The notes under the pieces were generated by a model that ran no database searches, was not told the origin of the DNA, and saw only the letters and a program-made list of their open reading frames with translations. This document shows, one piece after another, positions 1 through 64,000 of a stretch of 64,000 bases of DNA. This DNA comes from a virus: IMG/VR virus record IMGVR_UViG_3300021963_000069, positions 1-64,000 of that record; one strand, given 5' to 3'. Numbering within the stretch: position 1 is the first letter of the stretch; every line of letters begins with the position of its first letter. The position numbers were made by a program, and so were the translations under genes.

Positions 1-250
1 GCTTGATTAACCAATAGGCATTATCAATTGATTTTGCCGCCCACTGGGTACAGGGATGATTACGAAATGCCCCCTTTTCTGTAGCGTATGGCATTCCATC
101 TTTTTTAGCGAGAGTTCCATAATTATGATACCATTTGGACGCTACTATTGCCAATAGTTGGCAGCATTCAACAGGCATTTTATTTATGTGGCGGTCGGGA
201 AGTACGATAGCACTTTCTGCTGGATATGGGGAAGTGGCAAATATGTTGAT
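1..250 (-). CDS. denV: Pyrimidine-dimer DNA glycosylase/endonuclease V-like protein, 5' part (runs off window); apparent ATC start
   Basis: Hand translation: (I)NIFATSPYPAESAIVLPDRHINKMPVECCQLL...AFRNHPCTQW, which matches the MNIF...K M..E..Q.L...HPCT.W family pattern. GAGGA lies 7 nt upstream of ATC at 250. Confidence 0.75.
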   Translation of the reverse strand, partial: MNIFATSPYPAESAIVLPDRHINKMPVECCQLLAIVASKWYHNYGTLAKKDGMPYATEKGAFRNHPCTQWAAKSIDNAYWLIK

Positions 251-260
251 GGTAGGTTCC

Positions 261-782
261 TCAATTCATTAATTTAGAATAGTATTCTACCAGCATTCGT
301 AAGTCCTCAACAGAACCGTTATTTTTCATAACATTTGCTTTTCTTGACACAACAACAATATTTTCGGGAATATAACCTTTTGTATTATCAATTCTATCAA
401 GAGAGGGCGCATACTCTGTTCTCTTTACAAGAGGAACTTTAAATACTGGACACAATTCTGGAATGTGAATATCATTTTGAGTGATTGTACATTCCATATC
501 TTTTTGTTTTGCTCTTTGTCTGGCACTTCTCAACAACTGACTTTCTGGACATTTTTTAGTCCATTTTTTTTGATAATCTGGATTGTTTTTTCTCCATTCA
601 GTCATCAGTTGTTTATAGTGTTCTTTTCTTTCAGAAACATATTTTTTAGTGTGCTCTCTTTTTTCTTTTTTCCTGTAGTTTTTTCTACAGGATTTACACA
701 TACCATCACGACCTCTGACTGAATAATACCAATCAGTTTCTATAATATCAGAAGAACATTTGCGACAGAAGAATGTTTTCAT
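261..782 (-). CDS. Free-standing HNH-type homing endonuclease (HEG1)
   Basis: N-terminal CxxC/CxxC motifs and a basic linker, then CPVF..PL...PSLDRIDNTKGY..EN.VVVS..AN..K. The ATG at 782 lies just downstream of TATAAATA (803-810). Confidence 0.8.
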   Translation of the reverse strand: MKTFFCRKCSSDIIETDWYYSVRGRDGMCKSCRKNYRKKEKREHTKKYVSERKEHYKQLMTEWRKNNPDYQKKWTKKCPESQLLRSARQRAKQKDMECTITQNDIHIPELCPVFKVPLVKRTEYAPSLDRIDNTKGYIPENIVVVSRKANVMKNNGSVEDLRMLVEYYSKLMN

Positions 783-843
783 TTTATGAATATCTTTTAT
801 TTTATTTATAAAAGATATTCGCAAATATGTTCATAATAATTTA

Positions 844-1269
844 TTAAAAACAATACTTTTTGACTACATATTTTACTTCATTTGGTTTATCTTCCATCCA
901 AAATGCTTCCATTTCAATTTGCCGAATACTGGGACCAATCAATTTTACAGCAGATTCCACATCTTGCCTTCTTCTGTCAGAAAGATTCATATTAGAAGAT
1001 GAGATTCCCAAGGGAGTCAAAGATTTGTTCTTACAATATTGAGCCAAATGAACTGACTCGTGTAGTAATGTTTCGTTGATATAATATTTTACATTATCTC
1101 TCGAAACAATTCTGTCGGTACAGATATTCATAGTTTTCTTTGTGGGGTCAAACCACCCATAAATATCGTGTTTTCTACAAATTGGAGCATTTTCAACTAC
1201 TCGAATCTTGCGGGAAACCATTTGATAGATTTCCATAGATTGAGGAGAAAGATAAAATAAGAAATCCAT
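844..1269 (-). CDS. Putative zinc metallopeptidase (HExxH)
   Basis: ETLLHESVHLAQ plus a downstream EMEA motif. Confidence 0.6.
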   Translation of the reverse strand: MDFLFYLSPQSMEIYQMVSRKIRVVENAPICRKHDIYGWFDPTKKTMNICTDRIVSRDNVKYYINETLLHESVHLAQYCKNKSLTPLGISSSNMNLSDRRRQDVESAVKLIGPSIRQIEMEAFWMEDKPNEVKYVVKKYCF

Positions 1270-1964
1270 TACTCAAAGGTAGAATCGGGTTCCATCGCAA
1301 TCCAATAAGAAAGATTGTATTTGGTGTTTGTAAATTGAGAAAGAAGTTTTTCTGACAGAACTACATCATAAGCACCAGAAATAATCTTACTGAGATTCTC
1401 TACTTTGAAATTAAAAGTAAAGACATTATCAGTCTCTCCCACAACGATAGAATACTCATTAGAGGTATTATTCTTTTTATCACGAACCACCAGACGAATT
1501 ACTCCTGCTTCACCAATCGCAGAAATATCGGGAAGTTGATAGACAGATGCTGCCTTAACAAGTCTTTCGGTAATTCCACTTTCGAGTTGAAAAGAAACAT
1601 CTTTGGAAGGAAGATTGATTTGCTTTTCTGGTGGAGAGACGATTACATTTGGATCTGAATAGAAATACTTGACCCTCCGCTTTCCATCACGAATTGTAAT
1701 GTAACTATCTTCAGAAAAGTCCAAATCAGGATCCTGATGAAGACTCAATCCATTCAGAAACTGATTTAGGTCATAAATCGCAAAGTCACGGGGAAAGTTT
1801 TCGGCAATTTCTGCTTCGGAAAGAATATTTTTGGCGATTGAGATTGTCCTCAATTTATTTCCTTTCTTAACCAAAATAGATTGATTAATACCAGAGAAGT
1901 TTTTGAGAATAGTAATCGTGTTTTCAGAGAGTTTCATAGTTTTGTCTTTAAGTTTCATAATCAA
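1269..1964 (-). CDS. g45: Sliding clamp (T4 gp45); start may be at 1958 or 1937
   Basis: MKLSENTITILKNFSGINQSI...FAIYDLNQFL...YWIAMEPDS. Confidence 0.95.
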   Translation of the reverse strand: MIMKLKDKTMKLSENTITILKNFSGINQSILVKKGNKLRTISIAKNILSEAEIAENFPRDFAIYDLNQFLNGLSLHQDPDLDFSEDSYITIRDGKRRVKYFYSDPNVIVSPPEKQINLPSKDVSFQLESGITERLVKAASVYQLPDISAIGEAGVIRLVVRDKKNNTSNEYSIVVGETDNVFTFNFKVENLSKIISGAYDVVLSEKLLSQFTNTKYNLSYWIAMEPDSTFE

Positions 1965-2386
1965 CGGAATTCAGAGAGACCATTATCCTTACGAGAATAA
2001 TGCTTATCAAAGTGAAGTAGTAGCATAGCATAGTGAATGACCTTCAGCAAATCTCGTTTGTTGCGTCCGTCCTTATTCCCATAGCGACTACCATACTTGA
2101 GAATATTTGATTGACAAAACCCGGCGGCAAGTTTTTTAGCTGCCATCAGGTCAATAGTTTGTATGTCCGCGTAATCTTCTTCATCTCCGCAGTAATGCCC
2201 GCTGTATGTGCTGCTGACATAATTTTCAACATCCTTAAGGATTTTATCTTCATTATATTTCCAAAGATGATTTTTTGGTTCGTTCATAGCAGGAGTTTTT
2301 GTCAAATCAACATATCCAGAGTGTTCGTTCATAGTCATTTTATACTCAAGTGATTGCCTTTCATTTTCGGCATTAGAGAAAGCCAT
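1961..2386 (-). CDS. Conserved cyanophage protein (DUF3310-like)
   Basis: YVSSTYSGHY...IQTIDL...FCQSNILKYGSRYGNKDG..RDLLKVIHYA. Usual position upstream of g45. Confidence 0.65.
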   Translation of the reverse strand: MAFSNAENERQSLEYKMTMNEHSGYVDLTKTPAMNEPKNHLWKYNEDKILKDVENYVSSTYSGHYCGDEEDYADIQTIDLMAAKKLAAGFCQSNILKYGSRYGNKDGRNKRDLLKVIHYAMLLLHFDKHYSRKDNGLSEFR

Positions 2387-2429
2387 AATTAAGAAAAGTC
2401 ATAATTAACCTCTCTCAATTATAGCAGAT

Positions 2430-2933
2430 TTAAGGTTGTTGGTCAAGTTGTTTCTGAATGAGTTTTTGTCGCTCGTCAAAAGAAAGATTTATCCAATAAC
2501 TATGTTTTACTGCCATTTCAGCATCACTATGTTTTTTGTGACAAGTTCTACAAAGGAGACGACACTTCTCAACTTCTTTCCACCACAAGTCTAAAGAACA
2601 ACCAATATTTCCAATAGTTAGGGTTTTATGTGCTGGGTCAATATGGTCAAACTCAAGATTTTCAGTTTTTCCACACCAAACACATTTTCCTCCAAGTTTT
2701 TCTTTTGCTTGTTCTTTTAATCGTTTTCTTCGGTTGTTATTATTTTTAGTGTTTTGTTCTTTTAATTTTTCTTTGTTTTTTTCATAATACTTTAAATGCC
2801 TATCATTACATTTTTCTTTATTTTTGGAATAATATTCTCTATCAGCAAGGCGTTTTGCTTCTTTTTGCTCCTCCGTCATTTTTTGACGATATTTTTTATT
2901 GTATTCTGATTTTTCTTCTTTTGTAAGTGCCAT
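2430..2933 (-). CDS. Free-standing HNH endonuclease (HEG2)
   Basis: Basic coiled N-terminus, then CVWCG..ENLEFDHIDP...CRLLCRTCHKKH. Confidence 0.85.
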   Translation of the reverse strand: MALTKEEKSEYNKKYRQKMTEEQKEAKRLADREYYSKNKEKCNDRHLKYYEKNKEKLKEQNTKNNNNRRKRLKEQAKEKLGGKCVWCGKTENLEFDHIDPAHKTLTIGNIGCSLDLWWKEVEKCRLLCRTCHKKHSDAEMAVKHSYWINLSFDERQKLIQKQLDQQP

Positions 2934-2993
2934 AATTACCGAAAAGTGCTATTAATATTTATACGAATAACACTTTTCAGTAAAAAAGTTTTA

Positions 2994-4124
2994 TTAGAAA
3001 AGAACTTCGTGACCACCCTCAATAGTCAGTTCAAGTTCGGTGGGCATCTTAAAATCGGCATCTACTTTATCATACAGTTCAAGAAAAGCAGTTTTAGTTT
3101 CATCATCAAAACGATTAGTACAAACCTGAATTGCCTTTGCCTTATCGCCAAAAATAGCATAAGCACGAATGATATGAACCAAACGACGAGTGCTGATGAT
3201 TTCTTCAATACCGCCATCATAGAAGGTTTTACGAATAATATCCCCCCAATCGCACAATTTCTTACAGAAATCATCAATCTCAGTCAGACCCAGAGTGGCA
3301 GCAATACCCTGAAGAATACGGATTTCCACAGAACTGGCGGGATAAGGTTGCTCGAAAGTGACCGGGAAGCGTTCCAAGAATGCCTCATTAAGCACGTTGG
3401 TGCCGATAAAGCGACCATCATCAGAACCCTTACCCTTGGTGTTTGCGGTCGCAATCACATTAAATCCGGCAGCGGGTTTGACGAAGCGACCAATCTTCTT
3501 CAGGAAGACACCTTTACCTTCCAGAACAGACTGAAGACACAGGATTTTATTGGAAGCAAGGTCAATCTCATCGAGAAGCAATACGGCACCACGCTCAAGT
3601 GCTTCGATGACTGGACCATTATGCCACGCGGTTTCACCATTCACAAGGCGAAATCCACCAATCAAATCGTCCTCATCTGTTTCGATAGTCACATTCACCC
3701 TAATCATTTCACGCTTCAGCTGAGCACACGCCTGCTCCACACTAAACGTTTTGCCATTACCCGAAAGACCCGTAATGAACGTAGGGTAAAAGAGACGGGA
3801 CTGAATAATGCGTTTAATGTCAGCAAAATTACCAAACTTGACGAAGGTATCATCTTTATCAGGAATAAGGTCTTGTTGATGGTCGGGAAGAACGGCAACA
3901 CTCTGAAAAGAACGCTCGATTTCTTCTACTTTATCTTGGGTGATTTCTAGGTTCCACTTACCACGACCAATCTTATGGTGAGAAAGTTTGTTGCTTACGG
4001 TTTGGTAGTTAAGACCACGAGAGGCACAAAAACCTTTGAGGTCGCCAGAAGTGATTTCTGGACCATAAAGTTCTTGAATGCTTTCAATAAGTTGCTGGTC
4101 GTTCACGGATGATTTACGAGGCAT
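2994..4124 (-). CDS. cobS: CobS/MoxR-like AAA+ ATPase
   Basis: Walker A GLSGNGKT, Walker B LLLDEID, NEAFLERF and ISTRRL. Typical of cyanomyoviruses. Confidence 0.9.
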   Translation of the reverse strand: MPRKSSVNDQQLIESIQELYGPEITSGDLKGFCASRGLNYQTVSNKLSHHKIGRGKWNLEITQDKVEEIERSFQSVAVLPDHQQDLIPDKDDTFVKFGNFADIKRIIQSRLFYPTFITGLSGNGKTFSVEQACAQLKREMIRVNVTIETDEDDLIGGFRLVNGETAWHNGPVIEALERGAVLLLDEIDLASNKILCLQSVLEGKGVFLKKIGRFVKPAAGFNVIATANTKGKGSDDGRFIGTNVLNEAFLERFPVTFEQPYPASSVEIRILQGIAATLGLTEIDDFCKKLCDWGDIIRKTFYDGGIEEIISTRRLVHIIRAYAIFGDKAKAIQVCTNRFDDETKTAFLELYDKVDADFKMPTELELTIEGGHEVLF

Positions 4125-4196
4125 AATGTAGTTAGGTCGTTTTGTTTAACTGAAGTTATTATACGACAAAAAAGGGGGTCGTGGGACCCCCGGTGG

Positions 4197-4382
4197 TCAG
4201 TTTGCCAACTGGTTCTTCAGGGTTTCAAGGTGCTCCCGACTTACAATTTTCCCAGTATATCCGGGATAAAACTTTTTCACAATCGCAGAAACACCCATCG
4301 CAGTAATCGCACTATCACAAATTACACACACCTCTTTGGTGGTGTAATTTACAACGTGTTCGAGTGGAAACTTATATTTCAT
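4197..4382 (-). CDS. Small conserved hypothetical protein (MKYKFPLEH...)
   Basis: Fills the gap between the vWA gene and the cobS promoter. Start moved to the ATG at 4382. Confidence 0.6.
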   Translation of the reverse strand: MKYKFPLEHVVNYTTKEVCVICDSAITAMGVSAIVKKFYPGYTGKIVSREHLETLKNQLAN

Positions 4383-4386
4383 AGTA

Positions 4387-6531
4387 TCAAGCGACCAAAG
4401 AAACGAACTCACCAAGAATACGCCTATTCATTTTCTTGGATTTCAGACTTTTCACAAAAGCGGTTTTAATCTGTGATTTAGAGGCATCTTCAGAAACAGA
4501 AAACTCCGTGTCCTGTGATATGGAGGTAGAAGAAATACCAAAATAAGCGTGATATCCAGAAGTCTTAAGAGTAAAACTCTTTTCTTTCTTCCAGGAGTTC
4601 ATCACATCATCATAATCAGACCCAGAGTATCCACAATACCTGCGAATAAAGTTTCCGGCATCACGGGATTCGATTACACGAATACCAATAAAGTTCGTAT
4701 TCACAAAAGTATCTCTTAAATTGTGAAGAATTACATCCGTAAATTTCCACCAGGAACTACCCAAAGAATAAGTATTTCCGGTTTTTCGGTCTCTCAAAAA
4801 GGAATTAGGTCCAATAGAACACGTTCCCATATAGGGACTTTCTTCCCATTTGCGTATAAACTCGTGATGATATTTTGGAGCATTTGCCTCACCATCCGTC
4901 AAGATTACACACTGGACTTTCTGTAGTTTATTTTGTTTCTGAAATTGTGGAAGAATTTGATGAAGAGAAATTAGTGCCTCATTTAGAGGTGTTCCGGAAA
5001 GACTCAATCCCATGGGAACATTATATTTACAAGAATATGATTCTTGGAAATGATTAGCAAGACGAAAGATATTTTTCATCTGTTCGTCAAGAGTCTTATT
5101 ATTTACTTTACTTGTAAAAAGATTCATCATAGAAAAATGTTCTTCTACTCGAATCAAATTATCTTTCTTTTGATATGAAAGTTGCCTAATATTTGACTTA
5201 CCTTCGGCATCATAAGAGATCAAAGGATAGTCGTGAGTGAAGGCATAAACCTCAAATGGAATAGCAACTTTTTTACAGAACCAGATCAGATTAAAGAGTT
5301 GTTTCACAGTATCCGACATTACACTTGCCATCGAACCAGACCAGTCCAGAACAAATACAAGACCATGATTCTTGCCGTCAGCGAGGGTTGTAATCTTCTT
5401 AAAGAGGTCCTCACTATACTTGTATGAATGAATGCGAGAGCAATCAAGAACCCCTGTGCGGGCGGTTGTGGCACGGGCATAAGAGTCTGCTGCCTTGCGA
5501 CACTCAAACTCTTTCACCAGATAATTGACCTCTTTTTGTGCCGACCTCTTAAAATCAACAAACTTACGATCAACCTCGCCAAAAATATCAGAATACTGAT
5601 ATTCATAATGCTCAAGATAAGAGGACCAGTGTTCTTTACATTTAGAATGAATCTCGGCATTTGGAACAATAACCCGTTTAAGGTCAAGTTGAGGCAATTC
5701 CAGATATACACTTTCTGCCCCAGAACCACCAATCAAGTCTTTAAGGGACTCCTCAAGTGTATCCATCGTTTTGACTTCGGGTTCTGCTTTTTCCGAACCT
5801 TGCTGACCGCCTTGTGATTGGGTGGATTGGTCCTGCTGTGCGGTTCCACCATAAGAATCAGTTTCACCGGGTTCCTCATTTTCAGATTCCTCACCGCCAC
5901 CTTCATCCCGATTCATAGCATCAGAAGCACCACTTTGAGAGGTTTCTTGACTATCGGGACTTGATTCGATTTCTTCTTGTTGTTTTTGCTTACAATACTC
6001 ATAGAGTACCTTTGCGGCGATTAGAACATCATCGAAAGTTTCGGCATTCCCAATCAAATTGGCGATTTCGGTTTCTTCACCAACCTGAATTGGCACATCA
6101 ACATAATTACCAATCTTAAAATAAAGATTTACCCGGTCAGCAAGATTATAGGTTTCGAGATCAGTATCATCGATTAGGAAAAAATCTTGCTCTGCCAGTT
6201 CTTTATAACCAGCATAGAAACTTTTGGGAGAACCGGGATACTTCCTTTTACAGAGTTTTTCGACTCTTACATCCTCACATACATTTATAAATTGTTGAGG
6301 AATCTTATGATTCTTGCTCCAGTCAATATTTGGTGTGAATAAGGAATGGGAGATTTCGTGAAGAACGAGCATATTATAAACACTATCAGTTGCTTTCTCC
6401 CAGAGAGGTAGAATAAGACACCGAGTATGGACGTTAAAGCAGGCAGTATCTACTTTTTTGTGCTCAACTATGATGTTCTCCATCGCAAGACATTTAGCAA
6501 GCATTCCTTTGATTTCAAAATTAACTGCCAT
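4387..6531 (-). CDS. CobT-like protein: N-terminal HExxH peptidase-like domain, acidic linker and vWA domain
   Basis: HEISH, MIDAS-type LDWSGSM, GTPL and ILTDGE. Adjacent to the MoxR ATPase. Confidence 0.85.
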   Translation of the reverse strand: MAVNFEIKGMLAKCLAMENIIVEHKKVDTACFNVHTRCLILPLWEKATDSVYNMLVLHEISHSLFTPNIDWSKNHKIPQQFINVCEDVRVEKLCKRKYPGSPKSFYAGYKELAEQDFFLIDDTDLETYNLADRVNLYFKIGNYVDVPIQVGEETEIANLIGNAETFDDVLIAAKVLYEYCKQKQQEEIESSPDSQETSQSGASDAMNRDEGGGEESENEEPGETDSYGGTAQQDQSTQSQGGQQGSEKAEPEVKTMDTLEESLKDLIGGSGAESVYLELPQLDLKRVIVPNAEIHSKCKEHWSSYLEHYEYQYSDIFGEVDRKFVDFKRSAQKEVNYLVKEFECRKAADSYARATTARTGVLDCSRIHSYKYSEDLFKKITTLADGKNHGLVFVLDWSGSMASVMSDTVKQLFNLIWFCKKVAIPFEVYAFTHDYPLISYDAEGKSNIRQLSYQKKDNLIRVEEHFSMMNLFTSKVNNKTLDEQMKNIFRLANHFQESYSCKYNVPMGLSLSGTPLNEALISLHQILPQFQKQNKLQKVQCVILTDGEANAPKYHHEFIRKWEESPYMGTCSIGPNSFLRDRKTGNTYSLGSSWWKFTDVILHNLRDTFVNTNFIGIRVIESRDAGNFIRRYCGYSGSDYDDVMNSWKKEKSFTLKTSGYHAYFGISSTSISQDTEFSVSEDASKSQIKTAFVKSLKSKKMNRRILGEFVSLVA

Positions 6532-6570
6532 ACAAGGTGTGTTTTTTAACTCCTATTATCATAGCAGTCC

Positions 6571-7314
6571 TTAAGAAATTTTTGATGGAGCATCAGACAG
6601 TTTTTCAACTGTCACAATGTCTTTATGAGTTTTTATTTTTCCCGCATAAATCTTACTTATACTTTGCCTACAATAACCATTTTCTTTAGACCAAGTATGT
6701 ATTCCACACATTATAAGCACATTTCCATTTTTAAATGTAAGTTTCCACCAATTTGATTTTGCATTATTTTCTCCAGTATTTTTTCCTTTTTTTGCCCGAC
6801 TTACTTTATCCCCAAACTCTTGAGAACGGATTATACCTTTTAATGCTTTACTTATTTTATTTTTAGACTGTTGCGAATGAAATTTTCCATAATTAGGATT
6901 TTTTGTTCCTGTTCTACCATACATACGATTATTTTTTCCTCTATTTGCTTTACCTATTTTTTCTTTAGTTTCCGGAGAAAGCGTTTTACCAATAACAGTT
7001 TCAATATATCTTTCTCTTAATGTTTCATAAAGATAAGAATTAAAATATTCATTCTTGGTGTTTTGATTATTCATACACCAGAATGCTGTAATCATTTTTA
7101 TAGTTCTTCTATCTTTTAATCCATATCTTTCAATAAAAATCTTTTCCAATAATGCGTGAGCGATATAATGCTCTCTGCCAGTTAATATCACAATTCTATT
7201 ATTATTTCCAAAGATACTTTTAGGAAATGTATGATGCTTTTCTGTGTAACCTTCAGGAACAACCCTTTTCTCTGCTTTCCTGATTAAGTTACAATAATGC
7301 TTTAGATAGTTCAT
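6571..7314 (-). CDS. Free-standing HNH homing endonuclease with NUMOD3-like DNA-binding repeats (HEG3, MobE-like)
   Basis: EKHHTFPKS..G...N.IV.LT.REHYIAH.LL, followed by SPETKEKIG and HSQQSKNKIS repeats. Confidence 0.85.
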   Translation of the reverse strand: MNYLKHYCNLIRKAEKRVVPEGYTEKHHTFPKSIFGNNNRIVILTGREHYIAHALLEKIFIERYGLKDRRTIKMITAFWCMNNQNTKNEYFNSYLYETLRERYIETVIGKTLSPETKEKIGKANRGKNNRMYGRTGTKNPNYGKFHSQQSKNKISKALKGIIRSQEFGDKVSRAKKGKNTGENNAKSNWWKLTFKNGNVLIMCGIHTWSKENGYCRQSISKIYAGKIKTHKDIVTVEKLSDAPSKIS

Positions 7315-7472
7315 TTCTATTCTAATACAACGGCACTATTATTTATACAGGAAAAGGCACCCGAAAGTGCCTTAACCATCCTAACAGATTGCCGTCGTAT
7401 TAGGTTCAACTATTTATTATACGAAAAAAGGGTCCTTGTGAGGGACCCCGTGTGCCAGTTTGGGAATTGGTT

Positions 7473-8249
7473 TTATCTACCACTTGCTCTACGCTTACGG
7501 GCCCGATAATCAGTAGGAACCTCCATATAACCAGATTTACCTTTACCATAAGGTTTAGAATGATCAATAGAATTTTCGTAATCACCATCTGCCTGTTTAA
7601 CTTCTATATTTTTTGCAGCATTCATTCTGTTAATGGATTTTTTATTTGCTTTAATTCTTTCGCGATCTCTTCTATCATTCATATTTTCAGTTTCTCCTTG
7701 TCTCCTTAACGCATATCCACGATATTCACGATCTACTTTATTTTCTACATCATCTTTCCATTTTGGCTTTTTATATACAGTTTTTCCTTTTCTAGTAACT
7801 CCACGAATATCATTCCCAGTAATTCTGTCCGCAATAGACCTTCCAGAACCTCTAACTGCCTCGTCAAGAATCTCTTCTCTCCACTCTTCACTCATATTTG
7901 TCATAATCGCAAGTGCCGCTTCTTCGGTGTCGGCAAATCCTTCATCAAGTAGGTGACCTTTAATGATGTCAAAGAGGTCGGTTTCTTCACCTACAGTTGA
8001 TTTTACAACTGGACGATATCCACCACTTGCTTTTGTTGGTGTTTTTCTTCCAGGACCAGCAGAAAGAACTGCACCAATTGCCCGTCCAACTGGATTTGTT
8101 TTTATAAACTTATCAGTTGCCTTAGCACCTGCAGCAAGAGTACGTTCTACGGCACCTTGAAAATCTTCATCAAGTTGCTCTACTTCTTCTTTAGGTTGAT
8201 GAACCTGCAAATATGCTTCCCACAAACCTACAATTTCTTTGTCTCTCAT
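7473..8249 (-). CDS. Late, probable internal head protein with a cyanophage 'LWEAY / DLFDIIKGHLLDEGFA..EE.A.AIM.NMSEEW' module
   Basis: Recognisable modules. TATAAATA at 8270-8277 upstream. Confidence 0.55.
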   Translation of the reverse strand: MRDKEIVGLWEAYLQVHQPKEEVEQLDEDFQGAVERTLAAGAKATDKFIKTNPVGRAIGAVLSAGPGRKTPTKASGGYRPVVKSTVGEETDLFDIIKGHLLDEGFADTEEAALAIMTNMSEEWREEILDEAVRGSGRSIADRITGNDIRGVTRKGKTVYKKPKWKDDVENKVDREYRGYALRRQGETENMNDRRDRERIKANKKSINRMNAAKNIEVKQADGDYENSIDHSKPYGKGKSGYMEVPTDYRARKRRASGR

Positions 8250-8264
8250 TTTTTCCAAAACTTT

Positions 8265-8408
8265 TTAATTATTTATAAAAAAAAAACACTCCGGAGAGTG
8301 TTTCTTCTTAAAGGCTTTCAATCGCGCCTTCGCTTGTCGAAGTGCCTGCGGTTTCAGTTTCCGCTTTTGCTCCTTCTTGGAATGATGCTGCCAGTTTGGA
8401 AGTTTCAT
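8265..8408 (-). CDS. Small basic cyanophage protein, 47 aa (MKLPNWQHHSKKEQKRKLKPQALRQAK...)
   Basis: Hand-translated (below the ORF-track cutoff). Preceded by TTGACA-N17-TATTGT at 8458-8430. Confidence 0.7.
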   Translation of the reverse strand: MKLPNWQHHSKKEQKRKLKPQALRQAKARLKAFKKKHSPECFFFINN

Positions 8409-8480
8409 CGGTCTTGTGCTTATGAGAACACAATACTATCTATAATCGCAGTTGTCAAGAGGTCCAGTTGAGAAAGTGTC

Positions 8481-10196
8481 CTATACCTCTGTCTTATAAG
8501 AAAATCCATTTTTTTTCTCAAACTTAATGATACGATCAAACTTATCCTGTATTCCGTCCTTATGAGAAATGACAAAAATATTCGCACCCTTAATTACATA
8601 ACGAATAATCTTAAGAAAACTATCGGTTCCAAACTCATCCAGAGAGGAATCAAAAATCTCATCAAAGATTAATAAGTTCGTATTGCTGGAGTTTTTTAAT
8701 CTAGCGACCTCACGCCAGGCAAAAACAATCGCAAGATTAATTTTTGCCTTTTCTCCTTCACTAAAAGAACTATAAGAAAAGTCTTCGTGAATGGGTGACT
8801 TTACGGACTCATTAAACTCACTATCAAGATGGAAATTAATATAAAAATCCATCATCTGTAAGTATCGATTTACCTGCTGATTGATAAAGGGAAGATACTT
8901 TTTAATAATCTTTGTCTTTACTCCATCATCTTTAAGAAGAGAATAGGCAAAATCATAATGAACGATTTCTTCTTTTTTACTCGAAAGGTCATCATATGTT
9001 TTTTGGAGATTTTCTCTAAACTCTTCTAACTTCTCGTGTTCAGTATTTCTATTTTTAAGTTGTTCGGTAAGAGTTTGAATTTCAGATTCAAGGTCTCGTA
9101 TTTGTCTCTGATTGATAGAAATTCGAGTATTGTTTTGAGAAATATCATGGTTGAGTCTTGTAATCTCCTTGGATAAAGCGATAAATTGACGCTCTCTTTC
9201 TCCCTCATATTTCATAGTCTCCTCAAGTTCCCTAAAACCTTTTTGGAGTTCTTTTGCCTTATTTTGAGAGTCGTCAATTCTATTTAATCTAAACTCCTCT
9301 TCTATGGTTTGGGTACAGGTGGGGCAAACCGTATTTTGTGAGAAAAACTTATGCTCTTTAGTAATCACCGATACTTTTTGAGAGATTTTACCCTTGAGAT
9401 TATTAAGTTTCACTAACTTTTCGGAGGCACCACTCACCTCTTCCTGTTCTTTACAATACTTAAAAATATCCTCCTCAATTCTGGCGTTCGCAATCATATG
9501 AATGCCAACCTCGGCATCCAACTTGGTAATCTTTTCTTTATTGACATTTATATTAGCATTACCACGATTCTCAAGTTCGTCAATAAATCTCTTCTGCATG
9601 ATGACCTTATCGTCCAGATTTTGTTTCCTCAATTCGAGAGATTTTATTTCATCCTTTTTGGAGCGTATTTTTTCCTTAATGATAGTATTCATCACGGAAA
9701 ATATTCTTATATCCAAAAGGTCCTCAATCACCTCACGACGATGTGCCGTTGTAAGTTGCATAAAAGGAACAAAGGTGCTACTACCCAAAATTACAATTTG
9801 AGTAAAACTTCTATAGTTTAGTTTAAGGATATTCTCTTCTAGTACTTTTTGATTTAACCGGTCATCAGATTCCTTATGAAGAGGAGAACCATTCACTTCG
9901 ATATCAAAAATATTTGGTTTGATTCCACGCCTTACCAGATATTCGCGATTATTTACAGAAAACTCAATTTCGACTAAACAATCCTTTTCATTAGTCGTAT
10001 TGATAAGTTGATTCTTATTAATTTTACGAAATGCCCGATTAAAAAGAACAAATGTAAGAGCGTCTATTACTGAACTTTTTCCATTTCCATTTGCGCCAAC
10101 AATAATGTTTGTTTGGTTTTTCTCAAAATCAATTTCTGTAAATTGATTGGGAGATGAAAGAAAGTTCTTATATCTAATCTTGTGAAATACTATCAT
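8481..10196 (-). CDS. g46: Recombination endonuclease subunit, SbcC/Rad50-like
   Basis: GANGNGKS, CPTC zinc hook, FSEGE signature and LIFDE. Confidence 0.95.
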   Translation of the reverse strand: MIVFHKIRYKNFLSSPNQFTEIDFEKNQTNIIVGANGNGKSSVIDALTFVLFNRAFRKINKNQLINTTNEKDCLVEIEFSVNNREYLVRRGIKPNIFDIEVNGSPLHKESDDRLNQKVLEENILKLNYRSFTQIVILGSSTFVPFMQLTTAHRREVIEDLLDIRIFSVMNTIIKEKIRSKKDEIKSLELRKQNLDDKVIMQKRFIDELENRGNANINVNKEKITKLDAEVGIHMIANARIEEDIFKYCKEQEEVSGASEKLVKLNNLKGKISQKVSVITKEHKFFSQNTVCPTCTQTIEEEFRLNRIDDSQNKAKELQKGFRELEETMKYEGERERQFIALSKEITRLNHDISQNNTRISINQRQIRDLESEIQTLTEQLKNRNTEHEKLEEFRENLQKTYDDLSSKKEEIVHYDFAYSLLKDDGVKTKIIKKYLPFINQQVNRYLQMMDFYINFHLDSEFNESVKSPIHEDFSYSSFSEGEKAKINLAIVFAWREVARLKNSSNTNLLIFDEIFDSSLDEFGTDSFLKIIRYVIKGANIFVISHKDGIQDKFDRIIKFEKKNGFSYKTEV

Positions 10197-10455
10197 TTTT
10201 AGGAGGAATTACAATATCATCAGGAGTAATTACAGTATACTTGTAGTTGTAGGTTTTACAAGTCTTTATCGCCAGTTCATCATCAACTTCTATCACATCC
10301 ATCTCTTTCTCATAATCTTCATCATACTCAAGCATCATAGCATAACGAGTGGCATCGTCCTCATCCTCAAAGAGAAATAAGACCTTTTCTCCATATCTAT
10401 CTTGAACGGCATATGCTCCGTCATCTCTTCGATCTTTAAGTGTGAGAAGATACAT
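10174..10455 (-). CDS. DUF3110-like protein
   Basis: GAYAV...VLFLFEDEDDATRYA.MLE. Lies between g47 and g46. Start moved to the ATG at 10455. Confidence 0.65.
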   Translation of the reverse strand: MYLLTLKDRRDDGAYAVQDRYGEKVLFLFEDEDDATRYAMMLEYDEDYEKEMDVIEVDDELAIKTCKTYNYKYTVITPDDIVIPPKNDSISQD

Positions 10456-10456
10456 T

Positions 10457-11497
10457 TTACTCGATTTCGCAAGATTGCTGATATAAATCTTGAAATATGC
10501 CTTTAATGACATTCTTATCAAAATTACATTCTGATTCGTCAATATAACGATTTAGAATTGAAATAGTATTTTCTTCTTCATCAATTACAAAGTCTTCATT
10601 TTCCTGAATGTCAAAGTTTTCAACAATTTTTAGGTCCTGAATACCTACCTTATAGAGTTTGTCAATAAACTTATCAAACTCTTTTTGTTTTGATTTTTTA
10701 CGGACAATTACCTTAACAATTTTATTCGCATACTCCGTGACATCAAACATTTGATGTGGAGTGTCTTCATAATAAATGTTATAGAATAATTTATAAGGAT
10801 TATTAATTGGAGTGTGCTCTAAAGTTTCAGTATCAAAGATATGAAATCCACGAGTATCATTTACATCCGTCCAGTACATTTCATAAGGATTACCAAGATA
10901 GAAGATGCGTCCATTATCAGAACGAGTATGGTAATGACCAGAAAATACCTTTTGGAACTTTGTAAAAATATTCGGGTCCAGTCCATGTTCCTCCATTATA
11001 AGATGTTTATTTACACGAAATCCCTGTAGTTCCAAATGCCCCATCGCAATCTTTGCCTTGGACTTCTTTATGACTTTTAGTGTTTCATCATAGTTTTCAC
11101 TACAAATCCACGGAATAAAGGTCATATCAATACCACCAACTTTTGTATTTGTTGGAGAACTATAGGTTTTGATATTTGGATAGTCCTTAAGAAGAAGTTC
11201 TGGTGCGTTTATTTCTGTGGAATTACGAAGGAAGATGTCGTGATTACCCACAATCATATGAACCTCATACTTACGAAGAGGTTCCAATACAACTCTTCTG
11301 GTCCAGTCTAATCCCCAGAAATCAATACTTTTGCGATTATCAAAAGCATCTCCCATATGAACGACTATTTCTACTCCCTGTTCTTCTAAAGTGGGAAAGA
11401 AAATATTCTTATAGAATAACTCAAAATAATCGTGAAGATGTCTTGAGGATTTTCGGGCAGTCCAATGGGTGTCCGTCAGGCAAGATATGCGGGTCAT
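10457..11497 (-). CDS. g47: Recombination nuclease, SbcD/Mre11-like
   Basis: Metallophosphoesterase motifs TDTH, GDAFD, GNHD and SGHYH. Confidence 0.95.
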   Translation of the reverse strand: MTRISCLTDTHWTARKSSRHLHDYFELFYKNIFFPTLEEQGVEIVVHMGDAFDNRKSIDFWGLDWTRRVVLEPLRKYEVHMIVGNHDIFLRNSTEINAPELLLKDYPNIKTYSSPTNTKVGGIDMTFIPWICSENYDETLKVIKKSKAKIAMGHLELQGFRVNKHLIMEEHGLDPNIFTKFQKVFSGHYHTRSDNGRIFYLGNPYEMYWTDVNDTRGFHIFDTETLEHTPINNPYKLFYNIYYEDTPHQMFDVTEYANKIVKVIVRKKSKQKEFDKFIDKLYKVGIQDLKIVENFDIQENEDFVIDEEENTISILNRYIDESECNFDKNVIKGIFQDLYQQSCEIE

Positions 11498-12015
11498 CGA
11501 TTTCCGTTTCTATACTGAATGGCATCTTTCATACTATTGAACTCTGAATTGTTTCCAGAAAGCAATCCATCATCTACAGTCATAACCTCATCAAACCCAG
11601 TTTTTTCAATAATCTTGGTTTTTATTTCCAGTTGTCTTTTCTCCTTTTGTATTCTTCTCAAAAAGGCATAATGTATAATTTGAGTAAAATACGCAAAAGG
11701 GTTGGTAGATTTCTCTGGGTCAAAATTATGAATATACTGAACGGAGTTTTCTATTCCATCAGAAATCATATCCTCTCTAAACATATAATTTACAAAGTTT
11801 GGTTTATATGATAAGTGAGTTGCTATTTTAAGAAAACATTCTCCAATATAATTTGGAATAAGTGGTTTTCCTTCCCATGGTTTAGATTTTGGAGGATACT
11901 CATCATATTTTTCATAATATTCTTGAGCAGCCTTCTTTACCTTATTACGATAAACAATAATAGCGTCTAATAACTCTCTATTATTCACATAATGTTCGGA
12001 GTTCTTCTTTGGCAT
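11494..12015 (-). CDS. g55: Late sigma factor
   Basis: HYVNN, YIGECFLKIA, NFDPEKSTNPFAYFTQI and AFLRRIQKEK. Confidence 0.95.
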   Translation of the reverse strand: MPKKNSEHYVNNRELLDAIIVYRNKVKKAAQEYYEKYDEYPPKSKPWEGKPLIPNYIGECFLKIATHLSYKPNFVNYMFREDMISDGIENSVQYIHNFDPEKSTNPFAYFTQIIHYAFLRRIQKEKRQLEIKTKIIEKTGFDEVMTVDDGLLSGNNSEFNSMKDAIQYRNGNR

Positions 12016-12042
12016 GAAATGTATCTTTAATAAGTTATGTTT

Positions 12043-12103
12043 ATTCTATCACATTCTTGAAAGATTCACAAGGCTTGACAAGTATGGAAAATGTCTGTAG
12101 AAT
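12043..12103. promoter_or_regulatory. Back-to-back sigma70-type promoters: minus strand TTGTGA-N17-TAGAAT (g55) and plus strand TTGACA-N17-TAGAAT (antisense)
   Basis: Minus strand hexamers at 12071-12066 and 12048-12043. Plus strand hexamers at 12075-12080 and 12098-12103. Confidence 0.7.
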
Positions 12104-12156
12104 AGGTTTGTTCCGTTTGAGAGTAGGGTGTAAGTAAGCTTAAAGAGATTAAAGTT

Positions 12157-12564
12157 TTATATGGGATTTTGATTGTTCCTATACATCTTTTCTAACTTAT
12201 TACGAGCATCTTTGACTGAATCGATATATCCCATTTTAGAATCCAATTCTACCTTACCTCCTGGTTGATATTCTTCGGTAGAGTTATTTACATAATAATC
12301 ATATAAATCAATAATTCTTTTATTTTTAGTTTCAGTCATGGTGATTACCTTATCTAACTTAATAAAAAAAATATCATCATCGGCAATCTCCATCCAAGGT
12401 TTCATCTTAACGTATGTCTCATGAGTTGGAGTATCAAGCATTTTCATAACTACTGGATTTTGTAATATTATAATAGGGTCCCCATCATTCTCATCTATGG
12501 AAATAAGAGACATTATTTCCTCTGAAGAGACCAATTTAATTATACAATAAAACTCCTTTTCCAT
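12157..12564 (-). CDS. Conserved hypothetical protein between uvsW and g55 (possible Sm-like fold)
   Basis: IIKLVSSEEIM...NPV...KPWM pattern and synteny. Confidence 0.6.
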   Translation of the reverse strand: MEKEFYCIIKLVSSEEIMSLISIDENDGDPIIILQNPVVMKMLDTPTHETYVKMKPWMEIADDDIFFIKLDKVITMTETKNKRIIDLYDYYVNNSTEEYQPGGKVELDSKMGYIDSVKDARNKLEKMYRNNQNPI

Positions 12565-14027
12565 TAGTTTTTTAGAGGTATGTTTATAATTTCATAGTTA
12601 AAGTTTTCTTCATTATAGATCTTGATCCTTTCAATTAGATGATTGAGCGTATAATTTTTTCTTGACTTATAACTAATATCATCGGCAATATCATATAGAG
12701 TTGCTTTTACTTTATTTTCTCCTTTTCTTAAAACTCTTCCAATTGATTGGAGATTTCGTATTCTTGATTTACTTGGTGAGGCAAAAATCACATTATGTAG
12801 ATTTTTAATGTTAATTCCCGTACTGAAAGTTCCGTATGATGCCACAATAATCGCATTATTCTCTCTCTCGGTAATTTCCCTAACTAATTCTCTCTCATCA
12901 GTATTTACACCACCATGTATAAAGAAAACTTTACGGTCATCAGTAGTATTGCTATTTATTGATTCGTAAAGAGGTTGCCCGTGCCCTTCTACTCTAGCGA
13001 AAAGAACAAGAGTATTTCCCTTTAAGTCTAATGTTAGATTTTTAATGAAGTTGTTTCTCTTTTGATGATTAATAATATACTGGACCTCATCCTCAAATAC
13101 CTCAAATCGATGTGGTGGGTGCTTCAGTAGAAGAACCTTAATATCTAATTTAGCAAGATGACCTTTCTGCATCAGTTCATCTGTTTTGATAATCTTATAC
13201 GAAGGACCAAAGAGACCCTCAAGAACCCACTTATGAGTTTGAGAACCATCAAGTGTTCCGGTAAATCCAAAACGATACTTTGCGTCACAAAGTTTAGTCA
13301 TTATGGATATTAATGACTTGGACTTAAACTGATGTGCCTCATCTCCAACAACAACATTAAATCTGGAAAAGTATTGCTTGGGAAGTTTATAAATGGACTG
13401 CCAAGTAGTAATAATGACTTGAGAATCAGTTTCTCTTTCTTTTCCTGCGTAGATTTTATGACAGTACGAACCAACATCCCATCCATAATCCGCAAAATCT
13501 TTATACATTTGTTCCACGAGAGAAGTGGTTGGAACAACTATTAGAGTATTTTGTTCTTTCTCCACATAATATCTTACAATAGCGTATATCATTAACGACT
13601 TTCCAGAAGCAGTTGGAGATATTAATAACTTTCGATTATGTCTTAAGGCATCATATACTCCCTCAACCTGATAATCACGAGGAGCATGTCTGCTAATCGC
13701 CGTCATATAATCCTTCACACCTTCCTTTGAGATGTTCTCATTTATCTCAAAAGGAAGACCATAGAACTTATTGTCCGTGAATTCATAGGTATAATTATGA
13801 TCCTTACAGAACTGAATTACTCTATCTAAAAGACCAATATAGATTTCTCTTGTATCTACATTAAACAAATAGATGAATCCGTCCCACCACTTATTCTTAT
13901 AAGCAGGTGAAAACTTTGCGTTTGGAACTTCAAATTGAAATGCGTCTTTCAATTCATAGTAGATATGAGGTTCTGCCTCTATTTGCAGATAGACCTCATT
14001 CTTCTTTGATATCACCAAATGAGACAT
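12564..14027 (-). CDS. uvsW: UvsW RNA-DNA/DNA helicase
   Basis: SPTASGKS, DEAH, FTGT and QSIGRVLR. Confidence 0.95.
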   Translation of the reverse strand: MSHLVISKKNEVYLQIEAEPHIYYELKDAFQFEVPNAKFSPAYKNKWWDGFIYLFNVDTREIYIGLLDRVIQFCKDHNYTYEFTDNKFYGLPFEINENISKEGVKDYMTAISRHAPRDYQVEGVYDALRHNRKLLISPTASGKSLMIYAIVRYYVEKEQNTLIVVPTTSLVEQMYKDFADYGWDVGSYCHKIYAGKERETDSQVIITTWQSIYKLPKQYFSRFNVVVGDEAHQFKSKSLISIMTKLCDAKYRFGFTGTLDGSQTHKWVLEGLFGPSYKIIKTDELMQKGHLAKLDIKVLLLKHPPHRFEVFEDEVQYIINHQKRNNFIKNLTLDLKGNTLVLFARVEGHGQPLYESINSNTTDDRKVFFIHGGVNTDERELVREITERENNAIIVASYGTFSTGINIKNLHNVIFASPSKSRIRNLQSIGRVLRKGENKVKATLYDIADDISYKSRKNYTLNHLIERIKIYNEENFNYEIINIPLKN

Positions 14028-14051
14028 TCATAAAGTATCAGTTATGAGTAT

Positions 14052-14693
14052 TTATTTGGTATTTTTAGAGGGCGAAACTTTTGCTGTAACTGGTGGTGGT
14101 TTAACTTGCATATAAACCATTCTTTTACCCCAATCTTTTGGAGTTATATTTTTTCCCGCAACATCTTTTGTGATTTGTGGAGAAACGTCGAATGAAACAT
14201 CTCTATTTACATTACCTGTTCTACCAAAATCTCCAACATCATTAATTTTTGCCTTTGTTTCCCTTGTTCTTGTTCCTTGAGGTTCTGCAGTTACTCTTAG
14301 TGTTGATCCATAAGGTATTGATGGTTTTCCTTCCTTTCCTTTTGGTGCCTGTCCTTCTTTATACTTAAACGGTACAGCAGCATTTCTTGTAGTCCAATTG
14401 TGTGGGTCTCCAGTTGCGGTTACTGTGTTTGGAGTAAATGCATCTCCGGGAGCATAAACACTTGCTTTTACTGGTTTCCAACCGTACCTTTTTTGTTCCG
14501 GACCGGTATGTGCTCTTGGAGTAAATCTACCTGTCGTTTTATTTAATTCACCAGGTTTATAATTTTTATATGCTAGAACTCTAGTATCAGGTTTTGGACT
14601 TGGTTTTGCTACCTGCGGTTTTGGTTTCGGCGCAAATGGATTCCAAAACTCTTGGATATTCGCATCAATACAAAACTCCTTAAATGTCTTCAT
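14052..14693 (-). CDS. Putative virion-internal protein with a C-terminal RlpA-like double-psi beta-barrel
   Basis: N-terminal MKTFKEF, then ASVY...TATGD...AAVP...IPYGSTLRVT...INDVG...FDVS. Confidence 0.55.
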   Translation of the reverse strand: MKTFKEFCIDANIQEFWNPFAPKPKPQVAKPSPKPDTRVLAYKNYKPGELNKTTGRFTPRAHTGPEQKRYGWKPVKASVYAPGDAFTPNTVTATGDPHNWTTRNAAVPFKYKEGQAPKGKEGKPSIPYGSTLRVTAEPQGTRTRETKAKINDVGDFGRTGNVNRDVSFDVSPQITKDVAGKNITPKDWGKRMVYMQVKPPPVTAKVSPSKNTK

Positions 14694-14709
14694 CGGGTTT
14701 TATTTTTAT

Positions 14710-15474
14710 TTAGTTTGCCATCATATCACCAGATCCGGCAGCGCCAGGTCTAAATGATCTAGGAAGTCCAGATCTTTCAGATGCGGAACGTGGTAAAATA
14801 TTTCCGCTAGATGTTCCAGCGTTTCCAGATCTACTTGTAGATCCACCACCTCCTCTTGATCCTGGTTTTGATTGTGCTTTTGGTTTTGGTAAAGGTTTAG
14901 TTGGAGTAACTGCGGACCTCATTACATCAAATGGGTTGTCTCCGGTAGTAACTCCACGTTCAGTTTGCCTCGCAAGTTTTGATCCTTTTGGTGTAGAACC
15001 TGGTCCAGAAAATCCTGCGGCCGCTGCTCTTTGGTCTCTAATTTTTGGTGTTAATGGAGTATTTGTTCTACTGGTTAGACTATTAGTTGGTGGAGTAGAT
15101 CTACTTCTAACAGGTATTGGAACTTCTCTACGTGTAAATGGCACGTTTCTATTGGCGTCTCTTTCATTGTATCTACGAACTATTTCTCTACTTGTAATAC
15201 GTTCTCTTTCTTGTGGTGAAATCCTTACAGGGTCTCCACTTCTAGTTGGAACTCCACTGCCTCCTGATCCTCTTCTGGTACTTGATCGTTCTGGATATGT
15301 ACCACTTGTTCTTTGTTTGGCATTTCTTTCTAAATTCATTAAAACAGTCAAAGAAGGTTGTCCTTGAGGTAAAACACTAAAATCTCTTCTACTGTCCATT
15401 CTTTGTCTAGCAACATCTGCCAACCTTGCCGAAGTTGCTCCTGCTTCTAAAATAAATTCTCGAAAAGTCTTCAT
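14710..15474 (-). CDS. Basic, low-complexity putative internal head protein
   Basis: Starts MKTFREFILEA behind AAGGA. Rich in R, S, G and P. Confidence 0.55.
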   Translation of the reverse strand: MKTFREFILEAGATSARLADVARQRMDSRRDFSVLPQGQPSLTVLMNLERNAKQRTSGTYPERSSTRRGSGGSGVPTRSGDPVRISPQERERITSREIVRRYNERDANRNVPFTRREVPIPVRSRSTPPTNSLTSRTNTPLTPKIRDQRAAAAGFSGPGSTPKGSKLARQTERGVTTGDNPFDVMRSAVTPTKPLPKPKAQSKPGSRGGGGSTSRSGNAGTSSGNILPRSASERSGLPRSFRPGAAGSGDMMAN

Positions 15475-15491
15475 TTCCTTTTTATTTTTAT

Positions 15492-15926
15492 TTAGTTGTA
15501 TCCAGCGGTGAACTTGTGCCAATCTATAGCATTCTTGATGGAGTAATTTCTGTTCGTAATCATTTTAATCACTTCCTCCAAAAACTTAAGTATCACATCA
15601 TAATACCTTATCTTTAGATCAATTTTATTCAATCTCTCATCGGCGTCCATATGCCTCTGTAGTGCCTCTTTATCTCTTACCTTATACGGGAATGGTTCTT
15701 CCGCATATACCTCCGCTGTTGCCTTTCCTGTGTAGTAGTTGTAGCGGTCTAACTTAACTTTATTATAAGTCTCTCTCGCTTTTTCACGAAGAAGAATTGT
15801 GGTGTTGTATATTGTATAATACTTGGAATGAAGTTGAGGTATTTTTAGTGATTCATCGTGTAAATTATCTGGGTCTATGACAGAATCTCTCTGCCACATT
15901 TCTTGCACTTCATCAAGACTCATCAT
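15492..15926 (-). CDS. uvsY: Recombination mediator UvsY
   Basis: IPQLHSKYY...YYTGKA...RNYSIKNAIDW. Confidence 0.9.
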   Translation of the reverse strand: MMSLDEVQEMWQRDSVIDPDNLHDESLKIPQLHSKYYTIYNTTILLREKARETYNKVKLDRYNYYTGKATAEVYAEEPFPYKVRDKEALQRHMDADERLNKIDLKIRYYDVILKFLEEVIKMITNRNYSIKNAIDWHKFTAGYN

Positions 15927-16477
15927 AAGGGTTTGTTGTTTTTATCTAGAATGTTATAGATAGTATACTTGAAAATTACGTCCGCTGTAAAGTATTGAAT
16001 ATCAGTTTGAGTCGCATCAAACTCTAAAGAACTTAAAGAAATTGGATACAAATCCTTAAACTTAACTACAGCAGTTGTATTATAATTGCTGTTTAGAATA
16101 AAAAGACTTCCATCACTAAACGCACTCTTTGGATCTTGAGATTGTGTAATATCATTATCAATTGTAATTAGATCTTTATATTGCTGTGCCGTTTCTGGAA
16201 AACCAAGTCCATATAACCACTTATGAACTGACATATAATTTTCCATATTCTCATCGACCATAAATCTCAAACTTAAATCGCCAAAAGTGATCTTATCTCC
16301 GGGAACATCAATATCCTTGAGATATGTAGGTTGGAGATTTGTCGATAGTGTTATTTCCGGTATTCTTGCCGTATTACAGAAAAAAACAATTTTTGGATCT
16401 TTTGCTAATGTAAACTTAAATCCAACCGGAGACAGAAAGTTTCTATTGTCAATTTGACCGGGAAAAGAGCAAGCCAT
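15923..16477 (-). CDS. g3: Tail completion / tube terminator protein
   Basis: NFLSPVGFKF, IDVPGDK, F.VDE.MENY and YPISLS.LEF. Follows g23. Confidence 0.85.
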   Translation of the reverse strand: MACSFPGQIDNRNFLSPVGFKFTLAKDPKIVFFCNTARIPEITLSTNLQPTYLKDIDVPGDKITFGDLSLRFMVDENMENYMSVHKWLYGLGFPETAQQYKDLITIDNDITQSQDPKSAFSDGSLFILNSNYNTTAVVKFKDLYPISLSSLEFDATQTDIQYFTADVIFKYTIYNILDKNNKPL

Positions 16478-16506
16478 TTTTTATTTGTATTTAGATTAAT
16501 TAGCAT

Positions 16507-16531
16507 AAAAAAGACCCCCCGAAGGAGGTCT
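16507..16531 (-). terminator. Intrinsic terminator after g23 (UUCG tetraloop)
   Basis: Minus strand reads agacctcc-TTCG-gggggtct followed by a T run. Confidence 0.85.
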
Positions 16532-16553
16532 GTTAGTTCTATGTAAAATAATT

Positions 16554-17963
16554 TTACATAAGATTTGCGACTTTGACTCTCCTGTAGTACACATTAGAGT
16601 TGGTGGTTAGAGCACCTTGTCCCGCATTAAGACCTTCAGCAAAAGGATTGGCGACCATGCCGTAGCGAGTCTTAAATCCAATTTTTGGTTGGAAGGTGTC
16701 CTGACCAACGGCGCGAACCATTTGGAGAGGAACATAAGGACAATAGAAGAGACCAGCATCATAAGCACTGGAACCCTTATAACCAACAACGTAGAACTGA
16801 TTAGGTGATACGTTAGCAGAATAAGGATCGATATATACACGATACTTACCTTGAAGAACACCAGCAAAGGTATTGCCAGTATCATCTACGTTTAGGTTAG
16901 CATTAAGAGCGGGGGTGTAATCAAGTACACCAGCCATTGCGAGCGCAGAAGCAACGTCAGCGGAGCAAAGGATCATATTGCCCTTTCCTCTACGAGTTTG
17001 CTGGGCGATAGCGTTAGCATCTCTTTCAATCTGGAAAATAAGACCCTTGAACTTCTCAACGGACCAACGACCATTTGAGTCAACATCAAGGTCAAAAGTA
17101 CCAGAAGTGGCAACGTTTGCCTGAGCACCTGGCTTGGCAATCTTATAAACGGTACGAATGACTTCGCGGTTAATTTCGGCAAGAATCTCTGTGGAGAGAA
17201 GATTTGCGAGTTCCGCTTCAGCATTCAATCCGTGAATTGCCTTCAGGTCTTGAGCGAGCTCAAGGCTGTATTCTGCTTTTAGAGCGCGGCTCTTGGCAGT
17301 TACAGTAACTTTCTCAATCGAGAAAGCCATTTCGTTGAAGGATGAACCAGAGTCTCCGAGAGCTTCGGAATCGGCTGTATTCATACCTTGACCAACGTTA
17401 TATTGGTCGGCGCCAACTCCGGCGTTAGCCTGTTGTGCAGTGGAACTATTTCCGGCGGCAAGAATAGATGGGTTGGTTCCACTACCTTGTGCAGTAGTAC
17501 CCATACCAACGGAAGCACCGGTAAATCCACCGGTTAGATTACGTTGTGCGTTTTGACCGGAGAAAGCAGAATCAACTTCGTTGTAGAAGGTCTCTGCACC
17601 GCTCTGACTGGTATAACGTGAGCGCATCGCAAAGATAAGTCCGGTAGGACCGTTCATTGGTTGAACGCCACAAAGATCATAAGCAATCAGATTAGGCATT
17701 GAGCGTCTGATTAGAGAAATCAGAACTGGGTCGAAACCTGCAACTTGTGAACTGCCGCCGCCAGGAGCTGTGGCAGGTGAAAAACCTGCGTTGGTTGGTG
17801 ATTCGTAAAGAAACTCGTGTGACTCACGGAGTTCTTTTTCTTGATTTTCTAGCAGGATAGCAGTTACCGATCTACGATGTGAATCTTTGATTTCATCGAG
17901 TCCTTGATAGTCAAGGATTGGTGCCCACTTCTCCTGCAATTGTTCTGCATTGAACATTTGCAT
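16554..17963 (-). CDS. g23: Major capsid protein
   Basis: GVQPMNGPTGLIFAMR, ELAQDLKAIHGL and YCPYVPLQM. Confidence 0.98.
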   Translation of the reverse strand: MQMFNAEQLQEKWAPILDYQGLDEIKDSHRRSVTAILLENQEKELRESHEFLYESPTNAGFSPATAPGGGSSQVAGFDPVLISLIRRSMPNLIAYDLCGVQPMNGPTGLIFAMRSRYTSQSGAETFYNEVDSAFSGQNAQRNLTGGFTGASVGMGTTAQGSGTNPSILAAGNSSTAQQANAGVGADQYNVGQGMNTADSEALGDSGSSFNEMAFSIEKVTVTAKSRALKAEYSLELAQDLKAIHGLNAEAELANLLSTEILAEINREVIRTVYKIAKPGAQANVATSGTFDLDVDSNGRWSVEKFKGLIFQIERDANAIAQQTRRGKGNMILCSADVASALAMAGVLDYTPALNANLNVDDTGNTFAGVLQGKYRVYIDPYSANVSPNQFYVVGYKGSSAYDAGLFYCPYVPLQMVRAVGQDTFQPKIGFKTRYGMVANPFAEGLNAGQGALTTNSNVYYRRVKVANLM

Positions 17964-18012
17964 TTGTTTTACCTCTGTAAAAAAGTTAGTTTGAAAATTT
18001 ATAATTTATAAT

Positions 18013-19224
18013 TCACTTTTTGGCGACTCTGCCTAGAGTCTGAAGATATGATTCCATTCTTCCGCTAACCATAGGTTGTTGGTTTTGAATGTCTGTGCTT
18101 TCAGATAAAGTCTCAGAGTCATCTATTTGAGCACTAGAAGATCTTGAAGGAAAATATGATTCTCTCAAGGTTACTAGTTTCTCACGATAGTTTTGTTCAC
18201 CATCAAACTCAACATTTTCAGCAAGAGAAGCGAGTTTGTCTTTCTGAGAAAGTGCAAGACCCTCAGAAATATCTGCAAAGATTACATCAGCAACTGATTC
18301 CGCCAATCTTCTATTTAGAGCAACGTTCTTTTGAATTTGCTCGTTGAGTTTTTCTTCCATTTCATCAAGGTTATCTACCATACTCTCAATAACATCATAT
18401 CTATCTTCAGGGATTGTTACATAATGATCTTCAAAAAGTTGTTTCATTCCAGAAAGGAATGATTCGGTCATTTCAGTCTTAAGACCGTGTTCGACTGCGA
18501 GAGCATTTTCTTGTACCCACTCATCGGATACATACTCAAGATAAGCATCGACACGCTCAACCAAATCACTCTTAATTGTTTCGATTTCTTCAATAAGAGT
18601 TTCTTCATAAGATGACTGAAGTTCTTCTTTGATTTCAGCAACCTTCGAACGGATCGCTGCCTCAAAGATGGTTCTTGCTTTTTCTTGGAACTCTTCGGAG
18701 AGGTCCTCGCCAGCAAGCAGGGCATTTACATCTTCTTCGATGTCATATTCTTCTTTCTTCATCGCCATATCCCCACCTTCTTCATTATCTTCAGAAGAAT
18801 AATTTTTATTTTTACTTTTACCTTTTTTATTTTTAGAATCTTCGTCCTCGCAAGATTCTTCGGTGACTACTTCTTCGTCTTCATCGACTTCTTCTTCATC
18901 GACAAGATCTTCATCCTCTTCGATTTCCTCCTTAACTCCTTGACCCGGAGTTTTTACCGGAGTTGCCGAAGTTCCTGATGCTTCTGCCTTTGCCGCTTTT
19001 GCATTCACTACATCTCTTACTTGGGCAAGAGTAGCAGCAGGATCTTTGATTTTTGCGGAATCGTCATCGGGACGATAATTTTCTGGAGTAGGACCACCTA
19101 GATCTTCCCAATTTCCGGTTTGTCCAGGTGCAATACCAGTGGACAACTTATGCATTGGTTCTGCAGGTGATGCTCCTTTGGTTACTACGTTTTCCATTTC
19201 TTGTAAATTTCTACCAACGGACAT
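18013..19224 (-). CDS. g22: Prohead core scaffold protein
   Basis: Acidic; contains ELSEEF..KA.TIFEAA and VDAYLEYV. Lies between g21 and g23. Confidence 0.93.
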   Translation of the reverse strand: MSVGRNLQEMENVVTKGASPAEPMHKLSTGIAPGQTGNWEDLGGPTPENYRPDDDSAKIKDPAATLAQVRDVVNAKAAKAEASGTSATPVKTPGQGVKEEIEEDEDLVDEEEVDEDEEVVTEESCEDEDSKNKKGKSKNKNYSSEDNEEGGDMAMKKEEYDIEEDVNALLAGEDLSEEFQEKARTIFEAAIRSKVAEIKEELQSSYEETLIEEIETIKSDLVERVDAYLEYVSDEWVQENALAVEHGLKTEMTESFLSGMKQLFEDHYVTIPEDRYDVIESMVDNLDEMEEKLNEQIQKNVALNRRLAESVADVIFADISEGLALSQKDKLASLAENVEFDGEQNYREKLVTLRESYFPSRSSSAQIDDSETLSESTDIQNQQPMVSGRMESYLQTLGRVAKK

Positions 19225-19263
19225 TTTTGATTAGTTGTGTTATAATCTATATTTATTTATAAT

Positions 19264-19914
19264 TTAAAGATTTGCGAGAAAATCTTGGAACAACTGTACT
19301 TTATGTTCTTGAAGGGTTTTTTCATCAACTAAAGTATTAATTCTACGTTTTGTTGATTCAACAAATTTTTCTCGTAGAATACCTCCCTCCCAGCACCATT
19401 CCTTGCCCTCAAATATTCCCTGTACGAAAGCATCGGGGGCAGAAGGATCAGCTACAATATCAGCGGCAGTCGCAAGCATAAAATCTTCACCGACGATCTT
19501 ATGACCCTCATTAGTCATCTTGAGTGACCCAACACCACGAGAAGAAACACCAAGACAAACACCTTCTTTGATGAGAGACTCGGCAATTTTCCCCATAGGA
19601 GTTCCAAGAAGTTGTGCCTTACCAATAAAATTACATCCTTTTTGTTCCAGGGAAATAATCTTGTGAGAAACACGGTCAAGATTTACCGTAGGTCCATCTG
19701 GATGACCGAGTTCTCCAAGAGCACGACCCTTACCTATGAATGCTTCATTATATCTCTTTACTTCACGAGCAAGAGTCTGCATAGGGTACATTCTACCATT
19801 ACGGTTACAAATGTCTCCCTGAAGGAAAACACCCTGAATAAAGGTTCTTGATACTTCATCTACCTTTTCGGTAATAAACTCTACCTGTGAGACTTCTTCT
19901 GTGATGAGTTTCAT
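19264..19914 (-). CDS. g21: Prohead protease
   Basis: NRNGRMYP, LGELGHP, GVSSRG and DIVADPSAPDA. Confidence 0.96.
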   Translation of the reverse strand: MKLITEEVSQVEFITEKVDEVSRTFIQGVFLQGDICNRNGRMYPMQTLAREVKRYNEAFIGKGRALGELGHPDGPTVNLDRVSHKIISLEQKGCNFIGKAQLLGTPMGKIAESLIKEGVCLGVSSRGVGSLKMTNEGHKIVGEDFMLATAADIVADPSAPDAFVQGIFEGKEWCWEGGILREKFVESTKRRINTLVDEKTLQEHKVQLFQDFLANL

Positions 19915-19915
19915 T

Positions 19916-20452
19916 TTACTCTGTGACTAACTGAACGATTTCGGTAATACTTACATCCTGTGATCCGGATGAAGCAAGAACACTTACTTTCACACTTCTA
20001 GCAAGAATTGCATTAGTTGTAGTAATTACTCCAACAATGGATGAACTATTGTGTGCGATTACCACCGAATCATCATATACAGCGGTGACTTCTTTGTGTT
20101 CCGTATTAATTCCTGATGGTTGTGCATTTTGAATGGTAACATAATCACCAACCAAAAATGGATTTCCCGCATTATTATCAAAAGAAACAATCGTCGATGT
20201 TCCTGTTGTGATTCCTGAAGGTACTGCCCTAATCTTCTGTCTGGCAATTCTTTCCTTTAGTACCTCATTTCCATATGGACCAAGATGAAAAGAATTTATG
20301 TTGGCAACAGGAGTTTCTCCGGTTTCAACATAAACTGACGTTCCTCCAGTAGAAACTCTCAAATATCCACTCTTAAGAACGATGGGATTACTAGTGGTAG
20401 CAGTACCAGTAGCAGTAATTCTATTTACATTTTGTACTACTTTAATTGCCAT
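19916..20452 (-). CDS. Conserved hypothetical (probably structural) protein
   Basis: Beta-rich ORF translationally coupled within the head cluster. Confidence 0.6.
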   Translation of the reverse strand: MAIKVVQNVNRITATGTATTSNPIVLKSGYLRVSTGGTSVYVETGETPVANINSFHLGPYGNEVLKERIARQKIRAVPSGITTGTSTIVSFDNNAGNPFLVGDYVTIQNAQPSGINTEHKEVTAVYDDSVVIAHNSSSIVGVITTTNAILARSVKVSVLASSGSQDVSITEIVQLVTE

Positions 20453-20619
20453 TACTCCTGTTCCTCTGAATGATCTTCATCTCCAAATAATGATGACGCA
20501 ACTTCTGGTCGAATATAATCAATTTTTTCAGCTGCTTTTGCGAATAGGATATCTTTAATTTTATCTGATATTTCAGATGCAGATTGTTGAGTTGCAATCA
20601 AATCGACAAGTTCTTCCAT
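20452..20619 (-). CDS. Small acidic prohead core-like protein, 55 aa (MEELVDLIATQQSASEISDKIKDILFAKA...)
   Basis: Hand-translated. Occupies the position of T4 g67/68 after g20. TATAAATA at 20644-20651 upstream. Confidence 0.7.
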   Translation of the reverse strand: MEELVDLIATQQSASEISDKIKDILFAKAAEKIDYIRPEVASSLFGDEDHSEEQE

Positions 20620-20646
20620 AAAAATAATTTACAAATATATATTTAT

Positions 20647-22311
20647 TTATATCTTGCCGCCTTTAGGTTCTTTTGGAGGTACTTCTTCTGGGGGCACTTC
20701 TTCTGGAGGAACTTCTTCTGGAGGAACGCCATCTTCCATTCCCGGTTCTTGTATTGGATTTCCTGCTTCATCTACGGGAGCATTTGGATCGGGTAGAATG
20801 CCCTTTTCAATCTCATCGTCAATCTGTGCGTCAATCTCAATAATTTCCTCGTCGGTCTGGCGAAGAATTTTTTTCCTGACATATTCAGTAGAAAAGTACT
20901 TGCCAATATATGCCTCCATACTCGTGAGTGTGGAGAGTCTATTTGTGAGCAACTCACTTTCTTTTAGTTCAGCGAAGTGATTGTCATATAAGAAATCATA
21001 TTGAATATGATCGCTCATTCTATTCCAATCTTCTGGAGTAACAATATTTTTGAGAATTAATTGAGTGCGAAGCATATCATTAAAAAGATTGGCAAAACGC
21101 TTTCTCAATCTACCAACAAACTTTGAGAACTTAAGTTCATCTCTTAAGATTTCCGAAGATCGCCCAAGATTAAAACCATCTCCCGAACCGGCAATTCTTG
21201 ATTCTGGAACTCCTAATGATCTATAAAGTTTTTTCTGAAAATATTCAATATCAGATAGTTCTCCCAGATTTTGACCTCCGGGAAGAGTTGTGATTTCAGT
21301 TCCTCTGCCACCTTCTCTACGAGGCAACCAAAAATCTTCCATCATAGACATAAATTTGCGATCATCTCTAACCTCTCCTGTAGAGGCATCATATACTAAT
21401 TTATTTCTATAGCGAGACATAACCTCTTTGAGATATTGCTCCGCTTTTACCTTTGGGAGATTTCCTACATCAATATAAAATATTCTTCTTTCTGGCGCCC
21501 TTGACATTCTGTATATTACCAAAGAATCCTCAATCATTCTCAATTGATTGAGGGGTTTGATTGCCTTATGAAGATAAGAAAGAACAGTTCCTTTAGTTCT
21601 ATCAACTAATCCGGAAGTACAATAGGTAATAGAATCTTTAGCGATTTTTATTGAATTTTTTGCAGAAGAAGTTAGTCCTCCTGCAGGATAATTTGATGAA
21701 GGACTGTAAATAAAATATTCTTCAATTTCTGGATATATAACTTGATTTCCAGAAAGAGAATTAAAATTAGATATATTAGGACCAGATTTGTTGTTTGGTT
21801 TTTTTTCTTGACGAACGTGCTTGATCTTCATAGGATCAATATATCTCAATTCCTTGATTCCCTCTTCGGGTTTCTTTACATCAATTACTTTGAGATAAAA
21901 TACTCGACCGTCAATATACCAATTTCTAAATATTTCGTGACATTTTTTATCAAAGTCCATCACTTCTTTGATAAATTTAAATTCTTCTCTGATTATTTTC
22001 TTAAGTTTATCGCTCGCATTTAAGTTAGATAACTCAATTTCCACCGGAGAATCATATAAATCGCTTACAAGAGCTTCATTTACAACATCTTCAATAGCAC
22101 CATCACATTCTGCGTGAATTGCCATTTCACGATATCTTCTTATTAAATCAGATTCTGTTCTATATACACCCTCAAGATCTACATATTGACCGTAAAAACC
22201 GCTCTGTATATAATAATCACTCCCGTCCTCATTATTTTGAGGAACGGGAGATACTATAGATTTTGATTTTTTGTCATCATCCTCAATTGAAAAACCAAAA
22301 AGTTTTGCCAT
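20647..22311 (-). CDS. g20: Portal vertex protein
   Basis: RAPERRIFYIDVGNLPK and EDFWLPRREGGRGTEITTLPGG. Confidence 0.98.
   Translation of the reverse strand: MAKLFGFSIEDDDKKSKSIVSPVPQNNEDGSDYYIQSGFYGQYVDLEGVYRTESDLIRRYREMAIHAECDGAIEDVVNEALVSDLYDSPVEIELSNLNASDKLKKIIREEFKFIKEVMDFDKKCHEIFRNWYIDGRVFYLKVIDVKKPEEGIKELRYIDPMKIKHVRQEKKPNNKSGPNISNFNSLSGNQVIYPEIEEYFIYSPSSNYPAGGLTSSAKNSIKIAKDSITYCTSGLVDRTKGTVLSYLHKAIKPLNQLRMIEDSLVIYRMSRAPERRIFYIDVGNLPKVKAEQYLKEVMSRYRNKLVYDASTGEVRDDRKFMSMMEDFWLPRREGGRGTEITTLPGGQNLGELSDIEYFQKKLYRSLGVPESRIAGSGDGFNLGRSSEILRDELKFSKFVGRLRKRFANLFNDMLRTQLILKNIVTPEDWNRMSDHIQYDFLYDNHFAELKESELLTNRLSTLTSMEAYIGKYFSTEYVRKKILRQTDEEIIEIDAQIDDEIEKGILPDPNAPVDEAGNPIQEPGMEDGVPPEEVPPEEVPPEEVPPKEPKGGKI
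20673..20727 (-). repeat. 15-bp tandem coding repeat (VPPEE x3-4) in the portal C-terminus
   Basis: GVPPEEVPPEEVPPEEVPPKE. Confidence 0.8.
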
Positions 22312-22346
22312 CTTATAAAATAAACTTGCTTGTTATTATCTATTAT

Positions 22347-22937
22347 TTAGTTGATATCTTCACCGCCAGCGGAAGCAGAGTTACCTTTAACAGCTTCCCA
22401 CCAGAGAATCTGCATTTCTACAGTAAATCTTTGAATTGCATCATTTTCATATGCAAGTTGAATTGCACTAATATTAGTTGGAAAAATATCATAAAAATGA
22501 TATGCTCTTAATGTAGAACCATCACGATCTAGTTGATAAACGAATGCGTCTGCGTGATAAAGTGCCGGATTAGTAACACCAGTATTATCAGAGAGACGAT
22601 TAATTTTATTCATCCAATTTTCAAATGCGGAACGAATTGAAAAATCGGTATCATTAATAACTGTAATAGTCCAGGACTCAAAAGTTCTGTCTCCGGCAAG
22701 TTTTAATGTTCTTCCTCTAAATGCAACATCTAAAGGAGTTATGGCGGATCCGGGAAGAGCCGCTGATTCTACTAAAAATCTTGATTTGTCGAGAACAGTA
22801 ACATCTGCTGGTGCAATATCCGGAAAGGATAAAACCACTTCGAAAAGATTACTTCTAGCGCCGCCGCCCGATAACTTACTCTTAAAGTCAGTAATCTTTC
22901 TTAATGGGGGCGGATTGAGTTGATTTCTGGTTGCCAT
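22347..22937 (-). CDS. g19: Tail tube protein
   Basis: GGARSNLFEV and FRGR.LK.AGDRTFE.WTITVIND. Confidence 0.95.
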   Translation of the reverse strand: MATRNQLNPPPLRKITDFKSKLSGGGARSNLFEVVLSFPDIAPADVTVLDKSRFLVESAALPGSAITPLDVAFRGRTLKLAGDRTFESWTITVINDTDFSIRSAFENWMNKINRLSDNTGVTNPALYHADAFVYQLDRDGSTLRAYHFYDIFPTNISAIQLAYENDAIQRFTVEMQILWWEAVKGNSASAGGEDIN

Positions 22938-22957
22938 AATTGATTAACCTCTGTTAC

Positions 22958-25141
22958 TTAAAAGTTTCCGATTACTTCTTCAAAATCAACACCAGTTTTG
23001 GTGGCAATAAAGGTAAGACCGATGAAGTTAATCGATCTTGCTGGTTTAATATAAATATCTGCTTTAAATTCATTTGCATCAATTACAGCAGCAGTGTTGT
23101 TTGTCTCATCGCAAATCACAACATAATCAAAAATACCTCGGTTTGCTTGAACGTCTCTTAAGAAGGGTTCAATCGTATTTACAAAATTGGTTCTTGTAAT
23201 TTCATCGTTAAACTCAAATAGTACATCCTTGGCAGCACGAGAAATCGCATCTTCAAGATAGATGAAAAGTCTGCGAACATTAATTCTATCAAATGCCGAA
23301 GGTCTTCCCAGACCTGTCTTATCACCAAATAGAATAATACCAGCTCCGGGTGAGAAGATAATTGGATTAATTCTATTCGAATAAAGGCGATCTCTTTGAG
23401 ATTTTGTTGGAGCATAGGCAAGTTTTACTGCACCTAAAATTGCACCCCTTGATGTTCCTGCGGGAGAATACCATGGGAAGAAATTAATATCAGTACGAGC
23501 ACAAAGACCTGCGATGTCTCCATTCATTGGAATATAACGATAAGTATTTGCGAACCTATCATACACATACTTATATGTGGAATCAAATACCGCATAAGAA
23601 GACGATGCTATAGGAGAGAAGAAACTTATCACATTTTGAGTAATATCTTCTGCTGCTCTAATTGTAGTATCTCCTTGTACTGGATTATCGGAAAGAAATG
23701 CTCCTCTATAAGGAGTTATGAAGGCAATTGCATCCTTTCTTATTTCGCAAACGGAAATAAGTTTATTCGCAAGTTCCTGTGCGGTCTCTTTGGCATAACC
23801 GGCAGAACCCATTAGAAGAAAGTCCGCTTTAATGTCTTCTGTATTCTCAAACAAATCATATCCATCTTTCAGTTCTGCTAGAGTTGATGTAAGAGCACCC
23901 GCATTAGAAAGATTTGTTCCTCCATCATAATTCAGTCCGCCAGATAAAGTATAGGTATTAGATCCGGCAGATCCAAAAATAACATTTTCGGCATCTTGGT
24001 CCCATCCATTATCAGTTGTTAAATCAAACTGACCCGCATCAAAACCTGTTGTGGTCAGTCCAGTTGGTGCTCCTCCGGCAAAAATGATGGAAGAACCTTC
24101 TGCGATATATTTTCTCCAATAAGCGGTGCTTCCTGCAGAAAACTCGGCATCGGTTGCCTTGGAAAGACCTAAATGCCTTTCGAGAATTGTTCCGGCATTA
24201 CCAGTAACGCTTCCTAAATCATCAATTACTACAACATGAACCTCATCAAATCGAGATCCTCTTGGTTCCGCATAGGATGATGTTCCGGGTGCCGGGGCAA
24301 CATTATTCCACTGAATGGAAGAATTAGTTAGTGTAATTGATTGCTGACTAAACCAGTCAATTTCAGAGGTATAAGTAGTTGATCCAACTCCTGTGCCTAC
24401 ATTATTTACAACACCAAGAGAACCGGTTTCTGTGAAGCAATATGTACCATCTTGCTGATAATCAACGATGGTTTCGGTTCCTGCCGCTGATACACGACTT
24501 AAAATTTTAACAGAGACATCTCTGGAACCGGTTGTAGTTGAAATTCCGGTAATAATTCCCTTCAAGTAAGAACCAGTTAGAGATAATGAAGTTCCGGAAG
24601 AGGAATCCACTTTACCGGCAAGGGATTGTGTTACTCCGTATCCAACTCGAATAACCGGAACTCCGGCACTGGTTGAAATACCACTTAAGATTTGGTCTGC
24701 TTTAGCGTCAATAATTCCAACCTTGATTCCGTTCGCCCAGGAACCAGGATTTCTTGCTGCAACTACAACTCCCGTAATCGTATTCTCATCATATCCAAGA
24801 TCTTCATAATTTTCTAAACTCTTAATCTTTACGCTACTTGCAGATCCAACAAAAGCATTTTTTGCATTTATGTCGTCGGCTCTCACAACTCTTAATGTGC
24901 CACCATACGCAAGATAAGACGAGGCAACTAACCAGCTCTCGTAGTGCTTATCTGTTGGATATGGTTCTCCAAAAATATTTAATAGATCATTTTCGCTCTC
25001 TACTAAAGTCGGTACATCGATAGGACCCTTTGCAAAAGGTGCTACAATTCCTCCTACTTTACCGGAAGATGGTTGAACTCTACCAGAGGTTAAGTCAACT
25101 TCTCTTACTACAATTCCAGGAGATGCTAAATTTAAGGGCAT
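22958..25141 (-). CDS. g18: Tail sheath protein
   Basis: SPGIVVREVD, PW.SPAG..RG, FDRINVRRLF and IKPARSINFI. Start at MPLNL. Confidence 0.97.
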   Translation of the reverse strand: MPLNLASPGIVVREVDLTSGRVQPSSGKVGGIVAPFAKGPIDVPTLVESENDLLNIFGEPYPTDKHYESWLVASSYLAYGGTLRVVRADDINAKNAFVGSASSVKIKSLENYEDLGYDENTITGVVVAARNPGSWANGIKVGIIDAKADQILSGISTSAGVPVIRVGYGVTQSLAGKVDSSSGTSLSLTGSYLKGIITGISTTTGSRDVSVKILSRVSAAGTETIVDYQQDGTYCFTETGSLGVVNNVGTGVGSTTYTSEIDWFSQQSITLTNSSIQWNNVAPAPGTSSYAEPRGSRFDEVHVVVIDDLGSVTGNAGTILERHLGLSKATDAEFSAGSTAYWRKYIAEGSSIIFAGGAPTGLTTTGFDAGQFDLTTDNGWDQDAENVIFGSAGSNTYTLSGGLNYDGGTNLSNAGALTSTLAELKDGYDLFENTEDIKADFLLMGSAGYAKETAQELANKLISVCEIRKDAIAFITPYRGAFLSDNPVQGDTTIRAAEDITQNVISFFSPIASSSYAVFDSTYKYVYDRFANTYRYIPMNGDIAGLCARTDINFFPWYSPAGTSRGAILGAVKLAYAPTKSQRDRLYSNRINPIIFSPGAGIILFGDKTGLGRPSAFDRINVRRLFIYLEDAISRAAKDVLFEFNDEITRTNFVNTIEPFLRDVQANRGIFDYVVICDETNNTAAVIDANEFKADIYIKPARSINFIGLTFIATKTGVDFEEVIGNF

Positions 25142-25204
25142 CTTTATTCTCCGTCTATCCAAAACTATCTAAAAGTATTTATAATTTCCTTCGTTTCTAT
25201 AAAC

Positions 25205-26911
25205 TTATCCATAATCCCACATATACGAGCGGTCTCCATATTCATCAAGATTCCACAATTCTAATGATTCATTCTTATTATCTGGTCCGGCAATCATCCA
25301 TCTGTCCCCAGTATCATTATCGATGGTAATTGGCGTATCATACTCATCTAATCCATCATTAATAAATCCAAAGGGGGACATATCCTGATCTATTTGATTT
25401 TTTTGCTCTTCATATATTCTTTTGCGAACATCATTTTCCGTCATCTCCTTAAAATATTCTTGTGCCACCAACCAAGAAAAGATTACAAGGCAAATCGCCA
25501 AATCATCATTACAACCTTCTTCTGCCTCAAATGTATTATGTTTTTGAATAAAAGTAGTTAATTCCGCAATAATATCATAATCATTAACAATCAATTTATC
25601 ATCTTCGATTAAAAGTTTTAGGTTAGAGCATCCTAATTTTTTAACAGAAGCGGTCATTCTCACTCCCATTTGAGTTCTTTTGCCACTAAATCCGGATCCC
25701 ACAACTTGACCCGCTCTTCCTTTCATAGAACACATTAAAATATTATTATATTCCAGATCATAATGTAATATGTTTGCCACCTGATCTCCAATATCATTAA
25801 TTTCTATTAAAATCCAAGAATTATTATATCCTCTTGCTACTTTCTCAATAATACTTGGAAATAGCATAGGTTTGATTTCATTATTTTTATATTTTGCGAC
25901 TACCTTATATGGAAAATTTGTAATGTCAAAAACAACGAATGCGGAGTAATCATTACCAATTCCTCTTGCCACATCCGCAGTCATCAAATAATCGTGATCT
26001 TCTTTCGGTTCTTCGTATATGTCTAATCCTTTATCACCTCTTTTTATTGGATCATCATAAACAAGTATTTTTAATTTACTTGGATTGATAAGTGTTCCAA
26101 TTGATCCCAAAAACTCGCATAGGTGCTCTGCTCTAAATTGCTCCTCACTTGTATTCGCAATCGTCTGTGCCTTCCACTTCTCATCTCTTCCCGGAACTTC
26201 AGACCAGTGAACTTCTGTGGGAATAAAATCGTTTTTATTTCTCTCGGCATCGTGCCACATTCGATAGAAGTGATTCATACCTTTTGGGGTAGAAACTATA
26301 ATAACTTTAGTGGATTTACCGGATGAAATTGTAGGATAAACCGATGCGAAAAACTCATCCGCAATATGATTTGGAACGAACGCAAATTCGTCCAAGAAAA
26401 TAATATTAAATGACATTCCTCGAACTGCGGATGCCGATGTTGATGCCGCAACAATTTTTGATCCGTTTTCCAATTCTAATGAACCCTTATTCCAAGATAC
26501 AATTCCCTGCTGCATCCATTTCGGAAGATTTTCATAAGATAGTTGTAATCTTCCAAGAAGTTCTCTGGATGTTGATGCCTTGTTGGCGAGAATACCAATA
26601 TTTACATTATCATTAAAGACGATATAATGTAAAAGATAAGAAACTGTTGTAACTGACTTTCCTACCTGCCGAGGCATTTTACAAATATTAAATCTGTGAT
26701 TATGAAAATTTTCAATTAGTTTTCTCTGAAAAGGATACATATTAAACGGGACAAGACCCTCATCTACGTTCACGATTTTGATGTAATTTTCGGCAAAATA
26801 TACGGGGTCTTCCTTACACTTTAGAAACTCAATAACTTGCGCTTCCGTAAACTCAATTTGAGTATTCGCCTTTTTTAATAGTGGATTACCAAGATATACA
26901 TTATCCGCCAT
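25205..26911 (-). CDS. g17: Terminase large subunit
   Basis: PRQVGKS, IFLDEFAF, ADVARG and NDDL. Uninterrupted. Confidence 0.97.
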   Translation of the reverse strand: MADNVYLGNPLLKKANTQIEFTEAQVIEFLKCKEDPVYFAENYIKIVNVDEGLVPFNMYPFQRKLIENFHNHRFNICKMPRQVGKSVTTVSYLLHYIVFNDNVNIGILANKASTSRELLGRLQLSYENLPKWMQQGIVSWNKGSLELENGSKIVAASTSASAVRGMSFNIIFLDEFAFVPNHIADEFFASVYPTISSGKSTKVIIVSTPKGMNHFYRMWHDAERNKNDFIPTEVHWSEVPGRDEKWKAQTIANTSEEQFRAEHLCEFLGSIGTLINPSKLKILVYDDPIKRGDKGLDIYEEPKEDHDYLMTADVARGIGNDYSAFVVFDITNFPYKVVAKYKNNEIKPMLFPSIIEKVARGYNNSWILIEINDIGDQVANILHYDLEYNNILMCSMKGRAGQVVGSGFSGKRTQMGVRMTASVKKLGCSNLKLLIEDDKLIVNDYDIIAELTTFIQKHNTFEAEEGCNDDLAICLVIFSWLVAQEYFKEMTENDVRKRIYEEQKNQIDQDMSPFGFINDGLDEYDTPITIDNDTGDRWMIAGPDNKNESLELWNLDEYGDRSYMWDYG

Positions 26912-26914
26912 GAA

Positions 26915-28165
26915 TTAATATATCTCTCTCCACCTTAAGGAAACACCAACATTAGTAGATGCATCTCCAATATTAGATACTAAAACCGCAAAAACTTCAG
27001 AATCTGTTGAGTCAAAATTTTGAGATAAGAAGTTTTTCTTTGAAGTTGGTCCAGATTGAATATTTGATGTTGCCGCTGATGGTTTTTGACTATTTTGACT
27101 GTCACCTGAGGCATAACCGCCCAAAAAGTCTTCAGAGTATGATGTCGTAACACCAGTTGCGGATTGATTATATTCAACTACAGACTCACTATTTTCAGTA
27201 ATCCAAGCACCATTAATTCCAGTAGAATTTCTAAGCTTTATGACTTGATATTTTACATTTGCACCTACAGTAAATACAGAAATATCTTCTAATTTTACAG
27301 TTGCTCTATTTGGATATTCTTTAAAATTATTTTTTAATTTAATAGAAATTATTGGAACTGTAGTACCAACCCCAACTGTTCTAAGATTAGTCGCATGAGA
27401 AAATTCTCTACCTGCTTCGGTATAACCACCTTCACTAATCACAGTAGAGCAAATTTGAATTAATGAACCACCAGCACCGACTTGTGCTCCACTATTTCTA
27501 ACTTCACATCTTACAGGAAGATTTGGATTAGACATATAAACAGTATTAAGATTGTTAGAGTTATAAAATTCATGTGCTATAATGTTTTTCCCATCCATAC
27601 TAAATCCACAACGAACCCTGCCAACTCCTAACCATTCAAAATCAGTTAAAAATAATTGTGTTTTAGTTATATCAATATTAAATCCGGATACTCCTGTACC
27701 GTCAAGTTTATCTTTATTCCACTGCGATTGTGGAATTCTTCTTTCAGATGTTCCAATACCAGCAGATACAAAAGAACGAATTACAAAACTTAAAGTCCCA
27801 TTAGGTGCTTGCTCTAAAAAAATACCATCTCTATCATCAAAATATCCAGTTCTTTTAGTTACATTTTGTTGCGCTGAACCAAAATTAAAGGAACTGAAAA
27901 TTAATTGAGATTTTCCGGGCATATAATGATGATATCTTTTAGTCTGGTGAATACAATACCCAGTACTACTTGTTCCAGATTGAAGAATTGCAGCTGCTTG
28001 ATTTCTATCAAAAGATATAGATGCCCCAGTACCTACAGAGATATCAATAAAATCTGGATCAATAGCATATAGATGCTTATAATCACCAAGAGTAAATGGT
28101 TCTGATGTTCTTAATCTACTAAAAGCATCTGTTTCTGGTTTAAATGGTTCGTACAAATGTGACAT
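26915..28165 (-). CDS. Probable virion structural protein
   Basis: DAFSRLR.SEP.TL, Y.PGKSQ and D.EWLGVG.VR.GF motifs seen in phage structural proteins. Inserted between g16 and g17. Confidence 0.5.
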   Translation of the reverse strand: MSHLYEPFKPETDAFSRLRTSEPFTLGDYKHLYAIDPDFIDISVGTGASISFDRNQAAAILQSGTSSTGYCIHQTKRYHHYMPGKSQLIFSSFNFGSAQQNVTKRTGYFDDRDGIFLEQAPNGTLSFVIRSFVSAGIGTSERRIPQSQWNKDKLDGTGVSGFNIDITKTQLFLTDFEWLGVGRVRCGFSMDGKNIIAHEFYNSNNLNTVYMSNPNLPVRCEVRNSGAQVGAGGSLIQICSTVISEGGYTEAGREFSHATNLRTVGVGTTVPIISIKLKNNFKEYPNRATVKLEDISVFTVGANVKYQVIKLRNSTGINGAWITENSESVVEYNQSATGVTTSYSEDFLGGYASGDSQNSQKPSAATSNIQSGPTSKKNFLSQNFDSTDSEVFAVLVSNIGDASTNVGVSLRWREIY

Positions 28166-28947
28166 TAAACTATCCTCCAACCGTTTCTATAAACAAAAGT
28201 GAGTGAACCAAAATCATACGCAAGTATTGCTCTATTTTTTTCATCAATTAAATCGGATCCGGATGGTAATATAGTTATATATCTATTTGTTCCCTGAGAT
28301 GCCTGACCTAATTCATCTTTTATAATATATGTCTTCCCATTCTTTTTCGGAGTAGGTAGTGTAATAGTGACTGCCCCCGCATAATTTACACCAATATAAT
28401 AATCCTGCGGTTTAATAGTATATGTAGGTGAAGTTACATAAGTAAGTGGCATATCCATATATGCCAAATTAGTTTCACCACCTCCACCTAATGTAGAGAG
28501 TTGTTGCTGAATACGAGAAAGAAAAAGTTTATAATGTTTTTGTAAATCATCAAGTGTTGCGAAGTTTTGATTAAGTGGTGATAAAGGGTCTGGTGTTTTT
28601 TCTTCTGGTGGAATATTAAGTAATCCTTCCTTTATGGGTTTCTTCTCTACTTTAGATAATCTGTCATAATAATCTGGCAACTCATCAATATGTTGAGATG
28701 CTATTGTAGTTGCCAGTTCTACATCTTTTGTGTGCTCTTTTTCTACTTTAGTTCCTTTTTTGAGTTGATTTTTAATTTGAGAAATAGAAACCTTATGTTT
28801 CTTTGCTAGTTGCTCTGGAGTTTTATGGGGTTTGAGTTGCTCCACAAAAAGTCTATCAAAAGAATCTCCAATCAAAGAATCTATTTCTTCTTTTTTCTTT
28901 TTCTTTTCTTCGGCAACTAATCTAAAAAGATCCGATAAATCACTCAT
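28165..28947 (-). CDS. Modular hypothetical protein (DUF5661-like EH..D...A..IA..H..E.PDYY module plus a fibre-like C-terminus)
   Basis: KVEKEHTKDVELATTIASQHIDELPDYYDRL and DYYIGVN....TITLP....G..YIIKDE.G. Confidence 0.55.
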   Translation of the reverse strand: MSDLSDLFRLVAEEKKKKKEEIDSLIGDSFDRLFVEQLKPHKTPEQLAKKHKVSISQIKNQLKKGTKVEKEHTKDVELATTIASQHIDELPDYYDRLSKVEKKPIKEGLLNIPPEEKTPDPLSPLNQNFATLDDLQKHYKLFLSRIQQQLSTLGGGGETNLAYMDMPLTYVTSPTYTIKPQDYYIGVNYAGAVTITLPTPKKNGKTYIIKDELGQASQGTNRYITILPSGSDLIDEKNRAILAYDFGSLTFVYRNGWRIV

Positions 28948-28948
28948 A

Positions 28949-30112
28949 TTAACAATTCCATTTCCTCAAAGATAATGCTTTTCTTGTTGGGCGACCTTTT
29001 TCATCTTTCATAGGACCAGGCATTCCACCCATACGAGCACAGAAAGATTTTCTACGCTTTGCTGACTTTGATCCTGGTTTTAGTTTTGATGGTTTTGTTG
29101 TAACAGCTGTTTGTAATTTTGATCCAGGATTTTCTTTTCTATATGAAGCAACTCCTTTGGCATTAAGACCACCTTCGGGATTTTTGCCTTCTTTTCTTTG
29201 CCAAGCGGCAGATGCTTCGTTCATAAATTGTAAAAATGTTATGTTTCCTTCCTTTACACAACGATTATAAGTTTTTCCAAAAAGTTTTTGCGTTCCTTTC
29301 TTCTTATATCCAGGCCAACATTTTTTTGCCTCACTCACTTCCTCGCTATTATCAATATAATCTGCGGCAGTATCAATATAATCCGCCGCTTTGGTAATTT
29401 TTGATTGAACCCAAGCTTCGATATTGCCTTCACCTTTCATTTTTTTGCGAAGTCTTTTTGCCGCAGAAACTATTGTAGAAAGTTCTGATCTAGCCATGGA
29501 GTGCTCGTGATCTGGTTCTTTGGATTCATTTGCCGGATGAACTTGAGCGATACTATATTTTAGTTGATTTGATCCAAGTGCTGATGGCACAGAGAACATA
29601 TCCCAATACTTTGAACCATATCTACATTCACTACGAGTCTCATCTTTACCACATTTGGGACAATATCTAATCATTTGTGTCTCCTCTGTTTTAGTTCCCC
29701 AATTAGCGGCACCAACCTTGCGACATTTTACAAGTGCTCCTGAAGCATAAGCAGAAGGCCAAACATCATATCTTGATTTTACTTTGGAATAGCAAGCATC
29801 TTTTTTGCCACTACCTTTTCCCTTAATGTCCTTTTCTTCGTTCATTTTCTTTTTTGGTTTGTCGGTAGAAACATAAGTTGGTTTTGCGGCACCTGATTTT
29901 GATTGCTGGTTTTTATCTGCTTTCTTTTTTCTTCTTGCTGCCGATAATCTTTGTGCTTTAGTCATACTTTTTCTTTTGTTGGAGGAAACGCATTTGGGAA
30001 CGCCTTCTCCAGGTTCATCACTCGCACAAGTTCCACCGGTTACTACATTCACCCAACCAGGTTTTTTATCAACTGATTTTGATCCCTTAAACCATTTGCG
30101 AAGAGAACCCAT
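28949..30112 (-). CDS. Modular basic protein made of several short conserved cyanophage modules (C-terminus DUF6321-like)
   Basis: SLRKWF; CYSKVKSRY.VWPSAYASG; EAWVQSKITKA.DY; CWPGY..K; AWQRKEGKNPEGGLN...RRKSFCARM...RKWNC. Confidence 0.6.
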   Translation of the reverse strand: MGSLRKWFKGSKSVDKKPGWVNVVTGGTCASDEPGEGVPKCVSSNKRKSMTKAQRLSAARRKKKADKNQQSKSGAAKPTYVSTDKPKKKMNEEKDIKGKGSGKKDACYSKVKSRYDVWPSAYASGALVKCRKVGAANWGTKTEETQMIRYCPKCGKDETRSECRYGSKYWDMFSVPSALGSNQLKYSIAQVHPANESKEPDHEHSMARSELSTIVSAAKRLRKKMKGEGNIEAWVQSKITKAADYIDTAADYIDNSEEVSEAKKCWPGYKKKGTQKLFGKTYNRCVKEGNITFLQFMNEASAAWQRKEGKNPEGGLNAKGVASYRKENPGSKLQTAVTTKPSKLKPGSKSAKRRKSFCARMGGMPGPMKDEKGRPTRKALSLRKWNC

Positions 30113-30126
30113 TTACCAAATATGAT

Positions 30127-30558
30127 TTATTCTTTATTATTTAGAAACCCTTGCTTTAATAGTTTTGACAATTCTGTAGTTGATCCAATAAAAACAGCAT
30201 TATTAGTTACATTTGTAGTTTTGGATACATCCTCCTCAACTTCCTTAACTTTTTTCTGTAGATCTATTAATTTGTCCGCAACATCTCCTACACTCTTAAT
30301 TAACTGACCGGCAACTTCATATGCTCTTGGAGAACCACCTTCACTCGCAAGTTCCATTATTCCATTTATTGCCTCCTGACCCTTCTCTATCAAAGAATAT
30401 AAATTTGCCCTGGAGTATTCATAATCTTTGATAATATCATCAGATCTGGATGAAGACATATCAATTGGAATATCAATTGATGTAGAAGACTTTTCTACCT
30501 CAACGATACTACTCTCGATATTCAGAGCCTTATCCAAATCTTCATAGTTATTTTTCAT
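30127..30558 (-). CDS. g16: Terminase small subunit
   Basis: DYEYSRANLY.LIEKG, PRAYEVAGQLIK and FIGSTTEL. Confidence 0.93.
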   Translation of the reverse strand: MKNNYEDLDKALNIESSIVEVEKSSTSIDIPIDMSSSRSDDIIKDYEYSRANLYSLIEKGQEAINGIMELASEGGSPRAYEVAGQLIKSVGDVADKLIDLQKKVKEVEEDVSKTTNVTNNAVFIGSTTELSKLLKQGFLNNKE

Positions 30559-30564
30559 AATCTA

Positions 30565-31365
30565 TCAAATATCCGTTTGTTGAGTTGGGCTATATGTTTT
30601 ACTGTCAAAAAACATTTCTACCGACTCGTTGAATCCAAAATCATCATCAGGTCCGGCATCAATTGGATCTGGAGTGACAGTATATCTCATCTCTCTCTTT
30701 GCGACTTTTGGATCAGTTCCAGTATAATAATCCACCTGAACCTTACGAATGAGTCCATCTGTACTGTCTGCGACAGGACCAAACAGATATGTTTTTGCTG
30801 TAAAATTTAGTGTATATATTAGAGTTCTTCGGGTGGAATAATCTCCTTCATAATCATCCGTAAAGGAAACGCTGTCTAAAACTATTGGAATATCTCGTTT
30901 TTCTCCTATAGAATCCACCAAATCAACGGTCAAATTAAAAGATGGTTGAAAATTGGGAAGAATCTGCTCCACAACTTGTAGGGCATCATCTTGTAATTTA
31001 GTCATAATATTCAACTGAAATCCAATATTATAAGGAACCGGCATATAAACTTTCTTTATAGTATCACCATTTCCGCAAGTCTTAAATGTCTGTATTATAC
31101 TTGCTTTTCTTGTTGAGTCATACTGAATAGATGTCATCTCAAATGACATTCTTGGTAAAGTAATTTGAATTGGTTTATTTAATTCTGCCTGTTGCTCAAT
31201 TCTGGAAAGAAACTTTTGCATAGGTCCATATCCAAGAGGAACCTTCATCTGACTGATTGCTACATCAGATGAATTTTTATGTTCTATGTAAATGTCATTA
31301 AAAAGCGTTCCAAACGCAGTAACCGTCTTTCTTATAATTTGATGGTAGAAGTAGGTTCCTAGCGT
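30565..31365 (-). CDS. g15: Tail sheath stabiliser/completion protein; apparent ACG start
   Basis: The frame extends upstream of the ORF-track start as (T)LGTYFYHQIIRKTVTAFGTLFNDI, the typical gp15 N-terminus. Also contains VPLGYGP and LPRMSFE. Confidence 0.9.
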   Translation of the reverse strand, partial: TLGTYFYHQIIRKTVTAFGTLFNDIYIEHKNSSDVAISQMKVPLGYGPMQKFLSRIEQQAELNKPIQITLPRMSFEMTSIQYDSTRKASIIQTFKTCGNGDTIKKVYMPVPYNIGFQLNIMTKLQDDALQVVEQILPNFQPSFNLTVDLVDSIGEKRDIPIVLDSVSFTDDYEGDYSTRRTLIYTLNFTAKTYLFGPVADSTDGLIRKVQVDYYTGTDPKVAKREMRYTVTPDPIDAGPDDDFGFNESVEMFFDSKTYSPTQQTDI

Positions 31366-31414
31366 TTTCCTGTACCCGTTTATTCAATTATTAACACATT
31401 ATATATTTATAGTA

Positions 31415-32800
31415 TCAATATGTACCAAATGGATTAGATTCTGAAAAATCCAATATCAAATCAGATTCGGTTTGTACTTGTAAATTATCACCATAAGTAT
31501 CATATGGATTCCAATTACTGTAAGACTCTGTGGAGTACTGGGAGTTAGATATTGATCCCACAATTGTCTCTCCTGGGAAAAATCCTTTTGATGCGACATT
31601 ACTTACAATTGAAACTTTAAGAATCTTTGTATCCAGATCCCAAGACTTAACTCTTGCTGTTGTTCTGGATCTGGAACCGGTTACAATTTCATTAAATACA
31701 TAATTTCCTGTTCCGGTTAAAATTGGTGGTGGATCTATAATAATTTGTGGAGAAATTGTATATCCAACTCCTGGGTTTGTTATTTTTATAGATTTAACAT
31801 TTTGTGCCGATCCAATTCCGGATTCGGCAGTTGCTGTTTCTCCCGCTCCGACATTTCCAATAATTCTTACTCTTGGAGAAGTTGAATATCCTACACCACC
31901 ATCTGTAATATTAATTGATACAATACCGAAATTATTTTTTTCTATAGTACAGGTCGCTGCAGCACCTACTCCATTTCCACTTATAGTAATAATGGGAGGT
32001 ACGGTATATCCGGCTCCGGCATTAGTTAAAGAGATATTTTTAATAGAATAAAATCCAGATTTAAATACTGTGACTACTTCAGCAGTCGCTCTAACCCCTC
32101 CAGAAGGCGCTGTACCGATAGATACTGTGGGTGGAGAGGTATAACCATGCCCGTCGTTGTTTAGAACCACTCTCCTGACATATCCGGATCCGATTCCAGC
32201 GGATGCCGTCGCAATTCTTCCAACTCCTATAAGGTTTAGAGTGGTTATATATCCTTCATCTTTTATTGTATTATCAACTTCTTTAATAGTCGTGTCAATA
32301 ACTTCATCTTCATACTCAAATAATTCACATTTAAGTTCATAGACATATAATTTACCCAATTGATAAAAAGGTTGTTCGTGCTCTACGAACTTTACCTCAA
32401 ACAAACGCTTTCCCAAAGGAAAATATACAATATCTCCTTCTCTTGGTCTCGAAGATAAAACTATTTCTTCATCATTAGATTCTAAAAACGGAGCAATAAA
32501 GTCTTCATATCTTTCTTTTGATATAACTAAACTTAATTCATCCTTTAAACTTACACCAAATTTTGTTAAAATATCTCCCTGGCCACTATAACCATCAAAA
32601 TTATTTAAATATGCTTCTATTAAAAAATTATCATTAAATTTTGAAGACGAAACCTCTTTAAGAATAGTTTCTCTTCTTACGAATTTTCGGGGAATATAAA
32701 TTACTTCCACACCAAAAATTTTTAATTGTTCGTTAATCAGTTCTTGTATTAATCTTTGTTCGTTCGCAGAACCTTGAAGAAAAAAGGGATTTAGTGCCAT
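31415..32800 (-). CDS. g14: Neck protein
   Basis: RPREGD.VYFP, VEHEQPFYQLGK and DFSESNPFG. Has internal G.GY..P repeats. Confidence 0.93.
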   Translation of the reverse strand: MALNPFFLQGSANEQRLIQELINEQLKIFGVEVIYIPRKFVRRETILKEVSSSKFNDNFLIEAYLNNFDGYSGQGDILTKFGVSLKDELSLVISKERYEDFIAPFLESNDEEIVLSSRPREGDIVYFPLGKRLFEVKFVEHEQPFYQLGKLYVYELKCELFEYEDEVIDTTIKEVDNTIKDEGYITTLNLIGVGRIATASAGIGSGYVRRVVLNNDGHGYTSPPTVSIGTAPSGGVRATAEVVTVFKSGFYSIKNISLTNAGAGYTVPPIITISGNGVGAAATCTIEKNNFGIVSINITDGGVGYSTSPRVRIIGNVGAGETATAESGIGSAQNVKSIKITNPGVGYTISPQIIIDPPPILTGTGNYVFNEIVTGSRSRTTARVKSWDLDTKILKVSIVSNVASKGFFPGETIVGSISNSQYSTESYSNWNPYDTYGDNLQVQTESDLILDFSESNPFGTY

Positions 32801-32802
32801 TT

Positions 32803-33648
32803 TTATCCAATAAAGTCATAAGGTGGAAGTTCATATTCTGTTGCCATTCTCTGTCTAAGACTTTCTAATTCCTTTTCTGCGTCTTCATAAAGTTCTCTTC
32901 CATTCAATTCAATACCGCCGGGAAGTTTTACTCCTCTAAACTTAATTAAATTTTGCCCCCACTGCCTTTTAATCAAAGAGGTTAAATATATTTTTAGAAA
33001 ACTATCATTATAAACATCCGTGAAGGTATTTGGGTCTAATATTCTGTAACAATCAATTACAATATAGGTTCCAACTTGTTGTGATCCCCAATCAATATCC
33101 AAATACATTCTATTCTGTCTTTTATTAAATCTTATTTGCTTGTCGGTACTTAATAAGAAATCAATATCCTCCAAGTATGTTTTTGTCATAGAATATTGTA
33201 ACAAATCAACAGAATTGAAATAATATAAATCATTCAAAAATAATTGATACTTGATACTAAACATTCCTCTTGAAATTGAACTCGTATCAAATTTAAAGAC
33301 CTTTTCTATTCCAATTACAGAATCTGGAATTTGAATAAAATTAGATGTCTCGTAAAATTTTGATGTAACCGTACCTAGACCTGCAATATTTCCGGATGAT
33401 GCCGTTGTCTCAACTATTCCTGTTCCATTTGTATTTTTTGCTGCTCCTCTATCAATATCTTCTTGAGAAAATTGATGCTTAAGATACATTCTCTCTACCC
33501 CATCAAAATGTCGTTCTTGAAAATATTGTAGAGCATCATCAACCAAATCGTCGATTTGATCGTCTGCAACATTAATTTCAAGAACTGGAGCACCCAGTCT
33601 TCTTAAACAGTAATCTATGAGTTCTTGTCTACTTGCAGGTTTTGACAT
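32803..33648 (-). CDS. g13: Neck protein
   Basis: CLRRLGAPVLEINV and QWGQNL.KF.G.KLPGG..LNG. Confidence 0.95.
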   Translation of the reverse strand: MSKPASRQELIDYCLRRLGAPVLEINVADDQIDDLVDDALQYFQERHFDGVERMYLKHQFSQEDIDRGAAKNTNGTGIVETTASSGNIAGLGTVTSKFYETSNFIQIPDSVIGIEKVFKFDTSSISRGMFSIKYQLFLNDLYYFNSVDLLQYSMTKTYLEDIDFLLSTDKQIRFNKRQNRMYLDIDWGSQQVGTYIVIDCYRILDPNTFTDVYNDSFLKIYLTSLIKRQWGQNLIKFRGVKLPGGIELNGRELYEDAEKELESLRQRMATEYELPPYDFIG

Positions 33649-33869
33649 CAGTAAGTTCCCCCATCTATAGCGTTCGATCCGCTTACATAAAGATTTCCGC
33701 TTATATAAACGTCACCAACAAATGTGCTGATTCCGGTTACAGTAAGCGAAGTTACTGATGCAATTCCTCCAATTACATTTCTAGATGCTTGTGAATATAT
33801 CGCAGCAGATCCAGCAGATCCATTAGATAGACCGGAGATTACTCTTATTCCTGAGATATCTTGTGACAT
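33648..33869 (-). CDS. Short fibre-repeat-like protein (possible remnant)
   Basis: NVIGGIASVTSL.V.GISTF.GDV motif typical of cyanophage fibres. Ends IDGGTY. Confidence 0.5.
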   Translation of the reverse strand: MSQDISGIRVISGLSNGSAGSAAIYSQASRNVIGGIASVTSLTVTGISTFVGDVYISGNLYVSGSNAIDGGTY

Positions 33870-34210
33870 TATCGAGTAACTCCCTGTTTAACTGAAGCAA
33901 TTCCTTCAAATAGTCTTGTTGAGACCCCAAGAGAACTAATCATTTCGACATTATAGACATACCTTCCTGGAGTTAATAATATAGTTTCTTCTGGTGTTAA
34001 ACTAATCATTATCATTCCTGCAGATGGGTCTAAAATTTCTGTTTGTAAATCTATATAAGTAGAACTACCATTCCATTGTTTAATTTGTGATATAACATTA
34101 TATTCACTTAAATTAAAACTGGAATTAGTAATCGGATCACTTACAAAAAATGTACGATTAAAGTTGCAACCAGTATCAATAGTTAAATTAATTGCATATA
34201 GTTCTGGCAT
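33869..34210 (-). CDS. Small virion structural protein (paralogue of the next gene)
   Basis: NL.ID.G..F...F, G.I.ISLT..ET..L.PGRYVY.V and EG. Confidence 0.65.
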   Translation of the reverse strand: MPELYAINLTIDTGCNFNRTFFVSDPITNSSFNLSEYNVISQIKQWNGSSTYIDLQTEILDPSAGMIMISLTPEETILLTPGRYVYNVEMISSLGVSTRLFEGIASVKQGVTR

Positions 34211-34267
34211 TCATCTAATATTCTTTACTTATTATTTATATTCACCAAATTTACTCAAACTAAAACC

Positions 34268-34573
34268 TCATCTAACTAACACCATCCCTTCAATTATTTT
34301 ATTGGTAAAATTAAAAGGAGTAGTAATAATTGCGTCATAAACATATCTTCCTTGTTTTAATAATTTAGTTTGTTGATGCGACAGTGCCAATTTTATTGAT
34401 CCTTGACTTGGGTTGATGATTTGAGATTCAAATTGTGTGTAATTTGAGCTTCCATCCCATTTTCTCAATTGTGCCAATAAAGTACACGCAGTCAAATCAA
34501 CATTTTCCAAAAAAAACGTTTCACTAAAATCTGAGCCGGCATTTATTACTAAGTTGATTACATATACTGCCAT
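34268..34573 (-). CDS. Small virion structural protein (paralogue of the previous gene)
   Basis: NLVINAGSDFS, QLRKWDGSS, GRYVYD and IIEG. TATAAATA at 34594-34601. Confidence 0.65.
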   Translation of the reverse strand: MAVYVINLVINAGSDFSETFFLENVDLTACTLLAQLRKWDGSSNYTQFESQIINPSQGSIKLALSHQQTKLLKQGRYVYDAIITTPFNFTNKIIEGMVLVR

Positions 34574-34596
34574 TTACTTACTTAGTTTACAAGTAT

Positions 34597-34767
34597 TTAT
34601 AGATCAGTAAGAGTACTCAAAACTTCCTGTTGCTTCAAATATAATTTACAATAAAGTTTAGAAAAAGATCTCAATTCCTCCTCATTTAAAGTGTCAATTA
34701 CCCGTGCATGTTTTTCATACTCGAATAATTTACTAATAGATTCTAATTCAATTTCATCTGGGTTCAT
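34597..34767 (-). CDS. nblA: NblA-like phycobilisome degradation adaptor, 56 aa
   Basis: Hand translation: MNPDEIELESISKLFEYEKHARVIDTLNEEELRSFSKLYCKLYLKQQEVLSTLTDL. Size and two-helix pattern match NblA. Confidence 0.55.
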   Translation of the reverse strand: MNPDEIELESISKLFEYEKHARVIDTLNEEELRSFSKLYCKLYLKQQEVLSTLTDL

Positions 34768-34954
34768 TTATTAGTTCTCTCAATAGTGTTTTAATTTCAT
34801 TAATATCTTCTTTAATTTGATCCAGTTCTTTTCTTTGAGATTCTCTATTGTGAATTGTATTTAGATATTGATTATAAGATACAGAATCACAATTCACAAT
34901 TGCTCCACTATTTTCATCTCTATAAAGATTTTGATGCCCCTTTACTCTAATCAT
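34754..34954 (-). CDS. Conserved small phage protein
   Basis: VKGH.NLYRD..SGAIVN.D...Y..Y followed by a coiled-coil end. Confidence 0.7.
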   Translation of the reverse strand: MIRVKGHQNLYRDENSGAIVNCDSVSYNQYLNTIHNRESQRKELDQIKEDINEIKTLLRELINEPR

Positions 34955-37900
34955 CTTACCGCAATTGTTCTGAGTTCTTTAATTCTTGGTGGATATGCCT
35001 GATTGGTTCCGGACATTACGATTTTAATTACATATCCATTAAATAATCCAAGATTATCTGCGGTAAATTCATATTCTTTAAATTGATTTTCTAAACTAGA
35101 ACTTACAAAAGTATCCGATCTTCCACTATTTTTGGAGGGATTAACGACAGAATATCCTGCTGAAGTAGTGTATGATAAGTTATCATAACCAGGAAATAGT
35201 TCAAATGATTGATCGATTTCGCTCGAATCCGGTCTAAACAAACTATAAAGAACTCTAAAATCAGCAGATTCGTGGCGATATGCCGACAAGATTACTTTTA
35301 GTGATGTTGCGGGTTGAACTAGATTTACTGCTCTTGAAACATATGATGCAGAATGTGGATCATCTAGTATTGAATTGACTCTTCCATCTAATGTGTAATC
35401 AGAAATTGGACTATCCAAACGACTAGAAATAAACTCGGTAAATGCCGTATCTAAGAATAATATTGGAGATAAATTAGAATCTGTCGTATTAAAGGTGATT
35501 CCGGTCGTGAATGATTTATTTCTTGGTAGAGCATCAAGATATTCCATTTCATTTTCTTTGGAACATACAAGTCTTACTGATCTTAATGTATTTAATGAGT
35601 TTAATTGAATTGGCTCGTATCCATTATCTAGGAATGAGGTCTCATTTCCACTTATACTTGTTCCAGTAACCGATCTAATTACTGCCGAAGTTGATGTAGA
35701 AGATCCGGGAGTATTAAGATCATATGTGGGAACTATTGAACTATATAAAATATTCTCGGTGGCGAGAACCTTTGAACCTCCTAATTTTGACTCGGAAGCG
35801 AATGATAATTGTGGTGCTCCAGCAATGGGTCCATCAGTATTGCTAGTACCTCTATCAGTTCCGTTTGCTGCTCTATTAACTTTAAGATAATATCCATCTA
35901 TTCCAATATTTAAATCATCAATATCATGTGTTGTATTAATTCTTCGTAAAGAAACTCCATTTAACTCATACTTATATAATAGGGCATCTTTCTCATGAGT
36001 GATTGAAATTGTAGAATCGATACCTCTAACAATAGTTCCTAGTGATCCACTACCAACGGACCCATAACTAATAATCTCATTTCCAATCTTCACATATCCT
36101 GGATATGTTGGAGTTACAGTAATTCCTTCAAAAGTACCAAAGTTTGATGTGTTTCCAATTGAAATTGATGTAGATGTTGAAGGTAAAGAAGAAGTAATCG
36201 GAACTGGTGCATTGCTCGAAATAACATCACTTATTCTAAGTTTATTCGTGTTTCCATACATTTGATGATCAAAATGTTCGACTCTAACATAATTTCCTGA
36301 ATATTCATTTGTTGAATCCGAACGAGTTAGAACATTAATTCCAGTCACAGGAACTATTGTATTCGAATTATTATAATAACTTAATTCATAATCAGTTGTT
36401 GTACCTGTGGCAAATACTCCCTGAACGCCTTCCAAGTATAAAGTATTGATACTATTACCATCTCCGGTAATAGTAATTCTTGCATCACGCCCGCGTACTG
36501 AAGTTCCAGTTCCTACCGTAGAAGTTACAATACCAACAACATCTCCTTTTTTATAACCATTTCCCCTATTTACAATTACCGGTGTACCAGTAATTGTTCC
36601 ATTAGTGGCAGTAACATCTAATACGAGTCCAGAACCATTTCCAATAATATTATAAGTTTCTACATAAGAATCAGTAACGTAATTGCTACCACCTGTGGTT
36701 AGTCCCACACTTGATACTGAACTTCCGGTTCCAACAACATATCCATAAACATAAGTCTTAGATTTATCAACAATTTTTCTACCCACACTTAAATCAGCAA
36801 TTAATGCTGTGTCTGCTGTTGTGGTAATTCCTAGAGTTGTTCTTTTTGGTAGAGTTGTTAGTGGATTTTCAGATAGTCTCTGTACATAACCATTACTTTC
36901 ATCTAATGTTGGATTATTAAAAAATACAGTTCCCGTGGTTGAAGTAAATTTAGCCTTATAAAGTTTAAACTTAAGATCCTGATATTGGTTTGCGGTCCAT
37001 ATGGATCCATTTTGTGATTTAAACAGACTTCCCATCGAAAATTGCTTGGAATATGTAACTGCATCTACATCTGGAAGTGATTTTGTATTTACGGTTTTTT
37101 CGCCCATAACCGCAGTCCACATTTCATACTGATCGCTATTTTCTGAAATAATTACAACTGCATATTCTCTTCCGGGTGGAAGATAAATTGGTTCTTCAAA
37201 TGTAACCTTAGTAGCAACAGAAGCATCGGTTGAAGTATTAACTTGATTGGGTCTTAACGTAACAGGAAATCCAATTACAGTTCTTGTGGGAGTTCCCAGT
37301 TCAACAGTTCTAATTTCAACTTTTACTGGAGCATTTCCTGGGTCTTTTTTAGCAAAAAATAAATCAACAGCAGTTAAAAATGCACCATTTACATCATCAT
37401 TTGATGATGTGGGTGAAGGAGCCTCTACATTTCCACCAACAACAAATGATTGTGCGAGAGGATCAACAAATCTTTGAACTGTTGTTCTTGTATGAGTGTT
37501 TATCGTTGTCTGAGAAGTTGTGGTATTTGTTGTAAGATTTGTAACTGTTTTTGTTGTTAGATTGGATGTTGTTGCGGTTACGGTATTTTCCCACTGTTCT
37601 AATGTTCCATCTGAATTATAATTTGTTTCGGTAGATGAATTGTCCGTACTTCCAGGAAGACCAGGATTATTTGTGGAACTTGAAGTCAATTTAAATGTTT
37701 TAGTTCCTGTGGCAATTCTTACAGTTGGAGGTGGAATTGTATTTGGATCTCTCAGATAAAATGCTCCAATTAAATCTCCAAAATTATCGGAAATTAATCT
37801 TAAATCACTTACATATGCCACAGCACCGCTAGACTGTCCAACTAATTGCATACCCTTAAGCAAATAACCGGAATATTTTCCTTGTGCTTCTTCCGACAGA

Positions 37901-40900
37901 GAAGCAGTATCAATATTCAAAATTTTCGATGATTGACTATACTCAGATGATATCGATTCAGTTCTAATATATGGGTTAATTGTATATGTTGTAGATGGAG
38001 AATTATAAGGACCATACTTATGATCTGACTTGGCAACTCTGAATGAAATTAAATTATTACCATCAGAAGATCCAACAACGGTTTCTCCGACTACAAATGC
38101 TTTAGTAACATCTCTGATCTCAATTAGTTTTGGAATGAAGTCTACGCCACTATTTCCATCAAGGAATTGATAAAATTGAGTAGATGGCTTAAGATTAGAT
38201 CCAGAAAACTGAGTATTTCTGGATCTCATAAATGATTCATCGGAAGAAGATATCAATACATTTCTTATTGTTGTATCAGTATTGCTTACTGTGTCGAAAC
38301 TTTCTGTTGTTGTAGTATTGGAACTGGTATTAGTAACAGTATTTGATGTTGAAGTATTATCTGTACCCGCTACTTCGGTCCAATTTCCTTGTCCGAAAAT
38401 ATCTGGAAGATTAACTGTGCTACTTGTTTGAGTATTAATTTGTGGCAAATTAACCGAGACATTACTTGTTAAATTATTGGTAAGTGTTCTACTAGAATTT
38501 AATGTTACACTGATATTCTTATCGGGAAGTTGAATTGTTCTCACCCAGTTATCAATTTCTGGGCTCAATTTAACATCGCCATTATAAACAATTACATTAA
38601 AAGGGTTTACATTTTCTACTGTTGTGGCAAATGCTTGTTCTATCCACCCAATAGATTCATATTTTAAAGTTACTGCTTTTCCTGTTTTTACTACATTTGG
38701 ATCGGATAGTGGGAAATTCTCCGAAAGGTCCAAATCTTCATCAATAATAGAAGTTGCCGGTGTAATTTGAGATTTAAGTGAATTTCTACTAACTATAGGT
38801 GTAAGTTCATTAGCAGCAGTATTAACTCTAATGGATGACAATCCTCTATTAATAAATGTATAATTTTTAAAGTCATCTACAAAAAAACCACTCTTAAATC
38901 TATTGTTGCCATCGGCATCTTGAATTTGTAATGTCTGTGTATTCACTTCAAGTAGAGATAGTGAGGTTACTCTTTCTAAATTTTCTACCCTATCCTCAAT
39001 TAGACCAATATCCCTCATCGTATATCTTCTATTATCCATTAATGTCACAGTTGCATTTGCTGGATTATAAAGATATGGTGGCAATTTAATAGTCGCAATT
39101 TCCATTACGGCATCACTTTTATCTGGTGCCTTTGGATTCTTTGATGATATTCCTTTTTCAAGAATAAAGTTTCCAGTTTTATCTAGATATAATTTATCGA
39201 TTCTTGGTAAATAATATTCATACCCAAGTAATGAACTTTCATTTGGTGCTAAAATGGGTGCAGAACTTAAAGTTCTTGATGAGAAATCAAATGGAGAAGA
39301 AGTAGTGGATGTAAATACTGGAACTCTTGGTCTAAAATCCAAAGTATCAGATGATTTTACAGATCTTGGTCCAATAAAAGGAATATCGTGTGTATACCTT
39401 TCTTTATCGTAACTCAATACTGTAAATACATCTCCACTATCATTAGACGGTACTGAATAATAGTCAAATACAATTAAAAGTTGTTTAGATGGTTCGGTTG
39501 TATTCTTATTTCTAACAATTCTAGAATAATCATAGTATTGATCTTTTTGTCCCTTGTCAAGAGTATATGAATTTGTAATATCCTTATATTTTCCAGGAGT
39601 GATAGATTCAATCTCCGTAGTTATATTGGAATCTTCGAATACTACAGATTCAGAAATTGAAAATCTTTCAGAATTTAAATATATGATTCCGAGTACGTTA
39701 GAAAATGGTTTAGAAACAACCCTAGCGATTGCCTTACTACCTTTTCCAAAAATATTTTCACCAATAATTGCATTTGTGCTCACATCAGAACTGGCACCGA
39801 ATTGTATTTGGTCTACAACTGGCGCCGAGGAATCAAATGACTCATATACTGATATTATTTTTACTGCATCTGGGTAGTTTAAAGATATTTCTTCATCCTG
39901 AACTCTTAGTCCATAATATTGATTATATGTGAGACCATCTCCGATTGAAGAGCTGATTCCTGTTCCAGATTCGGGATACTTGGATCTTACTACAGTTAAT
40001 AGTTGACTTCTATTATATGTTTTTATTTTACTCTGAATTACGTTCTTAACTAATGTAGTATTTACAACGATATTTGATTGTGAAGGAATTAATCCACTAA
40101 TTGTTACAGTATTTCCACTTATTGAAAATTGATCCGAGGTTACCGTACCAATTCCACCACCACTATAATGTACTGAATATCTCTCTTGATCAAATGATGC
40201 AAAGAATGCACTAGTAATGCCACTAACTGCTGACATATCAAATGACAACACTCCGCTGCCATTTGTAGATTCTCCTGCTATCTGTTCAGAAAGTGTTAAT
40301 AGTGATCCCGAAAGATTTACCGAAGAAATATTAAAATCTGGTAGTTGTGCATATAAAAATCCCGAGTTCTGATTTCTTATAATTGGAGCACCAATAAAGA
40401 TATTACTATAAGTTCCATTTGTTACTGTACCTGAATATACTCCAGAAACACCTGGTGTTGCTGCGATAGTTAATGATGTACCATCAGCAGAAACTGCTGA
40501 TACCCGATTGAATGATTCATCTCCAGTTGTAGTTTGATATCTAACAATTGATCCAATTTTTACACCGGTAAAGAATTTTCCAGGACTTACTAATGTATTT
40601 CCTCCGCTAATAGTTACCTGAGTGATTCCATTTGGAAATCTAAATCTCTCAAGTAAACAATCAGCAGTAAAATCTACCGGAAGTCCAGATACTGCAGTTG
40701 TTTGTTTTACGGATTTGATATCTTCAGTAGAATATGTTGTTACTGTTCTGATACTTCTTGAAAAATCCAGACCATTAACAATTAATTGCTCTCCAACTGA
40801 GAAAGTTCCAGAAGTTTGTCTTAAATTAATAGTTGCAGAACTACCCCCTGCAGCAACAGCAAAACCACTGGCACCACTACTCTTTCCTTTTACAAATGAT

Positions 40901-42321
40901 GTTGCTGGTAATTCTGAATTAGATACTGAGGAATTTAAAACAAGAGTTGTATAAGTTTGAATATCGTAAAGATATAAATCCCAGTTAGTAGCATCATTTG
41001 TATATGGAGCGTCAGTCAAACTAAAACTATATACTCGTGCGTTACCAATTATATTTCCTGTGGAATTTAGTTGATCATATAAATCTATAGTTAGTTTATT
41101 TTTTGGCGTTCCTGATACATTATTAACTCTTATATTATTCCCCATTTCAAAAGGAATACTTGCAGTTTTAATCAGTTCTGTATCTCTTGGCTTCTCTACA
41201 TCGATGATTGTTGTTGATATTTTAGCGACATCATATCCCCTTACATAGGCTTTTCCTGGGGATATTTTCAAACACATCAAATTTTCTGATGGTGTATTAT
41301 TTTGTTCCGTAGTTTCGGTATCAAAAAATAATCCGTTATTTCCTAGTCTATCATTTAGAGAATTATTTACCGTTACATTAAATGGTTCAACAGTATAATC
41401 TCCAGACTCGTCATAGGTTCTTTCTGCAATATAATCTTTAATTATATTATATTGAGTTTTTGTCTCAATTTTTTTAATTTTTCCATCTTCAACTCTCAAT
41501 AATTCAACAAAATCGGTATCATTAGTGTCTGATATTAATTTTTTAGTTAAAGATAAATTAATCTTAAATCTATCTGCTCCTGGTGCAGCATAGTTTGTAA
41601 AACCTTTAGATGGGTCATATAATGAACTATCATCCTTTGCACTAAGAATTAATTCATCAATTTTTAGACCAATTCGGTATGAAGGTGTGCTTGTGTAATG
41701 GTCAAGAATTATAGTTTGTTTAGATACATTTGCAAAATATCCTCTAATAAAGTAAACTCCATCACCAATAGATGCCGAAGATCCCACAGATGTTGCATCC
41801 AATGAAATTAACGATGAAAATGGAGTTCCTGCATTAATTGTGGTGTTTCCATAAGTTATATTTTCTTCTGCAATTAATGATTCGCCATCTTGAAAGGGAT
41901 TAAATTGAAAATTACTATCAGAATCTAAATATTTTACATATATTGTTAGGTCTTCTACATTATTTGCATCTGGTAAAGAAATAAATTGAATTGTTGCGGT
42001 AGTTCCTGATGTCTGACCAATTACCTTTTTACCAATAAAATTATTAATATAAAGAGAAATATCAACTCCAAAATTAGTTGGATTAAGTTTTACTGAATTA
42101 AAATTTCCATCATAGGCAATATTGCCCGGAATCACCATAGAACCTTCTTTAAATACATGGCTTCCAAAAGATTTTACCTGATCTTGTAAAATTGATTGAA
42201 GAGTCGTTAGTTCTCTTGCCTGTACCGGATATCCAGGTTTAAACAAAACTTTATAAAAATTCTTCGAAGAATCAAAATCATCATAATAAGGACTGATATT
42301 TAAATCTGTTTTTTGTGCCAT
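34951..42321 (-). CDS. Large virion structural protein (VrlC/DUF4815-like baseplate-associated protein)
   Basis: N.SPYYDDFD, VQARELTTLQSILQ, RTYDESGDY, RRYTMRDIG, DPLAQSF and GSLFKSQN. Confidence 0.85.
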   Translation of the reverse strand: MAQKTDLNISPYYDDFDSSKNFYKVLFKPGYPVQARELTTLQSILQDQVKSFGSHVFKEGSMVIPGNIAYDGNFNSVKLNPTNFGVDISLYINNFIGKKVIGQTSGTTATIQFISLPDANNVEDLTIYVKYLDSDSNFQFNPFQDGESLIAEENITYGNTTINAGTPFSSLISLDATSVGSSASIGDGVYFIRGYFANVSKQTIILDHYTSTPSYRIGLKIDELILSAKDDSSLYDPSKGFTNYAAPGADRFKINLSLTKKLISDTNDTDFVELLRVEDGKIKKIETKTQYNIIKDYIAERTYDESGDYTVEPFNVTVNNSLNDRLGNNGLFFDTETTEQNNTPSENLMCLKISPGKAYVRGYDVAKISTTIIDVEKPRDTELIKTASIPFEMGNNIRVNNVSGTPKNKLTIDLYDQLNSTGNIIGNARVYSFSLTDAPYTNDATNWDLYLYDIQTYTTLVLNSSVSNSELPATSFVKGKSSGASGFAVAAGGSSATINLRQTSGTFSVGEQLIVNGLDFSRSIRTVTTYSTEDIKSVKQTTAVSGLPVDFTADCLLERFRFPNGITQVTISGGNTLVSPGKFFTGVKIGSIVRYQTTTGDESFNRVSAVSADGTSLTIAATPGVSGVYSGTVTNGTYSNIFIGAPIIRNQNSGFLYAQLPDFNISSVNLSGSLLTLSEQIAGESTNGSGVLSFDMSAVSGITSAFFASFDQERYSVHYSGGGIGTVTSDQFSISGNTVTISGLIPSQSNIVVNTTLVKNVIQSKIKTYNRSQLLTVVRSKYPESGTGISSSIGDGLTYNQYYGLRVQDEEISLNYPDAVKIISVYESFDSSAPVVDQIQFGASSDVSTNAIIGENIFGKGSKAIARVVSKPFSNVLGIIYLNSERFSISESVVFEDSNITTEIESITPGKYKDITNSYTLDKGQKDQYYDYSRIVRNKNTTEPSKQLLIVFDYYSVPSNDSGDVFTVLSYDKERYTHDIPFIGPRSVKSSDTLDFRPRVPVFTSTTSSPFDFSSRTLSSAPILAPNESSLLGYEYYLPRIDKLYLDKTGNFILEKGISSKNPKAPDKSDAVMEIATIKLPPYLYNPANATVTLMDNRRYTMRDIGLIEDRVENLERVTSLSLLEVNTQTLQIQDADGNNRFKSGFFVDDFKNYTFINRGLSSIRVNTAANELTPIVSRNSLKSQITPATSIIDEDLDLSENFPLSDPNVVKTGKAVTLKYESIGWIEQAFATTVENVNPFNVIVYNGDVKLSPEIDNWVRTIQLPDKNISVTLNSSRTLTNNLTSNVSVNLPQINTQTSSTVNLPDIFGQGNWTEVAGTDNTSTSNTVTNTSSNTTTTESFDTVSNTDTTIRNVLISSSDESFMRSRNTQFSGSNLKPSTQFYQFLDGNSGVDFIPKLIEIRDVTKAFVVGETVVGSSDGNNLISFRVAKSDHKYGPYNSPSTTYTINPYIRTESISSEYSQSSKILNIDTASLSEEAQGKYSGYLLKGMQLVGQSSGAVAYVSDLRLISDNFGDLIGAFYLRDPNTIPPPTVRIATGTKTFKLTSSSTNNPGLPGSTDNSSTETNYNSDGTLEQWENTVTATTSNLTTKTVTNLTTNTTTSQTTINTHTRTTVQRFVDPLAQSFVVGGNVEAPSPTSSNDDVNGAFLTAVDLFFAKKDPGNAPVKVEIRTVELGTPTRTVIGFPVTLRPNQVNTSTDASVATKVTFEEPIYLPPGREYAVVIISENSDQYEMWTAVMGEKTVNTKSLPDVDAVTYSKQFSMGSLFKSQNGSIWTANQYQDLKFKLYKAKFTSTTGTVFFNNPTLDESNGYVQRLSENPLTTLPKRTTLGITTTADTALIADLSVGRKIVDKSKTYVYGYVVGTGSSVSSVGLTTGGSNYVTDSYVETYNIIGNGSGLVLDVTATNGTITGTPVIVNRGNGYKKGDVVGIVTSTVGTGTSVRGRDARITITGDGNSINTLYLEGVQGVFATGTTTDYELSYYNNSNTIVPVTGINVLTRSDSTNEYSGNYVRVEHFDHQMYGNTNKLRISDVISSNAPVPITSSLPSTSTSISIGNTSNFGTFEGITVTPTYPGYVKIGNEIISYGSVGSGSLGTIVRGIDSTISITHEKDALLYKYELNGVSLRRINTTHDIDDLNIGIDGYYLKVNRAANGTDRGTSNTDGPIAGAPQLSFASESKLGGSKVLATENILYSSIVPTYDLNTPGSSTSTSAVIRSVTGTSISGNETSFLDNGYEPIQLNSLNTLRSVRLVCSKENEMEYLDALPRNKSFTTGITFNTTDSNLSPILFLDTAFTEFISSRLDSPISDYTLDGRVNSILDDPHSASYVSRAVNLVQPATSLKVILSAYRHESADFRVLYSLFRPDSSEIDQSFELFPGYDNLSYTTSAGYSVVNPSKNSGRSDTFVSSSLENQFKEYEFTADNLGLFNGYVIKIVMSGTNQAYPPRIKELRTIAVR

Positions 42322-42327
42322 TTTTAT

Positions 42328-43869
42328 TTAAAATTCCAAGATAATTTTAATGTCTTCTTTTTGTCGGATATCCCGTGTTACCAGAGGTCGATTGTCGATA
42401 TAGATTACATCTCCCGTCTTTTTATTTATCTCTGGATTTGCAAGACCTGATGTAAAAGTTACCCCCAAATCTATAACTTTACTTCCAATTGTAACTTTAT
42501 TTGTTGGAGTGGGAGATCCAAAAGTAGTATCAACTGAGCCAGAATATGGAGAAATGGGTCCCCCATTAGATTCAAAATTATAAACCCTAGAATGATCATT
42601 TCGGTCAGTTTGATCTAAACTATTTCCAAAATATAAAGATCTATCTTGAAAATATTTTAAGACCTTAGTTTCACTATCATATGAGGCTACATAACCTCTT
42701 GCAGTTCCATTTGTTACAGTTTGAGTTATTTCATTTCCAATAATTGGAGTTCCAGTAAATCCCGAAGTTAATTTGATTGCTCCAAGAGATGAATACTGAT
42801 TTTCTGTAAAGACAACAGTATCTGATGAAAAAGTAGTTGGATTTTTAATAATTCCAACTTGTGCAAATTTGGTATCAGTTGGAAAATCTTTTGTTGAATC
42901 ATCAAATCTGGCATATACCAATACCTTATCCGTTCCCAATTCACTGTAAATGTCATAACCATGCCCTTTTGATGGTGGAATGATTGGTATTAGTTTTGCA
43001 GCATTTGATATAGTTCCCGGTTGAAGAGTTGACAAATCAACAATCCCCCAAGTATATCCATAACCACCTGCAACCACCTGAGTAGATACAATAGACCCGC
43101 TACTATTGACTGTGATGGATACTCTACCTCCAGATCCATCACCAATAATATCAACAATACCTGATGTATACCCACTTCCTCCATTTGCAATATATACTTT
43201 TTTAATTTGATTTGGATTTACACTCCCAGAATTTCCATTTTCTCTCACACTTACAATTTGAGAATCTGTTGATGTTGCCCAGTTATTTGGAACAACAACA
43301 TATTCTGTTGAATCAAACTTTATAATATCACTTGGCGAAACTGAAAATAGATATTTCCAAACATATCCATCTCCACTTGTTCCTGCTGCCGAGGGTTCTA
43401 AATCTGTAAATGTAGGTTCATCCTGAGATTTAGTTCCCTTTGGCGTTATTGCCGAAGAACCATTATCTATGCAAATATAAACTCTAAAATCACGGTTAAT
43501 TACATAATAATTGGAATCATATAATCTGCTTGAGTTGGAATTTGGTGTCGGATTTTGAATACTATAATCGTGCCTATACATCTCATAAGATGTATTGGAA
43601 GTCCAAGTAACCTTTCTTATAAGTCTTCTAATATTAGCAGATGTAATTTTTTTACCAAATAACGAGGTATCTCTGTAATGACTTAAGTATTCTAAATTAT
43701 CGGTAGGATTTGGAATATCTTCGTTCCAATTAGTAGTTCTTCCAAATCCAACACTTGTAGGATTATCTAAACCCAAAAAAACATAATACGAATCATTTCC
43801 ACTTGTTACGGAATCGATAAAATTACTAGCATTTAATATTCTAAATTGATCCGTTACTATTGCTGCCAT
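42328..43869 (-). CDS. g8: Baseplate wedge subunit
   Basis: Y.VYIC..N, DGY.WKYLF, IGIIKNP and GD.IYIDNR...R...QKEDIKIILEF. Confidence 0.92.
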   Translation of the reverse strand: MAAIVTDQFRILNASNFIDSVTSGNDSYYVFLGLDNPTSVGFGRTTNWNEDIPNPTDNLEYLSHYRDTSLFGKKITSANIRRLIRKVTWTSNTSYEMYRHDYSIQNPTPNSNSSRLYDSNYYVINRDFRVYICIDNGSSAITPKGTKSQDEPTFTDLEPSAAGTSGDGYVWKYLFSVSPSDIIKFDSTEYVVVPNNWATSTDSQIVSVRENGNSGSVNPNQIKKVYIANGGSGYTSGIVDIIGDGSGGRVSITVNSSGSIVSTQVVAGGYGYTWGIVDLSTLQPGTISNAAKLIPIIPPSKGHGYDIYSELGTDKVLVYARFDDSTKDFPTDTKFAQVGIIKNPTTFSSDTVVFTENQYSSLGAIKLTSGFTGTPIIGNEITQTVTNGTARGYVASYDSETKVLKYFQDRSLYFGNSLDQTDRNDHSRVYNFESNGGPISPYSGSVDTTFGSPTPTNKVTIGSKVIDLGVTFTSGLANPEINKKTGDVIYIDNRPLVTRDIRQKEDIKIILEF

Positions 43870-43888
43870 ATTGATGTTTTTTAGATAT

Positions 43889-46800
43889 TTATAAGAGTTT
43901 TGGAAGTGCTCCAGTTTGTCTAATACCTATTCCCCTTCTTTGAATCGTTGGAAAGGTTGATAGTCCAACATCTACAGTATTTCCTGATACTCCTATTGAT
44001 ATTGGAGAACTTGAACGAGTGAACCCGGATAGTTTTCCCCAAGAATATTTACCGATAGGATTTAATGTACTCCCAGAACTTGAAAGACCAACTACTGATG
44101 TATTTGATCTTATGTTACAAGTAATAATTCCAACTGTTCCATTTGAAGAAAATTGATGAATATAATAAACATTATCAACAAAGGTTGTTCCAATTCCAAT
44201 CACCGCAGAATTAGAAGTATCAATAGAAGTTATTCCCCCTCCAACTCTTGTATCAAAGATATAAATCGGATATCCAGTTTGCAATCCAGTATAAGCAGGT
44301 GAATTTAAATAAAATCTAAGTGCTAATGGGTTTCCGCTACTACCAGTAGTAGTTGTAATTCCAGTAATAATTCCAGAGAATCCATCAATTGAAATAATAT
44401 TAGAAATTAATTCGACTGCACCATTCGTGATAGTTGAAATCCCATTAACAATCAGAGAACTAAAAGGTTTTGGATTAATAATATTATCATATTCAAAAAA
44501 TTCTGCATTATCTACAAATATTGTAGTATCTGTGGTTGAGAAATCTTTGATAATTTTTGCTGTCGGATAAATCAAAGACTCAATAGAATCTCTGGTTTTA
44601 TAGACATTTTCTCCATTAATTTTTCTATCAACTTTTTGTTTAATCCAACTTAAGGGTTTATTATTTTCAGAATCTACTCCTTGGTCTGAATATAAATTAG
44701 TTTCAAACTTATCAGAGAAGGATAAATCAAATATTGTTCTCTTATTTTGTGTTAATGTTCCTGAAATTGAATTATTCTTAAGAACTTGTACGGTGTCACC
44801 TCTTTTTAGAGTTTCGTTGATTGAAGTATTTAAAACAGTGTCATCACCACCAGTTCCCTTATAGAAGAAAATTGCAACATTATCCTCTTTCCTTGGAGCG
44901 GTTGTAAATACAAAACTAGTTCCCCCCTCAAATTGATAGGCAACTCCTGGGTCCTGAATCACTCCGTTTATAACAATTAGTAATGCATTTGAAAGATTTA
45001 CTTGAGAATCTTCCAGTGCTTCAAAACTCAATAAATCATTATTATAAAATAGAGGAAATCTTGTTCTAATTCCATCTTGATAATTTTTAATTGAATCTAT
45101 ATAATCAAATTCCCCAAATTGCCAAGCAGCAAAAGAATCTGAAAATGTATCAACAACCGTTAATCTAAACTCCGATAATGGAGATGTCAGTCCTTTAGCA
45201 GTCACCAATCCAACTGGTTTGAATACGTCTCCTCTTCTGAATGAGTAACCCTGTCTAGAAATACTAAATCTAGAAACTTCAAAATATGTTGATCCTATTC
45301 CGGTTGTAGAACTTGCCCCAACTTCAACATTAAGTAAAAGACCTATTCCTGTATCTGTTGTTGCGCCAATTCCCAATCTTGATATTCCAATTACATCAAG
45401 ATTTTCATATGAAGGTTCGGATACAAATATTTTAGGATTTGTATATCCCGTTCCACCAGCACCAACATTGAAGGAAAGTGTTCCTCCCGCTCCAACCGAT
45501 GCAGTTATGATTGCGGTATCTCCAATATGACCACTTTGATATACTGATACTCCTATTGATACAATTCCATTATATCCAGACCCAAGATTATCAGTAGTTC
45601 CTAGTCCAACTGATACTATACTACCTCCGGCACCAACTACAGCAGTCACTGCTGCCCCAACAAGGGGTGCATACCCAAGACCAGTAGAAGATCCTAGAGA
45701 AATAATTATTCCCCCTCTTGGAGTTTGATTTTGATTGATATCATACTCTGAAGTAATAATTTGCAAATCTTCCGGATCCCTAATACCAGAAAATACTACG
45801 CTAGATATTCCAGAGACGGTATTTTCAATAATACTAAAATTATTTTCTGGATTGTTTATTGTTGTCGGAGTCTGAAAAACGCCATTTATGAATAAGATTC
45901 CATTTCCCCCGCTAGTTCCCAATCCTACAGTATTTGCTCCCCCAACAGTTAATGTAAATGTCCTACCAATACCTGTAAATTTATTTGAAATATCATCATA
46001 TAATTGGTTTGATGTATAATTGTTTCTTAAGAAAACTCTTCCGGTAAAGTCAGATGTTTCAAAAGTTAGATTGCTAGAATCTCTGATTATTTGTGGATTT
46101 CCTCTAGGAGATTCTGCAAAGAAAATACTACTATCAACGATATTGTAAGATCCCCTATAAATTCTCACTGAAGATGAATCGGAGTGAGTCGATGCCGATG
46201 ACCCAACAAATGCTCTCTTCACTTCGACTAAACTAATACCTCCACTATTTGTAATTGGTCCAATATTAGTTGTACCTAATCCAACATTAATTATACCCAT
46301 ATATTCATTATCAATTTTTAGAATATCTTTCGGTGCTATTGTAGATATTCCACTCAAAGCAAATATTGAAGATCCTGCACCTATTTGCCCCCCATTTCCT
46401 GACAAATTATAAGATATTGGAGTAAATATTAATGGATATTGGACTATATTATCGATAGTTATGAGTGACTTCTCAAGTTTTTTATTCATTTCCAATTGAT
46501 GTGCATTCCCACTACCATATGAAGTAAATGTAACTCCAATTCCAGAAATAGCATTAGACTTGGTTGTTGCCAGTTTAAATGTATTATCTGATAGTTTGAT
46601 GACATATACCTCAGAAGGTAATAGTGTTGGGCCAGCACCAATTCTCATTGCACTAGCACCAACTCCAATAAATGTAGATTTTGGTGTGTATGTAAGTTTT
46701 TCTAAATCACTAAAGAAATGATTCTGTATCGTAAACACTCCAGTTGATGGATTTAGAGTTGTTGAACTTGTAGGATTGAATGTTTTCGCAAAAATTGGGA

Positions 46801-49800
46801 TATTATTTGATTTTAAGTCAAAATTAGTCCTATTAATTCTTCCACCATTAATTGCATTATATTGTTTAATATCAATAAATTCTGTTATATCTCCATAGTT
46901 TAAACTTGGGGGAGTATTTTGCGTATCCAGAATTGTATATAAGCACTGATTAAATGATAAAATATTAACATTTGAGGTTACCGATGGGTCTGGATAAAAC
47001 TTCAGTATAAAATTACTTCCGGAGTATTCTCCACCAAAAGTTCCAATACCATTGGTACTTCCAACAGAAAGAAAAGGTAGTTGTTGAACATAGATATTGG
47101 ATTCGTCCTGCACCATCATAATTTGGTGAAGAGCACTTGTTGACCCAACACTTACTTCTACTAAAGATTTGACAGCATTAAAATTAGATTTATTTAGAGA
47201 TACTATAGTTGATGCAGAAGAAACTGTGGACGAGTAGTTTGATTGATATATTGCACTTCTTTCGTTTCCGGGAAGTTCTCCCGAAGATATGAATCTATAT
47301 GTACCTATACCAATAGATGTCGTACCAAATCCAACAATTTTAGATCTAATGTCCACAATATTTGGCGAGTTGCTTATATAATCTAAAGATAAAATACCAG
47401 AAGGAGAAATACTTGCCGTAAATATTCCTATATGATTTCCAGAATAAAAATTACTTGAAAATTCAGAATCAAAGTAATATTCTGAAATATAGGTATCACT
47501 ACTTATCCCATTATGATTTAAGTACACCTCGGCAAAGTTCATCTGTTTTGTTACTGAATCAATAATTTGAACATTAGAATATAATGAAGAAAATTTATTT
47601 TTCTGTACGGATATAATTGAAGTTTGTATTCCGGAGGTTGCAGTTCTATTGCAACTATTTAAGTTAACAAATCCTACAGAAGTTGTTCCTATTCCAGGTA
47701 AATCGGAATTAAAATTAGTATTAATTAATTTAATATCATAATCAGTATTAAAAGGATCTTTCGGAACAAATCTCAAATAATTATCATCATTATCATCCGA
47801 AATTAATAAAAATTCTCCTATAGTAGTTTCTTCAAGAAAATGTATAATTTCTGTCCCGGTGTTTACTATTGTTGATTTCTCAGATAAAAATAAATCATTT
47901 CCATTATCAAGTATAATTATTTCTGATAATTGAATTTGAGAATTATCAGCGGTAGAAATTCTAACTAATAAATTAAGATAAGATTCTCCGGGGTTTAATT
48001 CTGCTAAATTAATAAATTCACTCGGATTCCCATCCGCATCAGAAAATTGACGATTTATATTATCTATTTTTAAAACCACATTGGTCTTACACTCAATGTA
48101 ATCAGTTAATTTTTTATTTTTTAGTTTTAAGAACTTTGAAGATGTTCCAACTACATCAATATCCTTTACTAAATCAAAATCATAAATTGTATCTACTCTA
48201 TTTTCCTCAATTATGTCATAAAATATAGTAGTAGCATTCTCTGAAGTTGTAATTCCAGAGTTGGTAGTTGATGTAATTCCAGTATCTGAAAAATTCTTTA
48301 GTCCACTTGAATGAACTAAACTATTAACTGGTGTTCTTAATTCCTGATATGTAATTGGACTTTTTATTGTATAAGAAAGATTTTGATAATAATCATTATC
48401 AGGAATAACTTGATTATCTTGATCTAATTTTCCAACATCATTAGACCATCCAATACTTTTTTCAACTGAATAATCAACATTAAATCTTCCAAAACCAGAT
48501 TTAATTTTATCTACAGTAGCTATATTTCCAGATTCTTTTCCTATAATAACTTCTCCAGTAGACAACTCATATCTTCCTAAGACTTTAATGAATGAATTTT
48601 GATATGAAGAAATTTTTAAATCTCTCTCAATTCCATTTGAAATAAGTTTTTCCCCAATATTAAACGAGGATGGAGTTTTAGTAATATTAAATGATGGGTA
48701 ATCTATACTTTTTATAATATTTCCAATAGAATCCTGAACTGTCTTTGCTATACCAGTATTTGGAGTTAATTTTGAAATATCAATTGTTACTGCAACAAGA
48801 ACTCCTGTATTATTGTAATTACTAATTTTAAAAAATTTATATCCATAGTTTTCTGAATTAAATCCAGAACCATTGATACTAGATTTTTGAATTCCTTCTA
48901 TGAATACTTCATCTCCAATATTAAATGCGGGTGTAGAAAACCCAAGTGTTGGAGTTGTTATAAAACATGTAAAAATTCCAGTTGAACTAGATTCAACTTT
49001 TTGAATACTAATTCCATTAGTGTTGTTAGTAGCATATAATCCCACTGCTGTTTCGGGAATACCCTTTGGTTTTTGTATAATATTAACTGAATTTATCGTG
49101 TTTCCTGATAGAGTTGCCTCTAGTATTCCGCTATTAATTTCTTCTCCGGTCTCGATATTTACGATTACTATAGATGGTACATCCGTGTACCCTCTTCCTC
49201 CATTTGTAACTATTACTGAATCAATTGTATTTGAATTTTTAATAATAATTAGTGGAGATATTGCTGCGATTGGCTGTAAAGTTTTATCCGAGGAATATTG
49301 AAACCCCTCATCAATAATTCTTACTTCCTTTGCATTTCCTATGGATGTCGATTTTGGGATAATGTAGGCATCTTTTCCTGCCAAGGAATTAGATCCTTTA
49401 ATTGATGGAAGTTTTTTATATCCAGATCCACTAGAAATAATATTAATTTTATCAATTGGACCTTTTGCTGATAGTGAGTTTGTGAGATATTGTAATCTAT
49501 CACACTCATTTGAAGTATATGTTAGTTTTTCTGGTTTTTTGGATAAAGAAATATTAAATGTTGTAGTTCCCACTCCAGAAATTTTATAGTTAGAATTGTA
49601 TATACTATCTACAAACAATATTTCAGAATAATTATTTACTTCTTTATCTGAAGTACTGATATATCCAGATTTTTCCAGATTATAATATAATTGAGTTGGA
49701 ATATTGTCGTCATAATTAATAGTAATTGATGCGTTATTCGAAACTCCAATAGTTCCTATTCCCGATAATGGAGTTGATATAAACTCATTTTTATAATCTT

Positions 49801-52800
49801 TATCATAGTAAATCTTAAAGTTATATCCCACCAAAGAATTATCTGATAAATTAAATACTAAATTATTATTTTTAAATGATATAATCTGTGGATTTATTAA
49901 CGAAATGCTTTGATTAGATCCACCAGTACTGTTAATACCTACTATTGTTGGAGGGATTGTTTCAGAATCAATGTATGTTTCGCAAAGTTTTATAGAATTA
50001 TCATTAACCTTATAAACATAATAAAATCCTGTCGATAATCCAGACGCAACTGAATTTGCAGAATACAAGACTTTATCACCAGTTTTTAAATTATGTGAAT
50101 TAATTAAAATTGTATCTGTTTCCGTATTAATTCCACTAGAATTGAATGAAATTGGATTGATTAAAATATTACCAGTTATCAAATCTCTCTTAGTGTAAAT
50201 CGATGTTGATGTTCCAATTCCCACAGAAAGATTTGGTTTAATATTTAATTTAATATTATCTTGATTAGAAAGTTCGTGGGAAGTTGAAACTGAAACAACA
50301 GACTTAATTCTTTCAACCTTTCCAATTATTTGTGGATAAGTACTTTCAAATGAATATTTGTCATTATTGCTCCCATTAATTCTAAAAAATACATCAGAAG
50401 AAATAAGACTAGTTTTAATTCCAATAGTATTAATATTTTTATTCGTTACATATACATTTTGAGGTAAATCAAATGTACCGGAAGTTGGTGAAGTTGAAAT
50501 TGAGATTGGTGTTCCACCATTAGTTGTAAAAACTACTTTCTGATTATTAGAAAATGGATGATTTTCGATATAAATTCCTTGCGTAGGAATATTTCTAGTA
50601 ATATTTGAATCGCCAAATTTGAAGGTTGTTGTAATAGTGGCGCCAGGGGTAGTTCCAATTCCTACTGATTGGACTGGATTAAAAAATACCTTATTATTTA
50701 CTTTAGATTCAAAATAATCTATTTTTTGTGGAATAATAAATGAATCCGGAATAAAGTTTATTTGAGTGGTTGTAGTATGAGATACTCCAGTAGATCCTCG
50801 TTCTACTTTAAGAATATTAAGATTTTTATATACTTCTAATATTGATAGTATTTCTCCACCTATCGAAATACTACTTCCGACAGATACCGTAGTTGGAAGT
50901 TGCGTAACATAAATTTCGGTAGTTAATCCAGATGTTGGTGAAGAAGGAATGTCCTTAAGAACATTCGAATAATAAGAAGAAACTGTAATCTTATATGAAT
51001 TATTTAATTTGGATAAATTAGTAGAAAATCCTGAAATAACAATAAAGTCATTGTTTGATAAGTTATGATTTGGTTTGATTGTAACTTTTACTTCTTCTCC
51101 ATTTTCATATGTAAAAATGGCATTCTCGTAAGTTTCCACAGAAGTATCTATTTTTACGATATCTTTTCCTTCAATTGAAGATACTCTTGCGATTAGACCT
51201 CCACCTAAAGTATTGCTGTCATCAAAATTTAATACATCATTAACTTTATAATTAAATCCGGAATTAACAATATCAAAACCACTTATAAATCCTTCAGAAA
51301 CTGATTCAACAATTGCTTCTTGTGCGGTAATTTGATCTACCTCGTTTACGAAGTCATTTTTTGCATAATCATCAGAAACTTTATAAGGTAGAGTATTTCT
51401 AAGTAAATTTGAGTTATTAAAATCAAATTTTTGATTTAAAGTGGAATTTTCTTTTATTGTGTTTGATCTATACCTGTTTCCAATAAAATATGGAAATGTA
51501 GGATTTGAAGAGATGTCTAGAGTTGAAAAATAAGCATATACGCCATCGGGGAATTCTGGAGTTTTTCCAAATCTTCCATTATTTTCATCCAAATCTCCAG
51601 AATTTGTGTACTGATAATCTTCAACAAAAAATCCTGACGAAAAACTATTGGGTCTGTCAATAATATTTGAAGAATTCAATACATATCCAGATATTAGACT
51701 TTTAGGAATGGAGTTCGAATCCTTTGGATTGGAGTAACCATAAGGTCCGTAAATTGGATTTCCATCATATGCCCACCCAATTATATTAGATACTTTAGAT
51801 TCATTATCATTAAATGAGTTTCTTAAAGTATCAAAATATCCACAAACCGAGTACTGCAATTGATTTTCAGTCTCTCTTAAAATTTCATTACCAAACTTTA
51901 CATTATGATTGAGCGTTAAATCTCTAATATTAGCATCTAAAATAGCACCAGAACCCGCCGGTTTTACTTGAATTGTTGTAGAAGAACTAGAGTATCCAAT
52001 TCCGGCACTTATCACTTTAACGTCTGTTATTCTTTGATTTATAATAACAGGTCTTAAATCTGCTCCAGAACCACTACCGGTTAAATCAGTTACAATCAAA
52101 TCGGGAGTTGAATAATAATCATTTCCACTAGATTCAATATTTACTGAATTAATTTGACCATTTATAATAATTGGAGTTAATCTTGCCTCTCTGCCATTTT
52201 TTATGGATATTGATGGTTTTTTCTCAAGATTTAAAATTGTTGATCCATATCCGGTTCCACCTTGATATAGATAGGCATCAACAATAGTACCCTTAACTAC
52301 AGGAGTTGTCACAAGAGATTGAACTTGTTGAGTTGTCGTACCAAATCCAACAGGAGTATATTGTATAGAAACCGAAATATCAGGATAACTAAAATATTGA
52401 TATCCAGATCCTATGGAAGAAAATCTAACGTAATTTTTTCTGTTGTAGTTTGATATGTTAGTTCCACCAATTCCAGCATCGCAAAGTCTAAATGAATTAT
52501 CATTATTTTTTAAGACATAGTATTGAGATAATGTAGAAATGCCGATTGTGGATGTTTCATATTGATATGTTACAAGTTCTCCACTTTCAAATCCATGTTT
52601 TTGGAAATTAATTGCATGATTACTCGTAGATATTCCCGCAGAAGAAACAATTAATTTTCTATTTGTATATCCACTACCACCATTTAGTACCTTAATCTCT
52701 GATATTGTATTTTTGAATAGTGCAGTTGAAAACTTATGTATTCCGCCGGCATTAATTCCATTAAATTTGACAGTATTAATCCCTGACTGATAATCAGAAT

Positions 52801-55462
52801 TGGACTGATAAAGTCTGATAGTTCTGTTATTATCAATTTTAGGATAATATGTAGAATTATTAACTAAAGTTAAATTTGTAGTTCCGATGCTAATTGGTAA
52901 GTTACCATTAGAATTATAAACTATAGCTTCTCCATTACTTAAATTGTGATCGGATATAAAAGATAATTGATTCGTGGTAGAGCTAATTCCACCAGAATTA
53001 GTTGTTAATCTTCCATCAAATAAAATATCTCTCTTTCTTTTTGTGATAATTGGTTCCAATACACAATCAGATCCATTACCTCCGGTTATTTTGATAGAAA
53101 CAATTGTATTGATGTCATAATCTTGCGAGTCGATGTAAACTTTTTTAATTGATCCTCTAACCACCGGTCTAACCAAAGCAGTATTTCCAAGTCCAGCAGA
53201 AACAACTAGTAGTGGAGGGTTGATAACATCATAGTCATTTCCACCATTTAATACATTAATAGATTTTAGTGGTCCATAATAAACTTTATCATCTGATTTA
53301 TAATTGACAATTTCTACGCCATTAATTAACATTCCAACTGGACCAGGAATTGTTAATTCTCCGGTTCCTGTATCGATACTTTGAGATAATGGAAATTTTT
53401 TTAATAGTTTTTGAGCACCTATTATTCCTGATTTTTGAGAATATAACGTAAATTTGTGAGTTTGATTGGAAAAATTTGAATTAGAAAATGTTAAAAAATT
53501 ATCAGTTCCAACAAATGATCTTGATGAAAATACTCTTATTTTATTAGGTGAATCTAAAACTTGTATATAATAATCTCCAGTATCTAAACCTACAATTGGA
53601 GTTCCTGATGGTTGATAATAAATTCTATCTCCGGTGATAAACGGAACAGTATTTTGAAATACTATACTAGTATAATTGTCATCAATTACATCAGTTATTC
53701 CTACTCCAACAGATGTTTTAATGTCTTTTGTTATTCTATATGTAAAATTTCCAGCATATCCATCTCTTCCCGATGGTAATGAATTGGAAGCTACATACGA
53801 ATACTCACTATCAGTATATAAATTTTGAATATCAGATATAATAACATTATTTCCAAACTGTATTGGAACTATTGTACTATTTGCGGTATTAATTTTTCTC
53901 CTTAAATCGTATTTTGCACCAATTTCTGCAGAAAATCCAGAATTAGTAATAATAACTCTATTTTCTGCTGATACAATATCAGAAATATATGCACCGGATG
54001 ATGAAACTACTATGTTAGTGCCTCTTTCTAATATTTCAACTTCATCTCCAACTTTTAAACTAGATCTATCAATTGGACTTTTTAAAATAAAATTATTAAT
54101 ATTTTCTATTTCATATCTAGATGCGGTGTTGTATATCCAAGAATTTGCAAAAATTTCTTTATATGTTTTATTATTTTGTGGATTTCTGATTAAATCTCCA
54201 ATATTTTTAACAGAAATTATTTGACCCTCATCTAGATTTAAGGTATCGGATACTTGTACAAATTTAGATAATACTCCGGCAAGCCTTATCTCAACCTTTT
54301 TATTTAAATCTCCGTCTTCATAACTAAAATAAATTTCATCGGATCTTATGTTGTCGGTTGATAAAATTACCGATGTAATTCCCACACATCCAAAAAATTG
54401 ATTAATACTTTTACTAGTATAATTAATCTTATTATTTCCGGATACAAGTGCTCCTTTTTCTGGAAATCCAATCGTGGAGTCTACTGAAATTACCGAAGAT
54501 CCAATAGAAACATTTGTTATACATTTTGTATTTGGAGTAATTGTAAAATTTCCAAGAACAGCAGAAAAATTTTCATATCCAACAAAAAGTGAAATTTTAA
54601 AGTATGGAATATTATTTCTGGTAAATATTTCTACTTCAGAAATTGAGGCGCTGATATTTTCATCATTAACTTTTTTAAGTGTTTGTCCCACCAATTTAGA
54701 AGGATCTCCCGAAATTCTCTCTGCGATTAAAACTTCTCTTCTGATAAATTCTGCGGAGGAAGGTTTAATTAAAAAATTCTCTAGGTTTACAACCTGTGGC
54801 GTTACTCCATATAAAATATTAAATAAAATTCTAAATGATTCGTCAGTTCCTTTTGATTGATAAAAAGATTTTGCTTCTTTTATAAAATTACCAACATTTA
54901 AATTTGATACAAAATCATATTCTTCCAATCCAGGAGTGAAAGTATATTTTAATTTTTTATAAAATTCTTTCAAAAATAAAGAACTTAAATTTTGTACTAG
55001 TACCCCACTATTATGAGAAACAGCTTCGGATTCGGAAAATACTAGTTCTTCTTGATTTAAATTTTTATGATAGTCAACAATTCCACTAAATCCACGAATA
55101 CAACCGGTAAATGTATTTGTAGTTAATCCAGTGTAGGTAATAATTTCATCATCAATTTTGAGTAATCCATAAGTTTGAGGAAATCCCTTAGTCGAGGTAA
55201 CCGTAACAATTCCGGAAGAGGATGAAATATTAGTGGATAATCTGACAGAATCTACAATAACTTCGGGAGTTAAATTATCTAATTTTAAATATTGATCTAA
55301 ATTTTCTGCAATATCAATTGGACCACCTTGATATTCCTGAGAAATATAATATTGTTTTAAGAATTCTGCCGTATTGGGACTTTCATCCAAAATAAAATTT
55401 GGAAGTTGACTTTCTATAACTTGTTGAACCTTAACTCTAGATTCGAACCCAGTCTGTATCAT
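43889..55462 (-). CDS. g7: Baseplate wedge initiator, 3857 aa
   Basis: FLKQYY, FYQSKGT..SF.ILF, IIGWAYDGNPIYGPYG and DNDYYQNLSY...VH.SG. Lies between g6 and g8. Confidence 0.88.
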   Translation of the reverse strand: MIQTGFESRVKVQQVIESQLPNFILDESPNTAEFLKQYYISQEYQGGPIDIAENLDQYLKLDNLTPEVIVDSVRLSTNISSSSGIVTVTSTKGFPQTYGLLKIDDEIITYTGLTTNTFTGCIRGFSGIVDYHKNLNQEELVFSESEAVSHNSGVLVQNLSSLFLKEFYKKLKYTFTPGLEEYDFVSNLNVGNFIKEAKSFYQSKGTDESFRILFNILYGVTPQVVNLENFLIKPSSAEFIRREVLIAERISGDPSKLVGQTLKKVNDENISASISEVEIFTRNNIPYFKISLFVGYENFSAVLGNFTITPNTKCITNVSIGSSVISVDSTIGFPEKGALVSGNNKINYTSKSINQFFGCVGITSVILSTDNIRSDEIYFSYEDGDLNKKVEIRLAGVLSKFVQVSDTLNLDEGQIISVKNIGDLIRNPQNNKTYKEIFANSWIYNTASRYEIENINNFILKSPIDRSSLKVGDEVEILERGTNIVVSSSGAYISDIVSAENRVIITNSGFSAEIGAKYDLRRKINTANSTIVPIQFGNNVIISDIQNLYTDSEYSYVASNSLPSGRDGYAGNFTYRITKDIKTSVGVGITDVIDDNYTSIVFQNTVPFITGDRIYYQPSGTPIVGLDTGDYYIQVLDSPNKIRVFSSRSFVGTDNFLTFSNSNFSNQTHKFTLYSQKSGIIGAQKLLKKFPLSQSIDTGTGELTIPGPVGMLINGVEIVNYKSDDKVYYGPLKSINVLNGGNDYDVINPPLLVVSAGLGNTALVRPVVRGSIKKVYIDSQDYDINTIVSIKITGGNGSDCVLEPIITKRKRDILFDGRLTTNSGGISSTTNQLSFISDHNLSNGEAIVYNSNGNLPISIGTTNLTLVNNSTYYPKIDNNRTIRLYQSNSDYQSGINTVKFNGINAGGIHKFSTALFKNTISEIKVLNGGSGYTNRKLIVSSAGISTSNHAINFQKHGFESGELVTYQYETSTIGISTLSQYYVLKNNDNSFRLCDAGIGGTNISNYNRKNYVRFSSIGSGYQYFSYPDISVSIQYTPVGFGTTTQQVQSLVTTPVVKGTIVDAYLYQGGTGYGSTILNLEKKPSISIKNGREARLTPIIINGQINSVNIESSGNDYYSTPDLIVTDLTGSGSGADLRPVIINQRITDVKVISAGIGYSSSSTTIQVKPAGSGAILDANIRDLTLNHNVKFGNEILRETENQLQYSVCGYFDTLRNSFNDNESKVSNIIGWAYDGNPIYGPYGYSNPKDSNSIPKSLISGYVLNSSNIIDRPNSFSSGFFVEDYQYTNSGDLDENNGRFGKTPEFPDGVYAYFSTLDISSNPTFPYFIGNRYRSNTIKENSTLNQKFDFNNSNLLRNTLPYKVSDDYAKNDFVNEVDQITAQEAIVESVSEGFISGFDIVNSGFNYKVNDVLNFDDSNTLGGGLIARVSSIEGKDIVKIDTSVETYENAIFTYENGEEVKVTIKPNHNLSNNDFIVISGFSTNLSKLNNSYKITVSSYYSNVLKDIPSSPTSGLTTEIYVTQLPTTVSVGSSISIGGEILSILEVYKNLNILKVERGSTGVSHTTTTQINFIPDSFIIPQKIDYFESKVNNKVFFNPVQSVGIGTTPGATITTTFKFGDSNITRNIPTQGIYIENHPFSNNQKVVFTTNGGTPISISTSPTSGTFDLPQNVYVTNKNINTIGIKTSLISSDVFFRINGSNNDKYSFESTYPQIIGKVERIKSVVSVSTSHELSNQDNIKLNIKPNLSVGIGTSTSIYTKRDLITGNILINPISFNSSGINTETDTILINSHNLKTGDKVLYSANSVASGLSTGFYYVYKVNDNSIKLCETYIDSETIPPTIVGINSTGGSNQSISLINPQIISFKNNNLVFNLSDNSLVGYNFKIYYDKDYKNEFISTPLSGIGTIGVSNNASITINYDDNIPTQLYYNLEKSGYISTSDKEVNNYSEILFVDSIYNSNYKISGVGTTTFNISLSKKPEKLTYTSNECDRLQYLTNSLSAKGPIDKINIISSGSGYKKLPSIKGSNSLAGKDAYIIPKSTSIGNAKEVRIIDEGFQYSSDKTLQPIAAISPLIIIKNSNTIDSVIVTNGGRGYTDVPSIVIVNIETGEEINSGILEATLSGNTINSVNIIQKPKGIPETAVGLYATNNTNGISIQKVESSSTGIFTCFITTPTLGFSTPAFNIGDEVFIEGIQKSSINGSGFNSENYGYKFFKISNYNNTGVLVAVTIDISKLTPNTGIAKTVQDSIGNIIKSIDYPSFNITKTPSSFNIGEKLISNGIERDLKISSYQNSFIKVLGRYELSTGEVIIGKESGNIATVDKIKSGFGRFNVDYSVEKSIGWSNDVGKLDQDNQVIPDNDYYQNLSYTIKSPITYQELRTPVNSLVHSSGLKNFSDTGITSTTNSGITTSENATTIFYDIIEENRVDTIYDFDLVKDIDVVGTSSKFLKLKNKKLTDYIECKTNVVLKIDNINRQFSDADGNPSEFINLAELNPGESYLNLLVRISTADNSQIQLSEIIILDNGNDLFLSEKSTIVNTGTEIIHFLEETTIGEFLLISDDNDDNYLRFVPKDPFNTDYDIKLINTNFNSDLPGIGTTSVGFVNLNSCNRTATSGIQTSIISVQKNKFSSLYSNVQIIDSVTKQMNFAEVYLNHNGISSDTYISEYYFDSEFSSNFYSGNHIGIFTASISPSGILSLDYISNSPNIVDIRSKIVGFGTTSIGIGTYRFISSGELPGNERSAIYQSNYSSTVSSASTIVSLNKSNFNAVKSLVEVSVGSTSALHQIMMVQDESNIYVQQLPFLSVGSTNGIGTFGGEYSGSNFILKFYPDPSVTSNVNILSFNQCLYTILDTQNTPPSLNYGDITEFIDIKQYNAINGGRINRTNFDLKSNNIPIFAKTFNPTSSTTLNPSTGVFTIQNHFFSDLEKLTYTPKSTFIGVGASAMRIGAGPTLLPSEVYVIKLSDNTFKLATTKSNAISGIGVTFTSYGSGNAHQLEMNKKLEKSLITIDNIVQYPLIFTPISYNLSGNGGQIGAGSSIFALSGISTIAPKDILKIDNEYMGIINVGLGTTNIGPITNSGGISLVEVKRAFVGSSASTHSDSSSVRIYRGSYNIVDSSIFFAESPRGNPQIIRDSSNLTFETSDFTGRVFLRNNYTSNQLYDDISNKFTGIGRTFTLTVGGANTVGLGTSGGNGILFINGVFQTPTTINNPENNFSIIENTVSGISSVVFSGIRDPEDLQIITSEYDINQNQTPRGGIIISLGSSTGLGYAPLVGAAVTAVVGAGGSIVSVGLGTTDNLGSGYNGIVSIGVSVYQSGHIGDTAIITASVGAGGTLSFNVGAGGTGYTNPKIFVSEPSYENLDVIGISRLGIGATTDTGIGLLLNVEVGASSTTGIGSTYFEVSRFSISRQGYSFRRGDVFKPVGLVTAKGLTSPLSEFRLTVVDTFSDSFAAWQFGEFDYIDSIKNYQDGIRTRFPLFYNNDLLSFEALEDSQVNLSNALLIVINGVIQDPGVAYQFEGGTSFVFTTAPRKEDNVAIFFYKGTGGDDTVLNTSINETLKRGDTVQVLKNNSISGTLTQNKRTIFDLSFSDKFETNLYSDQGVDSENNKPLSWIKQKVDRKINGENVYKTRDSIESLIYPTAKIIKDFSTTDTTIFVDNAEFFEYDNIINPKPFSSLIVNGISTITNGAVELISNIISIDGFSGIITGITTTTGSSGNPLALRFYLNSPAYTGLQTGYPIYIFDTRVGGGITSIDTSNSAVIGIGTTFVDNVYYIHQFSSNGTVGIITCNIRSNTSVVGLSSSGSTLNPIGKYSWGKLSGFTRSSSPISIGVSGNTVDVGLSTFPTIQRRGIGIRQTGALPKLL

Positions 55463-55463
55463 A

Positions 55464-57374
55464 TTATACTCTTATTAGATTCCCGTTTGAATAACTTGAG
55501 GTGTAGTAGTCTTTGATAAATGCCGTTCCAGATATTTCATCACCAGAAGCGATTACATCTCTTACCATATTTATTGTGCTTTTTTCGATACTAAAATTTA
55601 AATATAGATCTCTTAATCCAACAACATCATTTGATTCCGGAAATGCCTGTATTTCGATAATATCATTTGGTTTAGATGTGGAAATAATATTTAATGGTCC
55701 TAATGTAATTTCACCCTTGGTATAATCGACCGTTCCGGCAGATTTTACAACCACTCTTGTGGACCCGTCACTTAATGGTCTTACTACTGACAATATTCCT
55801 TTTCCACTTCCATCTAAATTTCTACTAGAATCCTTGTTTGGAACATCTGTTAGATATACCGTTTCTGATTCTCCGGAAATTTTAAATCCGGTACTTTTAA
55901 TATTAAATCCATCACAATTAATATGAAATTTGTTTCCAAAACATAATTCATATTGAGTAACTTGATTTATTAGTGCCTTTAGGTCTCTTCTAATTTTAAC
56001 CTTGGTGATATTAGAGGTTATGGAAGTGTCGGTATTATCAATTATTTGAAGAACTTTGCTGTACTTGAATCTTCCACCAAATGAGTTAAGATCAACAGAT
56101 TTCGAGTATTCAGTTAATGAATTTATTACTTTTGTTTTTAGTGATTCTAATGAAGATACTTGATTGTAATTATAATAAATTGATGAATCAATCTCAACAT
56201 ATAGTAGTTTAAGATCAATTATTTCTTGATTAATTCCGGAAATACTATATTGTCTTAGTTTATTTTTAATTTGTTGTTTATTAAAATCTGAAACAAAGGT
56301 TCCATTTTTTGGTTTAATGCTTATAAATACTGTTCCAAATTGCGCAGGAACGAGTTCTTCTCCACCAACAACCGCAACAGATTCGGTATCTGGATATATT
56401 TTTTTTATAATTGCCTCATAATCTCTCGAAGTTACCGCTCTATATTGTGAGGAATAAATTCTCGGAGCAAAATACTTAACAGAATCTACTGATTCTATTT
56501 CTGATCCATTTTGAGATGACTGATTTGTCGTGATGGATACTGAACCTATATTAATTGTTGCTCCTTCTGCATTTCGGATACTTCCGGCAAAAGAAAAAGA
56601 AGATGCCCCATTACCTTCTTTTCCGTCAGTTACGATATAATTTACGGTAATGACAGCATTATTTTCTAATTTTTGTCCAATAATACCATCACCAAAAAGT
56701 AATTCATACTTTTCATCCTGAACTTCTTGTAAAAGATAAATTTTTGAGTTTGATTTTACTTCAAGAATGTTATCAACCGAAAAATATTCTACACCAACAC
56801 CACTATCATTAATTCCTTTCACATAAACGGAGATTGTCGAAGTATCGATGAAAGAATTATTCAATATAAATCTTTGATCTAATGATCCATCAACAATAAA
56901 TTGTTTTGTGAGAAATGTTCCCTGATATGCATCAATACTATTAAAGGATGCCGCTTCATTCACCACATTTGCCGAGATATCATCAGGAATTGAAAATGTA
57001 TAAGAGGTATTATCAACGGACCCCACACACACCAAACCCGCCTGTAAGGTCACTACGGAAGTATTTGTGGTTACTGGTACATTAAAGGATACTCGTGCCT
57101 TTGCTGCTGTCCTGGAGCGAGGTACATAACCAATATTTCTTGCGAGCGAGACTACATTTTCTCTTAATGTTGCAGAATCCAAGAAGGATTCATTCACAAT
57201 CATATTCGAGTTAAATGCGGTAATATAGGTATTATATGCCAGAGTGTCGATTAATACTGAAAAATTAGACCCCTCAAAGTCAAAATCCGTGAATGTGGAG
57301 TTGGCACGGAGATAATCTTTAATCGAGGTCTTTATCTGATCAAAATCCAGATTTGTAAATTTAGTGAAAGGCAT
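55464..57374 (-). CDS. g6: Baseplate wedge subunit
   Basis: LDFDQIK, DFEGSN, NESFLDSA and QYRAVT..DY. Confidence 0.95.
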   Translation of the reverse strand: MPFTKFTNLDFDQIKTSIKDYLRANSTFTDFDFEGSNFSVLIDTLAYNTYITAFNSNMIVNESFLDSATLRENVVSLARNIGYVPRSRTAAKARVSFNVPVTTNTSVVTLQAGLVCVGSVDNTSYTFSIPDDISANVVNEAASFNSIDAYQGTFLTKQFIVDGSLDQRFILNNSFIDTSTISVYVKGINDSGVGVEYFSVDNILEVKSNSKIYLLQEVQDEKYELLFGDGIIGQKLENNAVITVNYIVTDGKEGNGASSFSFAGSIRNAEGATINIGSVSITTNQSSQNGSEIESVDSVKYFAPRIYSSQYRAVTSRDYEAIIKKIYPDTESVAVVGGEELVPAQFGTVFISIKPKNGTFVSDFNKQQIKNKLRQYSISGINQEIIDLKLLYVEIDSSIYYNYNQVSSLESLKTKVINSLTEYSKSVDLNSFGGRFKYSKVLQIIDNTDTSITSNITKVKIRRDLKALINQVTQYELCFGNKFHINCDGFNIKSTGFKISGESETVYLTDVPNKDSSRNLDGSGKGILSVVRPLSDGSTRVVVKSAGTVDYTKGEITLGPLNIISTSKPNDIIEIQAFPESNDVVGLRDLYLNFSIEKSTINMVRDVIASGDEISGTAFIKDYYTSSYSNGNLIRV

Positions 57375-57375
57375 T

Positions 57376-57777
57376 TTATCTTGTTGCCTCTAATATGAAT
57401 GAGTATTCTTGAGTTGGTATTTCTTGTCCTATAATATCAAAAATAATTGTTACATTAAATGTATTATCATCTGGAATAGGATCCACCTGAACGATTACAT
57501 TATTCACTCTTGGTTCAAAGTTATTAATTGATATTTCAATTTGACTTTGTATTACTGATGCAGTACCAAAATCGACAAATTCAAATAAACTTTTTGTAAT
57601 ATCAGATCCTAATATTGAATTGAAGAATCTTTCCGTTGGAATAGTTTCTACAATATTTCTTACTGATCTGCGAATTGCATTTTCATTTTTTAATATTGGC
57701 AGATCCTTTGTTACTGGATGAGGTTCAAAGGATAAACTGATATCTTTAAATGATCTGGATATCCTTTGAATTGCCAT
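57376..57777 (-). CDS. g25: Baseplate wedge subunit
   Basis: AIRRSVRNIV.T...ERFF...GS and NFEPRV. Confidence 0.93.
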   Translation of the reverse strand: MAIQRISRSFKDISLSFEPHPVTKDLPILKNENAIRRSVRNIVETIPTERFFNSILGSDITKSLFEFVDFGTASVIQSQIEISINNFEPRVNNVIVQVDPIPDDNTFNVTIIFDIIGQEIPTQEYSFILEATR

Positions 57778-57805
57778 CGAATAAAAGTTTTTTATTTATT
57801 TATAC

Positions 57806-58048
57806 TTACTTCCAGGAAGAACCATAGTTTGGTTCGGTTCCGTAGGTCCAGTCATCGTAATCTTCGTCATTACGAATTTTTTCATGAAGTTCCTGCTGTT
57901 TTTTGAGATCATGTTTTGGTGCGGTATCGTGCATAACTTCTTGAATCACTCTTGTGGGTGGCACTTTTTCATAATCTGTAATCAATCTTGATGTTCCCCA
58001 CATCTCTCTCATGTAATTTTTGTCTCTATCCACGGGTAAATTTGCCAT
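57806..58048 (-). CDS. Conserved cyanophage hypothetical protein
   Basis: Y.REMWGT..LITDY...IRNDEDYDDW.YGTEP. AGGAG upstream. Confidence 0.7.
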   Translation of the reverse strand: MANLPVDRDKNYMREMWGTSRLITDYEKVPPTRVIQEVMHDTAPKHDLKKQQELHEKIRNDEDYDDWTYGTEPNYGSSWK

Positions 58049-58114
58049 TTTTTGCTCCTGTTTTAAAGTTAAAACAGAACTTTTATAAAGGAGGTTCCTA
58101 TCTCCCTGTATTAT

Positions 58115-58456
58115 TTAACGATTTACTTCTCGTAGATTATAATTGTAGGAATTTAGGTATTTAAGTAACTCAATTACAACAAGTCTAGGATTTCCTTCAC
58201 CACAGGTATATACGTCAATTGCCACACAACCATTTTCTGGCCATGTGTGGCATGATACGTGACTTTCGGAAAGAGCGATGACAATAGTACATCCCTGAGG
58301 AACAAAACAATGGGAAAAAATGTTTAAAATTGTCATTTTTGCACGAGTAATACCTTTCTCCATTGCTTCTTGGAGTGATATTACGTCGTTTAGTATTTTA
58401 AAATCTACATCGTACACCTCTAAAAGGAGATGTGTTCCCATTGAATACTGTTCCAA
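58115..58456 (-). CDS. speD: S-adenosylmethionine decarboxylase proenzyme (auxiliary metabolic gene)
   Basis: GTHLL, F.PQG.T, LSESH autocleavage site, HTWPE and DVYTCG. Confidence 0.93.
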   Translation of the reverse strand: MEQYSMGTHLLLEVYDVDFKILNDVISLQEAMEKGITRAKMTILNIFSHCFVPQGCTIVIALSESHVSCHTWPENGCVAIDVYTCGEGNPRLVVIELLKYLNSYNYNLREVNR

Positions 58457-58483
58457 TTATAATTTCAATAAAAACTTATTTAT

Positions 58484-58630
58484 TTACGATTTTCCTTGCC
58501 CTCGGTATTTTTTTCTTGCTTTATTTCGTGATGTTGAGGAATATTTTGTATTTAAACCCATTCCTTGCTTTGTTTTTTTGGGAAAAGATTCAATTTCTTG
58601 CTTACCGCCGGATGATTTTTTGATTGCCAT
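58484..58630 (-). CDS. Small basic protein, 48 aa (MAIKKSSGG...RNKARKKYRGQGKS)
   Basis: Hand-translated. GGAG upstream; ends in the conserved-looking YRGQG motif. Confidence 0.7.
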   Translation of the reverse strand: MAIKKSSGGKQEIESFPKKTKQGMGLNTKYSSTSRNKARKKYRGQGKS

Positions 58631-58632
58631 GG

Positions 58633-58791
58633 TTATTCTCCTATAATTTCGGTTTCAATTTCGTTTGGATTTGGAGAACCTGTCTGATAAAACTCAGCTG
58701 CCAGGTCCTCTATAACATTAAAATACTCTTCTTCCGAGAGATTTGAGTATATTTTTCTACCATTACATAGAATATTATATACTTCTTTCAT
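58633..58791 (-). CDS. Small conserved hypothetical protein (MKEVYNILCNGRKIY...)
   Basis: Start moved to the ATG at 58791. Confidence 0.65.
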   Translation of the reverse strand: MKEVYNILCNGRKIYSNLSEEEYFNVIEDLAAEFYQTGSPNPNEIETEIIGE

Positions 58792-58795
58792 TTTT

Positions 58796-59554
58796 TCAGA
58801 TAATTCGTGTTTTTTCGTGCCCGACTCGAATGCGAGGGTCACACCAAATCTCAAATCCTGCTTCTTTTGCGTCTAAACAGAAAGATACGTCCTCTCCACA
58901 CATATCCTGAACCTCTCCGGATTCAAAAACTTGCATTTTTGGAGCAAACCATGGATATTTCATTTCGGAGTGTTCAAAAACTCCTTTTTTAATGAGTAAC
59001 CAACCAAAACCGGCATAATCCACCGTAAATGGTTTGCGTCTTTTGCTGATACTATCAACTGTTTCGTGATTCATGACTCCACCATTATTGCGGAAGTCAT
59101 CTTCTTCCATCCAGTGAGCGACAGATGTGGTATGACCGTCTTCTGTGGCGTACCAACCGGAGGCAATATCCTTATTCATTAGAACAAGTTGCCAAAACTT
59201 TTCACTACTGAATACAATATCTGAGTCAATCCATAATTGCCAATCATAGTTTAGTTTTCCGTCCCATGGAAGTTGATCCGGACCTCTCAGAACATTTGCT
59301 CCAAGGCATTTGCAACGAGCAAAGTTTACCATGGAAGAATAGTCTTGAGAAATCTGAATACTTGCTCCGGACTGAACTAGATCAAAGCAGAGTTGTACAA
59401 AATTCTTAAGATAGGTATAGGATACTCCTCTTCCGGGTAAACAGAATACTATTGATTTTCCTTTTACTATTTCTTTTGCTAAGTTATAGTCCCATTCTGG
59501 TTGACTATCTGATGTAACGGGCGATTTTGCCTTTACTGTGAATCCTTTTGCCAT
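58796..59554 (-). CDS. GT-A fold glycosyltransferase-like protein
   Basis: WIDSD (DxD), GFGWLLIK..VFE, GED.SFC and VGHEK. Preceded by TTGACC-N17-TATAAT at 59606-59578. Confidence 0.75.
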   Translation of the reverse strand: MAKGFTVKAKSPVTSDSQPEWDYNLAKEIVKGKSIVFCLPGRGVSYTYLKNFVQLCFDLVQSGASIQISQDYSSMVNFARCKCLGANVLRGPDQLPWDGKLNYDWQLWIDSDIVFSSEKFWQLVLMNKDIASGWYATEDGHTTSVAHWMEEDDFRNNGGVMNHETVDSISKRRKPFTVDYAGFGWLLIKKGVFEHSEMKYPWFAPKMQVFESGEVQDMCGEDVSFCLDAKEAGFEIWCDPRIRVGHEKTRII

Positions 59555-59602
59555 AAAATTACAATACTCAATTCTTTATTATAACAGATTATCTATAAGA
59601 GG

Positions 59603-59776
59603 TCAATCATCTCTTTCTGAAATCACAATTTCATCACCTTCGAGTCTTATTTTGATTTCGGTATCTTCATACCAAGAGAGATCATTCATAATTTGTTCGG
59701 GAACGATTATAAAGTATTTTCCTGTAATTGGATCGACCTGTATGGAGTCAAAAATTTCTCCGGAATTTTTTTTCAT
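59603..59776 (-). CDS. AbrB/SpoVT-like small DNA-binding protein, 57 aa
   Basis: Hand translation ...GKYFIIVPEQIMNDLSWYEDTEIKIRLEGDEIVIS fits the swapped-hairpin pattern IP..I...L.W..G..I. Confidence 0.6.
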   Translation of the reverse strand: MKKNSGEIFDSIQVDPITGKYFIIVPEQIMNDLSWYEDTEIKIRLEGDEIVISERDD

Positions 59777-59959
59777 GTCTTTGTATTTTGTGCTACCTTT
59801 TATGAATTATATAGTACTGAAAAATTTTTTAAGTGAGATCGGTATTTATAGGTCGATCTGGGTCGTTTATAGCTTATACGGTCCCTATAAAATATAAACA
59901 ACCCCCCCGGACCCCTGTCTATACACGAACGAACATAAGTGCGCCCACACGCATATACG

Positions 59960-59985
59960 AAAAGGGAGAGGATTGCGCCTCTCCC
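59960..59985 (-). terminator. Intrinsic terminator after the DUF6011-like gene
   Basis: gggagagg/cctctccc stem followed by TTTT on the minus strand. Confidence 0.65.
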
Positions 59986-59993
59986 AGTATATC

Positions 59994-60734
59994 CTACCAC
60001 CCGAACTTGGTCGCGCAGATAGGACCAATCCCCCGCTCAATACTGCGCGGATCGGTTAACTCCCGCCCGCAACATGAGCACTCCCCGCTAACCTTACCGT
60101 AGCGTATTGCTGCGCTAAGGGGATCATTGGCGGCGCCCATTATGATCTCTTTAACTGTATCCGACAGGCGCGAATCGCAGCCCTGAGGTGTAACTTTCCC
60201 CAGGTACTTTGGTTTCATCCCATAATCGCCCTGTTCAAATTCGGTTTGAGATGTAACCCAAAGTGCGCTAAGATCGCGGTTTGGCTTAACATTAACACCC
60301 TCGAATCGTAGAGTTAGGCGCTTGGCGCCCTTAGACTTTGCTGCCTCGAAGGCATTAAACAGTGCCTCAAATTGCGAGGGTTCGTTAGATTTAACCGGCG
60401 CAACCTTAACATTATCAATCGCCAATTTATGCGCCCAAGCGTATTGTGACGCAGACAGTTTGTTAAATTTTTGCGCAAGATTCTGCGCAAAGTTAGAGCG
60501 CATCCCGCGCAGAGTTTCTAACACTTTCGCATCGCTAAGTGTAGAGGTGAAATTGATAGTTTCCCCCCGCGCAGTTACAGTAAAGTTCTGCGCGGCAACC
60601 GGTTCAGAGTTGGCAAGGTCAAACTCTAGGTTTGCCGCTGCCTGCGGATTTGTGCCATGTAGTCCGCGCAGAACCCGCTCCAGTAGGGCGTCAGTCTCAT
60701 TGTGGCGGGCAGCGGTGGCGGTGGTGGTGGTCAT
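59994..60734 (-). CDS. Early protein with a C-terminal DUF6011-like zinc finger
   Basis: CSCCGRELTDPRSIERGIGPIC. Promoter TTGCGG-N17-TACAAT upstream. Confidence 0.75.
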   Translation of the reverse strand: MTTTTATAARHNETDALLERVLRGLHGTNPQAAANLEFDLANSEPVAAQNFTVTARGETINFTSTLSDAKVLETLRGMRSNFAQNLAQKFNKLSASQYAWAHKLAIDNVKVAPVKSNEPSQFEALFNAFEAAKSKGAKRLTLRFEGVNVKPNRDLSALWVTSQTEFEQGDYGMKPKYLGKVTPQGCDSRLSDTVKEIIMGAANDPLSAAIRYGKVSGECSCCGRELTDPRSIERGIGPICATKFGW

Positions 60735-60959
60735 GGGGAAACCTTACGGGACCCCTAAATTGTACCACCTAGGGCGCCCAACCGCAAGCAATCTGGAAAA
60801 GTATAGCTAACTCTACGCAAGTTTAATATATTATTATTGCTTGGCAGGATGGGTGACCTGGTTTGTATCATCACGCCGCCCGCGTTCGTTTGATTGTCCC
60901 CATACTGTAGCACCGGGATGGGGGATCCCGCGACCCCCCTTGTGGAACTTAACAGATCG

Positions 60960-61160
60960 TCACACGGCGGTCCGCGCCGCAAGGCAAGCGCCCCAGAATC
61001 CAACCCAGGACTCGCCCTCCTGGCGCTCTAGAGTGCCCCAAGCGGCGCGGGCAGCGGCACGGCGACGGGCGCGGGGCATGGTGGCACTGGGGCACTGGCG
61101 CAGGGTGTGAAAGTCTGCCACGGCGGCAGCGGAGGCGGAGGCGGGGAAGTGGAAGATCAC
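60960..61160 (-). CDS. Small early hypothetical protein
   Basis: GTG start behind a TAGAAT -10 (61191-61186). Its leader resembles those of neighbouring early genes. Confidence 0.55.
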   Translation of the reverse strand: MIFHFPASASAAAVADFHTLRQCPSATMPRARRRAAARAAWGTLERQEGESWVGFWGACLAARTAV

Positions 61161-61261
61161 GGGTCGCGGTGCAGTTGACTCTTAAATTCTAGGAGCGGCG
61201 GATCCCCACCGTGGATCGAAACCAGAAAAAACCCATCAGCGATCCTAATGTATCAAACCGT

Positions 61262-61373
61262 TAAAATGCTTGACATGGGCCCCGGATTCCAGTAGAATTC
61301 TAGAGTACCGCACCTGCCTTGAAATAGTTGGATATAAAGAAAGAAAAAAAGCGTTAAGTATAACTTAACGCTT
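61262..61373 (+). repeat. Repeat unit copy 1: sigma70 promoter, CCTGCC element and TAAGTATAACTTA hairpin
   Basis: The first 38 nt are 36/38 identical to 63754-63791. TTGACA-N17-TAGAAT. Confidence 0.85.
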
Positions 61374-61378
61374 CGCAG

Positions 61379-61546
61379 TTAGATATGCGCTTTGCGCCAT
61401 TCCTCAGGTAATTGTTTATATTTTTCCCTGAAATATGCCGCGATCTCAACTGCACTTGAGACGCCAACATAGGCGCCTGCCCTATACATCGCCCACTCAA
61501 TCTGGCGGGTTTCGATGTTAACAGCGGGAGAGAAAGTTCTTGCCAT
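61379..61546 (-). CDS. Small hypothetical protein, 55 aa (MARTFSPAVNIETRQIEWAM...)
   Basis: Hand-translated. Flanked by the same intergenic elements as its neighbours. Confidence 0.6.
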   Translation of the reverse strand: MARTFSPAVNIETRQIEWAMYRAGAYVGVSSAVEIAAYFREKYKQLPEEWRKAHI

Positions 61547-61618
61547 AAACTATAAAGAAAGAAAGAAATGGGAAAGTGTAAAGAATGGGGGGATGATTGG
61601 TCCCCCCTTAAGTATAAC

Positions 61619-61855
61619 TTAGTGTGCCAGATAATCCTCCCAAAATTCAGCACCAAACTCTAGAGAATTGACCAGGTTGTCATAAATTACCTGCCCGTTT
61701 TCGGTCAGGGAATCATACCCATTCCACGCCATTCCGGGGCGGAAATAGTTACTGATACGTGACAACTTAGCGTAGAGTTCACTACACTGCCCGCCGTGAT
61801 AATCGGCGCAGAAAGCATAATGGGCGGATACTATGTCGAATCGGTCGAAATACAT
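61619..61855 (-). CDS. Small hypothetical protein (MYFDRFDIVSAHY...YHGGQ.S.LY)
   Basis: ORF-track ORF flanked by the repeated intergenic module. Confidence 0.7.
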   Translation of the reverse strand: MYFDRFDIVSAHYAFCADYHGGQCSELYAKLSRISNYFRPGMAWNGYDSLTENGQVIYDNLVNSLEFGAEFWEDYLAH

Positions 61856-61920
61856 GAGTCTAGAAAGTGTAGAGGAAAGTGTAAAGAATTGGAGGGGGAT
61901 TGCTCCCCCTTAAGTGTAAT

Positions 61921-62232
61921 CTAGACGCAATATCTCCCAACTACGATACGCTCACAGGATTCAATTATCTTAACTACAATCCCGCTGAAAAACGTTTCAT
62001 TCAATATACCTTGCCATCCGTCGCGCAAAATATCACCCTCGGTGCGCATAAAGTCTGCCAGAGTGTACACTTGCCCCCGATAGTTGAAGAACATCGCATA
62101 GGCATAGTCGAAATCTTGATCTTCCATCCAATCATACTCGGCGCGGAGTTTAGTATACTGGGCGCTGGAAAGTTGGAACGCGCTGATGAGATCGCGGGGA
62201 ACGTTGTTAGTCTTGACGGTGATAGTGGACAT
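61921..62232 (-). CDS. Small early hypothetical protein (MSTITVKTNNVPR...)
   Basis: Start moved to the ATG at 62232, downstream of TTGCGG-N17-TATTGT. Confidence 0.7.
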   Translation of the reverse strand: MSTITVKTNNVPRDLISAFQLSSAQYTKLRAEYDWMEDQDFDYAYAMFFNYRGQVYTLADFMRTEGDILRDGWQGILNETFFSGIVVKIIESCERIVVGRYCV

Positions 62233-62684
62233 GTCAGCGGTGCGTTTGACTTCATCACAATAAACCCTAGGACCGGATCCCGCAACCCCTAAACTGTAGC
62301 GTCCTGATACCAAAATCGAAACTCGTTTGATCAGCAACGCTAATGGTTCGAGACTCGCGGTTGGGCAGCAGACCGACTAGACTATGGGAACAACAGAAGA
62401 GGGAGCGCAGAGAGCGCGATGATACAAATCTAGTAACTCACCCTGCCATGGTATAATCTCGTAAAATATAAAGAATAAAGAATCAATTAAATGTAAAAAT
62501 ATAAAGAATAACAAATCGAATCATTCTTTATATCTTTATACTTAGTTAAATGTAATTTTATACTTAGTTAAATGTAAAGATATAAAGAATTAGACAGGAC
62601 TGAATGTAAAGAATAAACCACACCACTGACAATAAATTACATTCAATCCTGAGTAGTTCCTTATATCTTTAGATCTTTAGATCT

Positions 62685-62816
62685 TTATACCAACCTCGCA
62701 GGACTTCCGCAAGAGATATAAAACTCTACCATACGTTTTGCCTCTTCTAACGTATTAAATGATTGTCTGCGCCATTCACAATCGCCATACGGAATCTGAT
62801 AAGTTACAATAAACAT
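62685..62816 (-). CDS. Small cyanophage protein, 43 aa (MFIVTYQIPYGDCEWRRQSF...FYISCGSPA)
   Basis: Hand-translated; protein-like composition. Confidence 0.65.
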   Translation of the reverse strand: MFIVTYQIPYGDCEWRRQSFNTLEEAKRMVEFYISCGSPARLV

Positions 62817-62828
62817 GATGATGTAATG

Positions 62829-62944
62829 CGTGTCGAGATGATGTAATGAATGTGTGTCGAGATGTATGATATGTTATGATATGATACATCTCACGAGATG
62901 TGTATGTAATCTCGACGAGATTTGTGTATATTCTCGTCGAGATT
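62829..62944. repeat. Cluster of TCTCG(A/T)CGAGA palindromes and half-sites
   Basis: gtgtcgagatg x2, atctcacgagat, atctcgacgagat and ttctcgtcgagat. Confidence 0.75.
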
Positions 62945-62957
62945 TGTATCTTTATAT

Positions 62958-63263
62958 CTACTTTGCTGCCGCCCAGTTCATCACTTCCAGCATCTCTTCA
63001 GTTGTTACCCAACCCCTAACTTGATCACAATCGGGACAACCAGGGAATCCAGTTACAAACTCACCATCAGGGGCGATGACGGCAATCTCAGCATCAGGAG
63101 AATTGTGATCGCTCCACACTTTAACAGTGTCACCAACTTCTAGATCGGAAAACCTGTTTTCAAACCTGTTTTCACAGTAGTTACCAGCGCCAAACATAAC
63201 GCTGACGGTGAAACCGTTCGGGAAAGTTGTTTGGAATCCCTTTTGAGCGAAAGTCTTAAACAT
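62958..63263 (-). CDS. Small early hypothetical protein
   Basis: GF..TF.NGFTVSV.FG.GNYC...AEIAV...V.GW.T pattern common in phage early genes. Confidence 0.75.
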   Translation of the reverse strand: MFKTFAQKGFQTTFPNGFTVSVMFGAGNYCENRFENRFSDLEVGDTVKVWSDHNSPDAEIAVIAPDGEFVTGFPGCPDCDQVRGWVTTEEMLEVMNWAAAK

Positions 63264-63344
63264 GGTCGGGTCCGGCGGTTGACTTGTTAAGTATAGGAGA
63301 TGGATGGGGGGTCGCGGGACCCCCCGGTGACACTTAACAGATTG

Positions 63345-63641
63345 TCACACCTCCACCGATTCGATGTCACCGTGGCGCCGAGCATGGGCGATCAGCGACC
63401 CCCAGGAGACGCTGGAACGTGCTTCCGGGTCCCCCAGAAGGTCAAACCACTTAGCAGCGGTCGCATCGTCTTCGACGGCGAACCTGTATACCTTGGGACT
63501 GGTGCGCCACTGGATCAGCGCATCATAAGCGTCGGTGCCATCAGCAGCAGGGACCAGTTCCAGCATCTTGATGGCGCCGGACTCTTCAGGGGTGAAGACC
63601 CAGGAGACTTTCAGGGAGTGGGCGGTGAGCGTTGCGGGCAT
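63345..63641 (-). CDS. KTSC-like small early protein
   Basis: ESGAI..LE...I.W..S.KVYRF.V...W..LL...SWG.LI resembles the KTSC domain. ATG at 63641. Confidence 0.5.
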   Translation of the reverse strand: MPATLTAHSLKVSWVFTPEESGAIKMLELVPAADGTDAYDALIQWRTSPKVYRFAVEDDATAAKWFDLLGDPEARSSVSWGSLIAHARRHGDIESVEV

Positions 63642-63700
63642 GGTCGGTTTTGTTTGGAACTCCCATATCCTAGACCATTGGGAACCCATCCGGACGGTCC

Positions 63701-63733
63701 AAACCTGAAGAAAACCTGAAGAAAACCTGAAGA
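63701..63733. repeat. Three exact 11-bp tandem repeats (AAACCTGAAGA) between divergent promoters
   Basis: Units start at 63701, 63712 and 63723. Confidence 0.9.
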
Positions 63734-63753
63734 AACCAATTGTTAAGAGTTGC

Positions 63754-63873
63754 TAAAATGCTTGACAGGGGCCCCGGATTCCAGTAGACTTGATCCGTAC
63801 CCACCCTGCCCTGAAATAGTTAGATATAAAAAAATATAAAAAAAGAAGGGCACTAAGTATAACTTAGCACCCT
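63754..63873 (+). repeat. Repeat unit copy 2: sigma70 promoter, CCTGCC element and TAAGTATAACTTA hairpin
   Basis: TTGACA-N17-TAGACT. Matches 61262-61373. Confidence 0.85.
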
Positions 63874-63891
63874 TGAGTTTGCTATACTAAC

Positions 63892-64000
63892 TCAGGCAAG
63901 TCTCATACCAGAGAAGAAAGGAATCACACCGTTGCCGGCATAATTTAAGAACCACTTAAAGTTCTTTTGGAATACACCTTCGCCAGGCAATCCGTGAGCG
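63892..64000 (-). CDS. 3' end of a small hypothetical gene (...HGLPGEGVFQKNFKWF...FFSGMRLA)
   Basis: Open frame from the window edge to the TGA at 63894-63892, followed by a terminator-like hairpin. Confidence 0.6.
   Translation of the reverse strand, partial: AHGLPGEGVFQKNFKWFLNYAGNGVIPFFSGMRLA

Follow-up and report, generated by a model that had tools for sequence, protein, structure and literature searches.

The window is a 64-kb stretch of viral DNA. At its left end, on the minus strand, a gene of 141 aa ('up') is followed by a gene for a putative homing endonuclease and by a pyrimidine-dimer glycosylase gene that opens with ATC (Table 1). The contig ends at position 1 within the glycosylase frame, so that only 83 codons are present. 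When the contig ends were tested for a circular join, which would recover the rest of the gene, no join was found.

Table 1 Features around the 5′ end of the glycosylase gene in the window
Feature	Coordinates	Strand	Remarks
Upstream gene 'up', 141 aa	844..1269	-	ORF list; phrog_16003 match
Stop TAA of gene 'up'	846-844	-	
Repeat copy A = ATGAACATATTTGC; apparent original start of the recipient, now stranded	821..834	-	
Mini-ORF MNIFANIFYK*, 11 codons, opened by stranded ATG 834-832	834-802	-	
Repeat copy B = GCGAATATCTTT; degenerate third copy, the cassette's own stranded first 12 nt	811..822	-	
Hairpin	788..820	-	13-bp perfect stem, 820-808 pairing 800-788
TATAAATA, T4-type late-promoter consensus	803..810	-	Top of 5′ stem arm into loop start
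Putative HNH-type homing endonuclease gene, free-standing, 173 aa	261..782	-	Start ATG 782-780, stop TGA 263-261
TGAGGA: nuclease stop TGA (263-261) overlapping Shine-Dalgarno GAGGA (262-258)	258..263	-	
7-nt spacer, GAGGA to ATC	257-251	-	
ATC, putative glycosylase start, at conserved Met-1 position	248..250	-	
Repeat copy C = ATCAACATATTTGC; cassette-borne new 5′ end of glycosylase gene	237..250	-	
Pyr_excise (T4 endonuclease V-like) pyrimidine-dimer glycosylase, first 83 codons	2..250	-	Pfam PF03013

Copies A (834-821) and C (250-237) match at 13 of 14 positions and lie 584 nt apart. With at most one mismatch, the 14-mer occurs exactly twice in the window, against 0.06 occurrences expected from shuffles. 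An in-frame TGA (268-266) stands six codons before the ATC with no ATG, GTG or TTG between them, a layout that is the same in relatives. A sequence-only reading of the locus had reported this repeat, the mini-ORF opened by the upstream copy, and the TGA and GAGGA ahead of the ATC, and all of them were confirmed directly in the sequence. Copy B, which doubles as the 5′ arm of the hairpin, reads ATGAATATCTTT in most relatives (left junctions of L003-L012 and L087 in our numbering of loci). The left flank of copy A resembles that of ATG-type alleles such as L139 and L144.

The locus was compared with ~150 related loci. In S-SRM01, which has no nuclease gene, the glycosylase gene is uninterrupted and the stop of the upstream gene overlaps ATG AAT ATT TTT. 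L082-L089, the closest relatives with the same upstream gene, also have an uninterrupted glycosylase and no nuclease gene. Homologues of 'up' adjoin the glycosylase gene in S-SRM01 and L082-L089, and in relatives without the nuclease gene the 'up' stop abuts or overlaps the glycosylase start. Alignment with such relatives had been proposed as a check, and the intact gene found in them supports the view that a homing endonuclease gene sits inside the glycosylase 5′ end with the ATG stranded upstream. An exact empty-site allele with the left flank of this window was not found among viral contigs. In a collection of cultured phages, neither the nuclease clade nor the junction was found (best nuclease identity <60%), and a 126-nt junction query matched phages B3 and B23 in the gene body alone.

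The inserted unit behaves as a cassette extending over ~822-237 on the minus strand, with the 12-nt stranded copy, TATAAATA in the hairpin, the nuclease gene, TGA/GAGGA, the 7-nt spacer and ATC in this order. Its identity to nine other loci is 80-100% across ~810-241, compared with ~30-55% leftward and 53-87% beyond 240; from copy C, identity to other cassettes drops within ~30 nt downstream. Near-identical nuclease genes precede glycosylase bodies that are only 65-82% identical to each other, and the ATC/ATT label requires 9 changes on the glycosylase tree. The nuclease gene is patchy at this one site, absent from S-SRM01 and L082-L089 and present in L003-L013 (copies 73-99% identical), and L014-L026, L087 and L110 represent three more nuclease clades at the site. 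That the element is much more conserved than its flanks indicates horizontal spread. The sequence-only reading had placed the insertion in codon 5; the cassette itself is inserted after nt 12, at codon 4, and codon 5 is reached only by the recipient-derived copy in this window. A transposase-type target-site duplication was considered and rejected, since the cassette carries the 12-mer copy within itself and the number of left-side copies varies from one to two.

In the encoded 173-aa protein, an N-terminal zinc ribbon (CxxC...CxxC) precedes an HNH-like domain at the C-terminal side. Its profile matches are phrog_3322 (E 1e-30), phrog_1035 (endonuclease VII; E 2e-19) and phrog_3118 (HNH; E 2e-9), while no Pfam nuclease family matches it. 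In an AlphaFold model (pLDDT 88), residues 69-173 align with PacI (Z 6.2), EcoKMcrA (Z 5.2) and Gme HNH (Z 4.2), which are moderate values, and also with many Cas9 HNH domains. From these matches, the protein can be assigned with moderate confidence to the HNH (beta-beta-alpha-metal) type. D129, I131, D132, G136, Y137, N141, S146, A149, N150 and K153 are invariant in the nuclease alignment (A3). R130 is nearly invariant and stands in the motif D-R-I-D, where HNH enzymes usually have the general-base His, so that the putative nuclease may have a variant active site. The PDB sequence search gave nothing meaningful with either the nuclease or the glycosylase, and a search of NCBIfam gave no matches.

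Start and stop codons of its own delimit the nuclease ORF, which lies in another frame than the glycosylase. The non-coding part of the 584-nt insert is ~62 nt (~52 nt before the ORF and 10 nt after it), and neither an intron nor a ribozyme was found around the ORF by an Rfam scan that admitted E values up to 1. The nuclease gene is free-standing, outside any intron or intein. Fusion of the nuclease to the glycosylase by a +1 frameshift or read-through was rejected, since no long ORF lies upstream at loci where the nuclease gene is missing.

The hairpin ahead of the nuclease gene has a folding energy of -14.6 kcal/mol (z -4.2), and an extension of its stem pairs the nuclease AUG with copy A. 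The element TATAAATA is conserved throughout the nuclease clades that share the site. By analogy with I-TevI, segB and Aeh1 mobE, T4 precedents in which translation of the nuclease is delayed because its late promoter lies in an RNA hairpin (PMC2988022), the hairpin probably blocks nuclease translation on read-through transcripts.

The glycosylase matches Pfam PF03013 above the cut-off of 23 bits, both as the 83-aa fragment (36.5 bits, E 6e-9) and as a full-length relative (47.7 bits, E 2e-12). Its model (pLDDT 94.8) gave T4 endonuclease V (DenV, 1ENJ) as the best structural match in a VIA search of 48,161 chains (Z 7.6, rmsd 4.0 Å; next match Z 5.0), the alignment spanning 117 of 137 residues. 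Foldseek returned nothing with the same model, so that T4 endonuclease V was found by the full VIA search only. The N-termini coincide, as position 1 of the Pfam profile falls on residue 1 and model residue 1 falls on residue 2 of the 1ENJ chain. N2, F4, T6, P10 and E28 are invariant, the last a candidate for the active-site Glu. The T4 protein differs in that identity is only ~12%, the predicted glycosylase here is ~30 residues longer (169-176 aa) and its N-terminus is Met-Asn rather than the processed Thr. The nucleophile of T4 endonuclease V is its N-terminal alpha-amine (PMC3285167). Because the profile and the top structure begin at residue 1 and this amine is catalytic in the T4 enzyme, the exact N-terminus of the glycosylase should matter.

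Among non-redundant glycosylase contexts with the motif TGAGGAAC, which is conserved in 81 non-redundant viral contexts, the Met-1 position holds ATC in 50 and ATT in 12 (62 in total), and ATG or ATA in none. All 11 close nuclease relatives have ATC at this position, or in one case ATT. A single ATG match in the metagenome scan (L362) proved to be unrelated DNA, not a glycosylase. Contigs of three studies read ATC at 248-250 with no alternative letter listed, the public runs covering the window being assembled contigs. A sequencing error at 250-248, named earlier as an outcome that would overturn the reading, is thus not borne out.

A Shine-Dalgarno sequence lies at 7-8 nt in 27 of 27 non-ATG alleles, whereas 45 of 46 ATG alleles have none and overlap the upstream stop instead (Fisher p 4e-19 with phylogeny ignored, a value inflated by shared ancestry because most non-ATG alleles share one TGAGGAAC module). 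Shine-Dalgarno sequences are rare in this genome, preceding 9 of 92 long ORFs. RNA structure around the ATC is not significant (z -1.3). No tRNA gene was found in the 93.5-kb contig, and hence no phage initiator-like tRNA for AUC there. In E. coli, an AUC start gives 1-2% of the AUG level and its product begins with Met (bioRxiv 10.1101/063800). Very weak as a start in E. coli, AUC may have another strength in picocyanobacteria. The sequence context suggests that the glycosylase is translated from AUC 250-248. The proposal that the start was rebuilt with a non-AUG codon holds insofar as the ATC opens the frame behind a good Shine-Dalgarno sequence. It fails as to local rebuilding, because the ATC is borne by the cassette and common to all close nuclease relatives.

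Complete ATC/ATT glycosylase frames are all 169-176 aa, and the aligned proteins are conserved. Closely related ATC/ATT pairs have dN/dS of ~0.08-0.1 (median 0.078). Of 41 ATC/ATT contexts in viral contigs, 31 are without the nuclease gene, and such contexts carry 3′ remnants of it in a series of different lengths; an upstream ATG copy is missing altogether from many ATC/ATT loci. From these remnants we infer that the Shine-Dalgarno and ATC/ATT module outlives the nuclease gene as a working scar and that the change runs from gain to loss, although the nuclease-less state of such loci might in principle be the ancestral one and not a scar.

The anatomy, its recurrence and mobility, the intact frames and the purifying selection are established from the sequences. 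In the reading that we favor as likely, an HNH cassette homed into the first codons of the glycosylase gene and brought with it the Shine-Dalgarno sequence and AUC start that are used for translation. A T4-like cyanophage with an ATG-type glycosylase would have been invaded by the cassette, leaving the recipient's ATG (834-832) behind to open only the 11-codon mini-ORF. The late promoter TATAAATA lies within the hairpin, which would mask the nuclease start on read-through RNA. The interrupted gene would be supplied with a portable initiation region, consisting of the TGA overlapping GAGGA, the 7-nt spacer and AUC in place of AUG. Reading of AUC 250-248 with initiator Met would give the same MNIF... 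protein, at a level that is probably lower or differently controlled. The nuclease would presumably cut ATG-type alleles, and the Shine-Dalgarno and AUC/AUU module would be co-converted with the nuclease gene and remain as a working scar once that gene decays.

Initiation at the AUC could instead depend mainly on termination-reinitiation: a ribosome that has read the nuclease ORF or a mini-ORF would terminate at the UGA overlapping the Shine-Dalgarno sequence and restart 10 nt further on; synthesis of a repair enzyme would then be tied to translation of a selfish gene. The TGA does overlap GAGGA in the window and in nearly all loci with the module, and loci without the nuclease gene often have a tiny ORF (e.g., ATG AGT TGA) ending on the same TGA. 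However, coupling is not required, because several nuclease-less loci have no start codon in the frame ending at the TGA (ORF length 0) and yet keep an intact glycosylase, and the nuclease of clade L110 stops at TAA further on. We therefore consider reinitiation unlikely as the explanation, although it may occur in addition to direct Shine-Dalgarno initiation: among the alternatives of the sequence-only reading, it is possible as an aid where the stop overlaps the Shine-Dalgarno sequence, but is not general given the loci without a coupled ORF. That the glycosylase is dead or dying, its start removed by the insertion and its frame intact only through recency, is very improbable. In its favor, AUC initiates poorly in E. 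coli, and the nuclease copies are 88-99% similar to each other, so some invasions are recent. Nevertheless, the frame is full-length in all ATC/ATT contexts (62 non-redundant) that extend to a stop, close ATC/ATT pairs show dN/dS of 0.08-0.1 with codons 2-25 included, and the allele lasts long enough for nuclease deletion in 31 of 41 contexts. A decaying frame, which would have spoken against the original proposal, is not what these data reveal.

The upstream ATG could be rejoined to the frame if the insert were removed from RNA or DNA, whether spliced out as an intron, bypassed by ribosomes or deleted precisely between the repeats that bracket it with their 13/14 match; deletion between the copies would indeed give back MNIFATSPYP. 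Yet no intron family was matched in Rfam at E up to 1, and ~62 nt of non-coding sequence in 584 nt is too little for a ribozyme core. Moreover, ATC/ATT is kept at the many loci without an upstream ATG copy. Within the parts of the window covered by contigs of an RNA library, the sole joint across the insert has 42 other letters and mismatches, and so represents a nuclease-less relative rather than a spliced form. A rare DNA deletion between the repeats is possible, but no expression would come from it in genomes that keep the insert. The splicing and excision offered earlier as alternatives are unsupported, and we give removal of the insert hardly any credence. Just as little can be said for translation from the next in-frame AUG, Met-25 (178-176), which would yield a truncated product and make the ATC irrelevant. 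This ATG is the first canonical in-frame start, but no Shine-Dalgarno sequence lies ahead of it. In ATC/ATT lineages, purifying selection on codons 2-25 is strong (pooled pN/pS 0.056), N2, F4, T6 and P10 in this segment are invariant, the fold and the Pfam profile begin at residue 1, and catalysis by T4 endonuclease V depends on the N-terminal amine.

The cassette with a portable start, as we read it, can be set beside known systems. The free-standing homing endonucleases of T4-like phages, the seg and mob genes, spread by 'intronless homing' (reviewed in PMC2988022). Like them, the nuclease gene here is patchy between or at the edge of conserved genes, its flanks are apparently co-converted with it, a late promoter lies in a hairpin as in I-TevI, segB and Aeh1 mobE, and signals of the displaced gene lie within the end of the nuclease gene, as the gene 32 promoters lie inside segG. 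The embedded signal here is, however, a translation-initiation region rather than a promoter. The insertion here is also within the target ORF, after codon 4, with the first 12 nt duplicated, the new start is AUC or AUU, and the module appears to persist as a scar without the nuclease, a putative enzyme known from sequence and model. Genes are also found in pieces after homing-endonuclease insertion, as in Aeh1 nrdA, split by mobE, and T4 gene 60/39. There too a selfish nuclease lies within a coding gene whose function is kept through new expression signals, but here four codons are cut off and replaced by a duplicate, which would give one full-length protein and not two subunits. The known kind is a free-standing homing endonuclease that carries its neighbor's expression signals; the portable Shine-Dalgarno sequence with an AUC/AUU start is new.

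To our knowledge, hardly any natural AUC starts have been described from bacteria or phages, and in E. coli just two non-canonical starts are confirmed, both AUU. The E. coli genes infC and pcnB are AUU-initiated (bioRxiv 10.1101/063800), and share with the glycosylase a near-cognate AUH codon at a conserved Met-1, kept by selection. By this analogy, the AUH codon at Met-1 probably sets low or regulated initiation. The case here differs in that the codon can also be AUC, the gene is a phage repair gene, and the codon would have arrived horizontally with a mobile element, as judged from sequence alone.

More tentatively, and with more doubt than belief, the locus may exemplify a selfish element that replaces its target's start with a strong Shine-Dalgarno sequence and a near-cognate AUC/AUU that is actively kept, in a freshwater and estuarine cyanophage lineage that tolerates non-canonical starts on conserved genes. 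The weak codon could be kept because ATG would recreate the nuclease target, or because the dose of the repair enzyme is reset; both are possible.

Tolerance of this kind is also hinted at by the essential tail gene g15, for which 14 related contigs have ACG at Met-1; proofreading of start codons may be relaxed, either in the host or in the course of infection. Glycosylase genes that open with ATC or ATT will be truncated or overlooked by gene callers, as may others, e.g., g15 in this lineage.

Dozens of wild phage genomes (~60 environmental sequences) thus carry a near-cognate codon at the start position of a conserved repair gene, with ATG, TTG, ATC and ATT alleles as ready-made comparisons. 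The cassette would have a route into a coding region that needs neither intron nor intein, by duplicating the first codons and carrying a spare initiation region, which would leave a lasting mark on the expression of the host gene.

The arrangement proposed in the sequence-only reading, a homing-endonuclease insert bracketed by a repeat and followed by a glycosylase frame opening at ATC, is confirmed, as the repeat, the in-frame TGA and GAGGA were all read directly, and its interpretation is supported in a refined form. Only two sites in the 64-kb window match the 14-mer with at most one mismatch, versus 0.06 predicted by shuffles. The 12-mer has three copies in the window, one being the recipient's (834-821) and the other two lying at the left (822-811) and right (250-237) ends of the mobile unit.

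Features of the glycosylase start locus
Feature	Position	Strand	Remark
Upstream gene, 141 aa	844-1269	-	stop TAA 846-844; direct reading
ATGAACATATTTGC, recipient's own start, stranded copy	834-821	-	begins nine bases after upstream TAA
Mini-ORF MNIFANIFYK	stop at 804-802	-	sole product opened by ATGAACATATTTGC
TATAAATA	810-803	-	direct reading
Nuclease ORF, 173 aa	ATG 782-780 to TGA 263-261	-	direct reading
In-frame TGA ahead of ATC	268-266	-	no canonical start between TGA and ATC
Shine-Dalgarno GAGGA	262-258	-	overlapped by nuclease stop TGA 263-261
ATCAACATATTTGC, opens glycosylase frame INIFATSPYPAES...	250-237	-	seven bases past GAGGA

The window makes up the first part of a 93,550-bp contig (36% G+C), which we assign to a T4-like cyanophage (Kyanoviridae) from its neighbor genes (gp45 sliding clamp, DUF3310 protein and clamp-loader genes) and best DNA matches, the closest isolate being the freshwater Synechococcus phage S-SRM01. 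Because the contig does not circularise, its ends failing to join, only 83 codons of the glycosylase frame are present. Incidentally, the upstream gene, whose presence between gp45 and the glycosylase varies among relatives, has a weak, sub-threshold likeness to peptidase M76 with an HExxH-like 'LHESVH'. A second, unrelated HNH-type nuclease ORF (2430-2933, minus strand, 167 aa; motifs CVWCG...EFDHIDP...CRTCH) is flanked by the DUF3310 gene on one side and the clamp-loader region on the other.

The glycosylase fragment matches Pfam Pyr_excise (E 6e-9), as does a full-length relative (E 2e-12, 47.7 bits; cut-off 23). When the AlphaFold model (pLDDT 94.8) of a full-length relative sharing 91% identity was compared with 48,161 chains, the top match was T4 endonuclease V (1ENJ; Z 7.6, rmsd 4.0 Å; runner-up Z 5.0), with 117 of 137 residues aligned and model residue 1 placed on chain residue 2, while Foldseek with the model and a plain PDB sequence search did not recover T4 endonuclease V. 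As T4 endonuclease V makes its Schiff base via the N-terminal alpha-amine (PMC3285167), the exact N-terminus probably matters for the window glycosylase, too. The nuclease ORF matches the phage endonuclease families phrog_3322 (E 1e-30), phrog_1035 and phrog_3118. Its model (pLDDT 88) has an N-terminal zinc ribbon and a C-terminal domain resembling HNH (PacI Z 6.2, EcoKMcrA Z 5.2, Gme HNH Z 4.2 and Cas9 HNH domains), and the family motif D-R-I-D...N...N has Arg at the position that is usually His in HNH enzymes. Nuclease activity is plausible.

That the nuclease gene invaded the 5′ end of the glycosylase gene is supported by comparison with loci lacking it. In S-SRM01, the glycosylase ATG is overlapped by the upstream gene's stop (product MNIFVTHQFP..., 169 aa), and alignment with the window shows a 584-nt block as a clean insertion. 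The nearest environmental relatives, with 90-96% identical upstream genes, also lack the nuclease gene. A nuclease protein search found eleven loci (73-99% identity), each immediately ahead of a glycosylase gene. The identity profile against nine of them is 30-55% left of about 840, 80-100% from 810 to 241, and 53-87% from 240 onward. From these break points, we place the mobile unit at about 822-237 and the co-converted tract within the glycosylase at less than 30 nt.

The left end of this cassette reads ATGAATATCTTT then TATAAATAA, a stranded copy of codons 1-4 from an ATG-type allele. The recipient's own start lies ahead of it in the window and three of the eleven loci (L007, L008 and L010), and the window's left junction reads ATGAACATATTTGC then GAATATCTTT. 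Three other nuclease clades, 44-57% identical to the window nuclease, occupy the same site, and the glycosylase restarts differently in each: at an ATG within the nuclease's last codons (L002, L014-L026, L045 and L048), after GAGGAACTAACT at TTG (L110-L112), or after GAGGAACCTACT at ATC (L087 and L088). On a glycosylase tree built with the first 12 residues left out, the ATC/ATT label requires 9 changes. The start module has shifted from one gene background to another, and we read the element as a free-standing homing endonuclease inside its target gene's first codons that carries a spare near-cognate initiation region, a variant on a known type.

A start rebuilt with a non-AUG codon was suggested earlier for this locus. 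The ATC does stand at the Met-1 position, but it recurs: every close relative of the window nuclease shares it, except one with ATT (L012). When viral contigs were scanned with the start codon left open as NTN, 81 non-redundant contexts gave 40 TTG, 31 ATC, 10 ATT and no ATG. The spacer GGAACTAAC pairs with TTG, and GGAACCT[AC]C with ATC or ATT. A metagenome scan gave a further 19 ATC and 2 ATT contexts; its sole ATG match was unrelated DNA. Contigs of three different studies cover 248-250 with no alternative letter listed. By these comparisons, the ATC is not the sequencing error once considered. The absence of ATG in this context could reflect nuclease immunity, enzyme-dose setting or chance.

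Among 73 non-redundant loci, a Shine-Dalgarno at 7-8 nt is present in all 27 with a non-ATG start, but in only 1 of the 46 with ATG (absent in 45). ATG alleles without it overlap the upstream stop as ATGA, TGATG or TAATG. Common descent inflates the association (Fisher's p 4e-19), since a single TGAGGAAC module recurs in most non-ATG alleles. Two TTG alleles (L126 and L154) with unrelated Shine-Dalgarno sequences are independent cases. Shine-Dalgarno motifs are uncommon in this genome (9/92 long ORFs versus 7% background). The efficiency of AUC as a start in E. coli is 1-2% of AUG, and the protein made has an N-terminal Met (bioRxiv 10.1101/063800). No phage tRNA for AUC was found in the 93,550-bp contig. 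The simplest reading is that the strong Shine-Dalgarno would offset the weak codon, with AUC initiation predicted.

Other courses to a glycosylase product were weighed. Splicing, proposed earlier as an alternative, is not supported, as an Rfam scan at E up to 1 gave no intron match, there is too little non-coding RNA, and loci without any upstream ATG still open at ATC or ATT. A joint of 220 to 846 in an RNA library carries 42 other letters and mismatches and therefore comes from a relative without the nuclease gene rather than from a spliced form. Termination-reinitiation at the UGA within the Shine-Dalgarno is attractive and may contribute, although some ATC/ATT loci have no ORF ending at that UGA.

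The glycosylase gene could instead be decaying, or translation could begin at Met-25. However, complete ATC/ATT frames are all intact at 169-176 aa, and the aligned proteins are well conserved. The dN/dS is 0.11 across the whole ATC/ATT class versus 0.08 for ATG alleles, with dS saturated; among 33 closely related ATC/ATT pairs (dS 0.02-0.6), the median is 0.078, and the pooled pN/pS over codons 2-25 is 0.056. These low values argue against decay, as they do against a Met-25 start. Initiation at the ATC is our preferred reading.

A 13-bp hairpin (-14.6 kcal/mol, z -4.2) has the cassette's left 12-mer copy as its 5′ arm; its stem extension pairs the nuclease AUG, and TATAAATA runs from the top of the 5′ arm into the loop start. 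In T-even phages, the same layout holds back the translation of I-TevI, segB and mobE (PMC2988022).

Among the viral-contig contexts with ATC or ATT (41 in all), the nuclease gene is intact in only 10. In the remaining 31, gp45 or the upstream gene lies within 120 nt and is followed by nuclease 3′-end remnants of varied length (ORFs of 0-60 codons), and one remnant locus (L180) also retains the stranded ATGAACAT. This looks like the familiar cycle of nuclease gain, decay and loss in which the new initiation region would stay as a scar, the direction being read from the graded remnants and the stranded gene-start copy. Two decaying copies were seen, L011 with its first 52 codons gone and L012 with ATA for ATG and lower protein identity though its DNA is 93-100% identical. 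Nuclease-less ATC/ATT loci often have, just upstream of the glycosylase start (L113, L119 and L135), a two-codon mini-ORF, ATG AGT TGA, whose TGA overlaps the Shine-Dalgarno; it may act as a start-stop element that supplies the weak start with ribosomes, or be a mere deletion scar. TTG alleles without a nuclease gene (L082-L084 and L089; compare L110-L112) read TGTTTT TGAGGAACTAACT TTG, the expected product of deletion between two TTTGA repeats, the first at the upstream gene's end and the second close to where the L110-type nuclease ends, which suggests that they are also scars of nuclease loss.

Another conserved non-canonical start occurs in this genome, in the tail gene g15, whose conserved Met-1 position (31363-31365, minus strand; TLGTYFYHQ...) reads ACG. 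At that position, non-redundant contexts in related viral contigs have 14 ACG, one ATT and 20 ATG. Therefore, non-canonical starts may extend more widely across this phage group.

Follow-up and report, generated by a model that had tools for sequence, protein, structure and literature searches.

A repeated promoter and leader unit in T4-like cyanophages, mostly directed against the genes, as a candidate source of short antisense RNAs

Our analysis identified a family of repeated non-coding elements within a lineage of T4-like cyanophages from freshwater and estuarine habitats. Judged from sequence alone, each unit would combine a promoter with a conserved 5' leader from which short antisense RNAs are launched, a reading to which we assign a probability of roughly 0.5. 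The window, i.e. the whole stretch of 64,000 nucleotides that was analysed (positions 1 to 64,000 of IMG/VR record IMGVR_UViG_3300021963_000069), encodes capsid, portal, sheath, terminase and gp6 proteins of the T4 type. The elements are located among small ORFs of no known family, as in the hyperplastic region of a T4-type phage. Searches of Pfam, PHROGs and PDB assigned no function to the neighboring small proteins or to the DUF6011 protein encoded next to one of the copies. In agreement with the initial annotation, which knew of no description of this element, none was found in the databases and papers searched.

Copies in the window and their two forms

The copies A to D and their associated features are as follows.

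60826-60892, minus: copy A, long form; hairpin 60885-60873 (ACGC-GGGCG-GCGT), then GATGATACAAA...; core CCTGCC at 60848-60843
60904-60965, minus: promoter cassette of copy A; palindromic box (GTGAC...), GC hairpin and -10 box TACAGT (60909-60904)
61270-61298, plus: promoter of copy B, TTGACA-N17-TAGAAT with an A-rich stretch upstream
61305-61347, plus: copy B, short form; begins GTACCGCACCTGCC (core 61313-61318), then TTGAAATAGTT and an A-rich tract
61348-61374, minus: hairpin shared with copy B, followed by a U-tract; terminator of a 55-aa gene (61379-61546)
62378-62383, plus: -10 box TAGACT of copy C, read directly from the sequence
62398-62464, plus: copy C, long form; hairpin 62405-62417 (GCGC-AGAGA-GCGC), GATGATACAAA from 62418, core CCTGCC at 62442-62447, then TGGTATAAT
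63762-63790, plus: promoter of copy D, TTGACA-N17-TAGACT
63797-63845, plus: copy D, short form; begins GTACCCACCCTGCC (core 63805-63810), then CTGAAATAGTT and an A-rich tract
63846-63874, minus: hairpin shared with copy D; terminator of a Kyano_Gp96-like gene (63892-64215 of the contig), from a terminator scan and Pfam

The initial annotation had reported four copies of a CCTGCC element, each behind a -10 box and ahead of an A/T-rich tract. Direct reading of the sequence bore out these positions. Copies A (minus, 60872-60842) and C (plus, 62418-62448) are identical at 25 of 31 bases, and copies B (61305-61318) and D (63797-63810) have the sequences described for them. The -10 boxes TACAGT (60909-60904, minus), TAGAAT (61293-61298), TAGACT (62378-62383) and TAGACT (63785-63790) are present, as are TTGACA-N17 upstream of B (61270) and D (63762) and an A/T-rich tract 3' of every copy. 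Also as described, copy A lies on the coding (minus) strand and B, C and D opposite to it, and no peptide is conserved, the ATG within GATGAT of copy C meeting TAG at codon 5. All four copies are thus real, but their count was incomplete, with two further copies beyond the end of the window at 64733-64803 (+) and 66990-67035 (+) of the contig. In the whole 93.5-kb contig our covariance model R1 detected only these six copies, all within 60.8-67.0 kb. Two patterns taken from relatives each had 2 exact matches in the window, compared to 0.00 expected from 100 shuffles. Hence, the copies are not explained by chance. Of the proposed core, CCTGC is kept but the final C is not conserved (C in 50%, A in 33% of copies); the family core reads AC-yy-Ay-CCTGC, followed by AATAAT.

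Long and short forms have only this core in common. The former run from the -10 box, located at a constant distance, through a purine-rich start, a 4-bp GC hairpin and a C/A-rich stretch ending in CCTGC to AATAAT and an A-run; in relatives of copy C the -10 box is equally far from the hairpin. The latter carry TTGACA-N17-TAGAMT immediately upstream of the core. In relatives both hexamers of the short-form promoter are kept and the 17-nt spacer varies. Three of the few near-consensus sigma-70 sites of the 93.5-kb contig drive short forms; the promoter of copy B matches 11 of 12 consensus positions. AATAAT was also considered as a -10 box or a site of sigma-dependent pausing, but its last T is kept in 77% and its third position in 96% of copies, a profile unlike that of a -10 box. 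Upstream of the hairpin, TATAAAGA / TATAAAAA may represent a weak late promoter.

Copy A (R1 84.9 bits, E 1e-21, with a model built partly from copy A itself) shares the strand of the genes and lies within the leader of the gene for a 246-aa DUF6011 protein (59994-60734, minus; Pfam). A counterpart precedes the DUF6011 gene in the related contigs L012 and L047 as well. The cassette layout of copy A recurs before protein genes of the region in the repeat families D5 and D11. Copy B belongs to the 133-nt repeat family D1, and the terminator scan called its shared hairpin on the minus strand only. Copy C (73.9 bits) is antisense to the genes. Copies C and E lack an immediate hairpin; an A/T-rich repeat region of 200-240 nt comes next instead.

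Distribution of the family in phages and cellular genomes

With the covariance model, 46 distinct copies were found in contigs of related viruses and a further 90 in contigs from metagenomes. The core is thus conserved in related cyanophages, a point that the initial annotation had proposed to check, and the unit extends to cultured phages, namely B3 and B23 (MN695334, MN695335) and S-SRM01 (NC_070963). In phage B3, from which no sequence entered R1, at least 6 copies scored 26-41 bits at 114-121 kb. The layout is identical, all of these copies lying on the minus strand of a plus-strand genome. S-SRM01 contains one copy, and zero copies above noise were found in S-SKS1, S-CRM01, S-SCSM2R, S-H9-1 and S-WAM2. 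The presence of the unit in B3, B23 and S-SRM01 makes its function directly testable.

Cellular genomes gave no hit above chance. A scan of 185,579 cellular species genomes for exact matches to the core pattern resulted in 57 hits, about the number expected by chance; they fall in unrelated taxa only, and none exceeds 27.5 bits with R1. When the 18 kb surrounding the locus were compared with Rfam by cmscan (E values up to 1), five weak unrelated matches resulted, all below gathering scores. Among the families unmatched at the locus are Yfr1, CfrI, PhotoRC-II, wcaG, manA, glnA and abiF. A search for tRNAs found none. A blastn search with two element queries against 50,697 phage records also returned zero matches, which can be explained by the conserved core being too short for blastn; the covariance model later recovered the S-SRM01 and B3 copies. 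For the 15-mer CCGGATTCCAGTAGA, 34 of 35 matches in IMG/VR correspond to chance.

Hairpin covariation, placement and gene exchange

In alignments fitted to R1's own structure, pairing in the 4-bp hairpin reaches 98.3% of cells among the 46 distinct virus copies and 100% of 317 cells among the 90 distinct metagenome copies. Compensatory changes occur in 3 of the 4 pairs. The covariation score is 0.512 compared to 0.153 in shuffles, none of which (0 of 500) scored as high, and it falls to at most 0.17 when the pairing partners are slid. There are 7 G-U pairs and 0 A-C pairs. This covariation together with the G-U pairs indicates that the functional strand is that of the element. For this hairpin the element strand gives the better fold in 21 of 28 copies, whereas for the shared downstream hairpin the gene strand does so in 28 of 45. 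RNAalifold predicted zero structure on a plain MAFFT alignment, which is explained by subtype hairpins standing out of register and was fixed by the model-based alignment. In some folds the CCCUG core pairs with the purine-rich start; as A-type copies lack this pairing, it was dropped.

Five of the six promoters of the contig are oriented against the genes, toward the preceding terminator. Across the family about 70% of copies face the 3'-end of a gene, a figure based on a crude ORF call that is noisy in GC-rich DNA. The core-to-hairpin distance clusters at 25-34 nt, and the hairpin is the terminator of the faced gene; when a hairpin finder was run on 130 copies, only 63 yielded a clean shared hairpin. 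The element strand lacks a U-tract of its own, with a mean of 2.8 T in the 8 nt 3' of the shared hairpin and a mean of 5.4 A in the 8 nt upstream of it. In some contigs an element is located 3' of almost each small gene. In L115 nearly every intergenic gap is occupied, with 10 copies in 8.4 kb, and in a complete relative of 258 kb every copy lies inside 8 kb.

These units coincide with sites of gene exchange. Along the identity profile against L012, the stretches that differ in gene content are precisely those bounded by conserved intergenic blocks. Identity is 94-98% in element segments (98% for copy C), whereas genes, including those flanking copy C, reach 80-90%, and two genes are replaced outright. 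At position D, L012 carries a long-form head joined to the identical tail. Furthermore, contigs were found that join 62447 to 63831 (from an RNA library, and matching the head-to-tail joint of L012), 61336 to 61877, and 61165 to 62253. The copies mark the borders of gene swaps among relatives, which is useful for genome annotation. The element regions are also represented in contigs from RNA libraries; these contigs are unstranded, have no defined ends and may stem from carried-over DNA, and so speak only weakly for transcription.

Candidate antisense RNAs and competing explanations

The sequence data establish the family, its conserved promoters, the hairpin with its strand, the position and direction of the copies and the exchange of adjacent genes, whereas we infer that an RNA is made, where it ends and what it does. 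The unit would act as a small transcription unit at junctions of early-gene cassettes. Host RNA polymerase would read its promoter, which in short forms is a canonical TTGACA-N17-TAGAMT and in long forms the box-hairpin-(-10) cassette of the phage itself. The resulting leader would comprise a small GC hairpin (long form only), an unpaired C/A-rich stretch up to CCUGC, AAUAAU and an A-run. In most copies the transcript would then enter the terminator hairpin of the preceding gene and, since the element strand has no U-tract, probably extend some way into the 3'-end of that gene. Such antisense RNAs, sharing one common 5' leader, may pair with the 3'-end of the adjacent early mRNA and with read-through transcripts. 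Pairing might alter the fate of the mRNA either by protection from RNase E, from which antisense RNAs shield mRNAs in cyanophage infection (PMC3113571), or by tagging it for cleavage by a double-strand RNase. Read-through into the next cassette may also be restricted by convergent transcription. If these RNAs are made, an abundant freshwater cyanophage lineage controls or insulates its early genes by a repeated RNA unit.

The most conserved part of the unit is the 5' leader, which lies beyond the mRNA terminator; hence, cis-antisense action leaves its conservation unexplained. Moreover, copy A and its relatives point in the direction of the genes, within an mRNA leader, so antisense action is not the whole story. 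A further reading, which we consider improbable, is a modular antisense system in which one 5' handle is fused by position to a different gene-specific antisense body at each cassette junction. The handle (hairpin, C/A-rich CCUGC stretch and AAUAAU) would recruit a common RNA-binding protein or RNase, of phage or host, to every early mRNA. In that case the copy in the DUF6011 gene leader would be the feedback site of the recruited factor itself.

The initial annotation had offered either an unknown sRNA family or clustered R-loop origins. Own promoters, a hairpin on the element strand, an unpaired stretch, no peptide and no Rfam match largely support the former. A discrete trans-acting sRNA or decoy, i.e. 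an RNA of 70-130 nt ending at the shared hairpin, is nevertheless doubtful. Through its C/A-rich stretch (…ACyyAyCCUGC…AAUAAU), such an RNA would either base-pair with an mRNA or sRNA of the host or titrate an RNA-binding protein or RNase, and the multiple copies would raise the dose. This is consistent with the peak of conservation in the unpaired stretch rather than in the overlap with neighboring genes, with a core as the only sequence common to both forms, and with L043, where two units converge on one hairpin with no intervening gene. The order of 5' hairpin, conserved unpaired motif and 3' hairpin also resembles Yfr1 (PMC6778093), in which two stem-loops enclose an unpaired, C/U-rich motif that is conserved, and which occurs in the host lineage of these phages. 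However, the motif of Yfr1 is a different sequence, its Rfam model is among those unmatched, the unit was not found in the cellular genomes scanned, and its 3' hairpin belongs to the terminator of the opposite strand. The missing U-tract argues against a discrete RNA as well, a 10-mer complement search found complementary sites in the phage genome at chance level only, and the core is not predicted to be more accessible than in shuffles (predicted unpaired probability 0.40; 0.62 for the stretch compared to 0.53 in shuffles). Alternatively, the block may be a DNA-level junction that persists through inter-copy recombination moving genes, with a backward promoter blocking read-through and an RNA product without a role. 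The coincidence of gene-content changes with the conserved blocks, the contig joints and the exchanged head at position D favor it, and promoter-early stem-loop (PeSL) cassettes act in this way in T4-type coliphages (PMC2839356, PMC4122927). Homogenization by recombination would not yield the compensatory and G-U pattern, which implies selection on an RNA (or single-strand) fold of one strand, and the promoter hexamers are kept despite spacer drift. We regard such a junction without an RNA function as quite unlikely.

The R-loop reading is barely credible. T4 oriF and oriG, of which there are few per genome, combine a MotA-type middle promoter with an unwinding element of about 50 bp. An A/T-rich tract likewise follows the promoter of each copy here, and purine-rich RNA is able to form stable hybrids with DNA. 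In contrast, six copies occur within 6.2 kb here and up to 10 in 8.4 kb elsewhere, and the promoters are of the TTGACA-N17-TAGAMT or box-hairpin-(-10) type. The RNA core is C-rich and not G-rich, the tract of only about 30 nt is the complement of the neighboring gene's terminator U-tract and ends in a GC hairpin, and cumulative GC skew shows no turn at the locus. The arrangement of one leftward and three rightward copies, taken as a design for bidirectional replication, dissolves as the leftward copy merely sits in a gene leader. Translation of the long form into a tiny peptide (~M-I/T-Q-T/N-K-T/S-P/L-T/I-L-P), from the ATG in GATGAT to a stop just past CCTGCC, is similarly far-fetched. Several copies hold a 10-codon frame with TAA or TGA directly after the core, and a purine-rich stretch precedes the hairpin; but in copy C, L044 and L038 a stop interrupts the frame as early as codon 5 or 6, the start codon is missing in L042:8071 and GACGAC-type copies, short-form transcription would begin downstream of it, and substitutions fall on first and second codon positions. 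It is very unlikely that the gene strand is the functional one, as a long leader or as a promoter right after the terminator (T-run and TATACT) for the next gene. TATACT or TATAGT does follow the U-tract on the gene strand in many long-form copies. In the short forms, however, the last base of this hexamer is C (TATATC, TATACC), a change not tolerated in a -10 box. The next gene is moreover provided with a cassette promoter of its own further downstream, and the 7 G-U pairs of the hairpin would become A-C mismatches.

Lambda OOP, a 77-nt antisense RNA transcribed from pO and convergent on cII, resembles the proposed antisense units in having a constitutive host-type promoter downstream of a gene and a short RNA directed against the 3'-end of that gene. 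An own promoter and convergent placement are present in our units, and an overlap with the 3'-end is suggested by the missing U-tract. In contrast to the many copies with one shared 5' leader and varied neighbors found here, OOP is a single gene-specific copy. Antisense transcription with an effect on mRNA stability has been described for phage P-SSP7 in infected picocyanobacteria (PMC3113571). There it broadly covers a T7-like genome, unlike a repeated unit with a shared leader.

PeSLs of the T4-type phages RB49/phi1, T4/PST and KVP40/nt-1 (PMC2839356, PMC4122927) are similar in being repeated composite regulatory motifs between small ORFs of the hyperplastic region, in combining a stem-loop terminator with a sigma-70-type promoter, and in that the gene content of close relatives differs at the motif, as observed here in the L012 profile, the joints and the head swap at D. 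A PeSL promoter, however, has the direction of the genes and transcribes the ORF that follows, whereas five of six promoters here face the previous terminator; the unit described here carries a conserved leader, predicted to be transcribed, whose hairpin covaries, and PeSLs are not reported as RNA genes. If the RNAs of the unit are made, it would add an RNA layer to the cassette-shuffling view of T4-type genome plasticity. Nearby box-hairpin-(-10) cassettes in gene sense, which are a feature separate from the unit, fit the description of PeSLs better.

Copies of the element and its two forms

Direct reading of the sequence bore out the initial annotation on the four copies A to D of a short non-coding element, with their -10 boxes, their orientations and the two TTGACA-N17 sites, as well as the 25/31 identity of A and C and the early TAG in C. 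The count of four was incomplete, two further copies being located past the window end. The patterns of relatives each gave 2 exact matches in the window versus none in 100 shuffles. The copies of the contig are:

60826-60892, minus strand: copy A, long form
61305-61347, plus strand: copy B, short form
62398-62464, plus strand: copy C, long form
63797-63845, plus strand: copy D, short form
64733-64803, plus strand: copy E, long-form variant, past the window end
66990-67035, plus strand: third short form, past the window end, with TTGACA-N17-TAGACT at 66970

The short form (B, D and the 67.0-kb copy) is part of a 133-nt repeat. Upstream DNA rich in A leads to TTGACA-N17-TAGAMT; GTACC-nnn-CCTGCC-nn-GAAATAGTT comes six bases later and is followed by a tract rich in A. 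A near-consensus host promoter is thereby placed immediately in front of the core. Among relatives its hexamers are constant and the spacer varies, from ggggccccggattccag to ggacacccgaaaacgac and others, as expected of a promoter under selection. In the long form (A, C and the 64.7-kb variant), a -10 box is followed by a start rich in purines (…ACAA…GGGA…), then by a 4-bp GC hairpin, GATGAYACAAA, …ACyyAyCCTGCC and an A/T-rich tract. Only the core and the downstream part are common to both forms. In the syntenic contig L012 of a relative, a long-form head sits on the same tail where our contig has the short-form copy D, and an RNA-library contig has the same head/tail joint, 62447 to 63831. Hence, the heads are interchangeable at the core. 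In another relative (L043:4110-4295), two elements, one of each form, converge on one hairpin without an intervening gene, indicating that the units can stand alone.

Long-form elements share their cassette type with a group of gene-sense promoters (window 60918-60965 and 63277-63350; families D2, D5 and D11 of L001, a stretch of the same contig). These comprise a palindromic box, a GC hairpin whose sequence varies, some 10 nt, TATACT and TAACAAGTCAACC. The box is GTGACA-N10-TGTCAC or, after a joint change of its two arms, GTGCCA…TGGCAC. In the cassette at contig position 65580, the hairpin loop contains TTGACC at -35 distance.

Distribution of the family and the functional strand

Pattern scans of IMG/VR supplied the relatives' contigs L012 and L037-L048, and 14 long-form copies served to build a covariance model, R1, in which the hairpin was the structure. 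This model found copies in virus contigs, metagenomes and isolates. In our 93.5-kb contig there were 6 copies, all within 60.8-67.0 kb, and related virus loci contained 46 distinct copies. A further 90 distinct copies came from 80 metagenome loci, where the invariance of the core is partly by construction as these loci were retrieved by the core pattern. In a complete 258-kb relative, 3 strong copies and as many as 3 weak ones lay together within 8 kb. Copies were dense in the metagenome contigs L115 (10 copies in 8.4 kb, in nearly every intergenic gap) and L149 (8 copies in 8 kb).

Among cultured cyanophages, B3 carries at least 6 copies at 114-121 kb (26-41 bits), all on the minus strand of a plus-strand genome. 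S-SRM01 has one unannotated antisense copy directly after gp179 (90129-90193, minus strand), which at 27.7 bits is at noise level and was identified by its layout of box, -10 box, hairpin, core, A-run and hairpin. No copy above noise was found in S-SKS1, S-CRM01, S-SCSM2R, S-H9-1 and S-WAM2. Scanning 185,579 prokaryote species genomes with the core pattern resulted in 57 matches in unrelated taxa, approximately the number expected by chance and none above 27.5 bits. R1 scores below about 28 bits therefore carry no weight alone, and short forms were accepted by promoter and context instead of score. Judged from these searches, the family looks phage-restricted. The element matches none of the non-coding RNAs listed for cyanophages in the literature as CfrI, PhotoRC-II, wcaG, manA, glnA and the abiF motif (PMC9964418), and an Rfam search gave nothing. 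The B3/B23 genome announcement reports nothing beyond short repeat regions (PMC7171214).

The hairpin of the model was compared in two alignments, both fitted to the structure of R1 so that the counts lean toward that structure: standard pairs made up 98.3% of the pair cells in the 46 virus copies and 100% of 317 in the 90 metagenome copies, and 3 of the 4 pairs had changed on both sides in each set. Covariation scores were 0.275 (shuffled mean 0.087) and 0.512 (shuffled mean 0.153), respectively; none of 500 shuffles reached either value, and sliding the partners gave at most 0.085 and 0.17. The outermost pair was G-U in 3 virus and 7 metagenome copies, and A-C pairs were seen in neither set. 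Since G-U on the element strand is an A-C mismatch on the other strand, the hairpin is under selection on the element strand.

A second hairpin, located 3' of the element and shared with the neighboring gene, shows the opposite behavior, with the gene strand giving the better fold in 28 of 45 copies. It is preceded by 5.4 A in 8 nt, equivalent to a gene-strand U-tract, and followed by 2.8 T in 8 nt, and a terminator scan called these sites on the minus strand only. Thus, the shared hairpin is the terminator of the neighboring gene. The element's own transcript is predicted to have no proper terminator. A clean hairpin was located in 63 of 130 copies, and in these the distance from core to hairpin clusters at 25-34 nt. 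In nearly all copies a block TATAAAGA or TATAAAAA is conserved on the element strand, 10-20 nt upstream of this hairpin (e.g. window 61331-61338 and 63822-63829). Of the 8 positions in the T4-type late promoter TATAAATA, the block matches 6-7; it may simply be the complement of the extended U-tract.

Proposed antisense leaders and alternative explanations

At all loci the genes mostly point in one direction and the elements mostly in the opposite one, and about 70% of the elements face the next ORF according to a crude ORF call. The sequence data are most likely explained by a unit of promoter and conserved 5' leader giving rise to short RNAs, mostly in antisense to the end of the early gene before it. 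The backward promoter would start a short RNA consisting of the leader followed by a run toward the end of this gene. Antisense leaders would explain why the units carry promoters, why the hairpin works on their strand and the orientation is backward, why the spacing to the terminator is fixed and a U-tract is missing, and why some genomes reach a density of one copy per gene. They leave unexplained that conservation is highest in the leader and not in the overlapping part, and that one copy heads an mRNA. Both points suggest that the leader itself is recognized by something. The latter case is a conserved exception: copy A and its counterparts in L012 and L047 are gene-sense and located in the leader of a gene encoding a 246-aa DUF6011 protein.

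The initial annotation had proposed either an sRNA family or clustered R-loop origins. Promoters, hairpin strand and family partly support the former, whose function is putative. A discrete trans-acting sRNA or a decoy is a less likely possibility, since no phage target was found, the element strand has no terminator of its own, and the predicted accessibility of the core is unremarkable. The origin reading was not supported: the copies are too numerous, the core of the RNA is rich in C, the A/T tract is short and complementary to a terminator, and the skew does not turn. A peptide is not conserved across the copies, as the initial annotation had stated.

A purely DNA-level role at shuffling junctions, similar to the promoter-early stem-loops (PeSLs) of T4-type phages (PMC2839356, PMC4122927), agrees with the gene swaps at these loci. 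Compared with L012, other genes take the place of the two at 61.65-62.2 kb, element segments share 94-98% identity with this contig and the flanking genes 80-90%, and further contig joints likewise lie inside conserved intergenic blocks. Such a role conflicts, however, with the compensatory changes in the hairpin.

Genomic setting and neighboring features

The 93.5-kb source contig, whose first 64 kb form the window, is linear and viral. T4-type large genes in the window (capsid, portal, sheath, terminase, gp6 baseplate wedge, helicase) and a small gene matching Kyano_Gp96 identify it as a T4-like cyanomyovirus. By gp6, S-SKS1 (70.5%) is the nearest named phage, followed by the freshwater phage S-SRM01 (65.6%), and near-identical DNA occurs in one marine sample, probably the source, as well as in lake, freshwater and drinking-water metagenomes. 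Nearly all genes are on the minus strand. G+C content stays at about 33% as far as 60 kb and then rises abruptly to about 50% across 60-67 kb, a run of small genes without annotated function directly upstream of the baseplate genes. The step coincides exactly with the start of this region (window 60000-64000, on to about 67 kb), and the same region has 53-58% G+C in 258-kb relatives (L038, L039, L041). The small genes and GC-rich cassettes may differ in origin from the remaining genome.

The DUF6011 protein (window 59994-60734, minus strand) has a C-terminal Cys-rich motif (PF19474, E 4e-15) and matches phrog_4046; a comparison with PDB sequences revealed nothing further. The leader of its gene always holds a gene-sense copy of the element, and the protein may be nucleic-acid-binding and tied to it. 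An ORF for an HNH-type homing endonuclease (contig 67238-67687, plus strand; L001:11238-11687) was found some 200 nt beyond the third short-form promoter, and this backward promoter may also feed it.

Copies C and E are followed on their 3' side by 170-240 nt of A/T-rich DNA (window 62450-62690; contig 64790-64960, L001:8790-8960) with direct and inverted repeats of TTTATACTTAGTTAAATGTAAAGAATAAAGA and a long hairpin with 38-nt arms (62572-62609 / 62637-62674). On the minus strand this hairpin precedes a U-rich run downstream of a 43-aa gene, and 62551-62650 is 98-100% identical to L012. Palindrome arrays of TCTCGTCGAGA / TCTCGACGAGA with GATGTAATGA-type repeats (window 62817-62957; L001:9150-9270, 11680-11760, 14060-14400) sit upstream of A/T-rich small genes and look like a second promoter/operator class, distinct from the GC-rich box-hairpin cassettes.
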